Shown here piece after piece: positions 1 through 64,000 of a stretch of DNA of 64,000 bases; positions within the stretch are counted from its first letter, which is position 1, and the number at the start of each line of letters is the position of its first letter. Location: the NCBI GenBank assembly GCA_963696385.1, contig CAVOKF010000008.1:768001-832000 (forward strand), read 5' to 3'. This DNA is from an uncultured delta proteobacterium. Lineage in GTDB: Bacteria; Myxococcota_A; Polyangia; Polyangiales; Polyangiaceae. A model generated the notes under the pieces. That model searched no databases, was not told the origin of the DNA, and saw nothing but the letters and a program-made list of their open reading frames with translations. A program made the translations under genes and the position numbers.

Positions 1-448
1 CACGACGGTCTCGCTGCGCGAGGGGGAGTCGACCGTGTTCGACGTGGCTCTGGTGGAAGTCGTCCCGCCCGTCGCCACCGTCCCGGCCGTCCCCATCCGC
101 GCCCCACCCGCCGATCGGCCCGCGTGGGGCGGCGCTGGAGCCGGCGCCACGACGGTCGTCTCCGTGGGCTTGGCCGCTTTCGGGGTCGTCGCGTTCGTGG
201 TCGCCGGCACGGACCGCAGTGAGGCGATTCGCCAATGCCGCACCCTGGCGAGCCCCAACCCCGACGCGTGCGACGGGCTGAAGAACGATGTGCGCGCCTG
301 GGACTGGACGGCGGCCGCAGCGTGGGGCGCCGCGGGAGTCACCGGGATTGCCGCGGCCGTGCTGTGGAGCCGGCCGTCCCTTCGCACGGCATCCTGGGGT
401 CGGCTCGTCGTCGGCCCGACGTCCATCGGCGTCGCGGGGAGCTTCTGA
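1..448 (+). CDS. C-terminal part of a membrane protein (PEGA/TPR-protein-like C-terminus typical of Polyangiaceae); 5' end outside window
   Basis: Open frame from the window edge with two hydrophobic segments and a C-terminal LVVGPTSIGVAGSF beta-strand-like end. Confidence 0.55.
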   Translation, partial: TTVSLREGESTVFDVALVEVVPPVATVPAVPIRAPPADRPAWGGAGAGATTVVSVGLAAFGVVAFVVAGTDRSEAIRQCRTLASPNPDACDGLKNDVRAWDWTAAAAWGAAGVTGIAAAVLWSRPSLRTASWGRLVVGPTSIGVAGSF

Positions 449-449
449 C

Positions 450-1592
450 ATGCGGGCGCTCGAGGCCTGTCGGTGTGCTCTGGTGGGGGTCGCCAGCTTT
501 CCACTGGTCGCGTGCGTCGATCTATTCCATTCCACCGACGACATCCTCACGGCATGCCAGATCGACGCCACGACGCCCGGCTGCACCCCGGCGAGCGACG
601 GCTCGTCGCCGGGAATCGACGCCGCGGACGCGCGGCTGCCCGCAGACTTCTGCGATTGGACTCCCGCACAGGCCCAAGCCGCGGCGCGGCGCACTTGCGC
701 ATGGCTGGGCGCGTGCGAATCGCCGATGGGCGGCAACGCCTTCGGAGCTTGCATGATTCAAGCTCTTCTGGCGTTCGACTGTGCCGCGAATCCGAACCAC
801 CCCGTGCTGGGGGTCGCGCGCGAAGGTTGGGCGTGCCTCGTCGCCGCAACGAGCTGTCAGGATGTCAGCCAGTGCATCTTCCCGGCCGGTCCACCCGCGT
901 GCGCGAACGCCGGCGACGTGACGGCTTGCTCTACCGCGTTGGTGGGCGGGGCCGCCGACTCCGTACGCTACGAGTGCGGCGGGGAAGCGGGTGGAGCGGT
1001 TTGGGGCGAGAGCTGCACGTTGTGGGGCGAGACCTGCGTCCCGCAGGGTACGGCCGCCACGTGCGGGGGTGGAACCGGATGCGACGCGGGAGTGCTTGCG
1101 AGCTGCGACCAGGATCTCACCCTCGTGCACTGGTGCGGCACCGACGGTGAAGACCTCGGGCTCGACTGCGCCGGCAGCGGCGCCGGGCATTGCGGCGGTT
1201 TCCCAACCTCCGACGCCAGCTGGACGGCATGCGTGCCGCTGGCCGCGGCCGATGCGTCAACCAGCTGCGATGCGACCCTGAGCGTCACGTGCATGAACGG
1301 CACGGCGCTATCGTGCCCGACAGGGGTCCCCGAAAGGGTCGATTGCTCGGCCTTGCTGGGTGGCTGGGTCGACGCCTGCAGCCCGGGCACTCTGAACCCC
1401 CCGTTCGATTGGACGAGCCCTTGCGGCCTGCCGGAGCCCTGTCCCGCCGACACGTGCGACGGCTCCGTTCTCACCGGGTGCAGTCGGGGAGCGACATTCA
1501 GCGTCGACTGCGCCGTCGAGGACCTGAAGCCATGTCGCCTGGTGGCCACGGACGCAGGCTCCGAGCCGCACGCCGCCTGTTCGCCTCCCTGA
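450..1592 (+). CDS. Cys-rich secreted lipoprotein, hypothetical
   Basis: ATG at 450 directly after the upstream TGA; lipobox-like LVAC; very Cys-rich. Confidence 0.7.
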   Translation: MRALEACRCALVGVASFPLVACVDLFHSTDDILTACQIDATTPGCTPASDGSSPGIDAADARLPADFCDWTPAQAQAAARRTCAWLGACESPMGGNAFGACMIQALLAFDCAANPNHPVLGVAREGWACLVAATSCQDVSQCIFPAGPPACANAGDVTACSTALVGGAADSVRYECGGEAGGAVWGESCTLWGETCVPQGTAATCGGGTGCDAGVLASCDQDLTLVHWCGTDGEDLGLDCAGSGAGHCGGFPTSDASWTACVPLAAADASTSCDATLSVTCMNGTALSCPTGVPERVDCSALLGGWVDACSPGTLNPPFDWTSPCGLPEPCPADTCDGSVLTGCSRGATFSVDCAVEDLKPCRLVATDAGSEPHAACSPP

Positions 1593-1635
1593 CGTTTGTC
1601 CGGATTGAGTCGAGCCATCTATCCTCTACGCGCCC

Positions 1636-2424
1636 ATGCCCGACGATCGCCGCAGTGCCCGACGCGCCCGGGTCTCGGGAGTCCGGGTGACCGTCGAGAA
1701 CGCGACGGGGGCGCGACTGGAGGCGCAGGTCTTCGATGTGAGCCGCGGCGGGCTCTTCGTGCGGACCGACGGGCGCGTGGCGATCGGCAAGCGTCTTTCC
1801 CTGGAGATCCAGGTCGCCGGCCAGCCCTCGGCATGGCCGGCGCTGGGTCGCGTCGTATGGGTCCGACCGTCGGCGGAGGGACCCGATCGGCCGGCCGGCC
1901 TGGGGGTTACGCTCATTGACGTCGACGACGCCGTCTCCCAAGCGATCGATCGGCTGGTCGAGGCCTCCGAACGCGGCGACGGGGCATCGGGCAGCCGGTC
2001 GGCGGGACTCGCTCGGACGATTTTCGGAATGGGCGCGCTGCCGGCGACCCACGTGCCCGTGAGACCGACCGTCTCGATTGTCGCAAGCGACGTCGCGGGC
2101 GGACCCCCACCTGAAGAGCCATCGACGGCGCAAGCGACGATCGTCCAGAGCGCGGCTTGGGCGGCGGAGACGGCCGAGGCCAGTCTGACGATCGACCTCG
2201 TCGCGCGGAGGACCGATCCGTTGCCGGTGTCCGAGCGCAAGGAGTACGATCGGGCGCCGGTCGACGACGAGCCCATCGTGATCCCGAAGCGCCATGGCGG
2301 CGCGATCGTGGTCGGGCTGCTGCTGGTCAGCGTCGTGGCGGCGGCTGGGTACGCTTTTCGCGACTGGCTGCCGGTCGCCTGGACGACGTCGACGTCGATC
2401 GTCCATCGACTCCTGATTCACTGA
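1636..2424 (+). CDS. PilZ-domain membrane protein (myxobacterial TIGR02266-like)
   Basis: RRSARR (RxxxR) and DVSRGG (DxSxxG) c-di-GMP motifs, GRVVWVR, C-terminal TM helix. Confidence 0.8.
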   Translation: MPDDRRSARRARVSGVRVTVENATGARLEAQVFDVSRGGLFVRTDGRVAIGKRLSLEIQVAGQPSAWPALGRVVWVRPSAEGPDRPAGLGVTLIDVDDAVSQAIDRLVEASERGDGASGSRSAGLARTIFGMGALPATHVPVRPTVSIVASDVAGGPPPEEPSTAQATIVQSAAWAAETAEASLTIDLVARRTDPLPVSERKEYDRAPVDDEPIVIPKRHGGAIVVGLLLVSVVAAAGYAFRDWLPVAWTTSTSIVHRLLIH

Positions 2425-2492
2425 AGACGCTGCCCTCCGACGGCATGCGTGGCCGCGGAAGCGGGATCGGCGTCCCCACCGGCACGCACACC

Positions 2493-2520
2493 TTGACCTC
2501 CGTTATAGCGGACATAGGAT
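2493..2520 (+). promoter_or_regulatory. Putative sigma70-type promoter of the peroxiredoxin gene
   Basis: TTGACC-16 nt-TAGGAT; the spacer holds the near-palindrome TCCGTTATAGCGGA. Confidence 0.4.
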
Positions 2521-2570
2521 CCCGTCACCCGGAACTCGACGGCGACCGGAGCCCAACGAGGAGAAACGCG

Positions 2571-3209
2571 ATGGCCATTCAGCTCGGCGACATAGCCCCC
2601 GATTTCACCCAAGACTCGACCGAAGGACCGATTCACTTCCACGAGTGGCTCGGCAAATCTTGGGGCATTCTCTTCTCGCACCCGAAAGACTTCACTCCCG
2701 TGTGCACCACCGAACTCGGCGCCGTCGCCAAGCTGAAGCCCGAGTTCGACAAGCGCAACGTCAAGGTCATTGCAGTGAGTGTCGACGACGTCCCCTCTCA
2801 TCGCAAGTGGACCGCCGACATCGAAGAAACTCAACGCACCAAACTGAATTACCCGATCTTGGGCGACCCCGACCGCACGGTGGCTTCGCTTTTCGGGATG
2901 ATTCACCCCAAGGCGAGCGACACGCTGACGGTACGCTCCGTGTTCGTCATTGACCCGAACAAGAAGGTCCGGCTCACGCTCACCTACCCGGCCAGCACGG
3001 GGCGCAACTTCGACGAGATCTTGCGCGTCATCGATTCACTTCAGCTGACCGACTCGCACGCCGTGGCGACACCCGCCAACTGGAAGAACGGCGACGACGT
3101 GATCATCGTCCCTTCGCTCCAAGATCCCGAAGTCATCAAGCAGCGGTTTCCGAAAGGCTACACGGCCGTTCGACCGTACTTGCGGGTCACGCCGCAGCCG
3201 AACAAATAG
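2571..3209 (+). CDS. 1-Cys peroxiredoxin (Prx6 subfamily)
   Basis: FSHPKDFTPVCTTE signature and YPASTGRNFDEILR; RBS GAGGAG before ATG 2571. Confidence 0.95.
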   Translation: MAIQLGDIAPDFTQDSTEGPIHFHEWLGKSWGILFSHPKDFTPVCTTELGAVAKLKPEFDKRNVKVIAVSVDDVPSHRKWTADIEETQRTKLNYPILGDPDRTVASLFGMIHPKASDTLTVRSVFVIDPNKKVRLTLTYPASTGRNFDEILRVIDSLQLTDSHAVATPANWKNGDDVIIVPSLQDPEVIKQRFPKGYTAVRPYLRVTPQPNK

Positions 3210-3230
3210 CCCGCCCGGTCGGGATCCCGA

Positions 3231-3506
3231 TCACCGAGCGACGCCCGGCGAAGCGGGTCGCAACGGCTGGTCGGCCGGACCGGTGGCCGCGGGCGGGATC
3301 GGAGCGACCGCCGTCGCCGATGGCGGGGTCGTGGCAGAAGCCGGGGGCGCCGCGACCCGCGGCGCCGTCGGGGTCTCCGCGGCGTGCAGGTCGCCCATGT
3401 AGGTGTCGCGCTCCGAGTTGCTCGAATAGGAGTCTTGGCAGCCGAGAGACACTCCAGCCGAAAAGGCGACGGCAGTCAGAACGAAAACGGGAAGGCCTCG
3501 CTGCAT
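3231..3506 (-). CDS. Small hypothetical lipoprotein
   Basis: Signal peptide ending SLGC, followed by a Pro/Ala-rich tail. Confidence 0.55.
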   Translation of the reverse strand: MQRGLPVFVLTAVAFSAGVSLGCQDSYSSNSERDTYMGDLHAAETPTAPRVAAPPASATTPPSATAVAPIPPAATGPADQPLRPASPGVAR

Positions 3507-3665
3507 GGCCTGGCCTTTTACAGCCCCGTCGGCAAAGAAGCGAGGGGGGTATTGCGTCTTCGGGCAGGGCCTGCTCCCGGGTCGGGTCGCCGGCTTTCGG
3601 CCGAGGTTCTACTCTCGGCGGGGGATTGCGAGTCGCGACGCCGCATTCTCCGCATCGGGAGCGAA

Positions 3666-4841
3666 TTGAAGACCATCCTGCACGTGGACATGGACGCATT
3701 CTTTGCCTCCGTGGAACAGCGCGACGACGCGGCCCTGAGAGGCCAGCCGGTGATTGTCGGCGGTCGTTCGCGCCGCGGTGTCGTCCTTGCCGCGTCGTAC
3801 GAAGTTCGCCCGTTCGGCGTTCGGTCGGCGATGCCCATGGCCGAAGCCCTGCGACGCGCACCCCACGCCATCGTCGTGCCGCCGCACCGCGACCGCTACG
3901 AAGCGGTGAGCGCCGCCGCGTTCGGCATCTTTAGACGGTACACGCCGCTGGTCGAACCTCTGTCGCTCGACGAGGCGTTCCTCGACGTGACGGCGAGCCG
4001 CGCGCTCTTCGGCGACGGCGAGTCGATCGCGCGCGCGATCCAACACGACATCCGCCTCGAACTCGGTCTGACCGCGTCCGCCGGCGTGGCGCCTTGCAAG
4101 TTCGCCGCGAAGATCGCGAGCGATCTGCGAAAGCCCGACGGGCTCGTGGTGGTGCCACCCGACGGCGTCGCGGCCTTTCTCGACCCGCTGCCGGTCGAGC
4201 TCATGTGGGGTCTCGGACCGAAGACGGCGCCCCGCATCCGCGCCATGGGCTACCGCACGCTCGGAGACCTGGCGCGAGCCGAACCCCACGCACTCGAAAC
4301 GTTGTTCGGTCGGCGCGGACAGACCGTCGCCCGGATGGCGCGGGGAGACGACCGTCGAAACGTGGAGGCAGGCGACCCAGGACGAACCATCGGCGCCGAA
4401 GAGACCTACGATCAGGACCTCGTCGGCTTCGAGGCCATCGGCCGCACGCTGCTGGCGCACGCGAGTCGCGTGGCGCGGCGGCTGACGAACGCGAACGCCA
4501 GTGCCCGCACGGTGGCGATCAAGATCAAGTACTCGGACTTCGACGTGCGCACGCGCGCCATGACGCTGGCGGAACCGGTGCGGGATACCGACACCCTGTA
4601 CGCCGCCGCAATCGAGCTTTTGGCACGCATACCGCTCCAAGGGCGCCGCGTGCGGCTGACGGGTGTGAGCGTCCGAGCCATCGCGTGGGGACCTCCACCG
4701 CCTACGCTGCTGCCCGATCCGCAGGCGCAGCGACGACAACGGATCGAAGAGGTCGCCGCCCAGATCGTCGACCGGTACCGCGATGATCGAGCGGTGACTC
4801 GGGCGACGTTGCTCGGAAGGATCCCTCGAAGCCCACCGTAG
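3666..4841 (+). CDS. dinB: DNA polymerase IV (Y family)
   Basis: ILHVDMDAFFASVEQ, ASYEVRPFGVRSAM, PLSLDEAFLD, AKIASD; TTG start at 3666 inferred. Confidence 0.93.
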   Translation: MKTILHVDMDAFFASVEQRDDAALRGQPVIVGGRSRRGVVLAASYEVRPFGVRSAMPMAEALRRAPHAIVVPPHRDRYEAVSAAAFGIFRRYTPLVEPLSLDEAFLDVTASRALFGDGESIARAIQHDIRLELGLTASAGVAPCKFAAKIASDLRKPDGLVVVPPDGVAAFLDPLPVELMWGLGPKTAPRIRAMGYRTLGDLARAEPHALETLFGRRGQTVARMARGDDRRNVEAGDPGRTIGAEETYDQDLVGFEAIGRTLLAHASRVARRLTNANASARTVAIKIKYSDFDVRTRAMTLAEPVRDTDTLYAAAIELLARIPLQGRRVRLTGVSVRAIAWGPPPPTLLPDPQAQRRQRIEEVAAQIVDRYRDDRAVTRATLLGRIPRSPP

Positions 4842-4962
4842 GCAACGATGTGTGCGGGCCCATCGGGTTGGCTTGCCGGCGGGTGCACTACGCCGCACGC
4901 TTTCGTTGGATTCTCGGCCGTTGGCTGGTGCCCCGTTGCCTTGCGCGATACGATGCAATTCA

Positions 4963-5523
4963 ATGCGCGGCGTTCGACACTCGCGAGGCTTCACGCTGAT
5001 CGAGGCGCTCATCGTCGTCGTCATCATCGGCATTCTCGCGGCGCTCGCCGTCGTCGCGTACCAACGCTGGGTTCGGACCGCTCGCCTGGGCGAGGCGCAG
5101 GACTTGGTCGCCCACATTCGAAGCGCGCAAGAATCGTATCGCTCCGAGAACGGCAACTACTTGAACGTTTCGAATGGTCTCGGTTCGCAGTACCTGTATC
5201 CGGCGGCCCCGCCCGGTGCGTTCAAAACTCAATGGGGGGGACCGTGCAGCGTGTGCGTGAACCCCAACGCGTGGTCGTGGCTCGCCGTCTCGCCGGCGAA
5301 CCCCGTCTGGTACGGGTACGCCGTGGTCGCAGGCCCGAGCACCGCGCCGCCTTCCGGTCTGACCGTCACCGTCAACGGCACTGCGGTGAGCTTGAGCACG
5401 ATGTCGGGACAGCCCTGGTACATCGTCCAGGCGATGGGAGACACGAACGGCGACTCCGTTTTCACCACCGTTTACGGTTTCTCGAACACCAATCAGATCA
5501 TGGTCGACAAGGAAGGCGAATGA
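4963..5523 (+). CDS. Type IV pilin-like protein (prepilin N-terminal methylation domain)
   Basis: RG|FTLIEALIVVVIIGILAALA class III signal peptide with Glu5. Confidence 0.9.
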   Translation: MRGVRHSRGFTLIEALIVVVIIGILAALAVVAYQRWVRTARLGEAQDLVAHIRSAQESYRSENGNYLNVSNGLGSQYLYPAAPPGAFKTQWGGPCSVCVNPNAWSWLAVSPANPVWYGYAVVAGPSTAPPSGLTVTVNGTAVSLSTMSGQPWYIVQAMGDTNGDSVFTTVYGFSNTNQIMVDKEGE

Positions 5524-7191
5524 TCAGCGCCCCTCGTCTCGCGCGTCGCGGCCGAGGGAGTGCTCGAGACGGATGCGCGCGATTCGAGCGTCGGTCTTCG
5601 CGTTGAGCAAATCCAGGCGGGCTCGGGTGAGATCCGTCTCCGCATCGGTCAGCGTCGTCGACGTGCCACGGCCGTTGTTGAAGAGCTCTCGCTGCACGCG
5701 GTACGCCTCGGCGGCGCTCGTGAGTTCCCGAGTGCTCGACTCGATCGAGAAATCGGCCTGGTGCACGTTCTGCCAGGCCTGAGTGACCTCGACCTCGATG
5801 CCGTCGCGCGTGTTGTTCTTGTTGGCATCGGTCGCCGCGGCGCGCGCCTCGGCCTCGGTCGTCGATCCGTTCGCGGTCAGAACGTCGTTGGGCGACCAAG
5901 TGATTTGAGCGCCGACGTCCCAGGTCGGAAACCAAACCTTGGTCAGCGGGAAGTACCGCTGGTTAGGGCTCGCGTAGATCCCGTCGGCGAACGCGCTGAG
6001 GTTCGGATAGCGCCCGGCCGCGGCGGCTGCGGCTTGTTCGCGGGCCGATGCCGCATTGGCATCCGCGCTCTTCACTTCAGGCCGCCCGCCAAGCGCCTCG
6101 GCAATCAGCTGACTGAGCTGTCCTTGTACCGGACGTACGGTGGTCTCCAGGTCTTCGCCGGGCAACAGGGCGACGTCCGGGCCCGCGTGGATGGCGACGC
6201 GCAATTGTTTCTCCGACAGGTCCGCCAAGTTTTTCGCTTGCTCGAGCGTGAGCTCGGCCGATGCGAGTGCCGTTTCGGCGCGCAGCACGTCCGCCTTCGA
6301 CGCATTGCCCACCTCGAACTGATTTCGCGCGTCTCGCACGTGGGTCTTCTGGTCGTTGAGCGCTTGAACCGCCACGATGACCGCTCCCCTGGCCCGCAGC
6401 CAGGTGTAGTAGGCGACCCGTCCGTTTGCCGACGCCGTCGCGCGCGCGGCGATGAGATCCCATCGAGCCGCGTCCTCGGAGCGCGTTGCGGCCGTGTAGT
6501 TCTGATCGATCCTCAAGAAGTAGTCGCTGATGGGAATGCTGATCGAGGCTTGCAAGAGCCAGTTGTTCAGGACCAGCGGAAAGGCGAGCCCTTGCGTGAT
6601 GGGAATGCAGGGAATGGCCGCCGAACAGGCAGCCGGCAGGGCGGCTCCGGGCGCGATGGGCGGAACGTTCTCGGCCACCACGAGCGCCGATCCCGGAGGA
6701 CCGAACGGGATCGTAGGCGGCGTGAAGTTGCTCAACCGCGAGTATTTGCCGAGCACCGACAGGCGAGGCAAAAACGAGGCCCAGGCCTCGTCGACGCGAG
6801 CGGCGGCGCCCCGCAGATCTTGTTCAGTCGCCTTGGCGGACCAACTGGTCGCTGCTGCGCGCACGCCCGCTTGATCGGCGGTGATCCCGCCCGGATGCGC
6901 CTGAACGAGGTCCGTCGGAACCGGCAACGGGGCCGTCTCCTCGGCCACCGCCGTGCCCGAATTCGGAGAGGCCCAATCGGTCGGCCACGCGCCATTGGGG
7001 GCCGGACCCGGATTGGGGGCTGGGGCCGGCGCAACCGCCAAATCGGGCGGCGGGGCCCCACTGCCCCGAACCGCGGGCTCCAAGGCCACGGGCTTCTCGG
7101 CCGGAGCGGCAGACTGCGCTCCGGCCACCGTTCCGAACGTTGACACGGCCACGAGGACCATGACCCCGCCGACTCCCACAGCTATCCGCAT
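5524..7191 (-). CDS. TolC-family outer membrane efflux protein
   Basis: Signal peptide from MRIAVG; two OEP repeats (FLPRLSV...ASKADVLRAE and RYPNLSA...GTSTTLTDAE). Confidence 0.88.
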   Translation of the reverse strand: MRIAVGVGGVMVLVAVSTFGTVAGAQSAAPAEKPVALEPAVRGSGAPPPDLAVAPAPAPNPGPAPNGAWPTDWASPNSGTAVAEETAPLPVPTDLVQAHPGGITADQAGVRAAATSWSAKATEQDLRGAAARVDEAWASFLPRLSVLGKYSRLSNFTPPTIPFGPPGSALVVAENVPPIAPGAALPAACSAAIPCIPITQGLAFPLVLNNWLLQASISIPISDYFLRIDQNYTAATRSEDAARWDLIAARATASANGRVAYYTWLRARGAVIVAVQALNDQKTHVRDARNQFEVGNASKADVLRAETALASAELTLEQAKNLADLSEKQLRVAIHAGPDVALLPGEDLETTVRPVQGQLSQLIAEALGGRPEVKSADANAASAREQAAAAAAGRYPNLSAFADGIYASPNQRYFPLTKVWFPTWDVGAQITWSPNDVLTANGSTTEAEARAAATDANKNNTRDGIEVEVTQAWQNVHQADFSIESSTRELTSAAEAYRVQRELFNNGRGTSTTLTDAETDLTRARLDLLNAKTDARIARIRLEHSLGRDARDEGR

Positions 7192-7319
7192 CGACCTTGG
7201 TCCTTTCGAAACGTCTCGCAGGCTGCTCGTGCGGCGGCAGCCTAATGCAATCGGCGCCCGGTCCGGCGTCGAAAGACGACCGCACACGGGCGCCGCACGG
7301 GATCCGTTATGCTCCGGGC

Positions 7320-8090
7320 GTGCAGCACCAGGACGCCGATGCCGTGTGGGCCCGCATCGCGGCGCTCGCTTGCGCAGCACCGGGCGGCGTAGTCGCCACC
7401 GATGGGGACGGGACACTGTGGAGCGGCGACGTCGGGGAAGACCTGTTCCACGCATTTCTCAGGCATGGGCACGCGGAGCCCCCCGCGCTCGAAGCACTCC
7501 GGCAGACCGCGCGCCAGCACGCCCTGTCCGATGCAGGCGGGGGTTCGGACATCGCGCGCAGAATTTACGGAGCGTATTTGGACGGCGGTTTTCCCGAAGA
7601 GCGGATCTGCGAGATCATGACCTGGTGTTTCGCGGGTTGGAGCCGCTCCGCCGTACGCGCCTTCGCACGCGACGTGGTCGGGCGATCCCAAATCGTCGCG
7701 CGGCTCCATCCGGAGCTCGTGCGCGTCCTCGATCGCGTGCGCGCGGCGGGGCTCGACATTCAGCTCGTCAGCGCTTCGCCGTTCGCGGTGGTCGCGGAGG
7801 CCGGGTCGTTGGTGGGGTTCGACGAGGACCACGTCGTGGCGGCGCACGCTCTCTACGAGGACGGCGTCATGTTGCCGGGCGTCGACCGCCCGATTCCCTA
7901 CGCCATGGGTAAAGTCACCCGGCTTCGTGAGCGCATCCCCGCCGGCGCGAGCCTGTACGCCGCTTTCGGCGACAACGCCTTCGACGTCGCCATGCTCGCG
8001 ACGGCGCACGTGGCCGTAGCCGTCCGTCCAAAGGACCGACTTCGCCAGCGCGCCGCCGAGGTGCCGGGAATGGTCGAACTTGCGCGCTAA
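7320..8090 (+). CDS. HAD-superfamily (IB) hydrolase
   Basis: DGDGTLW motif I, VSAS motif II, GK motif III, GDNAFD motif IV; start inferred. Confidence 0.85.
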   Translation: MQHQDADAVWARIAALACAAPGGVVATDGDGTLWSGDVGEDLFHAFLRHGHAEPPALEALRQTARQHALSDAGGGSDIARRIYGAYLDGGFPEERICEIMTWCFAGWSRSAVRAFARDVVGRSQIVARLHPELVRVLDRVRAAGLDIQLVSASPFAVVAEAGSLVGFDEDHVVAAHALYEDGVMLPGVDRPIPYAMGKVTRLRERIPAGASLYAAFGDNAFDVAMLATAHVAVAVRPKDRLRQRAAEVPGMVELAR

Positions 8091-8149
8091 ACCCAAAGCG
8101 AGTCCAAAAAAACGAAATGTCGAGCCGCGGCCATGGCGGCTCTTGCCGT

Positions 8150-9031
8150 TTAGCCCAGGGTCGACGACGGCGACCGCAGGTCGGCGAGAAAATCGACGAG
8201 CAGGGCATTCACACGATCCGGCGCGTGCTGCTGAACCCAGTGCGAGACGTTCGGCAGGAACTCGACACGCGCGTTCGGAACCCAAAGCGGCTCGGGAACG
8301 GCTAACTCCTTGCCTAGAAAACGATCGGCCTCTCCCCAGATGACCAATACCGGCGCATCGATCCGCTGTGAGGGCCGTGCACCCCCGAAAGCCGATTGCC
8401 GCAGCGCGGCCCGGTAATAGTGGACCGGCCCACGCAACCGATCGCGGCCCGTGGCCGCCGCGTCCACGAGACGCTGAATGTCGGCAGCCGCCATCGCGTC
8501 TCGCTCGAAGAGCTCGCGCAGCACCCGAAAGTCGTTGTTCGAGAGCCAGTGCTCGGGCAGCGCCGGAATTTGAAAAAAAAGAAAGTACCAGCTTTTCCTG
8601 GCCTGCCGCAGCGTCCACAGCGCCTGGGCCAGGCGTCGCGGATGCGGCGCATTGAGGATGACGAGCCGTTCGACCATCCGAGGGTGGCTCTGCGCAAACG
8701 ACCAGGCGACCGCTCCGCCCCAGTCGTGTCCAACGATCGCGGCCTTATCGGCACCACAGGAGCGGATGAGACCGGCCACATCGCTCTCGAGCCTCGAGAT
8801 GCGGTACGCGCTCACCGACGGTGGCTTGTCCGAGAGGTGGTATCCCCTCATATCGGGGGCCGCCACACGGAAACCCGCCCGCGCGAGCGCCCGAATCTGA
8901 TGGCGCCACGACCCCCAAAACTCGGGGAACCCATGCAGCAGCACGACCAGAGGCCCTTGGCCGGCCTCGACGACGTGAAGCCGCAGATCGCCCACGTCAA
9001 CGGCTCTGTGGGAAAACGGCTCGTCCTGCAT
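8150..9031 (-). CDS. Alpha/beta hydrolase, epoxide hydrolase-like
   Basis: LLHGFPEFW, GHDWGG nucleophile elbow, SHWVQ catalytic His. Confidence 0.92.
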   Translation of the reverse strand: MQDEPFSHRAVDVGDLRLHVVEAGQGPLVVLLHGFPEFWGSWRHQIRALARAGFRVAAPDMRGYHLSDKPPSVSAYRISRLESDVAGLIRSCGADKAAIVGHDWGGAVAWSFAQSHPRMVERLVILNAPHPRRLAQALWTLRQARKSWYFLFFQIPALPEHWLSNNDFRVLRELFERDAMAAADIQRLVDAAATGRDRLRGPVHYYRAALRQSAFGGARPSQRIDAPVLVIWGEADRFLGKELAVPEPLWVPNARVEFLPNVSHWVQQHAPDRVNALLVDFLADLRSPSSTLG

Positions 9032-9141
9032 CGCGTTCGCCTTTTTTGTTGGAAATTTCCCACTCGAACGCACGCAGTGGACGAATGCGCGAGCCCGCGC
9101 GACCCTGATTTCGGTCGATCCTGCGTTTTGGGCCCTGATTC

Positions 9142-10071
9142 ATGGCCGCAGGCGGCACCCAACAAGCCATGGAGTCCAGCGATTCGCCCGTTAGCCCTTC
9201 GAGCCCCTCGAGCTCGCCTAGCCTGCCCGCGGCGGTCCGGCTCGGCACTCTCCCCGCCCCGAGCATGCCGCCGCCGCCGCGCAGCCAGCGGCCGACGGGA
9301 GACGCCCCCATCCGCGACCGAGATTCGCCCATTCCATGGATTCCCGTCCCGACGCCTCCTCCTCCGTCGGCTCGCGACCGGGATGTGCCCGCGGCACTGG
9401 TTTCGCCGCTGAGCCCGCCTGCGCCGATTCGCGACCGGGACGTGCCCGCGGCACTGGTTTCGCCGCTGAGCCCGCCTGCGCCGATTCGCGACCGGGACGT
9501 GCCCACGGGTTTGCTTCCCGCACCGACCCCGCCTCCGCCGCCGATTCGCGATCGGGATTCGCCCGTCGCGCTCATCCCGCCGACCCCGGCTCCGGAGTCG
9601 GTCGCCGCCGGCCGAGCCATCGCCGATCAGCTCGCGGGGCTGGAGCGGTGGGCGAACGCCAATCGCCGCCATGCGACGCGGACGGCCGTTCGCTTCTGGC
9701 TTCTGAAGGCCGTGGCGGGCGGAGGCGCCATAGCAGCCTCGGTCGCAGCATCGTTCGGCTGGATGCCCTGGGTCGCCGCGTTGACCGCTCTGGTGGTTCT
9801 CGCGGTCGCCATCGACTCGGCCTCCTCCGCCCCACCCAATTTCGCCCACGAAATGGCATTCGCGGATATTCGGCATTTGCAAAACACCGTCAAACTGTCG
9901 TGGGACAAAGTCTGCGTCAGTCGTCCCGACCCGCAGGACCCTGCTCGTCAGCTGGCCGCGATTGCGATCCTCGACGACATTCAGGCCAGGCGCGATCAAA
10001 TCCGTCGTTACATGGGCAGTCCCGAGGCCGCCTTGGCCCAGCCCGGGGGGCCAACGGGGGGGCGGGCCTAA
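9142..10071 (+). CDS. Pro-rich repeat protein with a C-terminal two-TM (SLATT/DUF4231-like) domain
   Basis: N-terminal IRDRD/Pro repeats; C-terminal helix, two TM segments, helix. Confidence 0.65.
   Translation: MAAGGTQQAMESSDSPVSPSSPSSSPSLPAAVRLGTLPAPSMPPPPRSQRPTGDAPIRDRDSPIPWIPVPTPPPPSARDRDVPAALVSPLSPPAPIRDRDVPAALVSPLSPPAPIRDRDVPTGLLPAPTPPPPPIRDRDSPVALIPPTPAPESVAAGRAIADQLAGLERWANANRRHATRTAVRFWLLKAVAGGGAIAASVAASFGWMPWVAALTALVVLAVAIDSASSAPPNFAHEMAFADIRHLQNTVKLSWDKVCVSRPDPQDPARQLAAIAILDDIQARRDQIRRYMGSPEAALAQPGGPTGGRA
9372..9504 (+). repeat. 57-bp coding tandem repeat (about 2.3 copies)
   Basis: Units begin at 9372, 9429 and 9486 and encode RDRDVPAALVSPLSPPAPI. Confidence 0.9.
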
Positions 10072-10126
10072 CTAAACGCCCTTGCTCGAGCTCGCACCCG
10101 GCCTCTCGGTCAGGTAGTGTGGATCC

Positions 10127-10540
10127 ATGAAGGATCAGGGGCAGGGCTCGCGTTCACCCGTCCCCGATGGCGTGGAGGACGCGTGTGGCATCTGCGGGGG
10201 GGACCGTCGTATCGGGAACTCCTTCGGCCTGACCACGACATGCCCCAGCTGCCGCGGCACAGGCCGGCGGCTCGAGGCGGCAGGTTTTCATGACGTCACG
10301 AAGACCAAATCATCCCACCACCGCCCGACGAACAAGGCCGAAGCGATCGTCAAGGCGCAGTGGCCGGCGACGTTCGAGGGCGGGCGGCTCGCCACCGAAG
10401 TACGCGACAGCGGATGCACGAGTGTCGCAAAGGCCAAGCTCATTCGTGAGATCATCGACTACGAGGGCACCCACGGTCAGTGCACGCAGACCTTCATGAA
10501 GAAGGTCCGCAAGCAAGTTCGGCCCACCACCCCGGCGTGA
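10127..10540 (+). CDS. Small protein with a DnaJ-type zinc-finger pair
   Basis: CGICGG and CPSCRGTG motifs; no J domain. Confidence 0.75.
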   Translation: MKDQGQGSRSPVPDGVEDACGICGGDRRIGNSFGLTTTCPSCRGTGRRLEAAGFHDVTKTKSSHHRPTNKAEAIVKAQWPATFEGGRLATEVRDSGCTSVAKAKLIREIIDYEGTHGQCTQTFMKKVRKQVRPTTPA

Positions 10541-10660
10541 TGGCGATTCCATGATTGCGCAGGCCACACGCAGGTCCGCGCGCTAGGCTTGGCCCATCAT
10601 GGTCGGACATCGCGTCGGAATCAGCCGGCATTCGGATCCATTTTACCGGACCACGACAAC

Positions 10661-10849
10661 ATGAGCCCGCGCCGCAAGGAGCCGCAGCCCTCGGTCCTCG
10701 ATGACGAGGACGTGCGCCGCCGTGTCGCATCCGGCGAACTCGTACCCATGACTGTGCTCGGCCCCGCACCCGTCGATCCGCTCGTTATGGCTCGACTGCG
10801 CGAGCTCGCGGCCCGCCCGCTGCGCGGGCGCGGGTCACGCGGCGATTGA
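10661..10849 (+). CDS. Small hypothetical protein
   Basis: ATG at 10661, plausible composition, co-oriented with neighbours. Confidence 0.45.
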   Translation: MSPRRKEPQPSVLDDEDVRRRVASGELVPMTVLGPAPVDPLVMARLRELAARPLRGRGSRGD

Positions 10850-10885
10850 ACCGCAGTCCCTGTATGCCGAGGAGATCGTTCGAAC

Positions 10886-11251
10886 ATGCCTGCCGAGAAA
10901 ACCCCCATCAGCAAGTCCGACTTCATCCGTCAACAGCCGTCCTCTCTCTCCGCCGCCGAGGTCGTCGACAAGGCCAGGGCCGCGCGGATCGCGATCGACA
11001 CGGGCCTCGTCTACAACGTTCGGGGGCGGGCCAAGTCGAAGGGCAAAGCGACGACGGCGGCGGCCATCCAAACGCCGACGCCGGCGAAGGGTGCGACCGC
11101 GCAACCCGCCCCCGTTGCTCGGCCCTCCGCTTCCGCGCACACCAACGAAGAGGAAATGCTGAAGATCGTCGCCGCCGAAGTCGGCCTCGGACGCGCTATC
11201 GAGCTTCTTCAGGGCGAACGCGCGCGAGTGCAAGCAATCATCGGGGGGTGA
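10886..11251 (+). CDS. Small basic hypothetical protein, possibly DNA-binding
   Basis: RBS GAGGAG; SKSDFIR...LSAAEVV...LVYNVR HTH-like N-terminus, K/A/P linker, C-terminal helix. Confidence 0.7.
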   Translation: MPAEKTPISKSDFIRQQPSSLSAAEVVDKARAARIAIDTGLVYNVRGRAKSKGKATTAAAIQTPTPAKGATAQPAPVARPSASAHTNEEEMLKIVAAEVGLGRAIELLQGERARVQAIIGG

Positions 11252-11397
11252 CGCGCGCTGCAAAGACTGCGCGCTCGCGAAAGTCTGTCGGGCATGCGGG
11301 GGCTGCCAAGGACGACTCGGGCGGCAATCATGGGGCCTGCGCCGTCATCCGCAATGGCCCGGTCCATGCTTAGGCCCGGCCCACTTTGGGAGAAACC

Positions 11398-11946
11398 ATG
11401 AGGACGATTGCGTTGTATGCCCGACGTCAGGGACGTTTTGCGAATGCCATGGGCCTGCTGGTTGCGTGTTGCGGGGCTTGGGCGATCGGCTGCGATCTGT
11501 CGGCGAGAAGCCCTGCCGACCAAGCGTCTTTCGTGGAGCGCACGCGTTGCGGCCCCGAAGTGACCGACACGGCCCTCGAGCCGATTCTCGACGGCCATGC
11601 CGTGCAGCAGGTCGAGCCCCTCTACAGCACGATTGAGGCCGACAAATCGGGCGAACAGTCTCAGCTCCGAGGCGCCAAGCTGACCGTAGCGGCTCTGCCC
11701 GGCGTGACGGCCGAATGGCTGGACCGCGAGCTCGAATGCCACAGTGCGCACATCACGCTCGGCCGGACAGCGTCGACTCCGGAGGACCCTTTCTGGTTGC
11801 CCGGATCCACCGTGGACATCGACGTTCGGCCGACCAAAGACGGCTTTGCCGTCGGGGTCGCGGGGTTTTCGGCGGCCGACGCTCGCCAAATTCTCGCCCG
11901 CGCGCAGGCGTTCGCCAAGGCGAAGCGGGCGCCCGCCTCCCCGTAG
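11398..11946 (+). CDS. Hypothetical lipoprotein
   Basis: Lipobox AIGC; GVTAEWLDRELECH core. Confidence 0.7.
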   Translation: MRTIALYARRQGRFANAMGLLVACCGAWAIGCDLSARSPADQASFVERTRCGPEVTDTALEPILDGHAVQQVEPLYSTIEADKSGEQSQLRGAKLTVAALPGVTAEWLDRELECHSAHITLGRTASTPEDPFWLPGSTVDIDVRPTKDGFAVGVAGFSAADARQILARAQAFAKAKRAPASP

Positions 11947-12017
11947 AGGACTCGGGGACGTCGGGCGGGATGGGGCCGAACGCGGACCGCCGAACGCCGC
12001 GCTAACGCGGGGTCACC

Positions 12018-12590
12018 TTAGGGCAGCCCACCGTCCAGAAACGGCACGGGGGGCGGCTCGTGCATCTCCCTGGCCTTATCGCAGGCCTGGGATGCCCCGG
12101 CCGTGCAGGCCAGCTGGTAGAGGTCGCCCGCCCTTGCGCGGTCCTGGGATACGCCTCGGCCGCGCTCGTACATGATGGCGAGATTGTAGCAGCCCGGCGC
12201 CCACCGAAGATCGCACGCGCGCTCGTAAAGACGCGCCGCTTTCGCGTCGTCCTCGGACACTCCGTGCGCGTACTCGTGCATCTGTCCGGCGAACACGCAC
12301 CCGACCGGGTCCTTCATCGCGCACGACCGTTCGTAGAGCATCGCCGCACGTGTTTCGTCCTGGCTCACTCCCTGACCCAGGGCGTACGTCGCTCCCAGTC
12401 GCCGACAGCGATCCGCCGACCCTGCGTCGCACTCCCTTTCGCAAGCCTCGACGTCTTCGCACCCGCCGATCGTCACGGCGAGCGTGATCACGCTGGCCGA
12501 CGGGGCCGGCTGGCCGTGCGAAGAGGGCCCGCGATGACAGCCGCCTAAAAGTGCGACGGCCAAAACCGAGACGACCCCGATCCGCTTCAT
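12018..12590 (-). CDS. Sel1-repeat (Hcp-like, Cys-rich) lipoprotein
   Basis: LGGC lipobox; repeats such as GQGVSQDETRAAMLYERSC and GCYNLAIMYERGRG. Confidence 0.88.
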   Translation of the reverse strand: MKRIGVVSVLAVALLGGCHRGPSSHGQPAPSASVITLAVTIGGCEDVEACERECDAGSADRCRRLGATYALGQGVSQDETRAAMLYERSCAMKDPVGCVFAGQMHEYAHGVSEDDAKAARLYERACDLRWAPGCYNLAIMYERGRGVSQDRARAGDLYQLACTAGASQACDKAREMHEPPPVPFLDGGLP

Positions 12591-12809
12591 GACGTGGGCC
12601 GACCGTAGCTTTGTGCCGGAAAGGATCCAATCCGCGACGACGCGAAGATCGCGCAAACGGCGAACGGCGCGCCTCGCTCGAGGCCCGACCGGCGGTAGGG
12701 GTGTTTGTCCCGCGCCTTGCCCGCCTCGAGGACGCTCTCGCCAGAGTCGCGCGAGCCGCATCTTCGACCGAATGGATTTGTCGTCACGCGACCGCTACGC
12801 CCTTCGACG

Positions 12810-14162
12810 GTGCCCTCCGTCCCATTGGCCGAACCAGCGCCTGCCCCTTGGGCCGCTGCATTCGGCTATCGCGACTACCGGTGTTTTCAGGGTGCGCGGC
12901 TGCTTTCGATGCTCGGCATGCAAATGCAGAGCGTCGCCATTGGCTGGCAAATTTACTCCATCACGCGCCGACCGATCGATCTGGCGTGGGTGGGCCTCGC
13001 GCAGTTCCTGCCCGCCCCAGGCCTCTCGCTCGTCACCGGCCACACGGCCGATCGATTCGATCGCCGGCGGATTCTGTCGATGTGCCACCTGGTGATGGCG
13101 TCTCTCTCGATCGCTCTGTGGCTCGTCACACGCGCGACTGGCCCGCATCTCGCGTGGATCTATGCGCTGCTCGTCGGCGTCGGCGTCGTGCGGGCTTTTC
13201 TGGGCCCCTCGAACCAATCCATTTTGCCCACGCTCGTTCCACTCGAGCACTTTGAAAACGCCGTCGTGTGGGGCTCGTCGCTCATCCAAGCGGCGACCGT
13301 CCTTGGCCCTACGTTCGGGGGCATCGCGTATGCGGCCGCAGGGGGAGCCGGTCCGGTCTACGCGGCGGCCGGCGCCTGCTCGGTCGGCGCCCTGCTGCTC
13401 GTCTCCATGATGCGCCCCAACGGTTCCGGTTCGGTCGCCCGCTCCGGAGACCCGCTGCGCCCCTTGCCGGATCCCCACACGCCCCGACCGACGCGTCCGG
13501 CCCGAGGCAATCCGACGCGGAGCTCGGTCCTCGCGGGGGTCCGTTACGTGTGGCGCAACCCAATCGTGCTCGGCGCGATTTCGCTCGATCTCTTCGCCGT
13601 CCTGCTCGGCGGGGCCACCGCATTGATGCCCGTCTACGCGCGCGACATCCTGCACCTTGGACCGTGGGCGCTCGGGACTCTTCGAAGCGCGCCGGCCGCC
13701 GGCGCTGCGATCACCGGAGTGGCGCTCGCACTCTGGCCGATCGAGCGGCGCGCCGGCGCCAAAATGCTCGCCTGCGTCGCGGTCTTCGGGATCGCGACCA
13801 TCGCCTTCGCGGTGTCGCGCAACTTCGTGCTCTCGCTGGTCACACTGGCCGTGGCGGGAGCGGCGGACATGGTGAGTGTCTTCGTGCGGTCGGCACTCGT
13901 CCAGCTGGCGACCCCGGACTCGATGCGCGGCCGCGTGAGCGCCGTGAACATGGTCTTCATCGGCGCCAGCAACGAGCTCGGGGAGTTCGAGTCCGGGCTC
14001 ACCGCACAATGGCTCGGCACAGTGCCTTCTGTCTTGCTCGGCGGGATTGGCACGTTGATCGTCGTGGCGGTCTGGGCATGGCGGTTCCCACAGCTCGGGC
14101 GCGTCGATCGGTTGACCGATGTCCTGCCGAAGGGCGGCGATGCAGAACGGTCCGCCGGGTAG
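12810..14162 (+). CDS. MFS transporter (EntS/H+ antiporter-like)
   Basis: About 12 hydrophobic segments, GHTADRFDRR loop motif, TPDSMRGRV, ASNELGEFESG; start inferred. Confidence 0.9.
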   Translation: MPSVPLAEPAPAPWAAAFGYRDYRCFQGARLLSMLGMQMQSVAIGWQIYSITRRPIDLAWVGLAQFLPAPGLSLVTGHTADRFDRRRILSMCHLVMASLSIALWLVTRATGPHLAWIYALLVGVGVVRAFLGPSNQSILPTLVPLEHFENAVVWGSSLIQAATVLGPTFGGIAYAAAGGAGPVYAAAGACSVGALLLVSMMRPNGSGSVARSGDPLRPLPDPHTPRPTRPARGNPTRSSVLAGVRYVWRNPIVLGAISLDLFAVLLGGATALMPVYARDILHLGPWALGTLRSAPAAGAAITGVALALWPIERRAGAKMLACVAVFGIATIAFAVSRNFVLSLVTLAVAGAADMVSVFVRSALVQLATPDSMRGRVSAVNMVFIGASNELGEFESGLTAQWLGTVPSVLLGGIGTLIVVAVWAWRFPQLGRVDRLTDVLPKGGDAERSAG

Positions 14163-14488
14163 AATTTCCGCGCGTAGACCGGCAAGACCCGACCGCCCGT
14201 GCCGCTCGTGGGTGAGTGAGGCCTCGTCGGATCGCGATCCGAGGTTGCGAGGGCGCCACGAACGCCGGGTCGGCCAGTGCAGGACCTGCACCGCCGCACC
14301 GGGCAGACTCGACCGTCCCCGCTTCGTCGGGTGGCATGTGCGTTGGTCGCCCGATTTTTCCCCGAAATCGCACGTCGTGGTGAGCCATCTTGCGCCGCTC
14401 GAGAGACTGCACGGAGGGACTGGACCAATCCCGCCCGGGCCCCGGCTCGCGGGCGCATTTCCGGTGCCCGAGGAGTCAGGCCGCAACC

Positions 14489-16225
14489 ATGAAATGCGCG
14501 TGGATTTGGCCCGCTTTGGTCTTCGCCGGGTGTCATGGATCGCCACCGTCGCCAGCCGAGGGCACAACGCCGGATGCCACGACCTACCCGACGGGAGCGT
14601 CCTCGTCCGTCGCGCTCTCCTCGAGCAGCCCATCGTCGGGCGGAGCATCCTCATCCGGAGACACGTCCTCCTCGGGAGCGACCTCGAGCGGGCCGTCGTC
14701 GGCCGCGACGTCCTCAGAAAGCTCTTCTTCAGGAAGCTCTTCCTCAAGCGCCACGTCGAGCGGGTCTGGTTCCACCGGCACGGAAGGCGGCGGGGCCGCC
14801 TCAGGCGGCGACGGCGGCGCGACGCCGAGCACGGTCACCGTGCTCACGAACCGTTACGACATCGCGCGCACCGGCGCGAACCCGAACGAGACGATCCTCA
14901 ATACGACCAACGTCAACGCGATGTCATTCGGCTTCCTGTTCTCCGCGAGCGTGACCGGACGAGTGTACGGGCAGCCGCTCTACGTGCCCGGCCTGACGAT
15001 CGGCAATGCGATCCACAACGTGGTCTATGTCGCGACCGAGCACAACGTGGTGTACGCGTTCGACGCGGACGACGGCACGTCGCTCTGGTCGACGACGCTC
15101 GAACCGCCGATCATTCTCGGTACGGGCGCTGTGTACAACCCCGGCTGCGCCGACATGGGGAGCGGCGCCGCAACGTACGAGGTCGGCATCACGTCGACGC
15201 CGGTCATCGACTTGAAGGCGGGCCTGATTTACGTCGTGGCCAAGACGACGGGCATGCACATGCTTCACGCACTGAGCCTCACGACGGGCACAGACGTCCC
15301 GACACCGACGGTCGTCGGGCCCGCGGGGTTCGACTCGAACATTCATCTCAATCGCCCAGGATTGCTTCTGCTCAATGGCATCGTCTACATCGCCTTCGGA
15401 AGCCACTGCGACAACGGCGCCTTCAACGGCTGGATCTTTGGTCACGACGCGACGACTTTGGCGCTGCAGAGCACCTACAGCACGACGCCGTCGGGAAGCG
15501 ACGGGGCGATCTGGCAGGGCGGTGTGGGGCTGTCGAGCGATGGGACCGCGATCTGGTTCAGCGTTGCCAACGGCACGCAGGGAGGCCCCAACATGGGGAT
15601 GAGCATCGTGAAGGCGACCGTCTCCGGCAACACGTTGGTCAATGCACTGAGTCTTCAAGAAGTGGCCGACGGCGACAACGATCTGTCGGCCGGTGTCGTG
15701 CTCGTCGGCAACCAGGCGCTCTCGGGCGGCAAGAGCGGCTACGTCATTTTGCTCAACACCGCCGACGCATCCCAAGCGCAACTGCTCGAGGCCGGCGGCG
15801 AAGTCCACAACGTCGCGACGTGGAACGGCGGCGCCGCGGGACAACTCGTTTACACTTGGGGGTCGGGCTCGCAGCTGACCGCGTGGCAGTTGACGGGCGG
15901 CATGCTCGTCAACGAGGTGACGAACACAGAGCAGAGTCCTGGACATCCGGGGGGAATGATCACGATCTCGTCGAATGGCACGACCGCGGGATCGGGCGTG
16001 CTTTGGGCCTTGCTCCCATTGTCCGGTGACGCGTGGCACAGCACCGCGCCCGGCGCGCTCTACGCGTTCGATGCATCGGACATCTCGAAGCACTCTCTGT
16101 GGAACAGCACCCTCGACGCCACGGACTTCGGCACGTACGCGAAGTTCAGCCCGCCGACGGTGGCCAATGGCAAGGTCTACGCTGCGACCTTTTCGGGACA
16201 GATCATGGTGTACGGACTCAAGTGA
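14489..16225 (+). CDS. Secreted lipoprotein with a PQQ-like beta-propeller domain
   Basis: Lipobox FAGC, Ser-rich linker, YVATEHNVVYAFDA, GITSTPVID, GAIWQGG, AKFSPPTVANGKVY. Confidence 0.8.
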   Translation: MKCAWIWPALVFAGCHGSPPSPAEGTTPDATTYPTGASSSVALSSSSPSSGGASSSGDTSSSGATSSGPSSAATSSESSSSGSSSSSATSSGSGSTGTEGGGAASGGDGGATPSTVTVLTNRYDIARTGANPNETILNTTNVNAMSFGFLFSASVTGRVYGQPLYVPGLTIGNAIHNVVYVATEHNVVYAFDADDGTSLWSTTLEPPIILGTGAVYNPGCADMGSGAATYEVGITSTPVIDLKAGLIYVVAKTTGMHMLHALSLTTGTDVPTPTVVGPAGFDSNIHLNRPGLLLLNGIVYIAFGSHCDNGAFNGWIFGHDATTLALQSTYSTTPSGSDGAIWQGGVGLSSDGTAIWFSVANGTQGGPNMGMSIVKATVSGNTLVNALSLQEVADGDNDLSAGVVLVGNQALSGGKSGYVILLNTADASQAQLLEAGGEVHNVATWNGGAAGQLVYTWGSGSQLTAWQLTGGMLVNEVTNTEQSPGHPGGMITISSNGTTAGSGVLWALLPLSGDAWHSTAPGALYAFDASDISKHSLWNSTLDATDFGTYAKFSPPTVANGKVYAATFSGQIMVYGLK

Positions 16226-16242
16226 GGGGTTCGAGATTTCCG

Positions 16243-17542
16243 ATGGACATCGATAGGTCGTTCTCCAAGTGCCGAGCGCGTCGGGTGGCGGCGGTTGCCG
16301 CATGGCTCGTCGCCGGCTGCTCCTCCAACGGTGCATCGAGCCCCCCTTCCGCTCCTGGCTCCGGGACGAGCGGTGCCAGCTCCAGCGCCCTGGACTCGGG
16401 CCCGACCGCGGACGCGAGCACCCTCGGGGCCGACGTCGACTCGAGCCTCGTGACCTCCGACGGCGCTACGGGCGCTTCCGTCGACGCCGGCCCCGTCCCC
16501 GATGCAACCGGCGATGCCGGCACGGACGGTTCCTCCGAAGCAAGCAGCCTTGCCGAGGCCGGACCGAGCGACGCGTCCGCAGAATCGGAATCGAACGAGG
16601 CCGGCCCCACGCCGGCCCCGATGCCTTCTGCGATGCTTTCGGAGACCGGCCTATTCAAATCCGTCGCCTCGGACGGGACGTTGAACCTCCAGGACGGAGT
16701 CCAGGAGTATCAGCCGATGTACTCACTCTGGGCGGACGGCGCCGAGAAGACCCGCTGGATTTATCTGCCGCCGGGCACGCAGATCGACACGACCGACCTC
16801 GACCACTGGTCGTTCCCTGCGGGAACGAAATTTTGGAAGGAATTCGCGCTCGGTGGGCAGCGCCTCGAAACCAGGCTTCTCTGGATCTATGGCCCCGGAG
16901 CCGATGATTTTCTTCTCGTCACTTATTGGTGGAATCCGGAGGCGGGAATCGCGAACGACGCCGAGTTGGCGAACGCCTTCGGGGTTCAGAACGTCAATGG
17001 CACCACGCATGACATTCCTGCCCAGGAGGATTGTCACACCTGCCACGACGCGCTCGAGGAGCACGTCCTCGGGTTCGGAGCGATTGAACTCAATCACACG
17101 CTGCCGGGCGTCAACATCCATACGCTGATCGACGCCGGTTCGCTGACGAACGACCCCGACATCGCCGATCTCCACGATCCCGGGCGATTCAACGACGCAA
17201 GCGGCACTCGGCTACCTGCACGCCAATTGCGGGAACTGCCACAACGTCACGCCGGGGGCGACGGGCATCCCCACTCCGGCCATGATCTTGCGCCTGTTCG
17301 TCGGTGCGACGACTGTGGAGGACACCCCGACCTATCAGACGTCGGTCAACGTCGCGACCACGGACTTCACGGGCATTGCCTACCGCATCGCGGGACAGGA
17401 TCCGATGGACAGTTGCATCCCGCACACCATGTTGACCCGCGGCGGCAGAGAGCAGATGCCGCCCCTTGCCACCTATCTCGTGGACGACGCGGGGGTGGCG
17501 ACCGTCAACGCCTGGATCATGACGTTGCCGCAGCCCCCCTGA
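16243..17542 (+). pseudogene. Diheme c-type cytochrome lipoprotein (SO2930-like), frameshifted near 17173
   Basis: LSETGLF, LWADGAEKTRW and CHTCH in one frame; [13 protein letters not shown] and QMPPLA continue in the next frame after one extra C. Confidence 0.8.
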
Positions 17543-17657
17543 GTACGGCGCCCCGTTAGACGGTGCGCGAGCTGCTCGGGTACGCCGGACTGTCGAGCTC
17601 GAGCAGTCCGCCGTGGCCGTTCGCGTCGAATCGGGTTACCCCTCAACGCAGACAGGG

Positions 17658-18764
17658 ATGCGTGCCATGAACGTGCGTCCGCCGCTCGCGAGCCTCGTAG
17701 AGAGCCTCGCCGCTAACGTTCCTTTCGTCGCGCCCGACGCGATCGAACGCCGCAGCGGCAGGCCGCTGCGGTTGCGGCTGGGCGCCAACGAAAGCCTGTT
17801 CGGACCTTCGCCGCGGGCGGCGCAGGCCATGCGCGTCGCGATCGAACGCGTCGCCCACTACGGAGATCCCGAGAGCGCGGCCCTGCGGGCGGAACTCTCC
17901 ACCATCCATGGTGTTCCCCCGAGCCATCTCGTCGTCACCAGTGGCATCGACGACTTGCTGGGGCTCGCGGTGCGCGCATTCATCGATCGCGACGCAGTCG
18001 CGGTGACGTCGCTCGGGGGATATCCCACGTTCGGTTATCACGTGCTCGGTTTCGGCGGCCGCCTGGATCGCGTTCCGTATCGTGACGACTTCAATGATTT
18101 GCCAGCGCTGTCCGAAAGAGCGCACAAGTCGAATGCGCGCCTGGTCTACCTCGCCAATCCCGACAACCCCAGTGGCACGTGGCATTCCGCCGCGGCGATC
18201 CGTGATTTCTCCGACAGCCTTCCTTCCGACAGCGTGCTCTTCTTGGACGAGGCGTACATCGAATACGCGCCGCCCGGAACGGCTCTGCCGATCGACTCCG
18301 CCAACCCCCACGTCATCCGGTTGCGAACGTTTTCAAAGGCCCACGGCATGGCCGGGGCCCGCATCGGTTACGGGATAGCCGCGCCGGAGACGATCGCGGC
18401 ATTCGACAAGATTCGCCATCATTTCGGGGTCAACGCCGTCGCGCAGGCGGGCGCCCTGGCGTCTCTGGGAGATCGCGCCCACGTCGACGAAGTGGTCGCC
18501 CAGGTCGCCGAGGGGCGGCGCGACTACGCCGATTTGGCCAGAAGCCTCGGGTTGGCCACTCTGCCTTCGGCCACCAACTTCGTGGCCATCGACGTGGGCA
18601 GCAGGACCCGCGCCGAAGCTCTGCTGAGCGCCCTTCAAGATCGCGGCGTCTTCGTCCGTACACCGGCCGCGCCTCCGCTCGACCGATGCATTCGGGTGAC
18701 GGTCGCGCCGGCGGCCGACCGAGCCGAGTTTGCCCAAATTTTTCGCGATCTCTGGCGCCAGTGA
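17658..18764 (+). CDS. PLP-dependent aminotransferase class I/II, histidinol-phosphate aminotransferase-like
   Basis: LGANES, LANPDNPSG, LDEAY, RTFSKAHGMAGARIG. Confidence 0.88.
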   Translation: MRAMNVRPPLASLVESLAANVPFVAPDAIERRSGRPLRLRLGANESLFGPSPRAAQAMRVAIERVAHYGDPESAALRAELSTIHGVPPSHLVVTSGIDDLLGLAVRAFIDRDAVAVTSLGGYPTFGYHVLGFGGRLDRVPYRDDFNDLPALSERAHKSNARLVYLANPDNPSGTWHSAAAIRDFSDSLPSDSVLFLDEAYIEYAPPGTALPIDSANPHVIRLRTFSKAHGMAGARIGYGIAAPETIAAFDKIRHHFGVNAVAQAGALASLGDRAHVDEVVAQVAEGRRDYADLARSLGLATLPSATNFVAIDVGSRTRAEALLSALQDRGVFVRTPAAPPLDRCIRVTVAPAADRAEFAQIFRDLWRQ

Positions 18765-18876
18765 GCGCCTTACGAATCCGGTCGCCGGAGGTGAGGCGCG
18801 CGCCCGAAGGGCGCGTCGAACGCGGATCTGCCGAAGGGGCGCACGCGCGTCGTTCGGCGCGACGTTCAGCGCATGC

Positions 18877-20019
18877 TCAGGGGGATGCCGCGCCGGACTT
18901 CGCCACCACGCGATCCGGGTACAGAGAAGCGAGGCCTTCGCGACTTGCCGCGACCACTCCGCGCTCCGTGATGAGAGCCGTCACCAGGCGCGCCGGCGTC
19001 ACATCGAACGCGTAGTTCGACGCGCTCGAGGTCGTCGGGTGGATCCGGACCCTCTCACGGACCATCGCGCCCTCGGCCCGATGAGGCGTTCGAGTGGCGA
19101 TGCCCTCGACGCAATGGACCTCGGCCGGATCGCGCTCCTCGATCGGAATCGAGGTCAAACCGTCTTCGGCCGCCCAGTCGATCGTCGGGTAGGGTAAGGC
19201 GACGTAAAAGGGGATGCCGTTGTCCATGGCGGCCAATGCCTTCAGATACGTTCCGACCTTGTTGCATACGTCGCCGACAGCGGTGACACGATCGGTGCCG
19301 ACGATGCAGACATCGACCATCCCGTGCTGCATCAAGTGCCCGCCGGCATTGTCCACGACGACGGTATGCGGCACTCCGTGCTGGCCAAGCTCCCAGGCCG
19401 TGAGAGCCCCCTGATTGCGCGGTCGCGTCTCGTCGACCCAAACGTGCACGGGAATGCCGGCATCGTGAGCCATGTAAATGGGTGCGAGCGCCGTGCCCCA
19501 ATCGACGGTCGCGAGCCATCCGGCATTGCAGTGCGTGAGAACATTGAGTCGTTGGCCCGTCGGCTTGCGCTCGTACAGGACTCGCAGCAGAGTCAGGCCG
19601 TTTCGGCCGATCGCCTCGTTGATGGCAACGTCCTCGTCGCAAATCGCCGCCGCTCGCTGCCAGCCGACATCGTGACGCCGGTCCAACGGAGCGGCGACGA
19701 CCGCGCGCCGGACTTCCTCGATCGCCCATCGCAAGTTGACCGCCGTGGGTCGAGTTGCGACAAGCTCCAGGCAGGCGCGATCGAGGACCGCATCGGACGG
19801 GTCGTCGCGCAAGGCGAAACAGACCCCGTAGGCGGCCACGGCGCCGATGAGCGGTGCACCGCGGACCCACATCTCGCGAATCGCTCGAGCGACATCCTCT
19901 GTCGTGGCGAGCGTCGCAGAGACGAACGCATGCGGCAATGCCCGCTGATCGATAATCTCGATCGACCGGCCGTGGTTCGCGGCAACAATCGAGCGCCGAT
20001 GGACGCCAGCCACCCTCAT
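18877..20019 (-). CDS. mtnA: S-methyl-5-thioribose-1-phosphate isomerase
   Basis: IDQRALP, VRGAPLIG, TRPTAVNL, THCNAGWLA, DETRPRNQG, AFDVTP. Confidence 0.95.
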   Translation of the reverse strand: MRVAGVHRRSIVAANHGRSIEIIDQRALPHAFVSATLATTEDVARAIREMWVRGAPLIGAVAAYGVCFALRDDPSDAVLDRACLELVATRPTAVNLRWAIEEVRRAVVAAPLDRRHDVGWQRAAAICDEDVAINEAIGRNGLTLLRVLYERKPTGQRLNVLTHCNAGWLATVDWGTALAPIYMAHDAGIPVHVWVDETRPRNQGALTAWELGQHGVPHTVVVDNAGGHLMQHGMVDVCIVGTDRVTAVGDVCNKVGTYLKALAAMDNGIPFYVALPYPTIDWAAEDGLTSIPIEERDPAEVHCVEGIATRTPHRAEGAMVRERVRIHPTTSSASNYAFDVTPARLVTALITERGVVAASREGLASLYPDRVVAKSGAASP

Positions 20020-20783
20020 GGCGCGTCGATGGGCGTGACGGCGTCCGCGGGCTCCGGCGCCAGACGGTCACGCTTGCCCTCGATGATCCACCGCGAGAGC
20101 CAGACATCGACTTCATTGAAGTCGCGCGCCAGCGGGTGGCCCTGGCAACCCGGCGTGACGCGTTCACGATCGAGCCGGATCGCGGCCATTCCGGCCTCGC
20201 GAGCCGCGTCGAGCTCTGACTCGGTGTCGGAAAGGAACAGAACCGAGCCGGCCGCCATTCGGATTTCAGAGGCGATCCGCGCGTACGAGGCCGAGTCGCG
20301 CTTCGGACCGGTGTTCGTGTCGAAGAAGCCGGCAAAGAGCGGCGTGAGGTCTCCGTACGCGGTATGGGCAAAGAGGAGCCGCTGCGCCGCGACCGATCCC
20401 GACGAGAAGACGTAGAGCGGAAAGCCGCCCGCATGCCACGCGCGCAGGTGGGTGACCGCATCTGCGTAGACGTGTCCCTGAAATGCTCCCGTTCGGTAGC
20501 CCTCAGCCCAAACGTAGCCCTGCAGCGTCTTGAGCGGCGTAGCCTTGCGATCTTCGTCGATCCATCGGCACAGGATCGCGACGATGGCCTCTTCGTCGAG
20601 CAGCGGGTGTCGCTCGTGCGCGCGCACGCCTTCGAGGATGGCGGCCAAGCCGGGCTCGCCTCGATGGGCCCTCACGTAGTTCGGTATGCGCTGTCGTGCA
20701 AATGGGAACAAGACGTCCTTGACGAACGACAGGCTGCTCGTCGTGCCCTCGATGTCGGTCAGGATGGCGGGCATGGGAGACAT
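20016..20783 (-). CDS. mtnC: Acireductone synthase (enolase-phosphatase E1)
   Basis: ILTDIEGTTSSLSFVKDVLFP, DRKATPLKTLQG, SSGSV, LFLSD. Confidence 0.95.
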   Translation of the reverse strand: MSPMPAILTDIEGTTSSLSFVKDVLFPFARQRIPNYVRAHRGEPGLAAILEGVRAHERHPLLDEEAIVAILCRWIDEDRKATPLKTLQGYVWAEGYRTGAFQGHVYADAVTHLRAWHAGGFPLYVFSSGSVAAQRLLFAHTAYGDLTPLFAGFFDTNTGPKRDSASYARIASEIRMAAGSVLFLSDTESELDAAREAGMAAIRLDRERVTPGCQGHPLARDFNEVDVWLSRWIIEGKRDRLAPEPADAVTPIDAP

Positions 20784-20821
20784 CGAACCAGGAAAAACCG
20801 TCACGCTTGCTCGAACGCACG

Positions 20822-21367
20822 TCAATCTTCGAATTTCGGAAAACGCTGGGCGATGTCCGCGCCCGTGAAGCGCGCGACCCAGCCGTCGGCATTCGTGAAC
20901 AGGCGTATCGCCGCGAACCGAGGCTGAGGTCCCATATCGAACCAATGCGTCGTTTGGGCCGGAACGCTGATCAGATCGCCACGCTCACACCGCACGGTGT
21001 ACACGTGGTCGCCGATGTGCAGATAAAAGGCGCCCGCGCCTTCCACGAAAAAGCGGACCTCGTCCTCCGAGTGGGTGTGCTCGTTCAAGAACTTGGCTCG
21101 CATCACGTCTTTCTGTGGATGGTCCGGCAGCATCCGCACGACGTCCACCGACCGATAGCCGTGGGCCTGCATCAGCCGGTCAATGTCGCGTCGATAAGCG
21201 TCGATGACGGTTGCTTCGTCGGCAGTCGGCGCAAACTCGGCCGCCGCTTGCCAGCGCTCGAAGCGGACGCCGGCCCTTTCGAGATGCTGGGCGATTTGCT
21301 TGCCATCGGCGGTATCGATGGGAGAGTCCGCGGGGGATTCGTGATGATACACGCGCAGCCTGCTCAT
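20822..21367 (-). CDS. mtnD: Acireductone dioxygenase
   Basis: FLNEHTHSEDEVRFFVEG, GDLISVP, HWFDMG, AIRLF. Confidence 0.95.
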   Translation of the reverse strand: MSRLRVYHHESPADSPIDTADGKQIAQHLERAGVRFERWQAAAEFAPTADEATVIDAYRRDIDRLMQAHGYRSVDVVRMLPDHPQKDVMRAKFLNEHTHSEDEVRFFVEGAGAFYLHIGDHVYTVRCERGDLISVPAQTTHWFDMGPQPRFAAIRLFTNADGWVARFTGADIAQRFPKFED

Positions 21368-21615
21368 GAACCTTGCCCGCCTCGAGCGCCCATGAGCTTG
21401 CGTCGTCTCCCGCCCCCGCCGCAGCGCTTGCGCGCTCCTCGTGATCTCCGCTCAGGGTGTCTCGGATGCACGCGCCATCCTCGCACACTCGGAGCCCAAA
21501 GGGCAGTCTGACTCGGTGCGACCAAGACCGGCAGCCCAACGCCGGCGCAAAACGGCGGGACCGCTTGCCGGCCAAGGCGATCGAGCATGAAATACGGCAA
21601 AAGCCGCATACTCAT
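21364..21615 (-). CDS. 83-aa hypothetical ORF bridging mtnB and mtnD
   Basis: ATGA overlap with the mtnB stop and ATGA overlap with the mtnD start; no recognisable domain. Confidence 0.35.
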   Translation of the reverse strand: MSMRLLPYFMLDRLGRQAVPPFCAGVGLPVLVAPSQTALWAPSVRGWRVHPRHPERRSRGARKRCGGGGRRRKLMGARGGQGS

Positions 21616-22220
21616 CGCCGAAGATTTCTCTTTACCAGCTCGCACGCAAAGAGAAACTCGAACGTTTCGACGGAGCGCAAGGCTTCCTCCATCGTCGTGC
21701 CCCAGGTGTAGAGGCCATGCCCGCGAATGAGATAGCCGGGATACGGCGCACTCTTCCAGCGCTCCGTCACGCTGCCGGCAAGAGAGACCATATCCTGCGT
21801 GTTGTCGAAAATCGGCACGGATACGATCGTATCGTGTGTAGAAATGCCCGGAAAAGCTTTGAGTAGCTCGTATCCTTTCAGCTCGAGAGCGCATTTCCCA
21901 TCGGACTCCAAGCCGAGCACGGTACTGTGGACCGAGTGGGTGTGAACGACCGCCCCCACGCTCGGATCCAGCCGGTACATCACCGCGTGCAGCGGCGTCT
22001 CGGCCGACGGGCGTCGATCGTCGGTCGGTCTGCCGTCGTAGTCGACCAACATGACGTCCGCCACGGTCAAACGACCCTTGTGACGCCCCGACACGGTGAT
22101 GGCGATGTGCAAGGGATCGAGGCGTATAGAGTAGTTTCCTGCCGTCGCCGGCGCCCACCCGCGGGCATCGAGCCATTGGCCCGCGCTTGCGATGAGCGAT
22201 GCGGCCTCTGCAATGTGCAT
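21612..22220 (-). CDS. mtnB: Methylthioribulose-1-phosphate dehydratase
   Basis: WAPATAGNYS, TVSGRHKG, RPSAETPLH, HTHS, GYELLKAF, LIRGHGLYTWG. Confidence 0.95.
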   Translation of the reverse strand: MHIAEAASLIASAGQWLDARGWAPATAGNYSIRLDPLHIAITVSGRHKGRLTVADVMLVDYDGRPTDDRRPSAETPLHAVMYRLDPSVGAVVHTHSVHSTVLGLESDGKCALELKGYELLKAFPGISTHDTIVSVPIFDNTQDMVSLAGSVTERWKSAPYPGYLIRGHGLYTWGTTMEEALRSVETFEFLFACELVKRNLRR

Positions 22221-22555
22221 CGTAAGGTCTCCGCCGAACCGCGCGGGTTCGCCCAACCATTTGCCCCGATGGTAGCCGGACGCACGCGCCGATGCACCGC
22301 TCGCAGGGCGACGACGGCGCGGCAGGGCCCACGCTGTCGGCCTCCGGAAACCGCATGCTCGTTTCCGAAAATCGGTCGGCAGCGGGGCGCGAGTTCCCGG
22401 CGGGCGATGCGCTTTCTCGCTTCGTTCGACGAAATCCCCAGAGGCGTGCGCGCGGGTCCGAAAGTTGCTGACCGGTGCGGCGTCGAGCGTCACCGATTCG
22501 CTTATCGGAGCTCACACCCGCAATCGGCTTACGGCCGCCATTCGGAGACACCGGA

Positions 22556-24832
22556 ATGATGATTGGATTGAACTCGATGCGCCATGCCACTCTACTTGCG
22601 GCGGCCGCCTGGATCGGCAGCGCGGGTGCGACCGCGGTGGGCTGCTCGGGGACCTCGACCAGCGTGGGAGGCAGCGCGAACAGCACCGGTTCGAGCCCCG
22701 GGACCGACACCGGTGTGGTGGGCCTCGCCATTACGTTGCCGGGCGGTGAATCGGTCACGGACATCACCTACGAGCTCGTCGACAGCGCGGGATCGCCCGT
22801 GTCCATTCCTGGGGTGGCCAACCCGGGCACGATCGCGGTCAACGACAGCAATTCGATCGCCTTTCAGCTGGGCGGCATGCCTGCCGCCACCGGCGACTCG
22901 ATCCGCCTCACGGCCACGACGACGGGCGGAGCCAGCTGTCAGGGCAGCGCCAGCGGGATCCACGTCGCGGCGGGCGGGACACAGACCGTGGACGTCCTGA
23001 TGCTTTGCTCGCTTCCCGGTGCCGATGCGGGCAACCTTTTCGTCGCCGCCACCGCGAGCTACTGCGGCACGTGGACAGCGCTCTCGAGCGCCGGAAGCGA
23101 AGCTTACGTCGGAGAGACCATCACGCTGACGGCCACGGCGACCGGTCCCAATCCGACGAACCTCGGATACACGTGGACCATGTCCAATCCAATCGGCGTC
23201 TTCGGAGCGATCGAAGCCGACGGCGGAGTCGGCACTCCGGGTCACGACGAGGCCGTAGGCCCCTCCGACCCGATGACGCTTCTGTGCACGTCACCCGGAA
23301 CGACCACGGTCACGTTGGTCGTCGACGACGGACCGGTGCCCGCCGGCGCCGGAGCCTGTCCGACCCCCCTCAGCACCACGACCACGACGGTCGTATGCGA
23401 CCCGTACCCGGCCAATCAGGTCGAATCGGCCTGGGTGGAAATCGGCTCCGGGAACGTGGTCATCGCGCGTGCCCTTACCGCCCTAGCTCCGGCGGATGCC
23501 GGAACGAACCCCTGCCCGAACATCACGCTCAACGGCGGCGCGCCGCAGCCCATGAATCTTCGGGCCGCCGCGACCACGAGCCTGCCTCTGCGCACGACGA
23601 TCGTCACACCCAACAAGCCGTCGATGTTCCCCGTGAGCTCGTGCGAGCTTACCCTGCCCGCGGGCACGACGAGCGCCGTGGTCGCCGGACAGTCGCTCCC
23701 GCTTCCGAAAGCGAATCCGCAGAAGGTCGTCGTCCTCGGCGACACCGGTTGCCGATTGGAAGTTGGCAATGGGTTTCAGAATTGCAACGATCCGACGCAG
23801 TATCCCTTCGCCACAATCGCCGCTCTGGCTGCGGCGCAGCAGCCGGACCTCGTCCTGCACGTCGGCGACTACCAGTACCGGGAGACCGAATGCCCGCCGG
23901 GTATGTCCACCGCATCCGGATGCGGCGGAAGCCCGTGGGGCTACGGCTGGGACACCTGGGAGGCTGACTTTTTTACTCCCGGCGCACCCTTGCTGGCCGC
24001 GGCGCCCTGGATCATGGTGCGAGGCAATCATGAGATGTGCAACCGTGCCGGACAAGGCTGGTACCGCTTCCTGGACACCAATCCGTTCGATCCCGTCACC
24101 AAGAACTGCAACAGCGCGGCCAACGACACCATCGCGGCCGGTGGCAGCTACAACGACCCTTACCTGGTCTCGATCAACTCGAGCACCGAGCTCGTGGTCT
24201 TCGACTCGTCGGACGGCCCGAAGACTTTGCCTGCGACGAGCAGCGTAGCGTACACCACGTACCAGGCCGAGTTGGAGGCCGCGGGCGCTCTGCTGGCAAA
24301 CCCGCCGGCCGATATTTCGTTCAATTGGTGGGCCAACCATCACCCGATCCTGGGCTACGCCACGGCCACTCCGCCGGCCCTACCGGCTACGACTCTTCCC
24401 GGACTGGCTCCCATCTTCAACGCCGTGTTTCCGAACACGTACTTCCCGCCGAGCGTCAACCTGGTCCTGCACGGCCACACCCACGACTTTCAGGCCATCG
24501 ACTTCGCGCAGGGGACGGCGGCCGACGGCGGGATTTACTCGAATCCGGCGACGATCGTCAGCGGCAATGCAGGCGACTTGCTCGACGTCGCCCTTCCGTG
24601 GCCCATCAACGGGCCTGACCCTGGCGTGACCGTCGCGAGCGAAGGGGATGCCGGTGTCGTCGGTACCTCCATGGCCAACTCGGCCGCGTTCGGGTACATG
24701 GTCTTTGAGTATCAGAGCTCCAGCAACACCTGGATCGCGACGGAGTATCGAGTGGACAACAGCGTCCGAGACACGTGCACCGTGCAGACGAGCGGCCAGA
24801 TGTCTTGTGCGTCGTGGGGGTATTTGCCGTGA
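22556..24832 (+). CDS. Secreted lipoprotein with Ig-like N-terminal domains and a calcineurin-like metallophosphoesterase domain
   Basis: GDTGC, HVGDYQY, RGNHE, HHP and GHTH motifs; lipobox AVGC. Confidence 0.88.
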   Translation: MMIGLNSMRHATLLAAAAWIGSAGATAVGCSGTSTSVGGSANSTGSSPGTDTGVVGLAITLPGGESVTDITYELVDSAGSPVSIPGVANPGTIAVNDSNSIAFQLGGMPAATGDSIRLTATTTGGASCQGSASGIHVAAGGTQTVDVLMLCSLPGADAGNLFVAATASYCGTWTALSSAGSEAYVGETITLTATATGPNPTNLGYTWTMSNPIGVFGAIEADGGVGTPGHDEAVGPSDPMTLLCTSPGTTTVTLVVDDGPVPAGAGACPTPLSTTTTTVVCDPYPANQVESAWVEIGSGNVVIARALTALAPADAGTNPCPNITLNGGAPQPMNLRAAATTSLPLRTTIVTPNKPSMFPVSSCELTLPAGTTSAVVAGQSLPLPKANPQKVVVLGDTGCRLEVGNGFQNCNDPTQYPFATIAALAAAQQPDLVLHVGDYQYRETECPPGMSTASGCGGSPWGYGWDTWEADFFTPGAPLLAAAPWIMVRGNHEMCNRAGQGWYRFLDTNPFDPVTKNCNSAANDTIAAGGSYNDPYLVSINSSTELVVFDSSDGPKTLPATSSVAYTTYQAELEAAGALLANPPADISFNWWANHHPILGYATATPPALPATTLPGLAPIFNAVFPNTYFPPSVNLVLHGHTHDFQAIDFAQGTAADGGIYSNPATIVSGNAGDLLDVALPWPINGPDPGVTVASEGDAGVVGTSMANSAAFGYMVFEYQSSSNTWIATEYRVDNSVRDTCTVQTSGQMSCASWGYLP

Positions 24833-24839
24833 TCGGCGC

Positions 24840-26159
24840 GTGATCGGACGAGCCTCGAGCGGCAGTCGGCGGGGGTCCTTCGGGGCCGACGCCGCCTGCG
24901 TCGTTCTGTCGCTCGCATTCGCTGGGTGCGGCGACAGCTCTACGGCGGGCGCGTCGCGACCGGTCTCTTCCGGATCGCACATCACGGCGTCCGAGGCCCG
25001 TCCTGCAGCGATGGTTGCCCGGGTCGACCTGACACCACCCCGCCGGGTGCCCGAGCCGACCTCGCGCGAGCGTCTCGGGCGAGCGATCTTCTTCGATGCC
25101 CGACTGTCCAGTCCAGCGGGCGTGAGCTGCGCGACCTGCCACGACCCCGACAAAGCCTTTTCGGGCAACCACGGGTCGACCACCGGCGTCGCGCTCGGAA
25201 GCCGAGCGGGCCACTTTGCGCGCCGCAACACGCCTTCGGTTCTTTACATGAAGTACGTTCCGGTCTTTCACTTTGCCCTCGAGGACGACGACGATCTCGC
25301 CGAGTCGCCGTTCGGGGGGTTCACCTGGAGCGGTCGGGCCGACTCCGTAGCCGAATTCTCACGGCTGCCGCTTCTCGACGCCGACGAGATGAACAACGGC
25401 AGCGAAGCGGCGGTTTTGGCGAAGCTGAGAGACGCGAGCTACGCCGGCGAGCTGTCGCACGAGTTTCCCGGTGCCCTCGACGCGCCGGCACCGGCCCTGC
25501 GAGCGGTGGGCGAAGCCTTGCAAGCGTTCTTGACGAGCGATGCGATGTCTCCCTTCAGCTCGAAGTTCGATGACTTCTTGCGCGGGCGTGCCCGGCTCTC
25601 GCCTCTCGAGATGCGAGGGCTCAAGACCTTCGAGAATCCCGGCAAAGGCGCCTGCAACGCTTGCCACGTCGTGTACGACGCGTGGAACCGTCCCGAGGCG
25701 TCGCTCTTCACGAACTACGGCTACGACGCGCTCGGCGTACCGCGAAACCGCGCGGTGGCCGCCAACGCCGATCCGAACCGCTACGACCTGGGGCTCTGCG
25801 AGCGCGTACAGACCCGTGTCCCATCGTCGGATCCGCAGTGGTGCTTGCGGTTTCGCACCCCGTCGCTTCGCAACGTGGCCGTTCGCGAACGCTTCATGCA
25901 CAATGGCGTATTCTCCAAGCTACGGGACGCCGTAGCGTTCTACGCTACGCGGTCCACGAATCCCCATCTCTGGTACCCTTCGGGTGCAAAGTTCGACGAT
26001 GCGCCGCCCAAGTACCGTCGCAATGTCAACGTGGTCTCGCTCCCGTACAACGGAACCGAGGGTGCCGCCCCCGTGTTGAACGACGAGGACATCGACGCCA
26101 TCGTGGCTTTCTTGCAAACGCTGACCGACGAGCCGTACCGCAGCCGTACTCCTCCGTGA
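24840..26159 (+). CDS. Diheme cytochrome c peroxidase / MauG superfamily lipoprotein
   Basis: LGRAIFFDARLS, CATCH, RNTPS, CNACH, FRTPSLRNVA, FMHNG, IVAFLQTLTD. Confidence 0.92.
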   Translation: MIGRASSGSRRGSFGADAACVVLSLAFAGCGDSSTAGASRPVSSGSHITASEARPAAMVARVDLTPPRRVPEPTSRERLGRAIFFDARLSSPAGVSCATCHDPDKAFSGNHGSTTGVALGSRAGHFARRNTPSVLYMKYVPVFHFALEDDDDLAESPFGGFTWSGRADSVAEFSRLPLLDADEMNNGSEAAVLAKLRDASYAGELSHEFPGALDAPAPALRAVGEALQAFLTSDAMSPFSSKFDDFLRGRARLSPLEMRGLKTFENPGKGACNACHVVYDAWNRPEASLFTNYGYDALGVPRNRAVAANADPNRYDLGLCERVQTRVPSSDPQWCLRFRTPSLRNVAVRERFMHNGVFSKLRDAVAFYATRSTNPHLWYPSGAKFDDAPPKYRRNVNVVSLPYNGTEGAAPVLNDEDIDAIVAFLQTLTDEPYRSRTPP

Positions 26160-26239
26160 GGAATCGGGCGATCGCCGTCCCTCGGGTCAGGGCTGCGTTC
26201 GACGTGCTCCGAGGGTGCTTTTGGCGTAGGTGAAAGCGT

Positions 26240-26449
26240 GTGCCCTACGCGATGAACGACGATCTGCCCCCTTCGGTTCGGGATCACCTGCCGTCTCACG
26301 CGCAGGACATCTTCCGCGAAGCGTTCAATCACGCATTCGACCGATACGACGAAGCGACGGCTTTCCGCATCGCGTGGGCCGCGGTCAAGCGAAGCTACGA
26401 GAAGGTTGGATCGGAATGGGTGCCGCGGGGCCAGCCGTGGACTCGATAA
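26240..26449 (+). CDS. chaB: ChaB family protein
   Basis: LPPSVRDHLPSHAQDIFREAFNHA and IAWAAVKRSYEK. Confidence 0.9.
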   Translation: MPYAMNDDLPPSVRDHLPSHAQDIFREAFNHAFDRYDEATAFRIAWAAVKRSYEKVGSEWVPRGQPWTR

Positions 26450-26623
26450 CCAAATCGGAATACGCCCTTGCGAGCCGACGCGACGTCGCCGTCGATTGAG
26501 GGACCGGCTTGACCGCGAGCTCTTCGCCGGGCGCCTGCTCACCGGGGCACGCCACTGCGTTCGACATTCCGCGCGCCGCCGGAGCGGCCGAGCTATCCTC
26601 GTGCACCCAACGCCAGGAGTACG

Positions 26624-27628
26624 ATGGAATACGCACGACTCGGTGCGACCGGCCTCAAGGTCTCTCGCATCTGCCTCGGGTGCATGAGCTACGGAGACCC
26701 CGACAGGACGTCGCCAGACGGCTCCCGGCGCTGGCCGTGGGCCCTGCGCGAAGCCGAGGCGCGGCCGTTTTTCGCGCGAGCGCTCGACGTCGGCATCAAC
26801 TTCTTCGATACGGCGAACGTCTATTCGGCGGGCGCGAGCGAGGAGGTGGTCGGCCGCGCGCTCAAGGAACTCGCGCGTCGCGAGGACCTCGTGATCGCCA
26901 CGAAGGTCCACGGCGCGATGAGCCCTGGACCGAACGGCCAGGGCCTGTCGCGCAAGGCGATCTTTCAGGAGATCGACGCGAGCCTGCGTCGGCTGGGAAC
27001 GGACTACGTGGATTTGTACCAGATCCACCGATGGGACAACGAGACACCGATCGAAGAAACCCTCCAAGCGCTCGATGACGTCGTACGCGCCGGCAAGGTC
27101 CGGTATCTCGGCGCTTCCTCGATGCACGCCTGGCAGTTCAGCAAAGCCCTTCACCTCGCGGAACGGCACGGTTGGGCCCGTTTCGTATCCATGCAGAACC
27201 ACTACAACCTGCTCTATCGCGAAGAGGAGCGCGAAATGACCGCCCTCTGCCGCGACCAAGGGATTGGCATGATCCCGTGGAGCCCGCTCGCGCGCGGACG
27301 CCTGGCACGCGGCGCGATACCCTCCGAAAGGACGCTGCGATCCCAGTCGGATCGTTTCGGCAAGTCCCTCTACGGGGTCTTCGCCGACGCAGACGCGCTC
27401 GTGCTCGAACGCGTGGACGCGGTCGCCAAGGCGCGCGGGGTACCGAACGCGCAGATCGCGCTCGCCTGGCTCCTGCGGCAAGAAGGGGTCACGGCGCCGA
27501 TCGTCGGAGCTACGAAGCTGCAGCAACTCGACGATGCCGTCGCTTCTCTCTCATTGAAACTTTCCGACGACGAGGCGCGTCGGCTCGAGGAGCGGTACGT
27601 GCCCCACGCCGTCGCAGGCTTTGCGTGA
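26624..27628 (+). CDS. Aldo/keto reductase
   Basis: LGCMSYG, FFDTANVYSAG, DYVDLYQIHRWD, WSPLARG. Confidence 0.95.
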   Translation: MEYARLGATGLKVSRICLGCMSYGDPDRTSPDGSRRWPWALREAEARPFFARALDVGINFFDTANVYSAGASEEVVGRALKELARREDLVIATKVHGAMSPGPNGQGLSRKAIFQEIDASLRRLGTDYVDLYQIHRWDNETPIEETLQALDDVVRAGKVRYLGASSMHAWQFSKALHLAERHGWARFVSMQNHYNLLYREEEREMTALCRDQGIGMIPWSPLARGRLARGAIPSERTLRSQSDRFGKSLYGVFADADALVLERVDAVAKARGVPNAQIALAWLLRQEGVTAPIVGATKLQQLDDAVASLSLKLSDDEARRLEERYVPHAVAGFA

Positions 27629-27688
27629 GCGGGGTCGACGCGCTTGGCGAGCGCGCCCGTCGGGCAGCCCCATGCCGGCACGGTACCG

Positions 27689-28384
27689 CTAAATACCGAA
27701 ATCAACCCGCGGAATCGGCGGCATCGGCTGCGAGGCGGACTTCGGGACGGCCGACGCCACCGAACGAGGGGCCACGCGGACGGCTGACGCACTAGGAAAC
27801 GTCGTTGCGATGGGCTCAGGGGAAGCCGTATCAATCCGCGGTGGGCCAAAAGCCATTGCGGAGCTCGGGGGCGCGGCGCGAATTGCGGCAGCGGAGGACG
27901 CCGTCTCGGCCCCGGACGGCGTCGGCGGCCACGAAAGCTCGCTTGCGGCGGGCAGCCGGCCCGGAAGCAATGCGGGCGTAACCGACGGCGTCGTTGCAAC
28001 GTCGCCGGCATGGCTACCGGTCGCGGACCAAATGACGAGCGCGAGGAGCACCGTGACGCCGACGCCAAGCGCAATCCACAACGGCCGCGTCGAGCGCCGA
28101 GCAAACGCAGGCACATCGAAATCCGTCGAGTCCACAGGCCCCGACCGATTCGCCAGGCCCGCAAAGGCGGCGTGGTACGGCTCCCAAGACGGCCGAAATG
28201 CGGTGGCGAGCTGTTCCAGGTCCTCTTGTGCGGCCTCACTTGGGATCCCGCCGTCGCCGGCACCGCAACTCAAGGGCTGCTGCCCGCTTACCATGGCACA
28301 CGACCGTACCATCGGCCGTTGGGGCGGACCATTCCCCGGCGACGAATCGGGACCGCAAGATGCCGACCGCGGCTTGTGCGGCAA
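27689..28384 (-). CDS. Hypothetical single-TM protein with a Pro/Ala-rich C-terminus
   Basis: One TM helix (LWIALGVGVTVLLALVIW); start uncertain. Confidence 0.55.
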   Translation of the reverse strand: MPHKPRSASCGPDSSPGNGPPQRPMVRSCAMVSGQQPLSCGAGDGGIPSEAAQEDLEQLATAFRPSWEPYHAAFAGLANRSGPVDSTDFDVPAFARRSTRPLWIALGVGVTVLLALVIWSATGSHAGDVATTPSVTPALLPGRLPAASELSWPPTPSGAETASSAAAIRAAPPSSAMAFGPPRIDTASPEPIATTFPSASAVRVAPRSVASAVPKSASQPMPPIPRVDFGI

Positions 28385-29186
28385 TTGACGAGCTCGCCGG
28401 CCCGAGGAAGGCCGTCCGTGTCATCGGCTGAAATGGACCGCCGCTTTCCGAACTGCCACGGGTTGCAAACATGAAGTGGAGAAGGCCCAGAGCAACGCGA
28501 TCGGAAGGTTTGTCCGGAGTGCCGCCCGCCTGGCGCAACCGGGCAGGACAAATGGCCCTGCGCTGAAACGCGAAAAGTGCGGGAGCCCTCTTGGGTCCAC
28601 CCGCGCGCCGCGCGGCCGCGTCGCGACGCGCAACTGTCACAAAGGCCCCACGGCGTACACGGCAAGTCGAGCGCGCCGCATTCGATTCCTATCGACGGAA
28701 GGAAACTGAGCCATCCTGGGCCAATTGAGATTTCGGTGTCGCGATGGGGGTTAGCCCGTGACGGGTACCTTGGCCGTGTCCGGCGGCATTTGTCGGCACT
28801 CCTGTTCGCGGCATGTCGAGTGCAGTTCGCAGCGCCGCCGCGGCGAGACTTCAATCGGACGCGGCCGTGCGGAGACGAAAACTCGACCTCCGATCATTCG
28901 GCCAAACGACTGCCCACTTCTCATTCGATGTTTCCGACAGTCGGAATGGAGAACTCGGCTCGTGGCATAAACTTCGAGTCGACACATTTTTTGTGACGGA
29001 ATCACCCGCCGTCGCGCCTTTAACGGAAAGGGGCATTTATTCGCGCGATGGGAGGGCGAAGCAGGTGTTCGCGCGAGACACGCACGGGTCTCGCTTTGCG
29101 CTCGCGATCTCAGAATCCGGGCGCGCACGCCGTCGTGTGTGCGCTCCGGAAGCGGAACATAGAATCCATAGTAGGGAGGAATCCAT

Positions 29187-32108
29187 ATGAAACTATTCAG
29201 CATCGGACGACGATCAGCCCGGGCGAGCGTGACCGCCGCGTTGGGACTTTCAGCAGCCCTTGGTTCGGCGCACTGCGGTTCTGCGTCGAACCAGAGCGAG
29301 ACGGACCCAAGATTTGCCGCCGAGACGTATGACGAAAAGGAGCCTCTGACCAATGCGATCGTCGGATCGCCTCATGGAGTCGTCCAGATTGCCGCCGACG
29401 GGACAGTGACGGCACTGCCCGGCCCCACCGGCAAATCGGGCGCCGGCTCGTCGGGCACGGCGGGCGCTGGTTCGTCGGGTTCGTCGGGCTCCACGAGCTC
29501 GTCCAGCTCGGCGGGCTCGGCAAGCGGCGGCGGTCCGTTGGATGGCGGGATCGGCTTTCTGGACGGCGGCACGGTGGACGAGGACGGAGGCGACGGGGGC
29601 TCCGGCGGGGGCTTCGGCTTTTGGACGTTCGACGACTGCTCGCCCAAGTCTCACTTTCTTCTGGATTCGTCCGGCGAGGGCGCGACGGCGCAGCATGCGC
29701 TCGGCGCCGATTGTGTTGCCGGCATCACGGGCGCGGGTATCCAATTCCGAAGCGCCGCGGACCTGGTCCAGGTGCCCGACGAGCCGCAATTCACGGTCAG
29801 TTCCCGTGTTGCGGTCGCAGCCTGGGTATTTCCGGACAATGTGTCCGGCGATCAGCCCATCGTGCTCAAGCGTTTGAACAACCAGACGTCCTTCTCGCTC
29901 GGAGTCCACGACGGCAACATTCAGTTTTCCGTCGTGCTCACGACGGGCACGACCGTCGTGTCGAGTGCGCCATTGCCTGCAAGGACGTGGTCGCACGTCG
30001 CCGGCATGTTCGATGGAACGTTCGTTCGCCTCTTTTTCGACGGACAGCAGTACGGTCAAGTCTATGGGGCCGGCACGCTTCGCGACGAATTCACTCCGAT
30101 CCGAATCGGAGCGACCACGCAGCAGCAATACTTCCACGGGATCATCGACCAGGTCTTCGTCTCGACCGAGGACATCACGCCGGATACCCTGACGGCCCTC
30201 GCCTGCATCCAAAATCCCTCCACCCTCGCCGTGAGCCCCGCCACCAGCGGTCCGGTTCCCTTCGGTACCACGGTCCAGTACAGCGTGGCGGTCACGGACA
30301 ACGACGTCGGATTTTGCTCGACGCAAAATGCCTACGATCTGTTTTTCAGTTCTTTTGATCCCACGATCAGCGAGACCTTCAGTTCGTCCACGTTCCAAAG
30401 CGCGTCGCCGGGACAGACGGTCACGTTCGAAGTGGGTCTCACCTCGTCCGACCTCGCATCGATAGGCGACCACGAGATCACCTTCTTCGTCGACGACTTC
30501 GGCAACACCTTCGAGAGCCTCTTCGGGCAGCTCACCTACGACGTCGCCAAGCCGACCGGTTGCTTTGTCGATGTCGGGCAAGAGCTCTTCATCATGGACA
30601 CGAGCGTCGTGGATGACCCGGTACGCACCCTGGGTCAGAACTCGGGCGGGGGTTTCTCCGCCGACGGCGGCGGCATCAGCACGGGCACCGGTATCGGTAT
30701 CGGTATCGGCACGTCGCCGGTCGGCAGCACGGGTGTCGCCAGCGGTGTCGACACCGGAACCGACCTTGGCGTCGAAACCGGCGGGGTCGTTGGCATCGGC
30801 CCTGGCATCCCACCGAGCATCGGAAGCAGCGGTGCAGCGGGCGGCACGACCAGCAGCAGCGGCAGCAGCGCGGGAAGCTCTGCCCTGCCTCCTGCCCCGG
30901 TCGATGGCGGAGACGACGGAGGAGCTCCCGCTTCGAGCACGGGGGTCTGGACGTTCGGCCATCTCATGCGCGACGTGGCGCCGACGGGAGCGGATGCGCC
31001 CGCGATGGTTGAGCAGCTCTTTGATACCTGGCTGACGCCCCAAGTCGTCAACAGCTTCACCGTGGCTGCGCGCCCGGCCATCCAATCGGTGCTTCTCGAT
31101 ATCTGGCCACGGACCGCCGACGGCGGGCTCGACCTCGATCAGGCGCCGCTCACCCTTCAAGCTATCGTCAATCGCATTGATCTACGCAAGCTGTCGGCCG
31201 GCTCGGCCGGCGAGGGACGCTTCGTCTTTGCGGTGAACGGAGGCGGGGGCTTTCCTCAGCAGTTCACCGTGATCCTCGAGTACAATCTGCCTGCAACGAC
31301 GCAACAGGACGTGTTGAACTGGGCCAATCTCTGGCACAGCCTGTCCTCTCTCCCCTTCCCGTCCGAGACGTACAACAGCGCGCTCGAGGCCATCACGCGC
31401 AGCTTTGCCGCGCGCAACGCCTTGCCGGGGGCCGTCAACGGCAGCGCTCTTTTGACGCTCCGGACCAACGAGATTGCCCTTTCCGGCATCCAGTGGGAAC
31501 TCCGCGAATTCGTGCTTTCTCCAACGACCGGCTTTCTCCAGGAAGCCCCTGTCGACGAGACGCCGGATCTCGGCTTCAACGGCACCAGTACGTTCGCGGA
31601 CTTCGTCAATCAGAATTCAGCCGCGATCATCGCGGAAGTCCCGGGAGCGACGGGCACCGTACCCTTGAACTTCGAGGGCGGTCCCTTCCTCGGCGGCTCC
31701 GTCTTCAATAACCTCGTGGTGTGGTCCGCTCCAGGAATCGTCGATGACGATGCCCGATTCCACGCCTCGCTCAACACGTGCAACGGATGCCACGGTCCGG
31801 AAACCAACACGGAGTTCCTGATGGTCACCCCGCGGTCACCCGGAACCGAAGCGACTCTGTCGCCGTTCATGACCGGCACGGTCGCCTTCGATGAAATCAC
31901 CGGTGAGCAGCGCTCGCTCAATGACCTAGACCGACGGCGCCTCGACCTCACCAGTCTCGTGTGCCCGAGCGATGACGCCGGTTCTCCCTCGGACGCCGGT
32001 CTTCCGCCGCCTCCGGACGCGGCTCCTCCCCCCGACGCCGGCCTTGCGCCTCCCTTCGACGCCAGCGACCTGTCCGTCGCACCTACCCTTGTCGAACTGG
32101 TCCGCTGA
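29187..32108 (+). CDS. Large secreted protein: LamG-like jellyroll, Ig-like domain and C-terminal CxxCH domain
   Basis: RBS GGGAGGA; WSHVAGMFDG and FHGIIDQV LamG motifs; AIVNRIDL, GEGRFVF, WELREF, TCNGCH. Confidence 0.8.
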   Translation: MKLFSIGRRSARASVTAALGLSAALGSAHCGSASNQSETDPRFAAETYDEKEPLTNAIVGSPHGVVQIAADGTVTALPGPTGKSGAGSSGTAGAGSSGSSGSTSSSSSAGSASGGGPLDGGIGFLDGGTVDEDGGDGGSGGGFGFWTFDDCSPKSHFLLDSSGEGATAQHALGADCVAGITGAGIQFRSAADLVQVPDEPQFTVSSRVAVAAWVFPDNVSGDQPIVLKRLNNQTSFSLGVHDGNIQFSVVLTTGTTVVSSAPLPARTWSHVAGMFDGTFVRLFFDGQQYGQVYGAGTLRDEFTPIRIGATTQQQYFHGIIDQVFVSTEDITPDTLTALACIQNPSTLAVSPATSGPVPFGTTVQYSVAVTDNDVGFCSTQNAYDLFFSSFDPTISETFSSSTFQSASPGQTVTFEVGLTSSDLASIGDHEITFFVDDFGNTFESLFGQLTYDVAKPTGCFVDVGQELFIMDTSVVDDPVRTLGQNSGGGFSADGGGISTGTGIGIGIGTSPVGSTGVASGVDTGTDLGVETGGVVGIGPGIPPSIGSSGAAGGTTSSSGSSAGSSALPPAPVDGGDDGGAPASSTGVWTFGHLMRDVAPTGADAPAMVEQLFDTWLTPQVVNSFTVAARPAIQSVLLDIWPRTADGGLDLDQAPLTLQAIVNRIDLRKLSAGSAGEGRFVFAVNGGGGFPQQFTVILEYNLPATTQQDVLNWANLWHSLSSLPFPSETYNSALEAITRSFAARNALPGAVNGSALLTLRTNEIALSGIQWELREFVLSPTTGFLQEAPVDETPDLGFNGTSTFADFVNQNSAAIIAEVPGATGTVPLNFEGGPFLGGSVFNNLVVWSAPGIVDDDARFHASLNTCNGCHGPETNTEFLMVTPRSPGTEATLSPFMTGTVAFDEITGEQRSLNDLDRRRLDLTSLVCPSDDAGSPSDAGLPPPPDAAPPPDAGLAPPFDASDLSVAPTLVELVR

Positions 32109-32142
32109 GATACGGCTAACTAACCAACAACACGCAGGCAGC

Positions 32143-32173
32143 GCCCGGCCGGGTAACCGGCCGGGCTTTTTTT
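32143..32173 (+). terminator. Rho-independent terminator
   Basis: Perfect 10-bp stem GCCCGGCCGG-GTAA-CCGGCCGGGC followed by T7. Confidence 0.92.
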
Positions 32174-32207
32174 ATGAAATGAAAAGCCCCCCGCGTCCAC
32201 GCATTTC

Positions 32208-33296
32208 TCAGTAGCGCTCCGTGTCGTTGTTCGGCGCGTTCGGCACGGGGGGATACACGTTGCCGTGAATCGTCGTCCCGCCGTAAGCGAAAGACCCCGC
32301 GAATGCGAGGAACGGGGCCGGGAAGTTGAGTGCGGGCCGGCTCAGTTCGTCCAGCTTGCCCACGTGCTCGGCCCGCAGCTTGACCTCCAGCGCTTCGACG
32401 TTGTCGTCGAGCTGTGCGAGCGTGCGCGCACCGAGGATGGTCGAGGCGACGCCCGGGCGGCCCTGCACCCACGCCAACGCGACGCGCGCGGTCGTGGTTC
32501 CGGTCTCCCTGGCGATCGCTTCAGCCGCTTCGACGATGTCGTAGGTCCTATCGTCGTTGAGGGCCCCGACCAGGAACTGACCCCGCGCAGGCGTGTGACG
32601 ACCCTTGTCGGCCCTCTTGTATTTGCCCGAGAGGGCACCGCTCTTGAGAGGCGACCAAGGCGTGACCCCAAGTCCCATTTCCAAGGCCATCGGAACGAGT
32701 TCACCCTCCACGGTCCGCTCGAGCAACGAGTACTCGATCTGGAGCGCGACGAGCGGCGCCCAGCCGCGAAGCTGCGCGACGGTTTGGGCCTGCGCCACCT
32801 TCCATGCCGGGGTGTCCGAGAAACCGATGTAACGCACCTTGCCCACAGCGACGAGGTCGTCGAGCGTGCGCAACGTCTCGTCAATCGGCGTGTAATGGTC
32901 CCAGGCGTGCATCCAGTACAAATCGATGTAGTCCGTCTGCAGACGTCGCAGCGATTCGTGGAGTTGAGCGTGAATGGCCTTTCGGCTCGCCCCGCCCCCG
33001 TTGGGATCGCCCGTGTACATGTTTGCGAAAAACTTCGTGGCGAGAACGAGCCGCTCCCGCTTGCGCGGATCGCGACCCACGTGATCTCCCAGGATCTTCT
33101 CCGAATGTCCCCGAGTGTACGCGTTGGCCGTGTCGATGAAGTTGCCCCCTCGATCGATGAAGCGGTCGATGATTTGCTGCGAGTCGGCGACGGACGCACC
33201 CCAACCGAGGTCTTCGCCGAAGGTCATTGCGCCGAGACAGAACGGGCTGACACGCAGGCCGGAACGGCCGAGCGTCACGTAATGATTGAGCGGCAT
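32208..33296 (-). CDS. Aldo/keto reductase
   Basis: CLGAMTFG, FIDTANAY, DYIDLYWMH, WSPLKSG. Confidence 0.95.
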   Translation of the reverse strand: MPLNHYVTLGRSGLRVSPFCLGAMTFGEDLGWGASVADSQQIIDRFIDRGGNFIDTANAYTRGHSEKILGDHVGRDPRKRERLVLATKFFANMYTGDPNGGGASRKAIHAQLHESLRRLQTDYIDLYWMHAWDHYTPIDETLRTLDDLVAVGKVRYIGFSDTPAWKVAQAQTVAQLRGWAPLVALQIEYSLLERTVEGELVPMALEMGLGVTPWSPLKSGALSGKYKRADKGRHTPARGQFLVGALNDDRTYDIVEAAEAIARETGTTTARVALAWVQGRPGVASTILGARTLAQLDDNVEALEVKLRAEHVGKLDELSRPALNFPAPFLAFAGSFAYGGTTIHGNVYPPVPNAPNNDTERY

Positions 33297-33429
33297 GGCG
33301 GTGTCTTCGATGCACGGGCCGAGCCCGCCGTCGCTCTCCGCTAGTGCAGCGCCAGCCTAACAACGCAGGCGTACCCAGCGGAGCGGGGTACCGTCTACCG
33401 GGAGCGCTGTACTGCGAGGCCGTGAGCGA

Positions 33430-34266
33430 TCAGCCGAACTGCGCGGATCGCTTGGTGAACGCGCCCCCCATCCAGAAGCCGACGATGGGAAACGTCACGG
33501 CGGGTCGCTCGTCGCCGAGGGCACCGAGCGCGACGAGCAGCGGGGCGTAGTGCTCCCACGTGGGCAGCGCCATCTGGGCCGCCGGTGCGCGCACCTTGAA
33601 GTCCAGCAACGCGTCGAGGTCGAGCCGCGATAGCGCACCCTCGGCCCAACCGTCGAAGTCGCGGGCCCACGCAGGCACTCCGGGACGAAACGCGTACCGC
33701 ATGTTGTGCGTGAGAAACCCGCTGCCGAAGATGAGCACGCCCTCTTCGCGCAAAGGCGCCAGGGCGCTGCCCAGTTTGAACAGCTGCTGCGTGTCGAGCC
33801 CAGGCATCGATACCTGAAGCACCGGAATGTCGGCCTCAGGGTACATCGCCACGAGCGGCACGTACGCCCCATGGTCGAGTCCGCGCCGCGGGTCGTCGGC
33901 GACGTCGATGCCCTTCTGGCGCAACAGATCGCGAACCCGATCGGCGAGTCGAGGCGCACCCGGCGACGCGTACTGGGTGAGGTAATAACGCTCGGGAAAG
34001 CCATAGAAGTCGTAGACGAGCGGGACCGAACGCGTGGCCCCGAGTGTCGTGGGCCGCTCCTCCCAGTGAGCCGACACCATAAGGATGCTCCTCGGCCTCG
34101 GCATCGCCTTCGCCCAGGCGGCGAGCTCGCCCATCCACACTTCGTCGTCGAGCAGCACCGGTGCTCCGTGCGCGGCGAAGACGGTCGGCATTTTCGACGG
34201 GAGCGTGCTCTCGAACGGTTCGTTCGAGCCAGGGGACTCCATGGTCTCAACCTGTTTCGTGTGCAC
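33430..34266 (-). CDS. Class III extradiol ring-cleavage dioxygenase (YgiD/DODA, LigB family)
   Basis: AHGAP, VSAHW, YDFYGFP, GLDHGAYVPL, GSGFLTHN, EHYAPL. Confidence 0.92.
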   Translation of the reverse strand: MHTKQVETMESPGSNEPFESTLPSKMPTVFAAHGAPVLLDDEVWMGELAAWAKAMPRPRSILMVSAHWEERPTTLGATRSVPLVYDFYGFPERYYLTQYASPGAPRLADRVRDLLRQKGIDVADDPRRGLDHGAYVPLVAMYPEADIPVLQVSMPGLDTQQLFKLGSALAPLREEGVLIFGSGFLTHNMRYAFRPGVPAWARDFDGWAEGALSRLDLDALLDFKVRAPAAQMALPTWEHYAPLLVALGALGDERPAVTFPIVGFWMGGAFTKRSAQFG

Positions 34267-34276
34267 GCGCGCCCTC

Positions 34277-35533
34277 TCACTGCGGAAGGCAGTCTGCCCC
34301 CGCCGTCTCCAAGGGTGAGCACGTCGTCGACGCGGGACACGTCCCGGCGGCGGTGTTGGCGTCGCCTCCGGAGGTCACATCCCCTTGTGCGTCGCTCGCC
34401 TGTTGTGCGTCGCTCGCCTGCGGCGAATCGCTCGCTACCTCGGCGTCGCTCGCCGGCGAGGCATCGCTCGCGAGCGGAGCGTCGCTCGCCACCTCGGCGT
34501 CGTTCCCCGGCGAGCCGTCGTCGTTCGCTGGCGAGGCGTCGCTCGCCACCTGGGCGTCGCTCGCCGGCGAGGCGTCGCTCGCGGAGACGCCACCGTCACT
34601 GGCAGCGACCGAGCAACCTGGGAAGCATTGGCCTAAGAGGCCCGGGTTTTGGACCGCAAAGCCGGCCGTGGATGCTCCGTTCGCGGCCGTGAACGTCGTT
34701 TGCAGAAACGCATCGCAAACGAAACCGGAGGGGCAGGCCGCCGTAGTGCCCGTCACGCAGGCCGGCGAGCAGATGCCATTGCCGACGCCCCCGTCGTCCA
34801 ATATCTCGGTAAAGCAGACGCAGACACCCGTGGTCGTGTCCGCCTCGGTGCAAGGCGCGCCAGGCTCTTTGGTCGGCGCAACGACTTGGCTCACACAAAG
34901 TCCCCTGTCGACCTGGCACGTGGTGCCGGACGGACATTGGGCGTCTGCTGTGCACGCCGACTCGCACGCTCCGATGCCGTTGGAAATGTCGCCGAAACTG
35001 TCTTCGGACAGCCCCAACACGGCGCACGCGCTGCCCGCAGCGCACCCCACCGGCTTGCTGCCGTTACGCAGCACCTGGCATTGGGGATAGCACACGCCCA
35101 GGCCGTCCCCCAGATCGATGCACACGCCAGGAGACGAGGACACATCCGGGCCATCGCAGAAATGTAGATCTCCGTCGTCGCCGGGATTGCAACTGGTCAG
35201 GACACACACCGGAGTCGGAAAGAGAACGCCTTCCTGCAAAGACGAGCTGCACACGTTGATTCCCGGGCCACCCGGCGGCTGGCAGTCGGCGTCGGACGTG
35301 CAGACTTGGCCCACGGTACCGTCGTAAAGGCTACCGCCGGCCGGGGTGCCCGCGTCGGGCGCGGTCGATCCCGCGTCACCGCGATGGACGGGCCCTGCGT
35401 CCGTCATGTTGCTGGATCCCGAAGCGGCCCCGCTGCCTGGGTTGCTCGAACACCCGCCGTAAAGGACGACGGTGCCGGCGAACAGGGCGCCGAACGCCAC
35501 GACCGATCGCGGCTGGAAATGTCTCTGGAACAT
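34277..35533 (-). CDS. Cys-rich lipoprotein with a C-terminal ASDA repeat tract
   Basis: Lipobox YGGC, many Cys, repeated ASDAxx units. Confidence 0.75.
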   Translation of the reverse strand: MFQRHFQPRSVVAFGALFAGTVVLYGGCSSNPGSGAASGSSNMTDAGPVHRGDAGSTAPDAGTPAGGSLYDGTVGQVCTSDADCQPPGGPGINVCSSSLQEGVLFPTPVCVLTSCNPGDDGDLHFCDGPDVSSSPGVCIDLGDGLGVCYPQCQVLRNGSKPVGCAAGSACAVLGLSEDSFGDISNGIGACESACTADAQCPSGTTCQVDRGLCVSQVVAPTKEPGAPCTEADTTTGVCVCFTEILDDGGVGNGICSPACVTGTTAACPSGFVCDAFLQTTFTAANGASTAGFAVQNPGLLGQCFPGCSVAASDGGVSASDASPASDAQVASDASPANDDGSPGNDAEVASDAPLASDASPASDAEVASDSPQASDAQQASDAQGDVTSGGDANTAAGTCPASTTCSPLETAGADCLPQ

Positions 35534-35621
35534 AGGCGCCCGCCTCCCACGAAGGGAAACAGCACTTCTAGCGCGATCGCGCAGGACGGCCAGTCGAGAG
35601 TCCGGCCGCCGTCGCACCGTA

Positions 35622-35652
35622 CTCGTGACGACTCGTAACGCGGCTCGTAACG
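35622..35652. promoter_or_regulatory. Three direct repeats CTCGTRACG in a divergent intergenic region
   Basis: CTCGTGACG at 35622, CTCGTAACG at 35632 and at 35644. Confidence 0.4.
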
Positions 35653-36004
35653 CGCGGCCGGCGTCGCTGCGACCACGGTTTTCGGGCCCGCATCACGGGC
35701 GTCGCCGACGGCCGCATCCAAGCAGATATCGTGAGACGGGCAATTTACACGGTCAGCTCAATCGGCACATCGATGGACGACGTGCTCGCGCATCGCTGCC
35801 CGGTTGAGCCATTGGGCGCGTCGCTTGTGGCGTCGGTCGGGATGCGCGGGCAACGGGCAAGAAGCACGGCGTTTGGATCACTGCGAGCGAGGCCACGCGT
35901 CGAAGCGTGGCCCATGCGGCCGCCACGAGAGGGAAGTCCTGCGCCGGGGTTGGGAAAGTGCTTAACTGACTTCGCACGAACGAGCGAGCCATGCCGGGGT
36001 TTGA

Positions 36005-37366
36005 ATGCTCCATGGGATTTTCTTCAAAGGCGTCTCCGCGATTCACCTGCGCCCGGATCGTCCCGGCCGCCGCGCGATCGCCGCGTTGATCCTGCTCATG
36101 GGGCCGCAGACGATCATGGGCTGCACGTCGTCATCCAAGTCGACGGCATGCGAAAATTCGCAGTGCGCAGCGGGCAACGCATGCATCGATGACGATTCGG
36201 GCGCGAGAGCGAGTTGCCATCGCCTCTGCACCGGTCAGGAGGATTGCCCGGCCGGCTGGTATTGCAACGACGGGAAGCCTTCGAGCTGGTGCGCCTCGTT
36301 GGCGACGCAAGTCCTGCCTAAAGCGGGCCAGTTCGGGACGGCCTGCCTGCCGAGCGGCGGCGAGGCGAACAACCCGGCTTGCGACGTAGCCGACGGCTTC
36401 TCGTGCTACGGCACTTCACCAGCCGACGCGAATGCGTTCTGCACGCTCTTCGGCTGCACCAAGGGTACCGATTGCCCGGGTGGCTGGTGGTGCGAGGTCG
36501 TCGACGTCGCCCCGAACGTGACGACGTCCGTCCGCTCGTTCGGCCCGACGCGCGCCGTCTGCCTGCCACGCCAGTATTGCGCGACCTGCCAGACCGATCA
36601 CGACTGCTCGCCAAGCGCGGATGGAACGGACGAGCACTGCGCGACGGACGCGAACGGAAACGGATTTTGCACACCCGAATGTGCGTCGAACGCCGCCTGC
36701 CCCCTCGACGCGACGTGCGTCCCGGCGTTCGATGTGTGCGTGGCGACCGCTTGCATGACCGATGGCGACTGCACCGTGGGCGGGGCAACCGAACAGTGCT
36801 TCGGCGGGTCGTGCGCGATCCCCTGCAAGACCGAGGGGGGGTCGTGCCCGCCGATCAACGGTGCCCCCGCGCACTGCAGCTCCGCGGGCTCTTGCGTAGC
36901 GCAAGCCTGCGCGAGCGACGACGATTGCCCGCCGACCGATGGAACGTTCCAACACTGCCTGGCGGGCACATGCACCCCCGAATGCGGCGGTCCGGCCGAC
37001 TGCGGCGCCGGCCAAACGTGCGGCCTGCTCTCGGTTTGCCACCCCCGCGCGGGTGTGTGCGTCGGAGACGGAGGTTTCTGTTCGCCCTGCCGTTCCGATG
37101 CCGACTGCCAGGATGGCTACTGCTTGAGCGCCCCCAATTCCACCGAGCGGTTCTGCAGCCAAACGACGACAGCGGCATGCTCGGCCGACGCCGGGCCAAT
37201 CGGGATCTGCCCGGCACGCCCGAACGACGCGCCGTACATGGGCGTCACATGCACGTCCGCAGACGATGGATTCGCACCGGCCAATCAGTGCGTCGCGTTC
37301 GTCAGCATCGGCACGCTGACCGGAGACCAACAGGAGACTCCAGGATGTTATACCATCGATCGCTGA
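36005..37366 (+). CDS. Very Cys-rich secreted lipoprotein
   Basis: Lipobox IMGC; repeated CxxDxDC modules; start uncertain. Confidence 0.75.
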   Translation: MLHGIFFKGVSAIHLRPDRPGRRAIAALILLMGPQTIMGCTSSSKSTACENSQCAAGNACIDDDSGARASCHRLCTGQEDCPAGWYCNDGKPSSWCASLATQVLPKAGQFGTACLPSGGEANNPACDVADGFSCYGTSPADANAFCTLFGCTKGTDCPGGWWCEVVDVAPNVTTSVRSFGPTRAVCLPRQYCATCQTDHDCSPSADGTDEHCATDANGNGFCTPECASNAACPLDATCVPAFDVCVATACMTDGDCTVGGATEQCFGGSCAIPCKTEGGSCPPINGAPAHCSSAGSCVAQACASDDDCPPTDGTFQHCLAGTCTPECGGPADCGAGQTCGLLSVCHPRAGVCVGDGGFCSPCRSDADCQDGYCLSAPNSTERFCSQTTTAACSADAGPIGICPARPNDAPYMGVTCTSADDGFAPANQCVAFVSIGTLTGDQQETPGCYTIDR

Positions 37367-38130
37367 AACGAACTCGGACGAGCGAGCGCGCTCGCCGTTT
37401 GGCCGGCGCGCTCGGCCGATCCATCCTCGCCGCTCTTGCCGGTTGCGGAAGCGCAGGCTCGGGGTCCGCCGGGCCGGCTTGCGATCCGTGCGACGGCGGC
37501 AGCGCCCTGGTGACGACGCCGCTCACGGGGCACTACAACAATCCCGACGGAATCCCCTACCCGGACCCGGCCACCGGCTACGGGCGCAGTTCGCGCAGCG
37601 GAACGACGCCCGGCAGTGTCATACAAAACTACCGCTTTCTCGGCTATCCAAACTCCGATACCTCCATGGGTCTGCAAACCGTAGCATTCGCGGACTTCTA
37701 CGACCCTTGCATGAAGCAGCCGTACAAGCTCCTTCATGTCACCGTGGCCAGCGTTTGGTGCGAACCCTGCAATGAGGAGACGACTGCTCTCGCGCAGGGC
37801 GCCGCCCAGCTGTCGATGGATGGCGCGGTCGTCTTCCAGGTGCTCGACGACGGTCCGATCAAGGGGACACCGGCGACGAAGGCCGATCTCGTTTACTGGA
37901 TCATGGATCACTCCACGACGTTCACCGAAGCTCTCGATCCCGAGCTCGCCAATCTCGGCTCGCTCGTCGACGCCGCGACCGTCCCATGGAACTGCGACAT
38001 CGATCCGCGTACCATGGAAATTCTCGATCAGAGCAGCGGTTGGACGGGCGACATCACGAGCGAACTCGCGCCCGGCTTTGCGGCGCTGCCGGCAACCCCC
38101 AGCTACCCGATACCGACCGAGTGCAATTGA
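37363..38130 (+). CDS. Thioredoxin-fold (TlpA-like) lipoprotein
   Basis: Lipobox LAGC; ASVWCEPCNEE; TVPWN cis-Pro loop; start uncertain. Confidence 0.8.
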   Translation: MKRTRTSERARRLAGALGRSILAALAGCGSAGSGSAGPACDPCDGGSALVTTPLTGHYNNPDGIPYPDPATGYGRSSRSGTTPGSVIQNYRFLGYPNSDTSMGLQTVAFADFYDPCMKQPYKLLHVTVASVWCEPCNEETTALAQGAAQLSMDGAVVFQVLDDGPIKGTPATKADLVYWIMDHSTTFTEALDPELANLGSLVDAATVPWNCDIDPRTMEILDQSSGWTGDITSELAPGFAALPATPSYPIPTECN

Positions 38131-38687
38131 ACGCGGCCGCGCCCATTTCGATCGCTGTGGCTGCGGCCATCGGCTGCGCCCCCGCGTCCGGACCGCTCTC
38201 GGCCACCCCGCCCCCCGACCTGCCGTCGGACCGATCGACGGCCACGTCCGCGCCGGACTTCTCGGCGTCCGAACTCGGCGGCAAACTGTTTCACCTGCGC
38301 GATCACATCGGCAAGGAGGTCATCGTCCTCGATTTTTGGGCGACGTATTGCGAACCGTGCAAATCGGAATTCCCTCACCTTCGATCGCTGTACCAAAAGG
38401 ACAGGGACCGAGGGTTGCTGGTGGTCGGCGTGTCGATGGACGGGCCCGAAACATCCGCGGACGTGTCGGCGTTCGTGCGCCGGTTCGAGTTGGATTTCCC
38501 TATCGTGCTCGACGAAGATTCGCGGATCGCGAGACTGTACAACCCGAAGAAATCCATGCCCCTCAGCGTCATCGTCGACCGGACGGGGCGAATTGCGATT
38601 GTTCGCGAAGGCTTCAGCCCCGGTGACGAAAAGCTCATCGCACTCGACGTGGAGCGCGTGTTATCCGATCCGCAACCGGTGAGGTAG
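38127..38687 (+). CDS. TlpA-family disulfide reductase lipoprotein
   Basis: APDFS, VLDFWATYCEPCKSEFP, SMPLSVIVD; TTG overlaps the upstream TGA. Confidence 0.9.
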   Translation: MNAAAPISIAVAAAIGCAPASGPLSATPPPDLPSDRSTATSAPDFSASELGGKLFHLRDHIGKEVIVLDFWATYCEPCKSEFPHLRSLYQKDRDRGLLVVGVSMDGPETSADVSAFVRRFELDFPIVLDEDSRIARLYNPKKSMPLSVIVDRTGRIAIVREGFSPGDEKLIALDVERVLSDPQPVR

Positions 38688-38761
38688 GGCCCCGACGCGT
38701 CGTGGAACCGTTTTTCGACGCACGCATCGGCGTAGCGCCCGCGCCGGGTTCGCCGGGCACG

Positions 38762-40648
38762 ATGCGCCGAGGTCGGGCGAGCCAGATCGGCGCTCTCGCC
38801 GCGGCGGCGATCGTCTTCGCCACGCCGGCTTCGAGGGCGGCCGACGTCGGGAACGTCGTTGGCAAAGATTTGGTGCTCGACGTCACCGAGACGACCATCG
38901 TGGCGCAGCACTTCGACGCCCGGGGCGGCGAACTTCCGCAAGACTCGGGCTGGGGCGAATGGCTCAATCGCCTCAATGCGGCGCTGCGCTGGGGAAACTG
39001 GACGGCCGGGCTGCGCATCGACTCGCAGGTGTATTGGCGGCGTCCGATCGACAATCCGAACTTCGGATCGCTCACGCCACCCAATCAGGCTCAAGTCGTG
39101 CTCGACAACGAATCGCGCTTTCGCACATCGGTGTATCCGTCCAAAGTCTGGGCGACGTTCGCCTCCCGCGGCGTCGAAGTGACGGTCGGAGACAGCTACG
39201 TTCAGTTCGGACGAGGGCTGGTCCTGCTGATGCGTAAGATCGACGACCTCGGCGTGGACACCACGCTGCGCGGCGTGAAGGCTCGCGTCGAGCAGGATTC
39301 CTTCGCTGTGACGGCCGTCGCGGGCTTCGGCAACCCATCGCGCGTCGACGAGGCAACCGGGCGCGCGCTCTTCGTGAGCGTGCCGGCGCCCGGCGACATG
39401 GCGATGCCCATGTTTGGGAGCGACCGCATCGTCGGGGCCGAAATTCAAGCGGGCCGCGGACTGCCCGTCGTACTCGCGACGCACGCCGTCCAGGTTGCTC
39501 GGTGCGCCCCGTACGCGTACGACGCGGGCCGCCCGATCACCAACTTCGGCGCCGACCCATCGGGTGTCCTCTTTGGGACCTGCAACCCGAGCGATACGGC
39601 GATCTGGCTCGCGTCGCTGCCGAACGACCCGACGTCGCTCAACGCGCGCGACATCACGATGATGAGCGAGTCGCTCGAGGTTCCCGATCTCTGGGGGCAC
39701 GGCAAGCTCTACGTCGAAGCGGCACTGCAGCAGCGAATGCACGACAACCGCGCGGAAGACCTCGACGGGAACGGGAATGCGATTTACTCGGCGCTTTCGC
39801 TCGACGCCGGACCCGCGGCGCTCACGTTCGAGCTCAAGAGCAATCGCAATTTTTACGCCGTTCCCGCAGCCATCAACCTGTCGCGAGCGAGCGAGTTCAT
39901 CGCCGACACGTACTCGTTTCTGCCGCCCGCCGAGACGTTCAATCAGATCGATACCGAGTTCGGAAATTTCAACGCGTGCGTCGACGGCGGGCGTTTGCGC
40001 GGCGACTACCGGGTGGGCAAGAGCCTGATGCTCTGGGCCCAGGGCGTCTACGCGTACACCAAATCGGAGCAAAATGCCGAATGTGACGCCCACGGCAACA
40101 CGATCGGGACTCCCCCCGCCGCCGCCGCCAGCGTCCAGAATCGCGTCTGGGACGGCGTGGGCGGCTTCGAATGGTACTTCGACGCCCAGTCGTCACACGT
40201 GTACGCATCGGTCGGGGCCCGCGACGACACGATGGCGACGGGGGAATTTTTCTACCGCGAACTCCACGCGGAGTACTCCATCGTCAAATGGATCACGGGA
40301 CCCGTATCCATCGAGATTCAAGGACGTCACCGACTTCGCAAAGAGGCAAGCACCAACCTCGAGCCCGTTGGCGACACCTACGTCGAACAGTGGTGGCACG
40401 AAGGCGAGAACTATGTGGCGCTGAAGGTGGCCCCGAAGTGGGTATTTACTCAGGGCTTCGAGTACACGACGTTGATCGGGCAGCCCACCTATTACGTGAA
40501 CGGGGGGGCGATCTACAAGTTCACGAGCGGATCGAACGTGCGCCTGTTCGTCGGGCAGCAGAGGGGAGCCTTTCGATGCACGAGTGGAGCGTGCCGCTAT
40601 TTCCCTCCCTTCGAGGGCGCCGAGGCCGAGCTCACGCTGAGGTTCTGA
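38762..40648 (+). CDS. Outer-membrane beta-barrel protein, DUF6029-like
   Basis: Signal peptide; GDSYVQFGRGLVL; C-terminal GQQRGAFRCTSGACRYFPPFEG; terminal Phe (LTLRF). Confidence 0.75.
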   Translation: MRRGRASQIGALAAAAIVFATPASRAADVGNVVGKDLVLDVTETTIVAQHFDARGGELPQDSGWGEWLNRLNAALRWGNWTAGLRIDSQVYWRRPIDNPNFGSLTPPNQAQVVLDNESRFRTSVYPSKVWATFASRGVEVTVGDSYVQFGRGLVLLMRKIDDLGVDTTLRGVKARVEQDSFAVTAVAGFGNPSRVDEATGRALFVSVPAPGDMAMPMFGSDRIVGAEIQAGRGLPVVLATHAVQVARCAPYAYDAGRPITNFGADPSGVLFGTCNPSDTAIWLASLPNDPTSLNARDITMMSESLEVPDLWGHGKLYVEAALQQRMHDNRAEDLDGNGNAIYSALSLDAGPAALTFELKSNRNFYAVPAAINLSRASEFIADTYSFLPPAETFNQIDTEFGNFNACVDGGRLRGDYRVGKSLMLWAQGVYAYTKSEQNAECDAHGNTIGTPPAAAASVQNRVWDGVGGFEWYFDAQSSHVYASVGARDDTMATGEFFYRELHAEYSIVKWITGPVSIEIQGRHRLRKEASTNLEPVGDTYVEQWWHEGENYVALKVAPKWVFTQGFEYTTLIGQPTYYVNGGAIYKFTSGSNVRLFVGQQRGAFRCTSGACRYFPPFEGAEAELTLRF

Positions 40649-40855
40649 CCCAATGCTTCAGAACCATGCGGGGGCAAGGGATTCGAGATCCGCTTCGGCG
40701 GCGCAGTTCCGCAAGGCTACACATCCATCCGGCCGTCGTCGGTGGGACGGTCCCTCGAGGGCGTCCTTTCGCCGGCCGGCACTCGACCTGACGTCGTCGG
40801 AGCCGTAGGCTCGGCTTCGATGCCCGACTTCCCGGCTTTCACGAAGTGATCGCGC

Positions 40856-41926
40856 ATGCCATCGACGAGCACCTCCGCCGCGCCACGCGCGCGCATCCTT
40901 ACCGGCGACACCCCTTCGGGGAAGCTCCACATCGGCCACTGGGTCGGATCGCTCGAGAATCGCGTGCGACTGCAGGACGCGTACGAGTGCTACTTCCTCA
41001 TCGCCAACCTGCACGCCTTCACGACGCGCGCCGATAGGCCCTCCGAGATCGCGCACGACACGCTCGAGATCCTCAAGGACTGGCTCGCCGCCGGCATCGA
41101 CCCCGATCGCGCCACGGTCGTCGTGCAGAGCGAGGTGCCGGCGATCACGGAGCTTACTTGGCACCTGTCGATGCTGCTGCCCTTCAACCGGGTCATGCGC
41201 AACCCCACGCTGAAGGAGGAGCTCGACGTGAAGGGACTCGGCGACAAGTACAGCTTCGGGTTTCCCCTCTACGCGGTCGGGCAGTGCGCCGACATCCTCG
41301 CGTTCCGTCCGGCGCTCGTTCCCGTCGGCGAGGACCAGCTCGCACACATCGAGATGTGCCGCGAAGTGGCCCGGCGTTTCAATCACACCTACTGCGGGGT
41401 GGATCCGGCGACGCCCGACGCCGAACACGTCCGGGCGGGCGGGCTGCTCCCGATCCCCGTGGGGCTCGTGGGACGGGTGGGCCGCCTCGTCGGCGTCGAC
41501 GGCACGCAGAAAATGTCGAAGAGCCTCGGCAACGCCATCTACCTCACCGACACAACGGCGCAGATCAAGAAGAAGGTGGCGCAGATCTACACCGGCCGCG
41601 TCGAGATGAACGCGCCGGGCGACACGGACAACGCGCTCTTCCAATACGTCCGCAGCTTTGTCGCCGACCCGGCGCGGGTCGCGGAGCTGGAGGACCGTTA
41701 CCGGCGGGGCGACGCCATCGGCGACGGACACCTGAAGGCCGAGGTCGCAGCCGCCATCGACGCGCTTCTGGCGCCGATGCGGGAGCGGCGCGCGCGCTTC
41801 GACGCGCGGGGCGGCGACGACATGCTCTACGACATCATCCGGACTCACTCGGCGCGCGCGAACGGAGCCGCCGCCGAGACGCTTGGCGGGGTGCGGGAGG
41901 CCATGAAGCTGCAGTTCGTGCGCTAG
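40856..41926 (+). CDS. trpS: Tryptophan--tRNA ligase
   Basis: LTGDTPSGKLHIGH, QCADIL, VPVGEDQ, KMSKS. Confidence 0.95.
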   Translation: MPSTSTSAAPRARILTGDTPSGKLHIGHWVGSLENRVRLQDAYECYFLIANLHAFTTRADRPSEIAHDTLEILKDWLAAGIDPDRATVVVQSEVPAITELTWHLSMLLPFNRVMRNPTLKEELDVKGLGDKYSFGFPLYAVGQCADILAFRPALVPVGEDQLAHIEMCREVARRFNHTYCGVDPATPDAEHVRAGGLLPIPVGLVGRVGRLVGVDGTQKMSKSLGNAIYLTDTTAQIKKKVAQIYTGRVEMNAPGDTDNALFQYVRSFVADPARVAELEDRYRRGDAIGDGHLKAEVAAAIDALLAPMRERRARFDARGGDDMLYDIIRTHSARANGAAAETLGGVREAMKLQFVR

Positions 41927-42022
41927 TACCTCGATTCCGCGGAATGGAAGGGTCGTTTTCCGCGATATTCCCGACGGGATCGGGTGGTCTCACCCCTCCG
42001 TTTCATGGAATCGGGGTACTAG
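41923..42022. mobile_element. 100-bp MITE-like inverted-repeat element bounded by CTAG
   Basis: Left end CTAGTACCTCGATTCCGCGGAATGGAAGGGT matches the reverse complement of the right end, CTAGTACCCCGATTCCATGAAACGGAGGGGT. Confidence 0.7.
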
Positions 42023-42244
42023 TCCCCCGCGCAATCTTCGAGTCCTTCGCCGATCGCCTCGACGGCAGTCGATCCACCGACGGTGGAGCGTCCTTCAGCG
42101 CGAGGGTCATGCGCTCGCTCGCCGCGTCCAGTCCGGGCCGACGTTTTTGGTGTCTTCGTTACCCCTGAATATCCGACCACCGTCCGCGCGGCACGGTCTC
42201 TGCGTTGCGGCTAGGCTTTATTCATGAAATGGGGGAGGGGCTCG

Positions 42245-44362
42245 ATGAACCGGATCCTTTGCGCAGAGTCCGTGGGGGTCGTCGCTCTCGTCACGACAGC
42301 GGCTTGCGGCGGTCGGGTGGACGACGGCGCTCCGGCAGGCGTTGCCGGCGGATATGCCAAGGAAGGCGGTGTCGCGCTCGACGCCGGTCCCCCACCCTCG
42401 GCGGACGCAAGCGCGCTCGACGCCGGTCCCCCGCCCTCGGCGGGCAGCGCGATCGGTTGCCTGGCGACTGGCGACGCGGCGGCGACGGGGGGCGCGGCAG
42501 CCAACTTCGTCGCCGTATCCGTGGGGAATGGCTTCGTCTGCGCCCTCACCGCGAGTGGCGCGGTCGAGTGCTGGGGTTCCGGCCCAGTCGCTTCCAGCGC
42601 GTACCCAGTGACCGTTCCTGGTCTCGAGAGCGGCATAACGGCCATATCCGCTGGAAACCTCTTTGCCTGCGCCTTGACGACCAACGGCGCAGTCCAGTGC
42701 TGGGGTTATAGCCAAGTCACATCCAGCCTGTCCGCGGTGACTGTGGTCCCGGGTCTCGAGAGCGGTATTGTCGCGGTCTCAGTCGGAAGCACGGCCGATG
42801 GTCCGGGCGGGGTGGCGGAACCCTTTTCGGCCTGCGCACTCACAGCAAGCGGTGCGGTCCAGTGCTGGGGCGACAATACCTACGGTCAACTCGGCAACGG
42901 CTCCAGCGGATTTTCGTCCAGCAGCTTGGTGCCGGTGCCCGTCACGGGGCTCGACAGCGGCGTGACCGCCGTATCCGTGGGGGGTGTCGATGCATGCGCC
43001 ATCACCGCGGCCGGCGCGGTCCAATGCTGGGGCGACAACTCGTTTGGTCAACTCGGCATCGATCCGACTGCACTCGCTTCCAGCGCGGTGCCTGTGCCGG
43101 TTCCCGGTCTCACGTCGGGCGTGGTCGCCGTGTCCGTCGGAGAGGCCGCCGCCTGCGCGCTCACCGTGGAGGGCCAGGTCGAATGCTGGGGAAACGCTTG
43201 GGGCTTCATTTCCGAGGTGGCCGGGCCGTCGGGCCCGGTGCCCGTCGCAGGCCTGTCCGGCGGCGTCAGCGCGGTATCCGTGACCCGAAACGACGGCTGC
43301 GCGCTCACCTCGGGTACCGGGGTCGTGTGCTGGGGCGACAATCTCTCGCTGGGCAACGTGTATCCGCCGATGACCGTCGTGGGGCTCGAGAGCGGCGCAA
43401 CCGCCATCGCCGTGGGGGGGCCTTATGGTGACCCAGCCGCCTGTGCAGTGACGAGGGATGGCGGGGTCGAGTGCTGGGGCGGGCTCAACTCCGTTCCTAT
43501 GCCGTTCGGTCTCGCGTGCGCATACGAGAATGGGGAGGCCGCAGGCAATTCCCCCAACTCGGCGGACTCTTCCACGACGGCATGCGCCGACCCCCTGACG
43601 TTCGCAGACCCGTTCGTCGAGGCCAACGTGCGCGCAGCCATCGGAGTGCCGATTGGGCCAATCCATCCGGCCGACGTAGCGGGTCTCACCGACTTGTCGA
43701 TGACCCCCCCCGCCAACACCCCGGCGATTCCTCCCCCCGGGTACGTCGGTCCCGTCACGTCCCTCGCGGGCATCGAGTGCCTTTGGAACCTGCGCACGGT
43801 GGTCTTCGAAGCGTACTTCGTGGACCTTACGCCGCTTTCGCGCCTTCCGAACCTCACGCTTCTCGCTTTGATAGAACCCTGGGAGACCAACATTCCGAGC
43901 CTGCCTCACGTGACATTCTTTCAGGGGGACCTTCATTCGAATACGGTGGATGTGTTGGCGGCATTTTCTTCGTTGAGGGTGCTCGAGTTGCTGTTCGCCG
44001 ACCTGTCGACCCCGCAGGCCCAAGCGGCGCTCTCGGCACGGACCGGTCTGACGACGCTCTCCGCTCCAGGCGCGGGGCTCACCGACACGGCCCCCCTCGC
44101 GCCCCTGAGCCTTCTGACGGATGTCGATATCGACTCGAATCAGATTCAAGACATCTCGTCGCTTTCGACTCTTGCGAACCTCCGAAGTCTCGACCTGAGC
44201 CGCAATCAGATCACGGACCTGTCTCCCTTGGTCGCCAACGTCTCTCTCGGCTACGGGACCGCCATCGCGATCGAGGGCAACCCGATCGACTGCACGGCGC
44301 AGGCGCAAAACATCGCGGCGTTGAGGGCACGGGGTGTCACCTTGACGACGGATTGCCCGTGA
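42245..44362 (+). CDS. Lipoprotein with RCC1/BLIP-II repeats and internalin-like leucine-rich repeats
   Basis: CALTxxGAVQCWGDNxxGQLG repeats; SNQIQDISSL and LDLSRNQITDLSPL LRRs. Confidence 0.88.
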   Translation: MNRILCAESVGVVALVTTAACGGRVDDGAPAGVAGGYAKEGGVALDAGPPPSADASALDAGPPPSAGSAIGCLATGDAAATGGAAANFVAVSVGNGFVCALTASGAVECWGSGPVASSAYPVTVPGLESGITAISAGNLFACALTTNGAVQCWGYSQVTSSLSAVTVVPGLESGIVAVSVGSTADGPGGVAEPFSACALTASGAVQCWGDNTYGQLGNGSSGFSSSSLVPVPVTGLDSGVTAVSVGGVDACAITAAGAVQCWGDNSFGQLGIDPTALASSAVPVPVPGLTSGVVAVSVGEAAACALTVEGQVECWGNAWGFISEVAGPSGPVPVAGLSGGVSAVSVTRNDGCALTSGTGVVCWGDNLSLGNVYPPMTVVGLESGATAIAVGGPYGDPAACAVTRDGGVECWGGLNSVPMPFGLACAYENGEAAGNSPNSADSSTTACADPLTFADPFVEANVRAAIGVPIGPIHPADVAGLTDLSMTPPANTPAIPPPGYVGPVTSLAGIECLWNLRTVVFEAYFVDLTPLSRLPNLTLLALIEPWETNIPSLPHVTFFQGDLHSNTVDVLAAFSSLRVLELLFADLSTPQAQAALSARTGLTTLSAPGAGLTDTAPLAPLSLLTDVDIDSNQIQDISSLSTLANLRSLDLSRNQITDLSPLVANVSLGYGTAIAIEGNPIDCTAQAQNIAALRARGVTLTTDCP

Positions 44363-44540
44363 CCAAGAACATCGAGAAAGCAGGCCCGCGGCGTTTCGCG
44401 CACGTCCAGCACGTCACGACCGCCGGCCCCGCCCTGGACCCGCAAAGTGGACAGCCGTTGACCCAACCGCTTCGGATCGCCCGTTCGCCCCGAAGAGAGC
44501 GGCTCGCAGGGGGTGGGACATCGGGATAGGTTGATTGCCG

Positions 44541-46292
44541 ATGGGCCTGAGCGATCCATTTGGAAAGGGGGCTGTGCTCACCCGGTGGGCGCCGTGCGCG
44601 CTGGTCGCGGCGGGATGCTCAGCGCGCGCGCCGGCAGCCTCGGTCGCGAGCGGTCCTGCGTCGATCGATTCGGGCGCCGCCACCCAATTCGCCACCGATG
44701 CAGCCGCTCCGGCGTCTGGCAGCGGCACGCTTTCCGTCGACGGCGGGCTGTCGCTCGGCCCAGCGTTTCCGCCCGAACCCGTGGGCGCCGGGCAGATCAC
44801 GGACGCGCAGGCGGCCAGCCTCGCCGGCAGCTTTTCCAGCGCGGCGCCCGGGTCCGCGCCCGCGCCCTGTCTCACCGAGCCCACATTCGGCGCGATGTTT
44901 CCCACCAATTTTACGCCGCCCCTCTTCGAGTGGACGGCAGACTCCACGCTCGACGTATTCGAGCTGCGCTTGCACGTGGATGGTGAAGAGAACGATCTTC
45001 TCGTCTACACGGACCAGACCACGTTCCAGATGCCCTCGGCGGCCTGGACCACGCTCGCCGCCGGAAGCGCAGGCCAGGACGTCGCCGTATCCCTGCGCGC
45101 CGGAACTCTCGTCGGCGGGGTCGCGAGCAGCGTCGTCACCGGACCGAACGGCGTCATCCACATTGCGCCCGTGGCAGCGCCCGGGGCCGTAGTTTACTGG
45201 ACGACTTCTGCCTCGAGCGCGCTCAAGGGGTTCCATATCGGCGACAGCAGCGCGACGACCGTGCTCACGCCGGCACTGATGCAGCAAGCCAGCCCAGGAC
45301 AATCAGCGACGTGCATCGGCTGCCACGTGTCGAGCCCCGACGGGACGGTAGCCTTCGTCGATCGCCAGGACGACGCGAACGGGCCCTTCGGAATCGACGC
45401 GCGCCTGGTCGACGGGACGGGCCAGCAACCGGCCAGCGCCATCGTCTCGAACGCAGCGCTCGCGACCCTGTCGCTCACGTACAACGTATTTCCGACGCTT
45501 TCGCTCGCGCACTACTCAGCGACGGATGCCGTCGCGCTGTCGGTGCGTAACGTCAACGTCGACGGCGGCGGCTACGACGACATGGGCTCCTACGAGCTCG
45601 TGTGGACGGACTTGCACACGGGAGCGTCGGGGACGATGCAACGGACGGGCGACCCGGGACAGCCGGACAGCCCCGACTTTTCACACGATGGCGCCACCGT
45701 GGCGTACACGTCCACCACCGGCGGGCCGATTTCGATCTACGAAGCGAACGCGACGACCGACGTGTACACGGTTCCCTATGCCAATCGGGCCGGCGGCGGC
45801 GCGAGCGCTCTCGCGGGCGCCAGCGATCCTGCGTACAATGAGTACTTTCCTGCGTATTCGCCGGGAGACACGTTCGTCTCGTTCGACCGCATTGGCGCCG
45901 GCGAGTCGATCTATGCGGCACCCAACGCCGAGGTGTTCGTCGTCCCGGCAGCGGGCGGAGCTCCGACGCGTCTGGCCGCGAACGATCCGCCGCAGTGCAC
46001 AGGGGTCACGAGCCCGGGAGTCGGCAATTCGTGGCCACGGTGGGCTCCGAGCAGCAGCCTGGTCGGGTCCAAGCGGTATTACTGGTTGGTTTTTTCCTCG
46101 ACGCGGCGAAGCCCGCCGGACGCGCCAACGCCGATCCCCCAGCTCTTCCTCTGTGCGATTGTCACATCACTGAATGGCACGTCCGAGGTCGTCGATTCGA
46201 CCTACCCGGCCGTGTACATTCCGGCGCAGACTCCGACGGAGTCGAACCATACGCCGGCGTGGGATCAATTCCAGCTTCCGCCGCCGCGATAA
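44541..46292 (+). CDS. TolB/WD40-like beta-propeller lipoprotein with a CxxCH motif
   Basis: Lipobox AAGC; CIGCHVSSPDG, PDFSHDG, PAYSPG, NSWPRWAP, WLVFSSTR, NHTPAW. Confidence 0.8.
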   Translation: MGLSDPFGKGAVLTRWAPCALVAAGCSARAPAASVASGPASIDSGAATQFATDAAAPASGSGTLSVDGGLSLGPAFPPEPVGAGQITDAQAASLAGSFSSAAPGSAPAPCLTEPTFGAMFPTNFTPPLFEWTADSTLDVFELRLHVDGEENDLLVYTDQTTFQMPSAAWTTLAAGSAGQDVAVSLRAGTLVGGVASSVVTGPNGVIHIAPVAAPGAVVYWTTSASSALKGFHIGDSSATTVLTPALMQQASPGQSATCIGCHVSSPDGTVAFVDRQDDANGPFGIDARLVDGTGQQPASAIVSNAALATLSLTYNVFPTLSLAHYSATDAVALSVRNVNVDGGGYDDMGSYELVWTDLHTGASGTMQRTGDPGQPDSPDFSHDGATVAYTSTTGGPISIYEANATTDVYTVPYANRAGGGASALAGASDPAYNEYFPAYSPGDTFVSFDRIGAGESIYAAPNAEVFVVPAAGGAPTRLAANDPPQCTGVTSPGVGNSWPRWAPSSSLVGSKRYYWLVFSSTRRSPPDAPTPIPQLFLCAIVTSLNGTSEVVDSTYPAVYIPAQTPTESNHTPAWDQFQLPPPR

Positions 46293-46604
46293 GACCTGCT
46301 TGTACGATCTCGACGGCCGCTGCCGCGCGAAGGCTGCGCGGCGAGGGGGGTGGTGCAATGCGAGACGCGACGCGGCCGCGGCGGCATCGCGCCGGGCCCC
46401 ATTTGCGCTCTTGTTTGGAAGGTCGTAGGCTGGCCTCGTGAGTTCCGGTCTGCACCTGCGCGCCGCCCGATTCGTTCGCGGTGGGTGGCGATCCATCGCA
46501 CCAAGGCCGGCTTTAACCTGAGATAGGGAGGAGGCGGCCAGTCGGGTCGCCCCTGCACACCCGTGCGATTCGTTGGGGTGGCCCGCGAAGCTGCCACGAC
46601 GAAG

Positions 46605-47405
46605 ATGACGGATCGCTACACGTTTGGGGACAATGACCTCGCGGCGGCGCGCCTCGCCCTGCTTGCCGAAGTGTACAAACCGACCACACGGCAACTCCTC
46701 ACAGAGTTCGCCGCCGTTTCCGTGGATGTCGCTGTGGACCTCGGTTGCGGTCCAGGACACTCTACGGAGCTGCTTCACGCCACCGTTGGCGCCGGCGCAA
46801 CCTGGGGTCTCGACGCATCGAAGCGCCTCATCGAGAGGGCACGGGCCCGCGTGGGTGCTTCCATTGGGTTCGCGATTCACGACGTAACCACCTCGCCACT
46901 TCCGATCGGTGGCATCGATCTCGCGTATGCGCGCCACTTGCTCGCGCATCTCGCAGACCCCAGGGCCGTGCTGACGGCATGTGCCTCGGCCTCTCGCTCC
47001 GGAGGCCGGCTGGTGCTCGAGGAGACGGCGGCCCTAGATTCCTCCGAACCAGTCTTCGTGGAGTACTACGCTTGCGTGCGCGAAATGCTGCGTCACTACG
47101 GGCAAAACATGTTCATCGGCTCGAGCCTTGAACGACTTGCTCAGGCGACGCCTTGGAGAGTCGAGCGCTTCGAACGCATCTCGGTTCCGCTCGACGCGCG
47201 AACCATGGCCACGTTGCATGCCATGAACGTGCGTACCTGGAGTCAGGACGCGTTTGCGGCATCCTCGTTCGACGCGCGGACGATGGGCGCGATGACCGAG
47301 AACCTCGATGCCATCGCGTCAGGCGATCGCGAAGTTCCGCCCGTGGCCGGTGTCTTGGGTCAAGCGGTTCTTCGCCTTGATGGCGTTTGCCACCCGGGGT
47401 GGTGA
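46605..47405 (+). CDS. Class I SAM-dependent methyltransferase
   Basis: VDLGCGPGHST, GLDAS, DLAYARHLL, SGGRLVLEE. Confidence 0.88.
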   Translation: MTDRYTFGDNDLAAARLALLAEVYKPTTRQLLTEFAAVSVDVAVDLGCGPGHSTELLHATVGAGATWGLDASKRLIERARARVGASIGFAIHDVTTSPLPIGGIDLAYARHLLAHLADPRAVLTACASASRSGGRLVLEETAALDSSEPVFVEYYACVREMLRHYGQNMFIGSSLERLAQATPWRVERFERISVPLDARTMATLHAMNVRTWSQDAFAASSFDARTMGAMTENLDAIASGDREVPPVAGVLGQAVLRLDGVCHPGW

Positions 47406-47736
47406 AAGGTGAACGGGAGCTGCAGCCGGCGACGCCACGCGACCCGCCGGCACCGGCACCTGGTGAGGCGGCTTCGATTCGACGCCAGCGACCGGCGACG
47501 AGACGGGTGGCGCAGCCGAAAGAGCGATGTCGGCGACGATCGTGGCCTGCGGCCTCACGGTTGTCGAGTGCCTCCGGCAAGAGAAACTTCAGTGCGACTC
47601 GCTCGTCGAGCTGCATGTAATGGGCGGCGACGAGCACGCCCATGCCTCCGGCGCCCAGCACCCGCTCCACGCGGTACTTGCCCGCGAAGACCTCGCCTTC
47701 CCGAATGCCTGCCGCTGACTCAAGACCCCGATTCAT
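47405..47736 (-). pseudogene. Ser/Thr protein kinase remnant (subdomains I-II only)
   Basis: AGKYRVERVLGAGGMGV and ERVALKFLLPE, then homology is lost near 47548. Confidence 0.8.
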
Positions 47737-47953
47737 GATTCCGAGCCCACCTGTGTTGGCTACTTCCCTCCTCCGCCGCACGATCGCTCAGGAGTCGCCG
47801 CCAAACAAGACTTGATGATCGCCCTCGGATCGACTCGGATCACGCCGTGCTCGGCGTCCCCGTCTCCCGGCTTGCGGCCACGCTCGCCGATCTGGCAGCC
47901 CGGGCAATGAGGGCGCTCCGCCACGCGTGCCGCGCGAAGGACGTGACTTCTGG

Positions 47954-49015
47954 TCACTCGGTCTCCGTCGTGCCGTTCTTGGATGGCATCGTGCGGGTGC
48001 GGATCTCGTCGATAAAGACCGCCACCTCTCGGTTCAGAAGGTCCGCGCGATCGATCTGGACGTAGTGGTGACTGCCCTTCGCGATGATGCGGCGGCTGCG
48101 TGTCGATAGCTTCTTGAGGTCCTCCTGTCCCGCGTTCCGCTCAGTGGCCAATCGCTTGAGGACTTCCGCTGAAAGGGGCGAGCCCGGAGGCGACAGGTTC
48201 AGGTCCGACGAGATGACAAGGACAGGCAGATCGCCGAAGGGACCCGTGCCGAGAGTCTCCTGTCCGGACACTTCGCTTGCCGAAGCCTCCGCCAAGACGG
48301 CGTCGAAGTACGACGGAATACAGCTGTCCGCCTTGAGCCAGTCGGTGTAGGGTTCGAAGCCCGGCTGCACCCGCGAGCACTCGCCCATGAGGCGTGCGAT
48401 GCCTAGCGCAGTTCGCCACTTGCTCATGGACATGTCCCTGGCGGCACGGTGCCAGAGCGCTCGAACCTCAGCGGGCGCGTTGGTCAACTCAAGGGGAGCG
48501 GGAGAGTCAACGAGGACCAACCCCGCCACCTCGCCAGGAAAGCGGGAGGCATACGATCGGATGTACAGTCCGCCGATCGAGTGCCCCATCAACAGGATCG
48601 AGCCTTGCACTCCTGCCTCCGACAGGAGAACATGCAGTCGATCGGCGACACTGTTGGAGTCGCGTCCTGCGTCTTGCGCTTCGCTCCAGCCAACGCCGAT
48701 GCGGTCGTAAGAGCACACTCGGGTGGTCTTGGAGAGGGGCGGCTGCACCTTCACCCAGATGAGCGAGTCGTTGCCCATGCCTGCTTCGAGGACGACCGTT
48801 GGGGCTCCCTCGCCGGTGCAATACAAGTGCATCGGCTTGCTGTTCACGGCGTAGAGCTTGCCCGGAGGTGGGTACATACGGCGAAGATGTCGAACTGCCA
48901 ACCAGTTGTACCCCGCGCCGGCAACAGCCAAGGCGACGAGTGCCGAGAGGACGGCGATGCCTACTCGGCGAACTGCGTGCCATGGGGTCCGCCGCGCCAA
49001 TTGCTCGCGCCACAT
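47954..49015 (-). CDS. Alpha/beta hydrolase
   Basis: PTVVLEAG, YDRIGVGWS, GHSIGG, SHHYVQ; N-terminal TM. Confidence 0.9.
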   Translation of the reverse strand: MWREQLARRTPWHAVRRVGIAVLSALVALAVAGAGYNWLAVRHLRRMYPPPGKLYAVNSKPMHLYCTGEGAPTVVLEAGMGNDSLIWVKVQPPLSKTTRVCSYDRIGVGWSEAQDAGRDSNSVADRLHVLLSEAGVQGSILLMGHSIGGLYIRSYASRFPGEVAGLVLVDSPAPLELTNAPAEVRALWHRAARDMSMSKWRTALGIARLMGECSRVQPGFEPYTDWLKADSCIPSYFDAVLAEASASEVSGQETLGTGPFGDLPVLVISSDLNLSPPGSPLSAEVLKRLATERNAGQEDLKKLSTRSRRIIAKGSHHYVQIDRADLLNREVAVFIDEIRTRTMPSKNGTTETE

Positions 49016-49291
49016 CGTTCAAGCATAACGGGCGGCCGCTTGGGCCACCCGTCCCGCTTCGCCGGCCACACGGGAGGGGGTTCAAAGTTTAGCGGTCGCG
49101 TCAGTCGAAAGAGTGGCCGCGCGCGAAGCGCCGTTCCACGATATGCTCATGGTCAGCCGGGGCGCTGGAAACACCGCTTATGGCGTTCGTTGTCGCTGAA
49201 ACGGCGAGCGATTTGGTTTTCTCATCCTCTCCTTTCTGCTTTTCACGGCGCGCTCCTGGCGCACCGCCATTCCGCGAGTACACTTCCTGAC

Positions 49292-49939
49292 GTGAGAAGA
49301 GTCGCCCTCGCGCTCGTGGCAGCCGTGTCGCTAACGGCTTCCGGGGTGCAGGCCGCCGAAGTCGACGGAAGCGAGCCTGCAACTTTTGGATCACTCCATC
49401 CGGAAGTCGCGGGTCGGTTCATGGCGAACACGTTCACCCTGACGCCAGCGGACCGTGCCCCGCCGTTGATCGGGGGTGGTCCAGGGGTGCGGGCGGGCGT
49501 ATCCGTTCTGGGCGTCTACGCCGGCTTGTCCTTCATCGATCTTTTGTCCGAGAGCTCCTGTCTCGATTCCTTCCTCGGTAGCTGTGGGTCAACTCACGCG
49601 GCGTCGTACGGACTTGAGTTGGGCTACGGCCACACGTTTTTTGGACACCTACTTGTGCGTGGATTGCTTGGTATCGGGGATCGCATTCTGATCTCCGACG
49701 GAACAAGCGAGACTTGCTCGGGAACGGTCCCATGCTCGATGCCGCTCACCACGACCTCGCACACGTCAAGAGGCGACCTGTATCTCGCCCCGGCCGTGTT
49801 CGTCGGGGTCATGTTGGGCCCCGTGCTCGTCGGCGCCGACGCCACGCTCGTGTACATGCCCACGGCAGGCGCACCCGACTCGTTCTCGGCAGCATTTGCT
49901 GCGCTCTCGCTGGGTGGGCAGCTCGGGGTGCGCCTGTAG
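49292..49939 (+). CDS. Hypothetical secreted/outer-membrane protein
   Basis: Signal peptide ending VQA, amphipathic strands, C-terminal GQLGVRL. Confidence 0.6.
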   Translation: MRRVALALVAAVSLTASGVQAAEVDGSEPATFGSLHPEVAGRFMANTFTLTPADRAPPLIGGGPGVRAGVSVLGVYAGLSFIDLLSESSCLDSFLGSCGSTHAASYGLELGYGHTFFGHLLVRGLLGIGDRILISDGTSETCSGTVPCSMPLTTTSHTSRGDLYLAPAVFVGVMLGPVLVGADATLVYMPTAGAPDSFSAAFAALSLGGQLGVRL

Positions 49940-50198
49940 GTCTGCTGGTCGAGCCTGGGGCGATCGCGGCACGCTCCGCGCCGCGCAAGCCACTTGACGG
50001 AGATGATTCAGCTCGCGTTCGAGCCCGATCGCCGTCTGATGGTCGATGTGACGAAGGGGCTTGAGGAAGTTCGCCGCTTCTTTCGCGACCGAGAGCTTCA
50101 GCAAGCTGGTCTGTACACGGCTCCTTGACATGCAAGTGATTGCTCGAAACTTGAGCTGTCGCACTGGTCGAAGCGTATCCGAAGGCGGCCGCCGCATC

Positions 50199-50440
50199 AT
50201 GACGTAACGAGAAATCTGGCACGAGCTTCACCTGCGCAGCGCGCCTCACGCGGTCTACGAGGTACTGACCGATCCAAAAAAGCTCGCAGGCTGGTGGACG
50301 ACGGATACGCGCGGGCAATCTGCCATTGGCAAGACGCTTGAGTTCCGGTTCAACGGACGCCTTGCCGCCGAGGTGACTGTCACCGAGTCACCGAGCTGAA
50401 GCCCGACGCGCGCGTGCAGTGGCGAGTGAACGCCCGAGGC
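50199..50440 (+). pseudogene. SRPBCC/Aha1-like domain pseudogene
   Basis: ATG-ACG-TAA, then EIWHELHL...AVYEVLTDPKKLAGWWT...LEFRF; frameshift at the GTCACCGA tandem duplication; continues as ELKPDARVQWRV. Confidence 0.7.
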
Positions 50441-50692
50441 AGGATGTCGAGCGGGGCCGCGCAGGCCATCCCCCCTCCACTGAACAACAACGCATCCGCC
50501 GATTCGCTTCACTTCGCGTTCTTACCGACTCCACTCTGTGACGATCTCATGTTCCGGTACGTTCGGGATGGCCGCAACCAGTGCGTGCGGAAACCGTTCT
50601 TCGCGGTGATCGAAAGGTGTGCGGTCGACATCAGATAAGCCGCGGGGGCGCGCCAGTGGCACCGGCAGCGCGGCGCCCATCAAGCTTCGTCG

Positions 50693-51067
50693 ATGCCGAT
50701 CAAGACCAAGCGCTGGAACGATCCCCTCGAGCCCGACGACGGCCACCGCCTGCTCGTCTGCCGCTACCGTCCCCGTGGGGTCCGGAAGGACGCCGAGATC
50801 TGGGACGCGTGGTCGCCTCAGCTCGGTCCGAGCCGCGAGCTGCATGCCGCCCTTTATGGCAAGCACGGACCTCCGATCGACTGGTCCGAATTCCGCCGTC
50901 GCTACCTCGCCGAGATGGGCGGGCACCGGGAGGCGATTGTAAACCTCGGCGCTCGCGTCGCGGCCGGCGAGACAATCACCCTGCTCTGCTCGTCGGCATG
51001 CTCGGACCCCGAGCGATGTCACCGGACTTTGCTCAGCGGGCTGGTCGCGGGGGCGGGAGAGGGGTGA
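50693..51067 (+). CDS. DUF488 / YeaO-like protein
   Basis: DDGHRLLVCRYRPRGV, LGPSREL, WSEFRRRYLAEM, CHR. Confidence 0.85.
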   Translation: MPIKTKRWNDPLEPDDGHRLLVCRYRPRGVRKDAEIWDAWSPQLGPSRELHAALYGKHGPPIDWSEFRRRYLAEMGGHREAIVNLGARVAAGETITLLCSSACSDPERCHRTLLSGLVAGAGEG

Positions 51068-51164
51068 CCAAGCCTGAAAATGGCGCCGCGATCGAGAGCC
51101 CCACCGGCGCCCGGACCAGCCCCGACGGAACGCCTCCGTTCGTGCGATCATCGAAGCCATCGCG

Positions 51165-51464
51165 ATGCGACCCTCGCCCGCGGCGGACTGTCGTGCCCGG
51201 CCAGGAGAGTTCGCGCCGGTCGTCGATCGGGCAAAGTGCGAGGGGAAGTCCGAGTGCGTCGAGGTCTGCCCATTCCACGTGTTCGAGGTCGGCCGCATGG
51301 GCGACGCCGACTTCGCGCAGCTCGGCGTGTTCGGCAAGCTCAAGAGCATCGCGCACGGGCGGAAAACGGCCTACACGCCTCGGGTGTCGGCTTGCCAAGC
51401 GTGCGGCAAGTGTGTTGAGGCGCGCCCCGAGAAGGCGATCAAGCTGTCTCGCGTCCAGGTGTGA
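51165..51464 (+). CDS. 4Fe-4S dicluster ferredoxin-like protein (one ligand Cys replaced by Arg)
   Basis: CEGKSECVEVCP and CQACGKCVEARPEKAI. Confidence 0.75.
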   Translation: MRPSPAADCRARPGEFAPVVDRAKCEGKSECVEVCPFHVFEVGRMGDADFAQLGVFGKLKSIAHGRKTAYTPRVSACQACGKCVEARPEKAIKLSRVQV

Positions 51465-51589
51465 CCCTCGTGCCAATCCTGGCCGTTTTGCCGGTCTTCT
51501 CGTTGAACCTTGCACTTCTGCGTGTTGCGACAGCTTCGCCGCCGAGGCGTCGAGGTCGTTCTCTTCGACCGCGATCTCGGGCGCGCCGA

Positions 51590-51935
51590 ATTGTGGTTCG
51601 CGAAGGGTGGCGGGCAAAGCAGCGATCGGGCTACGGATCGGAAAAGTGATCCACAAGCATAAGGTGGCCAAGCACTTCTTACTCGACATCCATGATTCCA
51701 AATTCGAGTATCGCCTCCGCGAGGATCGCATCGCAGAGGAGGCAGCACTCGACGGCGTATACGTGATTCGTACGTCCTTGAGCCAAGAGTCGACCAGCGA
51801 CGAACAGGCCGTTCGCCATTACAAGAAACTCGCGAATGTCGAACGCGCATTCCGATCCATCAAGACGATCGACTTGAAGGTGCGCCCCATTCACCACCAC
51901 TTAGAAAACCTAGTCCGAGCGCGCATCTTCCTGGG
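51590..51935 (+). mobile_element. IS1634-family transposase C-terminal fragment
   Basis: IGLRIGKV, EEAALDGVYVIRTS, YKKLANVERAFRSIK, LKVRPIHH; no N-terminus or start codon. Confidence 0.85.
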
Positions 51936-51967
51936 TCGTCGGCCCTTCCAGAAACCCTTGTTTTTTC

Positions 51968-51981
51968 GAGCGGGAGAAGGG
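51968..51981 (-). repeat. Short copy of the tRNA-Gly 3' end (distal att scar)
   Basis: GAGCGGGAGAAGGG is identical to 62754-62767. Confidence 0.6.
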
Positions 51982-52291
51982 TTCCGAAACCGGCCAAAAC
52001 AAAGGCGGCCGACCACGCGCACTTGCCGCGAATGCCGCTGGTTTTGCGAACCCTGACCCCGACACCGCGCAACACCGGACGCCACCGAACGCCATGGCGT
52101 TGGGCAACTGGGGGGAAACGGACGTCGCCGGGCGAAGGGCCCTGGTCGGACGTCGAAGGACGGCGGTCGTTCGGCGCCACGCTCGCCGACGACCGGGTCG
52201 GTCAGGCCGCATCGTGGTCGGGCAAAGAGCCCGCGGCCCATCATCTGATGAGTTTGCGCGTCAGGCCCCGGTCGAGCGTCGCCCCGCGACA

Positions 52292-52300
52292 TGTTACCAT
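52292..52300 (+). promoter_or_regulatory. Extended -10 element for a probably leaderless toxin-antitoxin transcript
   Basis: TGTTACCAT lies 6 nt upstream of ATG 52307, with no RBS. Confidence 0.45.
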
Positions 52301-52306
52301 ACGCGT

Positions 52307-52528
52307 ATGCGTCCGGTCGAAGCTTGCTACGAAAATGGCTTCCTGAAGCCCGCGCAACCTCTCAAACTTCGTCAGGGCGAGAAGGTCGCCGTCGTCGTTC
52401 TCCGTCGTCCTGACCCCGCACGCTGGGACATGAAGCGCCTTGCGGTCGGCAGCGCCGAGGACGAAACGCTTGCCAGCGCCGGTCTCGGCGCGTGGGCCGA
52501 TGCACTCGACGCCGAGGACCGTCGTTGA
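52307..52528 (+). CDS. Antitoxin, DUF104/AF2212-like
   Basis: VEACYENGFLKPAQPLKLRQGEKV; overlaps the toxin start (TTGA). Confidence 0.85.
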   Translation: MRPVEACYENGFLKPAQPLKLRQGEKVAVVVLRRPDPARWDMKRLAVGSAEDETLASAGLGAWADALDAEDRR

Positions 52529-52871
52529 GGCGTGGAGAGATCTGGTGGGCTGACTTAGGTGGCCACCGGCCGATGGAGCAAACGGGCAGGCGCCCCGTCG
52601 TGATCTGGCAGAGCGACGCGCTCACAAGCGTACTCGCGTCCGTGCACGTCGTGCCGCTTACGACGAACCTCGATCGTGCTCAGCTCGCGGGCACCGCTCT
52701 GCTGCAGGCAACCGAAGGGGATTGCCCGATGACTCCGTGGCTCTCGCTTTTCAAATGCGCGCCGTACCGAAGTCCGCGCTGGTAACGCGTGTTCGCCCTT
52801 TGACCGAGACAGAAATGTCGGAGCTCGAACTCGCGACCGATGAAGCGCTCGGGCGTGTCGAGCCCGAATGA
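52525..52871 (+). pseudogene. PemK/MazF-family toxin, frameshifted in a G run near 52717-52720
   Basis: RRGEIWWADL...GRRPVVIWQ...VVPLTT, then LPDDSVALAFQMRAVPK...ELATDEALG in another frame. Confidence 0.85.
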
Positions 52872-52942
52872 CGGCCGAGCCCTCGCCCGAATCTAGACAT
52901 TTCAAGACAACGGATTCCTCCAAAGCTGCGTGCCACAGCCAA

Positions 52943-53360
52943 TCAACCAGGCGTCGGTTGCCGCTTCTCTGCCGGGCCGATCCGCACGGGCCGTCCCTTC
53001 ACCCGAGCCCGTTGCATTCGTTCGAGGGCCCTCTCGGCATCCTCGGCCGAGCCTAACGACACGAACGCACAACCCCTAGACAGGAACACGTCCGTCAAAG
53101 TGAATCCGTGAAGCGCAAAGGCTTCGATCACATCGTCTTGCGTCACGTCCTATTGTAAATTGCCGACGTATAAGCGAGCTTCCTTCAGCAAGGATCGACG
53201 TTCGTCCCATGCGTTGGTCACCTCTACGCGCGCCGCTCCCCATTCATGCAAATTCTCTGGCGAGTCGTCCGAGGCGTAGACGCTGGGCGATCGTGGGCCT
53301 CCTCAATGGCTCGGTCCAGGTAGTCCACCAATTCCTGCGCATTCTCGCGGACAGTTGCGT
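52943..53360 (-). pseudogene. C-terminal remnant with an RNA-recognition motif (RRM) and a premature stop
   Basis: RNP2 RLYVGNL, then in-frame TAG at 53150-53152; RNP1-like RGCAFV; KGRPVRI. Confidence 0.7.
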
Positions 53361-53595
53361 GCGTGCTCGCTGAGCACCAGCGACTTGATGAATTGTCGGA
53401 AGACGATCTGATCTGCCTCTCTCCCGGTGGATCGGTGCATCTAGAGATGCTCGAGAGTAAGGACTATCTGGCTGCTTGTGTCGAGGACATTCGGATGGCT
53501 GACGAAGCGGCGGCCAATCGCGTCGCTCTCAGGATCGGTGGCAACCGGCACGCCGCTCCCGAAAGTCGTTGCATTCCAACGACTTTCGTGCCTTG

Positions 53596-53636
53596 TAGAG
53601 CGGGAGAAGGGATTTGAACCCGTCCACCTTGGCAAG
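53596..53636 (-). repeat. Duplicated tRNA-Gly 3' half (att site) with a 5-bp deletion
   Basis: TAGAGCGGGAGAAGGGATTTGAACC-CGTCCACCTTGGCAAG compared with 62752-62797. Confidence 0.9.
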
Positions 53637-53896
53637 AGGGTGGGCGTCAGAGCGGGAGCGGGGAAAAGCCGGGCGATCGTCGCTCTGGCTGCCCGCCAGG
53701 TCGCGCCTGCGACCCCCCTCCGGAGCCGGCCGATCGGTGTGATCGACCCCTCGCGGGCGTGCAGTGGTGCACGGACCGGCGGGGGGCGTTCGCCGTTAGC
53801 CTACGACTTCTTCACGGACCGGAGCGCAACCGGCCCGACGCTCGGAAGCCTGGGACGTGCATCCGCCGTGACGCTCGTACCTGGGTACATGGTGAT

Positions 53897-54469
53897 CTAG
53901 GTTCGCCGCCGGCGGAGGCTGGGGCACTGCGCGGCACGCTGCGGCCCGAGCAGCGTGTGCACCCACTGCTCGTGCTCCGGAAGAATGCGCATGCGAGCAT
54001 GAACTAGGGCGGAGAAGACCGCGTCGACGAGCCGCGCACCAAGTGCGGCGCCCACTGCGGGGTCCGCGAAAATCGCACCGCTCGAGAGGAGCGTCACCGT
54101 AGGCAGATGGGCCGCAGCAACACGTCGTCCCTTGCGTTCATCGATGGCGACGGGAAGTCCAAGCGCTTCACCGGCGGCCAGGGCCGCAGCCTCCCCGTCG
54201 TCCAGGTCGTCGGGCGCGTCCGCGCCGGTGAGTTCCACGAAGCGCAGGAGCGCCGGGCCGGGGAGCTGAATCTTCTCGAGGAGGCCCGCTCCGATCAGCG
54301 GCGCCAGCGGATCGCCAGACGGCCGCGGTTCGAGCGGATGCCGGATCACTTCACGGGAAGTGACGGCGACGACGATCCGTCGCCCCTGAAGCGCTGCGAG
54401 AACCCCCTCGGCCTGACCGCTGCCGAGGATGTTCAACATCACGCTCGTGTCGAGCACGACGACGCTCAT
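53897..54469 (-). CDS. PIN-domain protein (putative nuclease toxin)
   Basis: VVLDTSVMLN, SREV, DLDDGEAAALA and AIDERKGR supply the PIN acidic residues. Confidence 0.85.
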   Translation of the reverse strand: MSVVVLDTSVMLNILGSGQAEGVLAALQGRRIVVAVTSREVIRHPLEPRPSGDPLAPLIGAGLLEKIQLPGPALLRFVELTGADAPDDLDDGEAAALAAGEALGLPVAIDERKGRRVAAAHLPTVTLLSSGAIFADPAVGAALGARLVDAVFSALVHARMRILPEHEQWVHTLLGPQRAAQCPSLRRRRT

Positions 54470-55617
54470 CCCGCGTGCGCCTCGATCGCGGCGTCGATCG
54501 CGTCGACGGAGGTGAAGGCGTCGATCGCGCGCCGGAGCTCCACGCGATCCATCACGAGCATGTCTGCGAGTTGGCCCTCGCTGTAGAGCCCCTGCTCGTG
54601 GGCCTCTGCGGCGAGCATCAGGAGGCGCGCTCCGGGCTCCGTGCTCTCGCCTTCCTCCTGGCTTCCGAGCACGCGTTGCACGGCCTCCTCATCGAGCCCC
54701 CGATCCTTGACGGAGTCGTAGGTTCCCTGCGGCAGCAGCTCCAGCCGCTCCAACTGGCGCGTGAATGCCTCGACCGACACTCCAAGCCGGTGTGCACCCA
54801 AGATCAGGTGCCGCGCGGAGAACCTGCCTTCTTGCCCGACGTATTCATCGAAGATTCTACGCACCGTCGCGCTGGGCATGAGGAAAGCCGCAGCGAACGC
54901 GTCAGCGAAGACGTCGTCGGGATGCTTTCCCACGAGTGTGAAGGCGATGCTTGGCTCTCGACGGGTCGTGAGGAAGTGAGCAAGCTCGTGCGCCAGCGTC
55001 CACCGGCGCCGGGCGCGCCTGTGCAAGCGGTTGAGCAGTACGCACGCGCCCAGCTCGTCATGGAACGCGTAGACACCTGCGATGGAAGAGGGCAGGGCGC
55101 GAACGAAGACGCGAAGTCCGAGCTCGAGCTCCAGGAGCCCGACGAGATCAGGAATCGGTCCGAGCCCCAAGCCGAGTCGAGAGCGCAGTTCTGCCGCCAG
55201 CTCCTCGGCCTGCTTGTCCAGGCGTCCACGCCCAGGCCTCCGCTCGGGCGGGTAGTCGATGGGGGTTACCTTGTGGAGGCGGTGCTCGAGCTCGACGTAG
55301 GCCGCCGCGAGGTCGTGAAGGAGCGTCAGGGCCTGCACGCCTTCTCGATCCGCCTTTCCTGCGCGGCCGGTGCTCTTGCGGCGAAACTGCCCGACGAGAT
55401 CGACGCGAACCGCGGTCGGCCGGAGGAACGAGTGCACGCCGACCCCATAGAGCGCGGCGAGAGCAACAAGTTCCTCGGGTCGTGGCTGTCGGTCCCCCCC
55501 TTCGATTGCAACGAGCGTCGTCCGGGCGACGCCGAGTTTCTCTGCCGCGTGCTCCTGCGTCAGTCCGGCCGCCCCGCGAGCGACTCGAAGTCGTTCCCCT
55601 AGCTTTGCTGGATCCAT
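54466..55617 (-). CDS. XRE-family HTH fused to an ImmA/IrrE (M78) zinc metallopeptidase
   Basis: LGERLRVAR...LTQEHAAEKLGVARTTLVAIEGG; RRRWTLAHELAH (HExxH); ADAFAAAFLMP. Confidence 0.92.
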   Translation of the reverse strand: MDPAKLGERLRVARGAAGLTQEHAAEKLGVARTTLVAIEGGDRQPRPEELVALAALYGVGVHSFLRPTAVRVDLVGQFRRKSTGRAGKADREGVQALTLLHDLAAAYVELEHRLHKVTPIDYPPERRPGRGRLDKQAEELAAELRSRLGLGLGPIPDLVGLLELELGLRVFVRALPSSIAGVYAFHDELGACVLLNRLHRRARRRWTLAHELAHFLTTRREPSIAFTLVGKHPDDVFADAFAAAFLMPSATVRRIFDEYVGQEGRFSARHLILGAHRLGVSVEAFTRQLERLELLPQGTYDSVKDRGLDEEAVQRVLGSQEEGESTEPGARLLMLAAEAHEQGLYSEGQLADMLVMDRVELRRAIDAFTSVDAIDAAIEAHAG

Positions 55618-56972
55618 GGATCACCGGGTCCTTGCTCAGAAGTCACAACCTGACGCAACCAACTTCTTTCGGGCACCGCGTTGACGAAGCCGCTCCACTC
55701 CTCCGCATGCTTCGCGAAAAGGCGGCCGAGCTTCGTCTCGACCTCGGCGGACGGCCGCCCCACGGACCTCGCCGTCTCCAGCACGTGACCGCGGTAGTTC
55801 GGCAGCTTCGCGGCTACGCCCGCGAGCTCGTCGAGATCCACCGCGGCGTACGTTCCGACCTCGCGATCAGCCGGCTGCGCATCCGCCGGGAGGTCCGCGT
55901 CGACGAGAACGTCGGCGTAGTAGGTTCCAGCGTCCTCGACGAGGCCAGCCGCCCGAAGGGACTGGCGGCGGAACATGCAGCCGGAGCAAAGCCCGCAGTG
56001 GCTCGCGGACACGTTCGGGTGCTGCCGGCGGACGTTTCGGCTGCACGAGCGCGTCCGCTGCCATCCTTCGAGGGCCTTGCGGGCGTGCAGCTCTGCAAGC
56101 ACCTCCCCCTTCGTAACCCACAAGTGCGGCAGCTCGAACGGCGGCAGCACACCCCATAGGTGCTCGAAACATGCGCCTAGTTTCTTGATGAACATGGGGT
56201 GGCAACCGGAGACGGGTTGCTCGATGCCGAACGGCACGAAGGAAGGCCCAAGGCACCCGATGCCGCTCTCGCCGATCCAGATGCGAGCGGCGTTGTTTCG
56301 GCGCCAGGCGAGGGCAGCCAACGAAAAGAACACGAGGGTCCGCGTTCGATACGACGGCTCCGCGTGCGAGCCTCCCGAAACCGTGAACGGAACCGCCAGC
56401 GCGGGCGCCGAGCGATCGCGATCCGGGAGAACCGAGTGCAGCGAGCGCGCGCCGTGCTGTGCATGGACGAGCAAGAGCGGCGCGCCGTCGTTCTGAACGC
56501 GGTGCTGGGCGACCGTGGCGAACGAGTCCAAGCCGCCGCTGTACGGCGCGACGGTCGCCCCGCGAAACTCGCGCGGCAACTGCGGCAGGAAGAGCTGACG
56601 GAGCTCGTCGGCAGCCGTGCGGGGACGAAATTCGAGGCGCCAGAAATCACCGCTCACGTCGTGCAGCAGCGACACCAGCTCCGGCGAGACGCGTTCCCAT
56701 TCGGCAGGCAGATACACGGGCACAGAGAGCGCGACCGCTCGGCCCCATCGACTGCCCCGTCGCCGCGACACGCGCCGATCCGCGAAGGCGATCGAGGCGA
56801 GCACGACGAGCAAGTCGACGTCGATCTCCTCGAGCGGCGTACTGCTGCACCGCTCGAGTGCTCCGCGATCGAACCGGAGCTCGGGGCCGAGGGCGCAAGA
56901 GATCGCATCGTCGGGCGCGGGAGCGCCGGCCTGCTCGAGGACAACGGTCGAGTGCTCTACCGCGGCGTTCAT
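55599..56972 (-). CDS. QueC-like PP-loop enzyme of the QatC type (7-cyano-7-deazaguanine synthase-like)
   Basis: YSGGLDS PP-loop; EPSYRTR; TKGEV; SC...HCGLCSGCMFRR zinc site; QatC-like N-terminal extension (ADRRVSR..WGR..VPV...SGDFW). Confidence 0.88.
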   Translation of the reverse strand: MNAAVEHSTVVLEQAGAPAPDDAISCALGPELRFDRGALERCSSTPLEEIDVDLLVVLASIAFADRRVSRRRGSRWGRAVALSVPVYLPAEWERVSPELVSLLHDVSGDFWRLEFRPRTAADELRQLFLPQLPREFRGATVAPYSGGLDSFATVAQHRVQNDGAPLLLVHAQHGARSLHSVLPDRDRSAPALAVPFTVSGGSHAEPSYRTRTLVFFSLAALAWRRNNAARIWIGESGIGCLGPSFVPFGIEQPVSGCHPMFIKKLGACFEHLWGVLPPFELPHLWVTKGEVLAELHARKALEGWQRTRSCSRNVRRQHPNVSASHCGLCSGCMFRRQSLRAAGLVEDAGTYYADVLVDADLPADAQPADREVGTYAAVDLDELAGVAAKLPNYRGHVLETARSVGRPSAEVETKLGRLFAKHAEEWSGFVNAVPERSWLRQVVTSEQGPGDPWIQQS

Positions 56973-57376
56973 CGGCCCCCCCGTAGGTCAGCGTCTAGGT
57001 CGAGCCGAAGCTTCGTCGCGCGCGGCGGCGCCTCACCGGCAAGGTGACGACGCGCCAGACCCTCCAGATCAGCAGACCGCGCGGCCTCGCCGAAGCGACC
57101 CAGGAGCGCGGGGCAGTCGCGTGGGAAGTCGACGTTCCCCTGTGCACGAACCTCGCGCCCGACGACGCTCACGCGGTCCACGAGAGCTTGGGTCAGCGCT
57201 CGCCTGGCCGCTTCCTCGGCGGATATCCGCTGGTCTGCGATTGCTGCACCTTGACGAAGGAAGGACGCTTCGATCGCGCTGCGCGGCTCGCACGCCGGTT
57301 GAAAGGACTCGCCGGGGAACAGCGAGCCCTCGCCGGCGGCCAGCGCGCGTCGGAGGTAGTCGACGGTGAATGTCAT
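56969..57376 (-). CDS. 135-aa hypothetical protein, first gene of the QueC operon
   Basis: AGGA RBS 6 nt before ATG 57376; stop overlaps the QueC ATG (ATGA). Confidence 0.7.
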   Translation of the reverse strand: MTFTVDYLRRALAAGEGSLFPGESFQPACEPRSAIEASFLRQGAAIADQRISAEEAARRALTQALVDRVSVVGREVRAQGNVDFPRDCPALLGRFGEAARSADLEGLARRHLAGEAPPRATKLRLDLDADLRGGR

Positions 57377-57393
57377 CGCGCATCCTGAACACA

Positions 57394-57452
57394 AGCATAG
57401 TGTCACCGGGAACAATGTCAAGTCGTGCTGGATGTATGCCTGACATTGTCAA
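57394..57452 (-). promoter_or_regulatory. Sigma70-like promoter with palindromic operator boxes
   Basis: Minus strand TTGACA (57421-57416), 16 nt, TATGCT (57399-57394); palindrome TGACATTGTCA at 57441-57451 and a related box over the -35. Confidence 0.7.
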
Positions 57453-57595
57453 TTCGCTCTCGGAGTGCGACGAGCCGGAGCCGGCGCTGGCCTCAGCTCC
57501 AGCGCAGGCCGGGAAACGCAGACGACAGCGGGAAGCGGCTCACGTGCCGCTCCTCGGGCCCGGCGCCGCGCGCGCGGGCCCCGCGCAGGCACTCG

Positions 57596-57897
57596 CTATC
57601 CTCCGCCCCCGCCCGGCGGTGCGCCGTTGGTAGCGGCAGGAGCCTGCTTGGCGCGAAGTCTTTGGATCACGGCGACCGTTCGATCCCCGATGCCCGGCGT
57701 GAAGGCATCCTTGCTCGCGTCGATGTCGGTGAACTCGTACGCGACCTTTCCGTCCCAATTCGTCGTCGGCGTGAGCTGCAAGGTCGAGGGGTCTCCGTCC
57801 AGCTCAAGCTCCGTCGGCAGGGCCAGACGCCCCCGAACTGCCCCGAGGGACAGGCCGGTGAACGAAGCGATCTCCTTCGCAAGCCCCGTGGAGCCGC
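57596..57897 (-). pseudogene. Start-less C-terminal gene fragment, unknown family
   Basis: About 100 open codons (GLAKEIASFTGLSLGAVRGRLALPTELELDGDP...) with no plausible start or RBS. Confidence 0.35.
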
Positions 57898-58362
57898 TCA
57901 GTCCGTCTTGACGTACTTCAGATCGAAATCGAGCTCCCAGGTCTTGCCGTCTTCCGACTTCTGCCAGTGCGCCTCGATCGTGCGACTGTCGGTGCTGAGC
58001 CGCCCTTCGAAACGCTGGTTGAAGCCCGGCGCTTTCCTCCAGAGCCGCCAGACACCGTCCTCGAAGCTCATCTGGTAGACGCGCGAAACGCCGCGCGCGT
58101 CCGCGTAGAGGACGCTGTACTCCCCCGAAGTCTCGTCCCGTCCCATGAGCCAGCGAGCGTCCGGCGCGCCGTCCGTCCCACCCTGGTGGTGGACGAGGAA
58201 GTGACCGTCCTCAATCCACTCGAAGCGAGTGGCCCCACGAACGGTCGCAGGGCCACCGACCAGCTTGTGACTCTTTAGCGACCAACGGATTTCCATGTCC
58301 CATCGGCCCGAGAGCACCTCGAGCGGCTTGAGCGAGGGGTTCAACGCCACCATGGTCCTCAT
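57898..58362 (-). CDS. Hypothetical protein, DUF1579-like beta-barrel
   Basis: Strong RBS; LEVLSGRW, FEWIEDGHFL, DARGVSRVY, SEDGKTWELDF. Confidence 0.75.
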   Translation of the reverse strand: MRTMVALNPSLKPLEVLSGRWDMEIRWSLKSHKLVGGPATVRGATRFEWIEDGHFLVHHQGGTDGAPDARWLMGRDETSGEYSVLYADARGVSRVYQMSFEDGVWRLWRKAPGFNQRFEGRLSTDSRTIEAHWQKSEDGKTWELDFDLKYVKTD

Positions 58363-58986
58363 TGTTTGCTCCTCCTTCCTAATGGACGACGTACGGGCGG
58401 TCTCAGGATCGACAGCCGTGGAGCTGAGTCCAGCACTTTATCGGAACCGGGCCGCGCTTTCGGAGGCTGGGTAGCGGGCGTCACTTCTTCGGCTTCAGGC
58501 CCTTGAAGACCGACAGACGGGGCTCCTTGATGCCGCGCGCGCGATCGGCGTTCGTGACGACGTCGCCGGCGCGGAAGACGCGCTCGCCGAAGCGCACGTC
58601 CTTGCAGACGACGCCCATCGCACCGCGCTGGCCGGTGCGCGGCATCTCCGCGATCTCGCCGCCGCACGCGACCAGGAGCTCGTCGCTTGGCCAGCACGCG
58701 CGCGACTGGCGGCCAGGACCAATGGTTTACCCACCTGCCTTGCGGGCCCGTTTCGGCACGGTCACGGCAGTGAAAGAACCACCTCTGCTCGAGACACATC
58801 GTCGCACTCGCTCGCGCTCGCCGTGGCGCCGCTTTGGGGCTGGACTACGCCGCACGGCGTGCCTATGACCTGTTCGGTCGATCGAGGTCTCGTCCCAGGG
58901 ACTCTGCCCGTTACGGAGGACCCAACCATGTCGCGCCGCTCAAGCACCGGAATCCACCGCCGCTGGCGAATTCGAGGAGGCCCATG

Positions 58987-59484
58987 ATGAGTATTATCGA
59001 CGATGCGCTGAAGGCCAATCGCGAGTATTCGAAGAGGCACGACCGCAGGCTCGCGCAACGCCCGGCTCCCAGGATCGCCGTCGTCATGTGCATGGATCCC
59101 CGCGTTTCGAACCTGCCCGAAATCTTGGGGCTGCCGCTGGCGGACATGGACGTGATTCGTACCGGTGGACCGGCCGTCACGGAAGACGTTCTCGCAGAGC
59201 TCATTGTTTCTACTCGGGTGCTCGGCTCGAGGGAGATCCTGCTCCTCAACCATACCGGCTGCGGATTTACCACGTTCACGGATGACGAATTGAACGCTAG
59301 CCTCGCCGCCTCCACCGGTGATGCATCGCCGGCGCCGATGCGTTTCTTCTCCTACAAGGACCCAGCGCAACATACGCGCGAACAGATTAGGAACGTGAAA
59401 GCACATCCTTGGATCGCGAAAGACATCCCTGTGCGGGGTGTCGTGTTCGACATGGAGACGGGTCTGCTCGGAGAAATCGAGTAG
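58987..59484 (+). CDS. Beta-class carbonic anhydrase (clade D-like)
   Basis: CMDPR and HTGCG zinc ligands; RBS GAGGAGG. Confidence 0.9.
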   Translation: MSIIDDALKANREYSKRHDRRLAQRPAPRIAVVMCMDPRVSNLPEILGLPLADMDVIRTGGPAVTEDVLAELIVSTRVLGSREILLLNHTGCGFTTFTDDELNASLAASTGDASPAPMRFFSYKDPAQHTREQIRNVKAHPWIAKDIPVRGVVFDMETGLLGEIE

Positions 59485-59541
59485 GACGGCGGTCTCTCAG
59501 CGATCGGTGAGGAGGCAGGACATACCCAAGGAGATGCCGAC

Positions 59542-60447
59542 ATGCCGAGCGATGCCATGGAGCAAGTGATCGCCGCTCTCAGGGATCAGCAAATCGCGAA
59601 TGCCAGTCGGGCGGCGCCGCCGCTCAGCGAACGCCGTGCCACGTTCGCCCCTGCGGGCCGCGCTCATGCGATGCCTGACGACGTACTCGTGACGGAGGTC
59701 ACCGCTGGCGGTGTGCCCGCCCACTGGCTTGCGGCCCCCGAAGCGGACACCGGCCGGGTGCTTGTCTTCCTGCACGGCGGAGGTTTCGAGCTCGGGTCGC
59801 TTCGCAGCGACGGCGAGCTCGCCGCCCGGCTGGGACGAGCCAGTGGGATGCGCGTGCTGTTCCCCGAGTATCGCCTAGCCCCGGAGCATCCCTTTCCCGC
59901 TGCCGTCGAGGACGTCCGGGCCGCATGGCACTGGCTCCGCACCCAGCAGGGCCTGGACGCAAAGTCGATCGCGGTGGCTGGCGCATCGGCCGGCGGAGGG
60001 CTCTCGGTCGCCCTGCTCGTGGCCACGCGTGACGCAGGCGAGGAATTGCCCGCAGCCGCCGTACTCATGTCGCCGACGGTCGATCTGACCTGCTCGGGGC
60101 GGTCGATGACCGAGCGCGTCGGCCAGGATCCGCTCTCGACCCCTGCGATGCTCCGTCAGTTCGCCGCCGACTACCTGGCTGGTGCTGACCCCAAGTCTCC
60201 ACTGGCGTCGCCGCTGTTTGCCTCTCTGTCGGGGCTCCCGCCGCTTCTTGTGCAAGCGGGCACGGCCGACCTCCTGTTCAGCGATTCCGAACGTCTGGCG
60301 AAGGCAACGTCCGAAAGCGGGGTGGAAGTCACCCTGGAGATCGGCGAGGGCCTGCCGCACGTTTACCCGATCATGCTCGGCACCCCCGAGGCCGCCGAGG
60401 CCACCGAGCGGATTGGGAAGTTCCTGCGGGCGCGGGTTCGCGGATAG
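59542..60447 (+). CDS. Alpha/beta hydrolase, HSL/Aes-family esterase
   Basis: LHGGG, YRLAPEHPFPA, GASAGG, ASPLF, GLPHVY. Confidence 0.92.
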   Translation: MPSDAMEQVIAALRDQQIANASRAAPPLSERRATFAPAGRAHAMPDDVLVTEVTAGGVPAHWLAAPEADTGRVLVFLHGGGFELGSLRSDGELAARLGRASGMRVLFPEYRLAPEHPFPAAVEDVRAAWHWLRTQQGLDAKSIAVAGASAGGGLSVALLVATRDAGEELPAAAVLMSPTVDLTCSGRSMTERVGQDPLSTPAMLRQFAADYLAGADPKSPLASPLFASLSGLPPLLVQAGTADLLFSDSERLAKATSESGVEVTLEIGEGLPHVYPIMLGTPEAAEATERIGKFLRARVRG

Positions 60448-60654
60448 GCATCGGGAAGACTCCGAAGCAGCTCACTCGACGGCCAGCTCAGTGGGCGAAA
60501 GAACGCGATTTCCTATCGTGCAACAACGAGCGGATCGCCGACGAGCGCACACCGATCGACGACGATGGCGGGATAGCAAGCCCTCCGTGAAAGAGGGATT
60601 GCAGGCCTGCACAACGGGCTTAGCGATCGGGAGAATCGCGTGCTGCAGTCGAGC

Positions 60655-60861
60655 GCATCGGTCGCGCTCACCTCGCCGGCACGGCTTTGCTGCAGGCGAC
60701 TGAGGGAGGTTTACCCGATGACTCCGTGGCTCTGGCCTTTCAGATGCGCGCCGTGCCGAAGTCCGCGCTTCCTAACCCGTGTCCGCCCTTTGACCGAGAT
60801 GGAAATCTCGGAGCTCGAGCTGGCCACCGATGAGGCTCTGGGCCGCGTAGAACCGGAGTGA
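60655..60861 (+). pseudogene. Second PemK/MazF toxin copy, 5'-truncated and frameshifted
   Basis: RAHLAGTALLQATEGGLPDDSVALAFQMRAVPK...LELATDEALGRVEPE, near-identical to 52670-52871. Confidence 0.85.
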
Positions 60862-61251
60862 TCGAACTTTCGTATCGACGACGACGCGGACTTACGTTCC
60901 GCGGAGTCTTGCCGTCCTGTTCAAGTCGGGCTCGGGAGCGCTTGGAGCGACGGCGCGCACCTTCTCGTCCGACGAACGTAGCTCCCCCTATCGGCGCGTG
61001 CCCTGCCGTCCTACCGCCCCCCGGCCGGACCTACGAAGTTTCCGACACGTCGAACCTCGGGCTCAGATCACAGGGATCGGAGTGGCCGCTGACAAAGGTC
61101 CATGCAGCAGATGTCGATCCCCGCGAGCGTTTTCAGGAGCCTGCTAGAACAGGGCCGGCGCGCGAAGTGGCGCGTGGGGCCGGGCGTTGCGTTCTCAGTG
61201 GAGACGCCGTCCCATATGGCGCCATCCAACCGCGAAGGAGAGCGCTACATC

Positions 61252-62181
61252 ATGAAAGCTGCGCGAGTTCATCGATTCGGGCCGCCCGAGGTCATCACCA
61301 TCGAGGAGACGGCCACGGCGTTGCCCGGGGATGACGAGATCCTCGTGCGGGTGGCTGCGTGCGGTGTCGGACCCTGGGATGCCTGGGTGCGCGCTGGCAA
61401 GAGCGTCATCGAGCAACCGTTACCGCTCACTTTGGGCGCTGACCTGTCGGGCACGGTGACCCAAGTTGGTTCGGGGGTACGCGGCCTGTCCCTTGGACAG
61501 GCGGTGTTCGGCGTGACTAACCCCCGATTCACAGGAGCCTACGCCGATTTCGCCGTGGCATCCGCGGCCATGATCGCGCCCAAACCGCCGGGGCTCGACC
61601 ACCGTGCCGCTGCTGGGCTTCCCGTCATCGCAGCGACGGCACGCCAGATGGTCGACGACGAGGCACGCGTGGTCGCCGGACAGCGCGTCCTCGTGCACGG
61701 CGCTGGGGGCAGCGTAGGGTCGCTCGCCGTGCAGCTCGCCATGGCTCGCGGTGCGACGGTCGTCGGGACCAGCCCGCCGGGTGCGACGGATTACGTGCGT
61801 TCGCTCGGCGTGGAGCGCGTCGTCGATGGCACCGCCGAGGACTTCACGCGCGACATTGCCCCAGTGCATGCGGTGATCGACACAGTCGGAGGCGCCACGC
61901 AGGGCAAGTTGCTCGCGGCTCTCGCTCCCGGAGGCATCCTTGTGTCGTCGGTGTCGCAGCCCGACCCCGCGCTCACCGCGAAGTTGGGCGTTCGTGGCGT
62001 CTTCATCCTCGTGCGAGTGACGCGCCAGGCGCTCGTCGACATCGGGGCGCTCGCCTCGGCGGGCCGGCTCACCTTGCGACTCGCGCCGACGCTGCCACTA
62101 TCGAAGGCTCGCCTCGCGCACGAGATGCTCGAGGGCATCCCACGGCGGCCCGTCGGGAAGATGGTCTTGCAGCCCGAATGA
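61252..62181 (+). CDS. NADP-dependent oxidoreductase (MDR/quinone oxidoreductase family)
   Basis: MKAARVHRFGPPEV, GVGPWD, VLVHGAGGSVG, DTVGG, GKMVL. Confidence 0.92.
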   Translation: MKAARVHRFGPPEVITIEETATALPGDDEILVRVAACGVGPWDAWVRAGKSVIEQPLPLTLGADLSGTVTQVGSGVRGLSLGQAVFGVTNPRFTGAYADFAVASAAMIAPKPPGLDHRAAAGLPVIAATARQMVDDEARVVAGQRVLVHGAGGSVGSLAVQLAMARGATVVGTSPPGATDYVRSLGVERVVDGTAEDFTRDIAPVHAVIDTVGGATQGKLLAALAPGGILVSSVSQPDPALTAKLGVRGVFILVRVTRQALVDIGALASAGRLTLRLAPTLPLSKARLAHEMLEGIPRRPVGKMVLQPE

Positions 62182-62586
62182 TTTCGATCGCTGCGAGGGT
62201 TTTCGTCGAAGGTCACGGCGAGGACGCAATCGGTCAGGTCCGCGCCGGCAGTCCTCGAAGGATAGAGCGCGAAGGAGCCGCCCGAGAAGTTCTTCGGTCG
62301 CAACGGCCACCTTCGGCTTGCCGAAGATTTTCGCGACGACCTCGGGGGGGCCCAGTTCCTCCGATGGTGAGTCGCGTATGGGCGGTAGCGGTCTTCGGAA
62401 GACACTCGCCGAAGCCGCGCCCACGTTTCCCTGGACCGGGGCTTGCGCCTTGGATCATGCGTGCCCGCCATCATGGCCGCTCATGGCGAGCGTCGCGTTG
62501 CTGCGAGCTGGGGCCGTCCTCTACGCTCGCGACTTAGGGGCAGTGTAGACGCGCAGCCCAAACGTGCGGCTAAGCCTTGTCATCTC

Positions 62587-62724
62587 TCGCGCAGCATCGC
62601 GATGCCTTGGCTTTGGGCAATGGGTGGGCAATGCGGTAGAGCCGCGCCTGTAAGTCGCGCAGCATCGCGATGCCTTGGCTTTGGGCAATGGGTGGGCAAT
62701 GCGGTAGAGCCGCGCCTGTAAGTC
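62587..62724. repeat. Perfect 68-bp tandem duplication containing TGGGCAA direct repeats
   Basis: Identical units start at 62587 and 62655. Confidence 0.92.
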
Positions 62725-62754
62725 CCGGTAGACGAACGGCTTTCTGGCCCATAG

Positions 62755-62826
62755 AGCGGGAGAAGGGATTTGAACCCTCGACGTCCACCTTGGCAAGGTG
62801 GCACTCTACCACTGAGTTACTCCCGC
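62755..62826 (-). tRNA. tRNA-Gly (GCC), CCA not encoded
   Basis: GCGGGAG/CTCCCGC acceptor stem, D loop AGTGGTA, anticodon loop TTGCCAA, T loop TTCAAAT, discriminator U. Confidence 0.97.
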
Positions 62827-62865
62827 AAATCTCGGCAGAATGGAGCCCGAGAAGGATACCGGCAT

Positions 62866-62894
62866 CGTGTAGCGTGCTCGATCGGCAGTGTCAA
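62866..62894 (-). promoter_or_regulatory. Putative tRNA promoter
   Basis: Minus strand TTGACA, 17 nt, TACACG upstream of the tRNA. Confidence 0.4.
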
Positions 62895-62941
62895 CGCGCT
62901 GGCCATTGCACCGACGCCCCCCTAACGTCGGGGCGCCGAAT

Positions 62942-64000
62942 TCAGGCATAAAACCCGATGGCCGCGTGACTTACGATCGATCCGTCGTCTTCGTCCACGG
63001 TCTGTTCATAGTGGAGTAGGCGCCCGGTCGTGCCGGCGGCGTTCGATCCGACCGATCGCAGAAGCGACCAGATCGGCGCTAGCCCACACACACGGCGTTC
63101 GTCGAGATCGGCGACGACATGCGCCCAAAAACCGCTCGCGTCGAGCGCCACCGCATGCTCCAACGACATCCGATCGGCTCGCTCGAGGTTGGTGCGCTGC
63201 TCCGTGTCGTATGCGCGCGAATCGCCAAAGCGCGGACCGACGTGTGCGAGGTCCGCACCGGCCACGACAACGACGCGGCCCGCGCGGGCCTCGACCATCG
63301 CGCGCACGCCACCGATGAAGCGCGCGATACGGGCATCCGTATCTGGCGCTTCGCCGCTCGCCTGCTGCGTGCCCAAGCCGGCCAGGACAGGGACGATGCG
63401 AAAGGGTCGACCCTTCAGCAAGTGCTTGAGAAAGACCACCTGGAATTCGAGCGAGTGCTCGCGCTTGTGGTTGAACTGATCGGCGTACGGGTCGAAGCCG
63501 TCGGCGAGCGCAGCAAGCGAGTCGATGCTCTCGGCGTCGGCATCGACAGGTCCGAGCGGTGTGCCGAAGGCCTTGCGGCACAGCGCGAACGGCTCGCGCA
63601 TGGGGGCATGCGACGTTCCAAAGACAACAAACGTGTCGGCGTCCGGCGGCAGCGAAGCGCGCATGGCCCCATACGCGTGACCGTAACCAACCGCACCCCG
63701 CCACGGGTCGATGTGGGGTGCGATGAGTCCCACCAGTCGCCCTTGTCCTGGGACGGCGGCGCCATTGGCTCGCGCGAGACACGAATCGTCGATGTAGCGC
63801 TCGAGCGCACGCCCGTCGCCATGATAGGCGCCGCCGGCATGCGAGGCCGGACGAACGGAGGCGGCAGCGAACTCGCGTTCGACTCGAGCGCGTGCGGCAC
63901 GAAACGATGGTCCCTGCAGAAAGAGACCGCGCTCGAGTTCGTCGGCCAACCTGACGACAACCTCGACGGGCACGGGCTGGCCCATCTCGTTCGAAGCCTC
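62942..64000 (-). CDS. amrB: AmmeMemoRadiSam system protein B (MEMO1 family); 5' end outside window
   Basis: HAGGAY, IAPHID, GTSH, EHSLEFQ, ADLAHVGPRFGD, VCGLAP. Confidence 0.92.
   Translation of the reverse strand, partial: EASNEMGQPVPVEVVVRLADELERGLFLQGPSFRAARARVEREFAAASVRPASHAGGAYHGDGRALERYIDDSCLARANGAAVPGQGRLVGLIAPHIDPWRGAVGYGHAYGAMRASLPPDADTFVVFGTSHAPMREPFALCRKAFGTPLGPVDADAESIDSLAALADGFDPYADQFNHKREHSLEFQVVFLKHLLKGRPFRIVPVLAGLGTQQASGEAPDTDARIARFIGGVRAMVEARAGRVVVVAGADLAHVGPRFGDSRAYDTEQRTNLERADRMSLEHAVALDASGFWAHVVADLDERRVCGLAPIWSLLRSVGSNAAGTTGRLLHYEQTVDEDDGSIVSHAAIGFYA

Follow-up and report, generated by a model that had tools for sequence, protein, structure and literature searches.

A four-gene bacterial cassette joining a QatB/QatC-like pair to an RmrA-like and PIN gene pair

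In the solved QatBC complex, the N-terminus of QatB is reported to occupy the active site of QatC, and QatBC is presented as the minimal defence unit (PMC13279940, PMC13376578). In type IV CBASS, the QueC-family enzyme Cap9 is reported to adenylate 7-carboxy-7-deazaguanine (CDG) and to conjugate it to the partner protein CdnD (10.1101/2025.04.06.647259). The pairing of an HTH-COG2856 (DUF955) protein with a PIN (COG2405) protein has been predicted to form a three-component toxin-antitoxin (TA) system (PMC2701414, PMC5499597) and is mentioned in PMC10440598, which gives the ImmA-type protease of RosmerTA as a confirmed antitoxin. We found no paper describing a QatB/QatC-like pair together with a repressor-protease and a PIN nuclease. 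Here, we describe such a cassette, which is widespread in bacteria, is made of four genes and was previously undescribed.

Gene order, island and promoter

In the window, i.e. the whole stretch of 64,000 nucleotides analysed, the cassette consists of four minus-strand ORFs: gene 1, listed as orf135 (56969..57421 from a TTG, 150 aa, or 56969..57376 from an ATG, 135 aa), gene 2, a QatC-family QueC-like PP-loop ATP pyrophosphatase (55599..56972, 457 aa), gene 3, an RmrA-like XRE and M78 peptidase protein (54466..55617, 383 aa), and gene 4, a PIN-like nuclease (53897..54469, 190 aa). The coordinates agree with an earlier sequence-only reading of this DNA, and so do the junctions, with ATGA overlaps at 56969-56972 and at 54466-54469 and one of 19 nt at 55599-55617. 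The tRNA-Gly island with fragment-rich flanks proposed in that reading was also recovered. Its proximal border is a tRNA-Gly(GCC) found by ARAGORN (62754..62826, minus strand), and its distal, att-like border is a 26-nt exact direct repeat of the tRNA 3' end (53596..53621, no strand assigned), identical to 62752-62777 and located 275 nt past the PIN stop. Since this copy lies beyond the PIN gene, the cassette sits within a tRNA-Gly island of ~9.1 kb. A third copy of the repeat (81%) is present at 51966-51991. The flanks hold fragments, i.e. a MazF-like ORF matching just positions 1-60 of a 109-position profile, part of an RRM and duplicated 3' portions of MazF. A Pfam scan of 77 ORFs at 44.5-64 kb (76 of the 86 listed ORFs of at least 75 aa and one shorter ORF) returned no match to KAP NTPase, TatD, CD-NTase, TGT or QueD/E families, in agreement with the previous statement that no QatA, QatD, CD-NTase, TGT/DpdA or queDE is visible here.

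Gene 3 carries the Pfam domains HTH_31 and Peptidase_M78 (COG2856/ImmA-IrrE) and, as in RosmerTA, matches the PADLOC RmrA model over its full length (E 1.6e-30, residues 8-362), which supports its assignment as an XRE and M78 protein. The HExxH zinc peptidase motif, H210-E211-x-x-H214, is intact and invariant in 49 sequences. Gene 4 follows it directly with an ATGA overlap, as in the HTH-COG2856 and PIN pairs. It is of the COG2405/DUF3368 type with an additional helical C-terminal extension of ~60 aa, and its homologues carry PF11848. The AF2 model of gene 4 (pLDDT 95.1) has VapC 5ecw_A as best Foldseek match (E 4.3e-4, probability 1.00) and all of 34 sequences keep the acidic residues D7, E40, D91, E93 and D110, in support of the PIN assignment made earlier. 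Together, genes 3 and 4 look like a TA pair of the Rosmer type (HTH-COG2856 and PIN). Unlike in RosmerTA, gene 4 matched no PADLOC RmrT model, the only hit being a weak one to PDC-S70 (E 1.7e-4), and whereas RosmerTA by definition has two genes, the cassette has four, the QatBC-like pair preceding the TA-like pair behind one operator-bearing promoter.

The scan of 53500-57650 showed this promoter as the sole promoter-like site, with 0.2 expected from shuffled sequences. It is sigma-70-like (TTGACA, 16 nt, TATGCT; 57394..57421, minus strand), with the -35 inside a proximal box, TGACATTGTTC (57410-57420, 2 mismatches), and the -10 ending 10 nt ahead of the native ATG of gene 1. A distal palindromic box, TGACAATGTCA (57441..57451, minus strand), could be the operator recognised by the gene-3 XRE domain. 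Among 48 distinct sequences upstream of related loci, 43 have at least one TGACAnTGTCA box (at most 1 mismatch) and 25 have two boxes, 31-33 bp apart; only 87 boxes were counted in total in the 512 kb scanned, and the box layout is kept in the relatives. This arrangement recalls CapH/CapP, ImmR/ImmA and DdrO/IrrE, in which palindromic operators likewise overlap the promoter and a conflict or stress operon is governed by an XRE repressor together with an M78 peptidase, as is predicted here; the PADLOC capP (E 7.2e-15) and capH (E 6.4e-07) models each match one half of gene 3. In contrast to these systems, gene 3 combines repressor and protease in one chain, with putative cleavage, and the genes controlled would be a QatBC-like pair and a PIN nuclease.

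Conservation, spread and proposed working

Synteny was counted in the 70 loci with a strong QatC-like gene out of 112 fetched, using for each count those with enough sequence. The RmrA-like (XRE and M78) gene comes directly after the QatC-like gene in 55/55 loci, the PIN gene follows the RmrA-like gene in 48/49 (the exception being L042), and a member of the gene-1 family stands ahead of the QatC-like gene in 56/57 (the exception being L049). These loci belong to at least seven phyla, with identities of the QatC-like protein as low as ~30%, and by record title comprise Actinomycetota, Myxococcota, Planctomycetota, Binataceae, Verrucomicrobiota, Acidobacteriota and Alpha-, Beta- and Gammaproteobacteria. 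Of the 26 plasmids found to carry the QatC-like gene, 14 are conjugative, and the two inspected, from Methylocystis and Pannonibacter, hold all four genes with 4-nt overlaps; the phage records and viral contigs searched gave no copy of the cassette. Unlike in QatABCD, QatA (KAP NTPase) and QatD (TatD) are absent here and from 18 related flanks, and the output genes are the XRE-M78 protein and the PIN nuclease. The four-gene synteny across phyla, with no named system matched in full, bears out the distinct architecture suggested from the letters alone. Among 18 genome loci, unambiguous defence genes (R-M, AbiE, GmrSD or Shedu) occur within ~5 kb in only four, as a raw count; an Eco57I-type gene is also among the cassette neighbours. 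Six of these loci are flanked by genes for an integrase, a transposase, a plasmid Rep or an RT, and the flanks of three hold nothing suggestive.

Our preferred reading, held with moderate confidence, is that the cassette is a conserved, horizontally mobile operon that joins a QatB/QatC-like pair to a Rosmer-type TA pair, its role probably being phage defence, perhaps by abortive infection. The XRE domain of gene 3 would bind the paired boxes observed over the promoter and hold the operon low and, by analogy with RosmerTA and the HTH-COG2856 and PIN systems, gene 3 may restrain the PIN toxin too. More speculatively, the QatC-like enzyme could set a state of the gene-1 protein that couples infection or stress to the peptidase; upon loss of repression and neutralisation, the PIN nuclease would cut RNA and growth would stop. 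Such a working would tie modification by the QueC-like enzyme to peptidase sensing and a PIN effector, as had been suggested previously.

A clearly less probable explanation is that two independent systems travel together, namely a minimal QatBC-like defence pair and a separate XRE-M78/PIN TA that stabilises the island or plasmid, with shared transcription as the only cross-talk. Canonical QatBC alone is reported to suffice for some defence (PMC13279940), distant RmrA-like and PIN pairs stand alone in five other genomes of the phylum, with no QatBC-like gene in the 1.5-5.2 kb upstream of them, and the window keeps genes 2-4 intact despite a broken gene 1. However, the near-perfect coupling over such a large divergence, the overlapping stop and start codons and the position of the one operator-bearing promoter upstream of gene 1 argue against two independent systems, and no strong QatC-like locus without the TA half was found where the sequence sufficed, apart from the missing PIN gene of L042. 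We give slightly less credit still to an addiction or stress-response module with no phage-defence role, in which the QatC-like enzyme would modify its partner within a regulatory circuit (maintenance, competition or DNA damage), like ImmR/ImmA or DdrO/IrrE. The plasmid-borne copies, the plasmid Rep, transposase and integrase neighbours, the tRNA island of the window and the clear defence genes in just 4/18 flanks are consistent with such a module, and M78 peptidases are described as governing mobile-element and radiation responses. Nevertheless, such defence neighbours do exist, and both halves have proven anti-phage kin, QatABCD and RosmerTA (PMC10440598; 10.1101/2022.05.11.491447).

The gene-2 enzyme and its partner

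The homology of gene 2 to QatC takes in both the N-terminal extension and the PP-loop/zinc core. It matches the PADLOC QatC model (E 1.1e-38), and its profile retrieved the QatC structures of the PDB (9vlk_A, E 1.9e-46; another, E 8.3e-44) with both the extension and the catalytic core covered, so that the long QatC-type extension noticed earlier does align to a solved QatC. The SGGLDS motif (S145-S150) and C310, C326, C329 and C332 are invariant in 41 homologues, in agreement with the claim of an intact PP-loop and zinc site. Compared with the motifs given in PMC13329287, gene 2 has the DxWxxxF, RxRxxxF, ExG, HP, P(x)4TK and CGxCxxCxxRR of QatC and its catalytic Asp (D53). Unlike QatC, it scores 140 bits with the NCBIfam QatC model, below the 280-bit cut-off, its C-terminal ~95 residues (in QatC the QatB-binding region) do not align, and the essential T278/T280 of QatC are replaced by V254/G256.

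As in QatABCD, the gene directly upstream of the enzyme gene, which it overlaps, encodes a small all-helical partner whose extreme N-terminus is highly conserved. Gene 1 belongs to a new helical family (984 representative clusters at E<=0.001) of ~181-190 aa proteins, whose near-invariant N-terminus, M-R-D-[DG]-[IL]-[HY]-K, differs from the MGTS of QatB. In the 115 motif-starting sequences among the best 150 of the family, M1 and D3 are conserved in 115/115, R2 in 111/115, P10 in 95/115 and W15 in 94/115, and the motif falls on the start codon (ATG or GTG) in 54/54 related loci. No similarity to QatB was detectable, PADLOC and Pfam giving nothing for the family and the PDB profile search being empty. 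The full-length family model is all-helical (pLDDT 90.9) and gave no Foldseek match at E<=1e-3; its best VIA Z values, 6.4 and 5.4, fell among generic helical proteins. Whereas QatB has a tail of 30-90 residues, this family has no long N-terminal tail: ~12 residues precede the first long helix of the model, and the flexible part is a C-terminal tail with an LDxDEDL motif. By analogy with QatB-QatC and CdnD-Cap9, the N-terminus of gene 1 is most likely the protein substrate of the gene-2 enzyme; considering the short lead and the flexible C-terminal tail, it might not be the part that enters the enzyme.

Thus, as with Cap9 in type IV CBASS, a QueC-family PP-loop enzyme in a conflict system most likely acts on the terminus of a partner encoded next to it. 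Unlike type IV CBASS, the cassette is devoid of CD-NTase and of the TGT-like Cap10, gene 2 (457 aa) has QatC-type motifs whereas Cap9 (~185 aa) is described as keeping the QueC catalytic motifs (PMC13329287), and the gene-1 family lacks the Gly2 acceptor of the Cap9 target. As residue 2 is Arg, Met1 should be retained, and together with the replaced threonine pair this indicates that the gene-2 chemistry probably differs from the Gly2 modification of QatB and Cap9 targets. It is accordingly unlikely that gene 2 adenylates CDG and conjugates it to its partner in the manner of Cap9, an activity that its QueC-family fold, PP-loop and zinc site would otherwise suggest. The nucleobase-binding Tyr/Asp of QueC and Cap9 are reported as Thr/Thr in QatC (PMC13279940) and correspond to V254/G256 here, and the same source describes no CDG bound in QatBC and leaves the QatC reaction itself unsettled. 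In addition, no canonical QueC was seen in the host genome (96.4% complete), where the sole PF06508 match is an asparagine synthase, although TGT and one PTPS/QueD-like gene are present. The attachment of a deazaguanine to the partner, as first proposed, is for these reasons doubtful. That gene 2 could be a metabolic QueC, or a paralogue modifying tRNA or DNA with deazaguanine, as its public annotations as 7-cyano-7-deazaguanine synthase would imply, is very improbable, since its Pfam QueC score (17.9 bits, cut-off 22) comes from the zinc-site region 257-342 only, QatC cluster-2 motifs replace the canonical QueC motifs listed in PMC13329287, queD/E, TGT/DpdA and folE are absent nearby, and QatC reportedly fails to rescue an E. 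coli strain deleted for queC (PMC13329287); the earlier classification as QatC-type rather than housekeeping stands.

The copy in the window

The four genes had been read as intact, which holds for genes 2-4 and fails for gene 1. DNA alignment with the related loci L037 (QatC-like protein 82% identical) and L034 (61%) showed that gene 1 is short of 131 nt at ~57353/57352, directly after the codons for MRDDIHRRLP. Because 131 is not a multiple of 3, the conserved start (ATG 57383-57381) and first 10 codons (57354..57383, minus strand) stand in a different reading frame from the ~125 codons that are left. These form the remnant (56969..57376, minus strand), i.e. the C-terminal part of a ~181-aa QatB-analogous protein, which ends in LDLDADLRGGR and shares 43-99% identity with the ORFs found upstream in L034, L035 and L037, while the orf135 ATG (57376-57374) belongs to the other frame, 7 nt downstream of the native ATG. 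The deletion thus cost gene 1 its N-terminal motif and first helices in this genome, in which a search with the family profile found no second copy, the match here covering profile positions 53-190 only. With orf135 being a broken remnant, the QatBC-like arm is probably dead and the cassette copy in the window is probably inactive; genes 2-4 have perhaps stayed intact since the TA pair is addictive. A metagenome contig from an independent study spans the deletion junction, matching 57031-57477 with zero differences.

The four-gene cassette, its first gene and its putative operator

The cassette is read from the minus strand and consists of the gene-1 remnant (56969-57421; 150 aa if started at a TTG, 135 aa with the ATG at 57376 as start), the QatC-like gene 2 (55599-56972, 457 aa), the XRE-M78 gene 3 (54466-55617, 383 aa) and the PIN gene 4 (53897-54469, 190 aa). 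The overlaps described in an earlier sequence-only reading, ATGA at 56969-56972 and 54466-54469 and 19 nt at 55599-55617, are correct. A contig search with a single protein returned nothing, while a profile-based search gave 32 loci; 112 loci were fetched, and 70 had a strong QatC-like gene by the profile-based count. The neighbourhood survey proposed in that reading found the four-gene synteny conserved across loci. An RmrA-like gene directly follows the QatC-like gene in 55/55 informative loci, a PIN gene follows the RmrA-like gene in 48 of 49 (L042, the exception, has a truncated RmrA-like match) and a member of the gene-1 family precedes the QatC-like gene in 56 of 57 (in the exception, L049, the upstream ORF is divergent), several loci being near-duplicates, so that these counts are not independent. 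The gene-3 protein is the best conserved, with 40-78% identity where the QatC-like protein has 28-61%, and the more distant loci L031 and L083 (QatC-like 26-28%) retain the four-gene layout.

The operon had been described as intact in the window, which did not hold: gene 1 is broken, and the ORF called orf135 is what remains after a 131-nt deletion. In the related loci, an ORF of about 180-206 aa reaches the start of the QatC-like gene or runs past it, as in L034, where the gene-1 and QatC-like genes occupy 663-1205 and 1205-2560. All these ORFs belong to one family, with the N-terminus M-R-D-[DG]-[IL]-[HY]-[KR], placed on an ATG or GTG in 54/54 loci, and with an L-D-x-D-E-D-L tail at the C-terminus of many members. 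In the window, MRDDIHRRLP (ATG at 57383-57381) is found in one frame and the remainder of gene 1 in another. DNA alignment with L037 and L034, the QatC-like proteins of which are 82% and 61% identical to the window's, revealed a clean deletion after codon 10 that takes out about residues 11-54 and shifts the frame, and the start of orf135 is an ATG 7 nt downstream of the native one, in the new frame. The metagenome contig L035 carries the same deletion, and a 447-nt contig from a different study spans 57031-57477 without differences. This match across the junction therefore identifies the deletion as a natural allele, present in the metagenome of at least one other study, and not an assembly error. 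No second gene-1 copy was found in the window's own genome, where the family profile matches only with its positions 53-190, at this place.

The QatBC-like arm of the window's copy is most likely inactive, gene 1 being frameshifted. Genes 2-4 keep every invariant residue, plausibly because the toxin would be set free if gene 3 were lost. At another locus, L004 (5431-7334), the gene-1 ORF, 346 aa long, continues into the QatC-like gene. The match to the latter is split there, with its best segment from 6375, and the public protein from this contig has only 289 aa; this looks like a second decayed copy of the cassette, for which a real frameshift or a sequencing error could be responsible.

With E <= 0.001 as the limit, the gene-1 family comprises 984 representative clusters, of which 106 remain at <= 1e-30. 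Among its best 150 members, the 115 that start at the motif have M1 and D3 in 115/115, R2 in 111, P10 in 95 and W15 in 94. A model of the family (pLDDT 90.9) places about 12 residues before the first long helix, its flexible part being the C-terminal tail, so that the tail could be the processed element instead of the N-terminus. The QatB-type MGTS N-terminus on a 30-90-aa disordered tail is absent from the family. Scanned with PADLOC, the 33 members together gave one weak match, to Csx1, and no Qat family, and neither the Pfam and PDB sequence searches nor the ESM Atlas (best score 0.78) gave an informative match. A Foldseek (PDB) search and two VIA searches with the model, one wide and one a second look, listed no QatB chain, the best VIA matches (Z 6.4 and 5.4) being generic helical proteins.

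A TGACAnTGTCA palindrome, with at most one mismatch, is present within 150 nt upstream of gene 1 in 43 of the 48 distinct regions. Two such boxes, always 31-33 bp apart, are found in 25 upstream regions, and only 87 boxes exist in the 512 kb of all loci and the window, most of them the upstream ones. In the window, the distal box (57441-57451) is perfect and the proximal one (57410-57420) has 2 mismatches. The promoter predicted on the minus strand at 57421-57394 is the sole promoter-like site of the region, and its -35 TTGACA is contained in the proximal box. As this site ends 10 nt before the native ATG, the leader would be very short and the first AUG would be the out-of-frame one. Considering that the operator is kept across phyla and that the XRE protein is highly conserved, these predicted sites point to a single four-gene transcript autoregulated by gene 3.

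Distribution and genomic surroundings

Record titles of the cassettes name Galbitalea, Kofleriaceae, Myxococcales, Planctomycetota, Binataceae, Verrucomicrobia, Acidobacteria and Alpha-, Beta- and Gammaproteobacteria. Among plasmids of cultured bacteria, 26 also carry the QatC-like gene; 14 of these are conjugative, and the others are mobilizable or non-mobilizable (6 each). The two plasmids inspected, from Methylocystis sp. MJC1 (NZ_CP107561.1, cassette at 118987-122726) and Pannonibacter phragmitetus BB (NZ_CP032314.1, 19963-23666), contain all four genes, annotated as hypothetical, "7-cyano-7-deazaguanine synthase", XRE and hypothetical. No cassette copy was matched in phage records and viral contigs. 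In the window's phylum, the PIN family occurs in 6 of 401 genomes and was not found in the one same-genus genome searched; its distribution there is patchy and accessory. The cassettes of L002 (a Galbitalea actinobacterial MAG) and L003 (a Kofleriaceae MAG) are nearly identical, which reflects either a very recent transfer or a binning error. In L031 (1786-10839), a 224-aa ORF, a QatC-like gene (466 aa), an XRE-M78 gene (400 aa) and a PIN-like gene (174 aa) have RepB-primase, DUF6908 and ArdC-like genes on one side and a DNA methylase gene on the other, a conjugative-element context.

The flanks of 18 genome loci were surveyed over about 5 kb on each side (112 ORFs). Unambiguous defence families are found in four of them (L004, L007, L011 and L024: type I/IIG R-M, AbiEi/AbiEii, GmrSD, Shedu), which makes a defence context suggestive only. 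Mobile-element genes (RT, Rep, integrase, transposases) are present in 6/18 flanks (L002, L012, L017, L020, L024, L025), several contain SNF2-NOV_C, UvrD/ResIII, ThiF-JAB, DUF499, SMC-like or PLD genes, and three (L003, L009, L022) hold nothing suggestive.

In the window, a tRNA-Gly(GCC) gene lies at 62754-62826 and an exact 26-nt copy of its 3' end at 53596-53621, 275 nt past the last gene of the cassette. The cassette is therefore located at the far end of a tRNA-Gly island of about 9.1 kb. Such an island with fragment-bearing flanks had been proposed from the sequence, and MazF-like, RRM and MazF 3' pieces were indeed found: the MazF-like flank ORF matches positions 1-60 only of the 109-position Pfam profile, an RRM piece is also present, and two diverged MazF 3'-end copies (52719-52871 and 60708-60861, 81-90% identity) are 7990 nt apart. 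The MazF-like (MazF/PemK) ORF follows an AF2212-like (antitoxin-type) ORF within 52094-52871, and these pieces together resemble what is left of two MazEF-type modules on either side of the island interior. A third copy of the tRNA 3'-end repeat (51966-51991, 81%) suggests an older, tandem island remnant, and the MazF-like and RRM fragments are located between the repeats at 51966 and 53596. Directly beside the tRNA-Gly gene is a perfect 68-nt tandem duplication (62587-62722); just outside the island, 50693-51461 holds an ORF of the DUF488-N3a family (E 1.6e-32) together with a small ORF resembling 4Fe-4S ferredoxins.

GC3-based gene calling failed to tell sense from antisense ORFs in the window and was replaced by scanning 77 ORFs between 44.5 and 64 kb with Pfam, of which 76 came from a list of 86 and one was shorter. 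No integrase, CD-NTase or TGT family was matched among these 77 ORFs, and the QatA and QatD families (PF07693, PF01026) were found neither there nor in the flanks of the 18 related loci, in agreement with the earlier statement that QatA, QatD, CD-NTase and TGT are missing near the cassette.

A QatC-family enzyme, a putative repressor-peptidase and a predicted PIN nuclease

Gene 2 had been considered a QatC-type and not a housekeeping QueC, and the profile searches bear this out: it matches the PADLOC QatC model with E 1.1e-38 and scores only 17.9 bits against Pfam QueC (PF06508; cut-off 22), through residues 257-342 alone, the zinc-site region, aligned to profile positions 131-209. Against the NCBIfam QatC equivalog NF041925, it gives 140.1 bits, below the cut-off of 280. 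A profile of 41 homologues matches the solved QatC structures 9vlk_A (E 1.9e-46) and 9zee_B (8.3e-44), with profile positions 49-361, i.e. the N-terminal extension and the catalytic core, aligned. The PP-loop S145-G-G-L-D-S150, the cysteines C310, C326, C329 and C332, and the catalytic Asp D53 are invariant in the 41 sequences. The motifs described for QatC cluster 2 by Libby et al. are D(x)4R(x)7WxR, DxW/YxxxF, RxRxxxF/Y, ExG, HP, P(x)4TK, CGxCxx..RR and the catalytic Asp (PMC13329287). This set is present in gene 2, as D65..R70..W76xR78 (with a spacer of 5 and not 7), D109xW111xxxF, R209xR211xxxF, E235xG237, H258-P259, P282xxxxT287-K288, C326-G-x-C329-x-x-C332-x-x-R335-R336 (the first Cys spacing being 15 rather than 19) and D53.

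The substrate pocket differs. In QatC, T278 and T280 are reported as invariant and essential, in place of the nucleobase-binding Tyr/Asp of QueC and Cap9 (PMC13279940). They align to V254 and G256 of the window protein, from which the threonine pair is thus absent; in the HMMER alignment to 9zee_B, S-T-R-T-T-H-P stands against P-V-R-G-x-H-P of the gene-2 family. In addition, the C-terminal 95 residues or so of gene 2 do not align to QatC, part of the corresponding region of which holds QatB (PMC13279940; PMC13376578).

Two contigs (55784-56143 and 56626-56967) of a metatranscriptome run, from the study that is also the window's likely source, fall inside gene 2, the rest of the operon having no RNA cover in that run. 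As assembled contigs reveal neither strand nor level and may stem from residual DNA, they are no evidence of expression. At position 56011, also in gene 2, a G is read in 4/4 runs (three DNA, one RNA) and an A in the window, probably a strain difference.

Gene 3 joins an XRE HTH and an M78 peptidase in one protein (Pfam HTH_31 and Peptidase_M78), as had been read from the sequence. In PADLOC, it matches 15 RmrA models, the best with E 1.6e-30 over residues 8-362, and capP and capH match its two halves. Its H210-E211-x-x-H214 is intact and invariant in 49 family members.

Gene 4 itself has no Pfam match at E <= 0.1. Its homologues carry PF11848/DUF3368 (the COG2405/DUF3368 group), and its acidic residues D7, E40, D91, E93 and D110 do not vary across the 34 sequences compared. 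The AF2 model (pLDDT 95.1) has VapC toxins as best Foldseek matches (5ecw_A, E 4.3e-4, probability 1.00, TM 0.71 on the target), and this predicted PIN fold, together with the conserved acidic residues, supports the earlier assignment to the PIN nucleases. The RmrT toxin models of PADLOC do not match gene 4, although it adjoins an RmrA-like gene.

Distant RmrA-like and PIN pairs (31-40% and about 30-38% identity) were found in five other genomes of the phylum, and no QatC-like or gene-1-like ORF was present in the 1.5-5.2 kb readable upstream of them. HTH-COG2856 proteins with PIN, including COG2405/DUF3368, have long been predicted to form a three-component TA (PMC2701414; PMC5499597), an ImmA-type protease is the confirmed RosmerTA antitoxin, and a link to PIN-like toxins has been noted (PMC10440598; 10.1101/2022.05.11.491447).

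Comparison with known systems and proposed mechanism

Gene 2 shares with QatC of QatABCD the QueC fold, the SGGxDS PP-loop, the Cys4 zinc site and the cluster-2 motifs, but it is devoid of T278/T280 and stays under the NF041925 cut-off. The gene-1 family starts with MRD and lacks the MGTS/Gly2 of QatB, while QatA (KAP NTPase) and QatD (TatD) are replaced downstream by XRE-M78 and PIN. Gene 3 is of RmrA type (XRE HTH and Zn-peptidase), like the RosmerTA antitoxin, in a four-gene arrangement whereas RosmerTA has two genes. In type IV CBASS, Cap9 comes with a CD-NTase and a TGT-like Cap10, neither of which was matched among the 77 window ORFs. Each half is of a known kind, and the union of a QatBC-like pair with a Rosmer-type pair is new. 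The literature search found no paper on a QatC and Rosmer combination; among the matches listed, none joins QueC-like, QueC family or QueC homolog with ImmA, COG2856 or Peptidase_M78, and the search for QueC with ImmA and PIN gave only noise. In the Qat papers PMC13279940, PMC13376578, PMC13639016 and PMC13329287 and in the preprint on Cap9 (10.1101/2025.04.06.647259), no "peptidase", "toxin" or PIN domain was found. The QatC-cluster neighbourhood table of PMC13329287 has only KAP_NTPase and TatD, at about 34% each.

The sequences show an operon, with its conserved promoter and operator, for a QatC-family enzyme whose ATP and zinc sites are intact, a partner whose N-terminus is nearly invariant, an HTH-fused peptidase with an intact HExxH and a PIN fold with its acidic residues. 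By analogy with the QatBC and Cap9-CdnD structures, the enzyme would bind the gene-1 partner and modify its terminus, and by analogy with Rosmer, ImmR/ImmA and CapH/CapP, gene 3 would repress the operon and neutralise or control the PIN toxin. More speculatively, the modification state of the partner might be what the peptidase senses or cuts.

Gene 2 probably has a chemistry other than that of Cap9 and QatB, considering that there is no Gly2 acceptor, that the threonine pair is replaced and that the host shows no canonical QueC. An Arg at position 2 should block the removal of Met1 (rule cited in PMC13279940). The 96.4%-complete host genome, G000 (points C8:613300, C4:580184, C3:429724), has a single PF06508 match, an asparagine synthase. 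This genome has a TGT, its only one, on a contig other than the window's, and one PTPS/QueD-like gene, and the host may rely on salvage for queuosine. We tentatively put forward, as a reading with perhaps the lesser part of the odds, that another ATP-dependent modification, not Gly2 deazaguanylation, is placed on Met1-Arg2-Asp3 of the partner and would serve as a licence read or erased by the repressor-protease that releases the PIN toxin. One possibility for such a modification is adenylation on the Asp3 carboxylate or on the retained Met1 amine. If true, this would be a new wiring of protein modification to a toxin-antitoxin switch, and it would offer an accessible system for the output step that is still unsolved in Qat-type immunity.

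The action of QatC on QatB, and how phages are stopped, are presented as open questions in structural papers of 2026 (PMC13279940; PMC13376578). The variant retains an enzyme of QatC type and a partner whose terminus is conserved. In place of the puzzling QatA and QatD, it has an output that is easy to assay, namely a repressor-protease and a PIN toxin under a defined operator. A different chemistry is predicted by the motif, which is MRD and not MG, and by the altered pocket; the comparison could therefore reveal the real needs of the QueC-derived reaction. The cassette is common and of interest to those working on Qat and CBASS-IV chemistry, an interest reduced by the broken copy in the window. 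Being annotated as a "7-cyano-7-deazaguanine synthase" among hypotheticals, it is therefore missed by both metabolic annotation and defence catalogues.

Canonical Qat was expected among the distant QatC-like loci, but all of them are other variants, none with a KAP NTPase or TatD. Their QatC-like genes encode 600-1140 aa and include, as a fused part, either a nuclease domain of DpnII/MboI type or a calcineurin-like phosphoesterase (Metallophos) (L027, L028, L089, L093, L095, L099, L105, L106, L032; L029, L030, L033), and most are preceded by an ORF of about 255-270 aa without Pfam family. These loci look like further undescribed QatBC-type variants. Together with the stand-alone TA pairs, the fusions therefore give the picture of a QatBC-like core that combines with different output modules, and that of the present family is a Rosmer-type TA pair. 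Gao et al. likewise remark that with Qat comes "a modular family" resting on the QueC-derived reaction (PMC13279940). In L027, a HEPN/RES gene lies next to the QatC-like gene, and L026 and L028 adjoin large serine recombinases.
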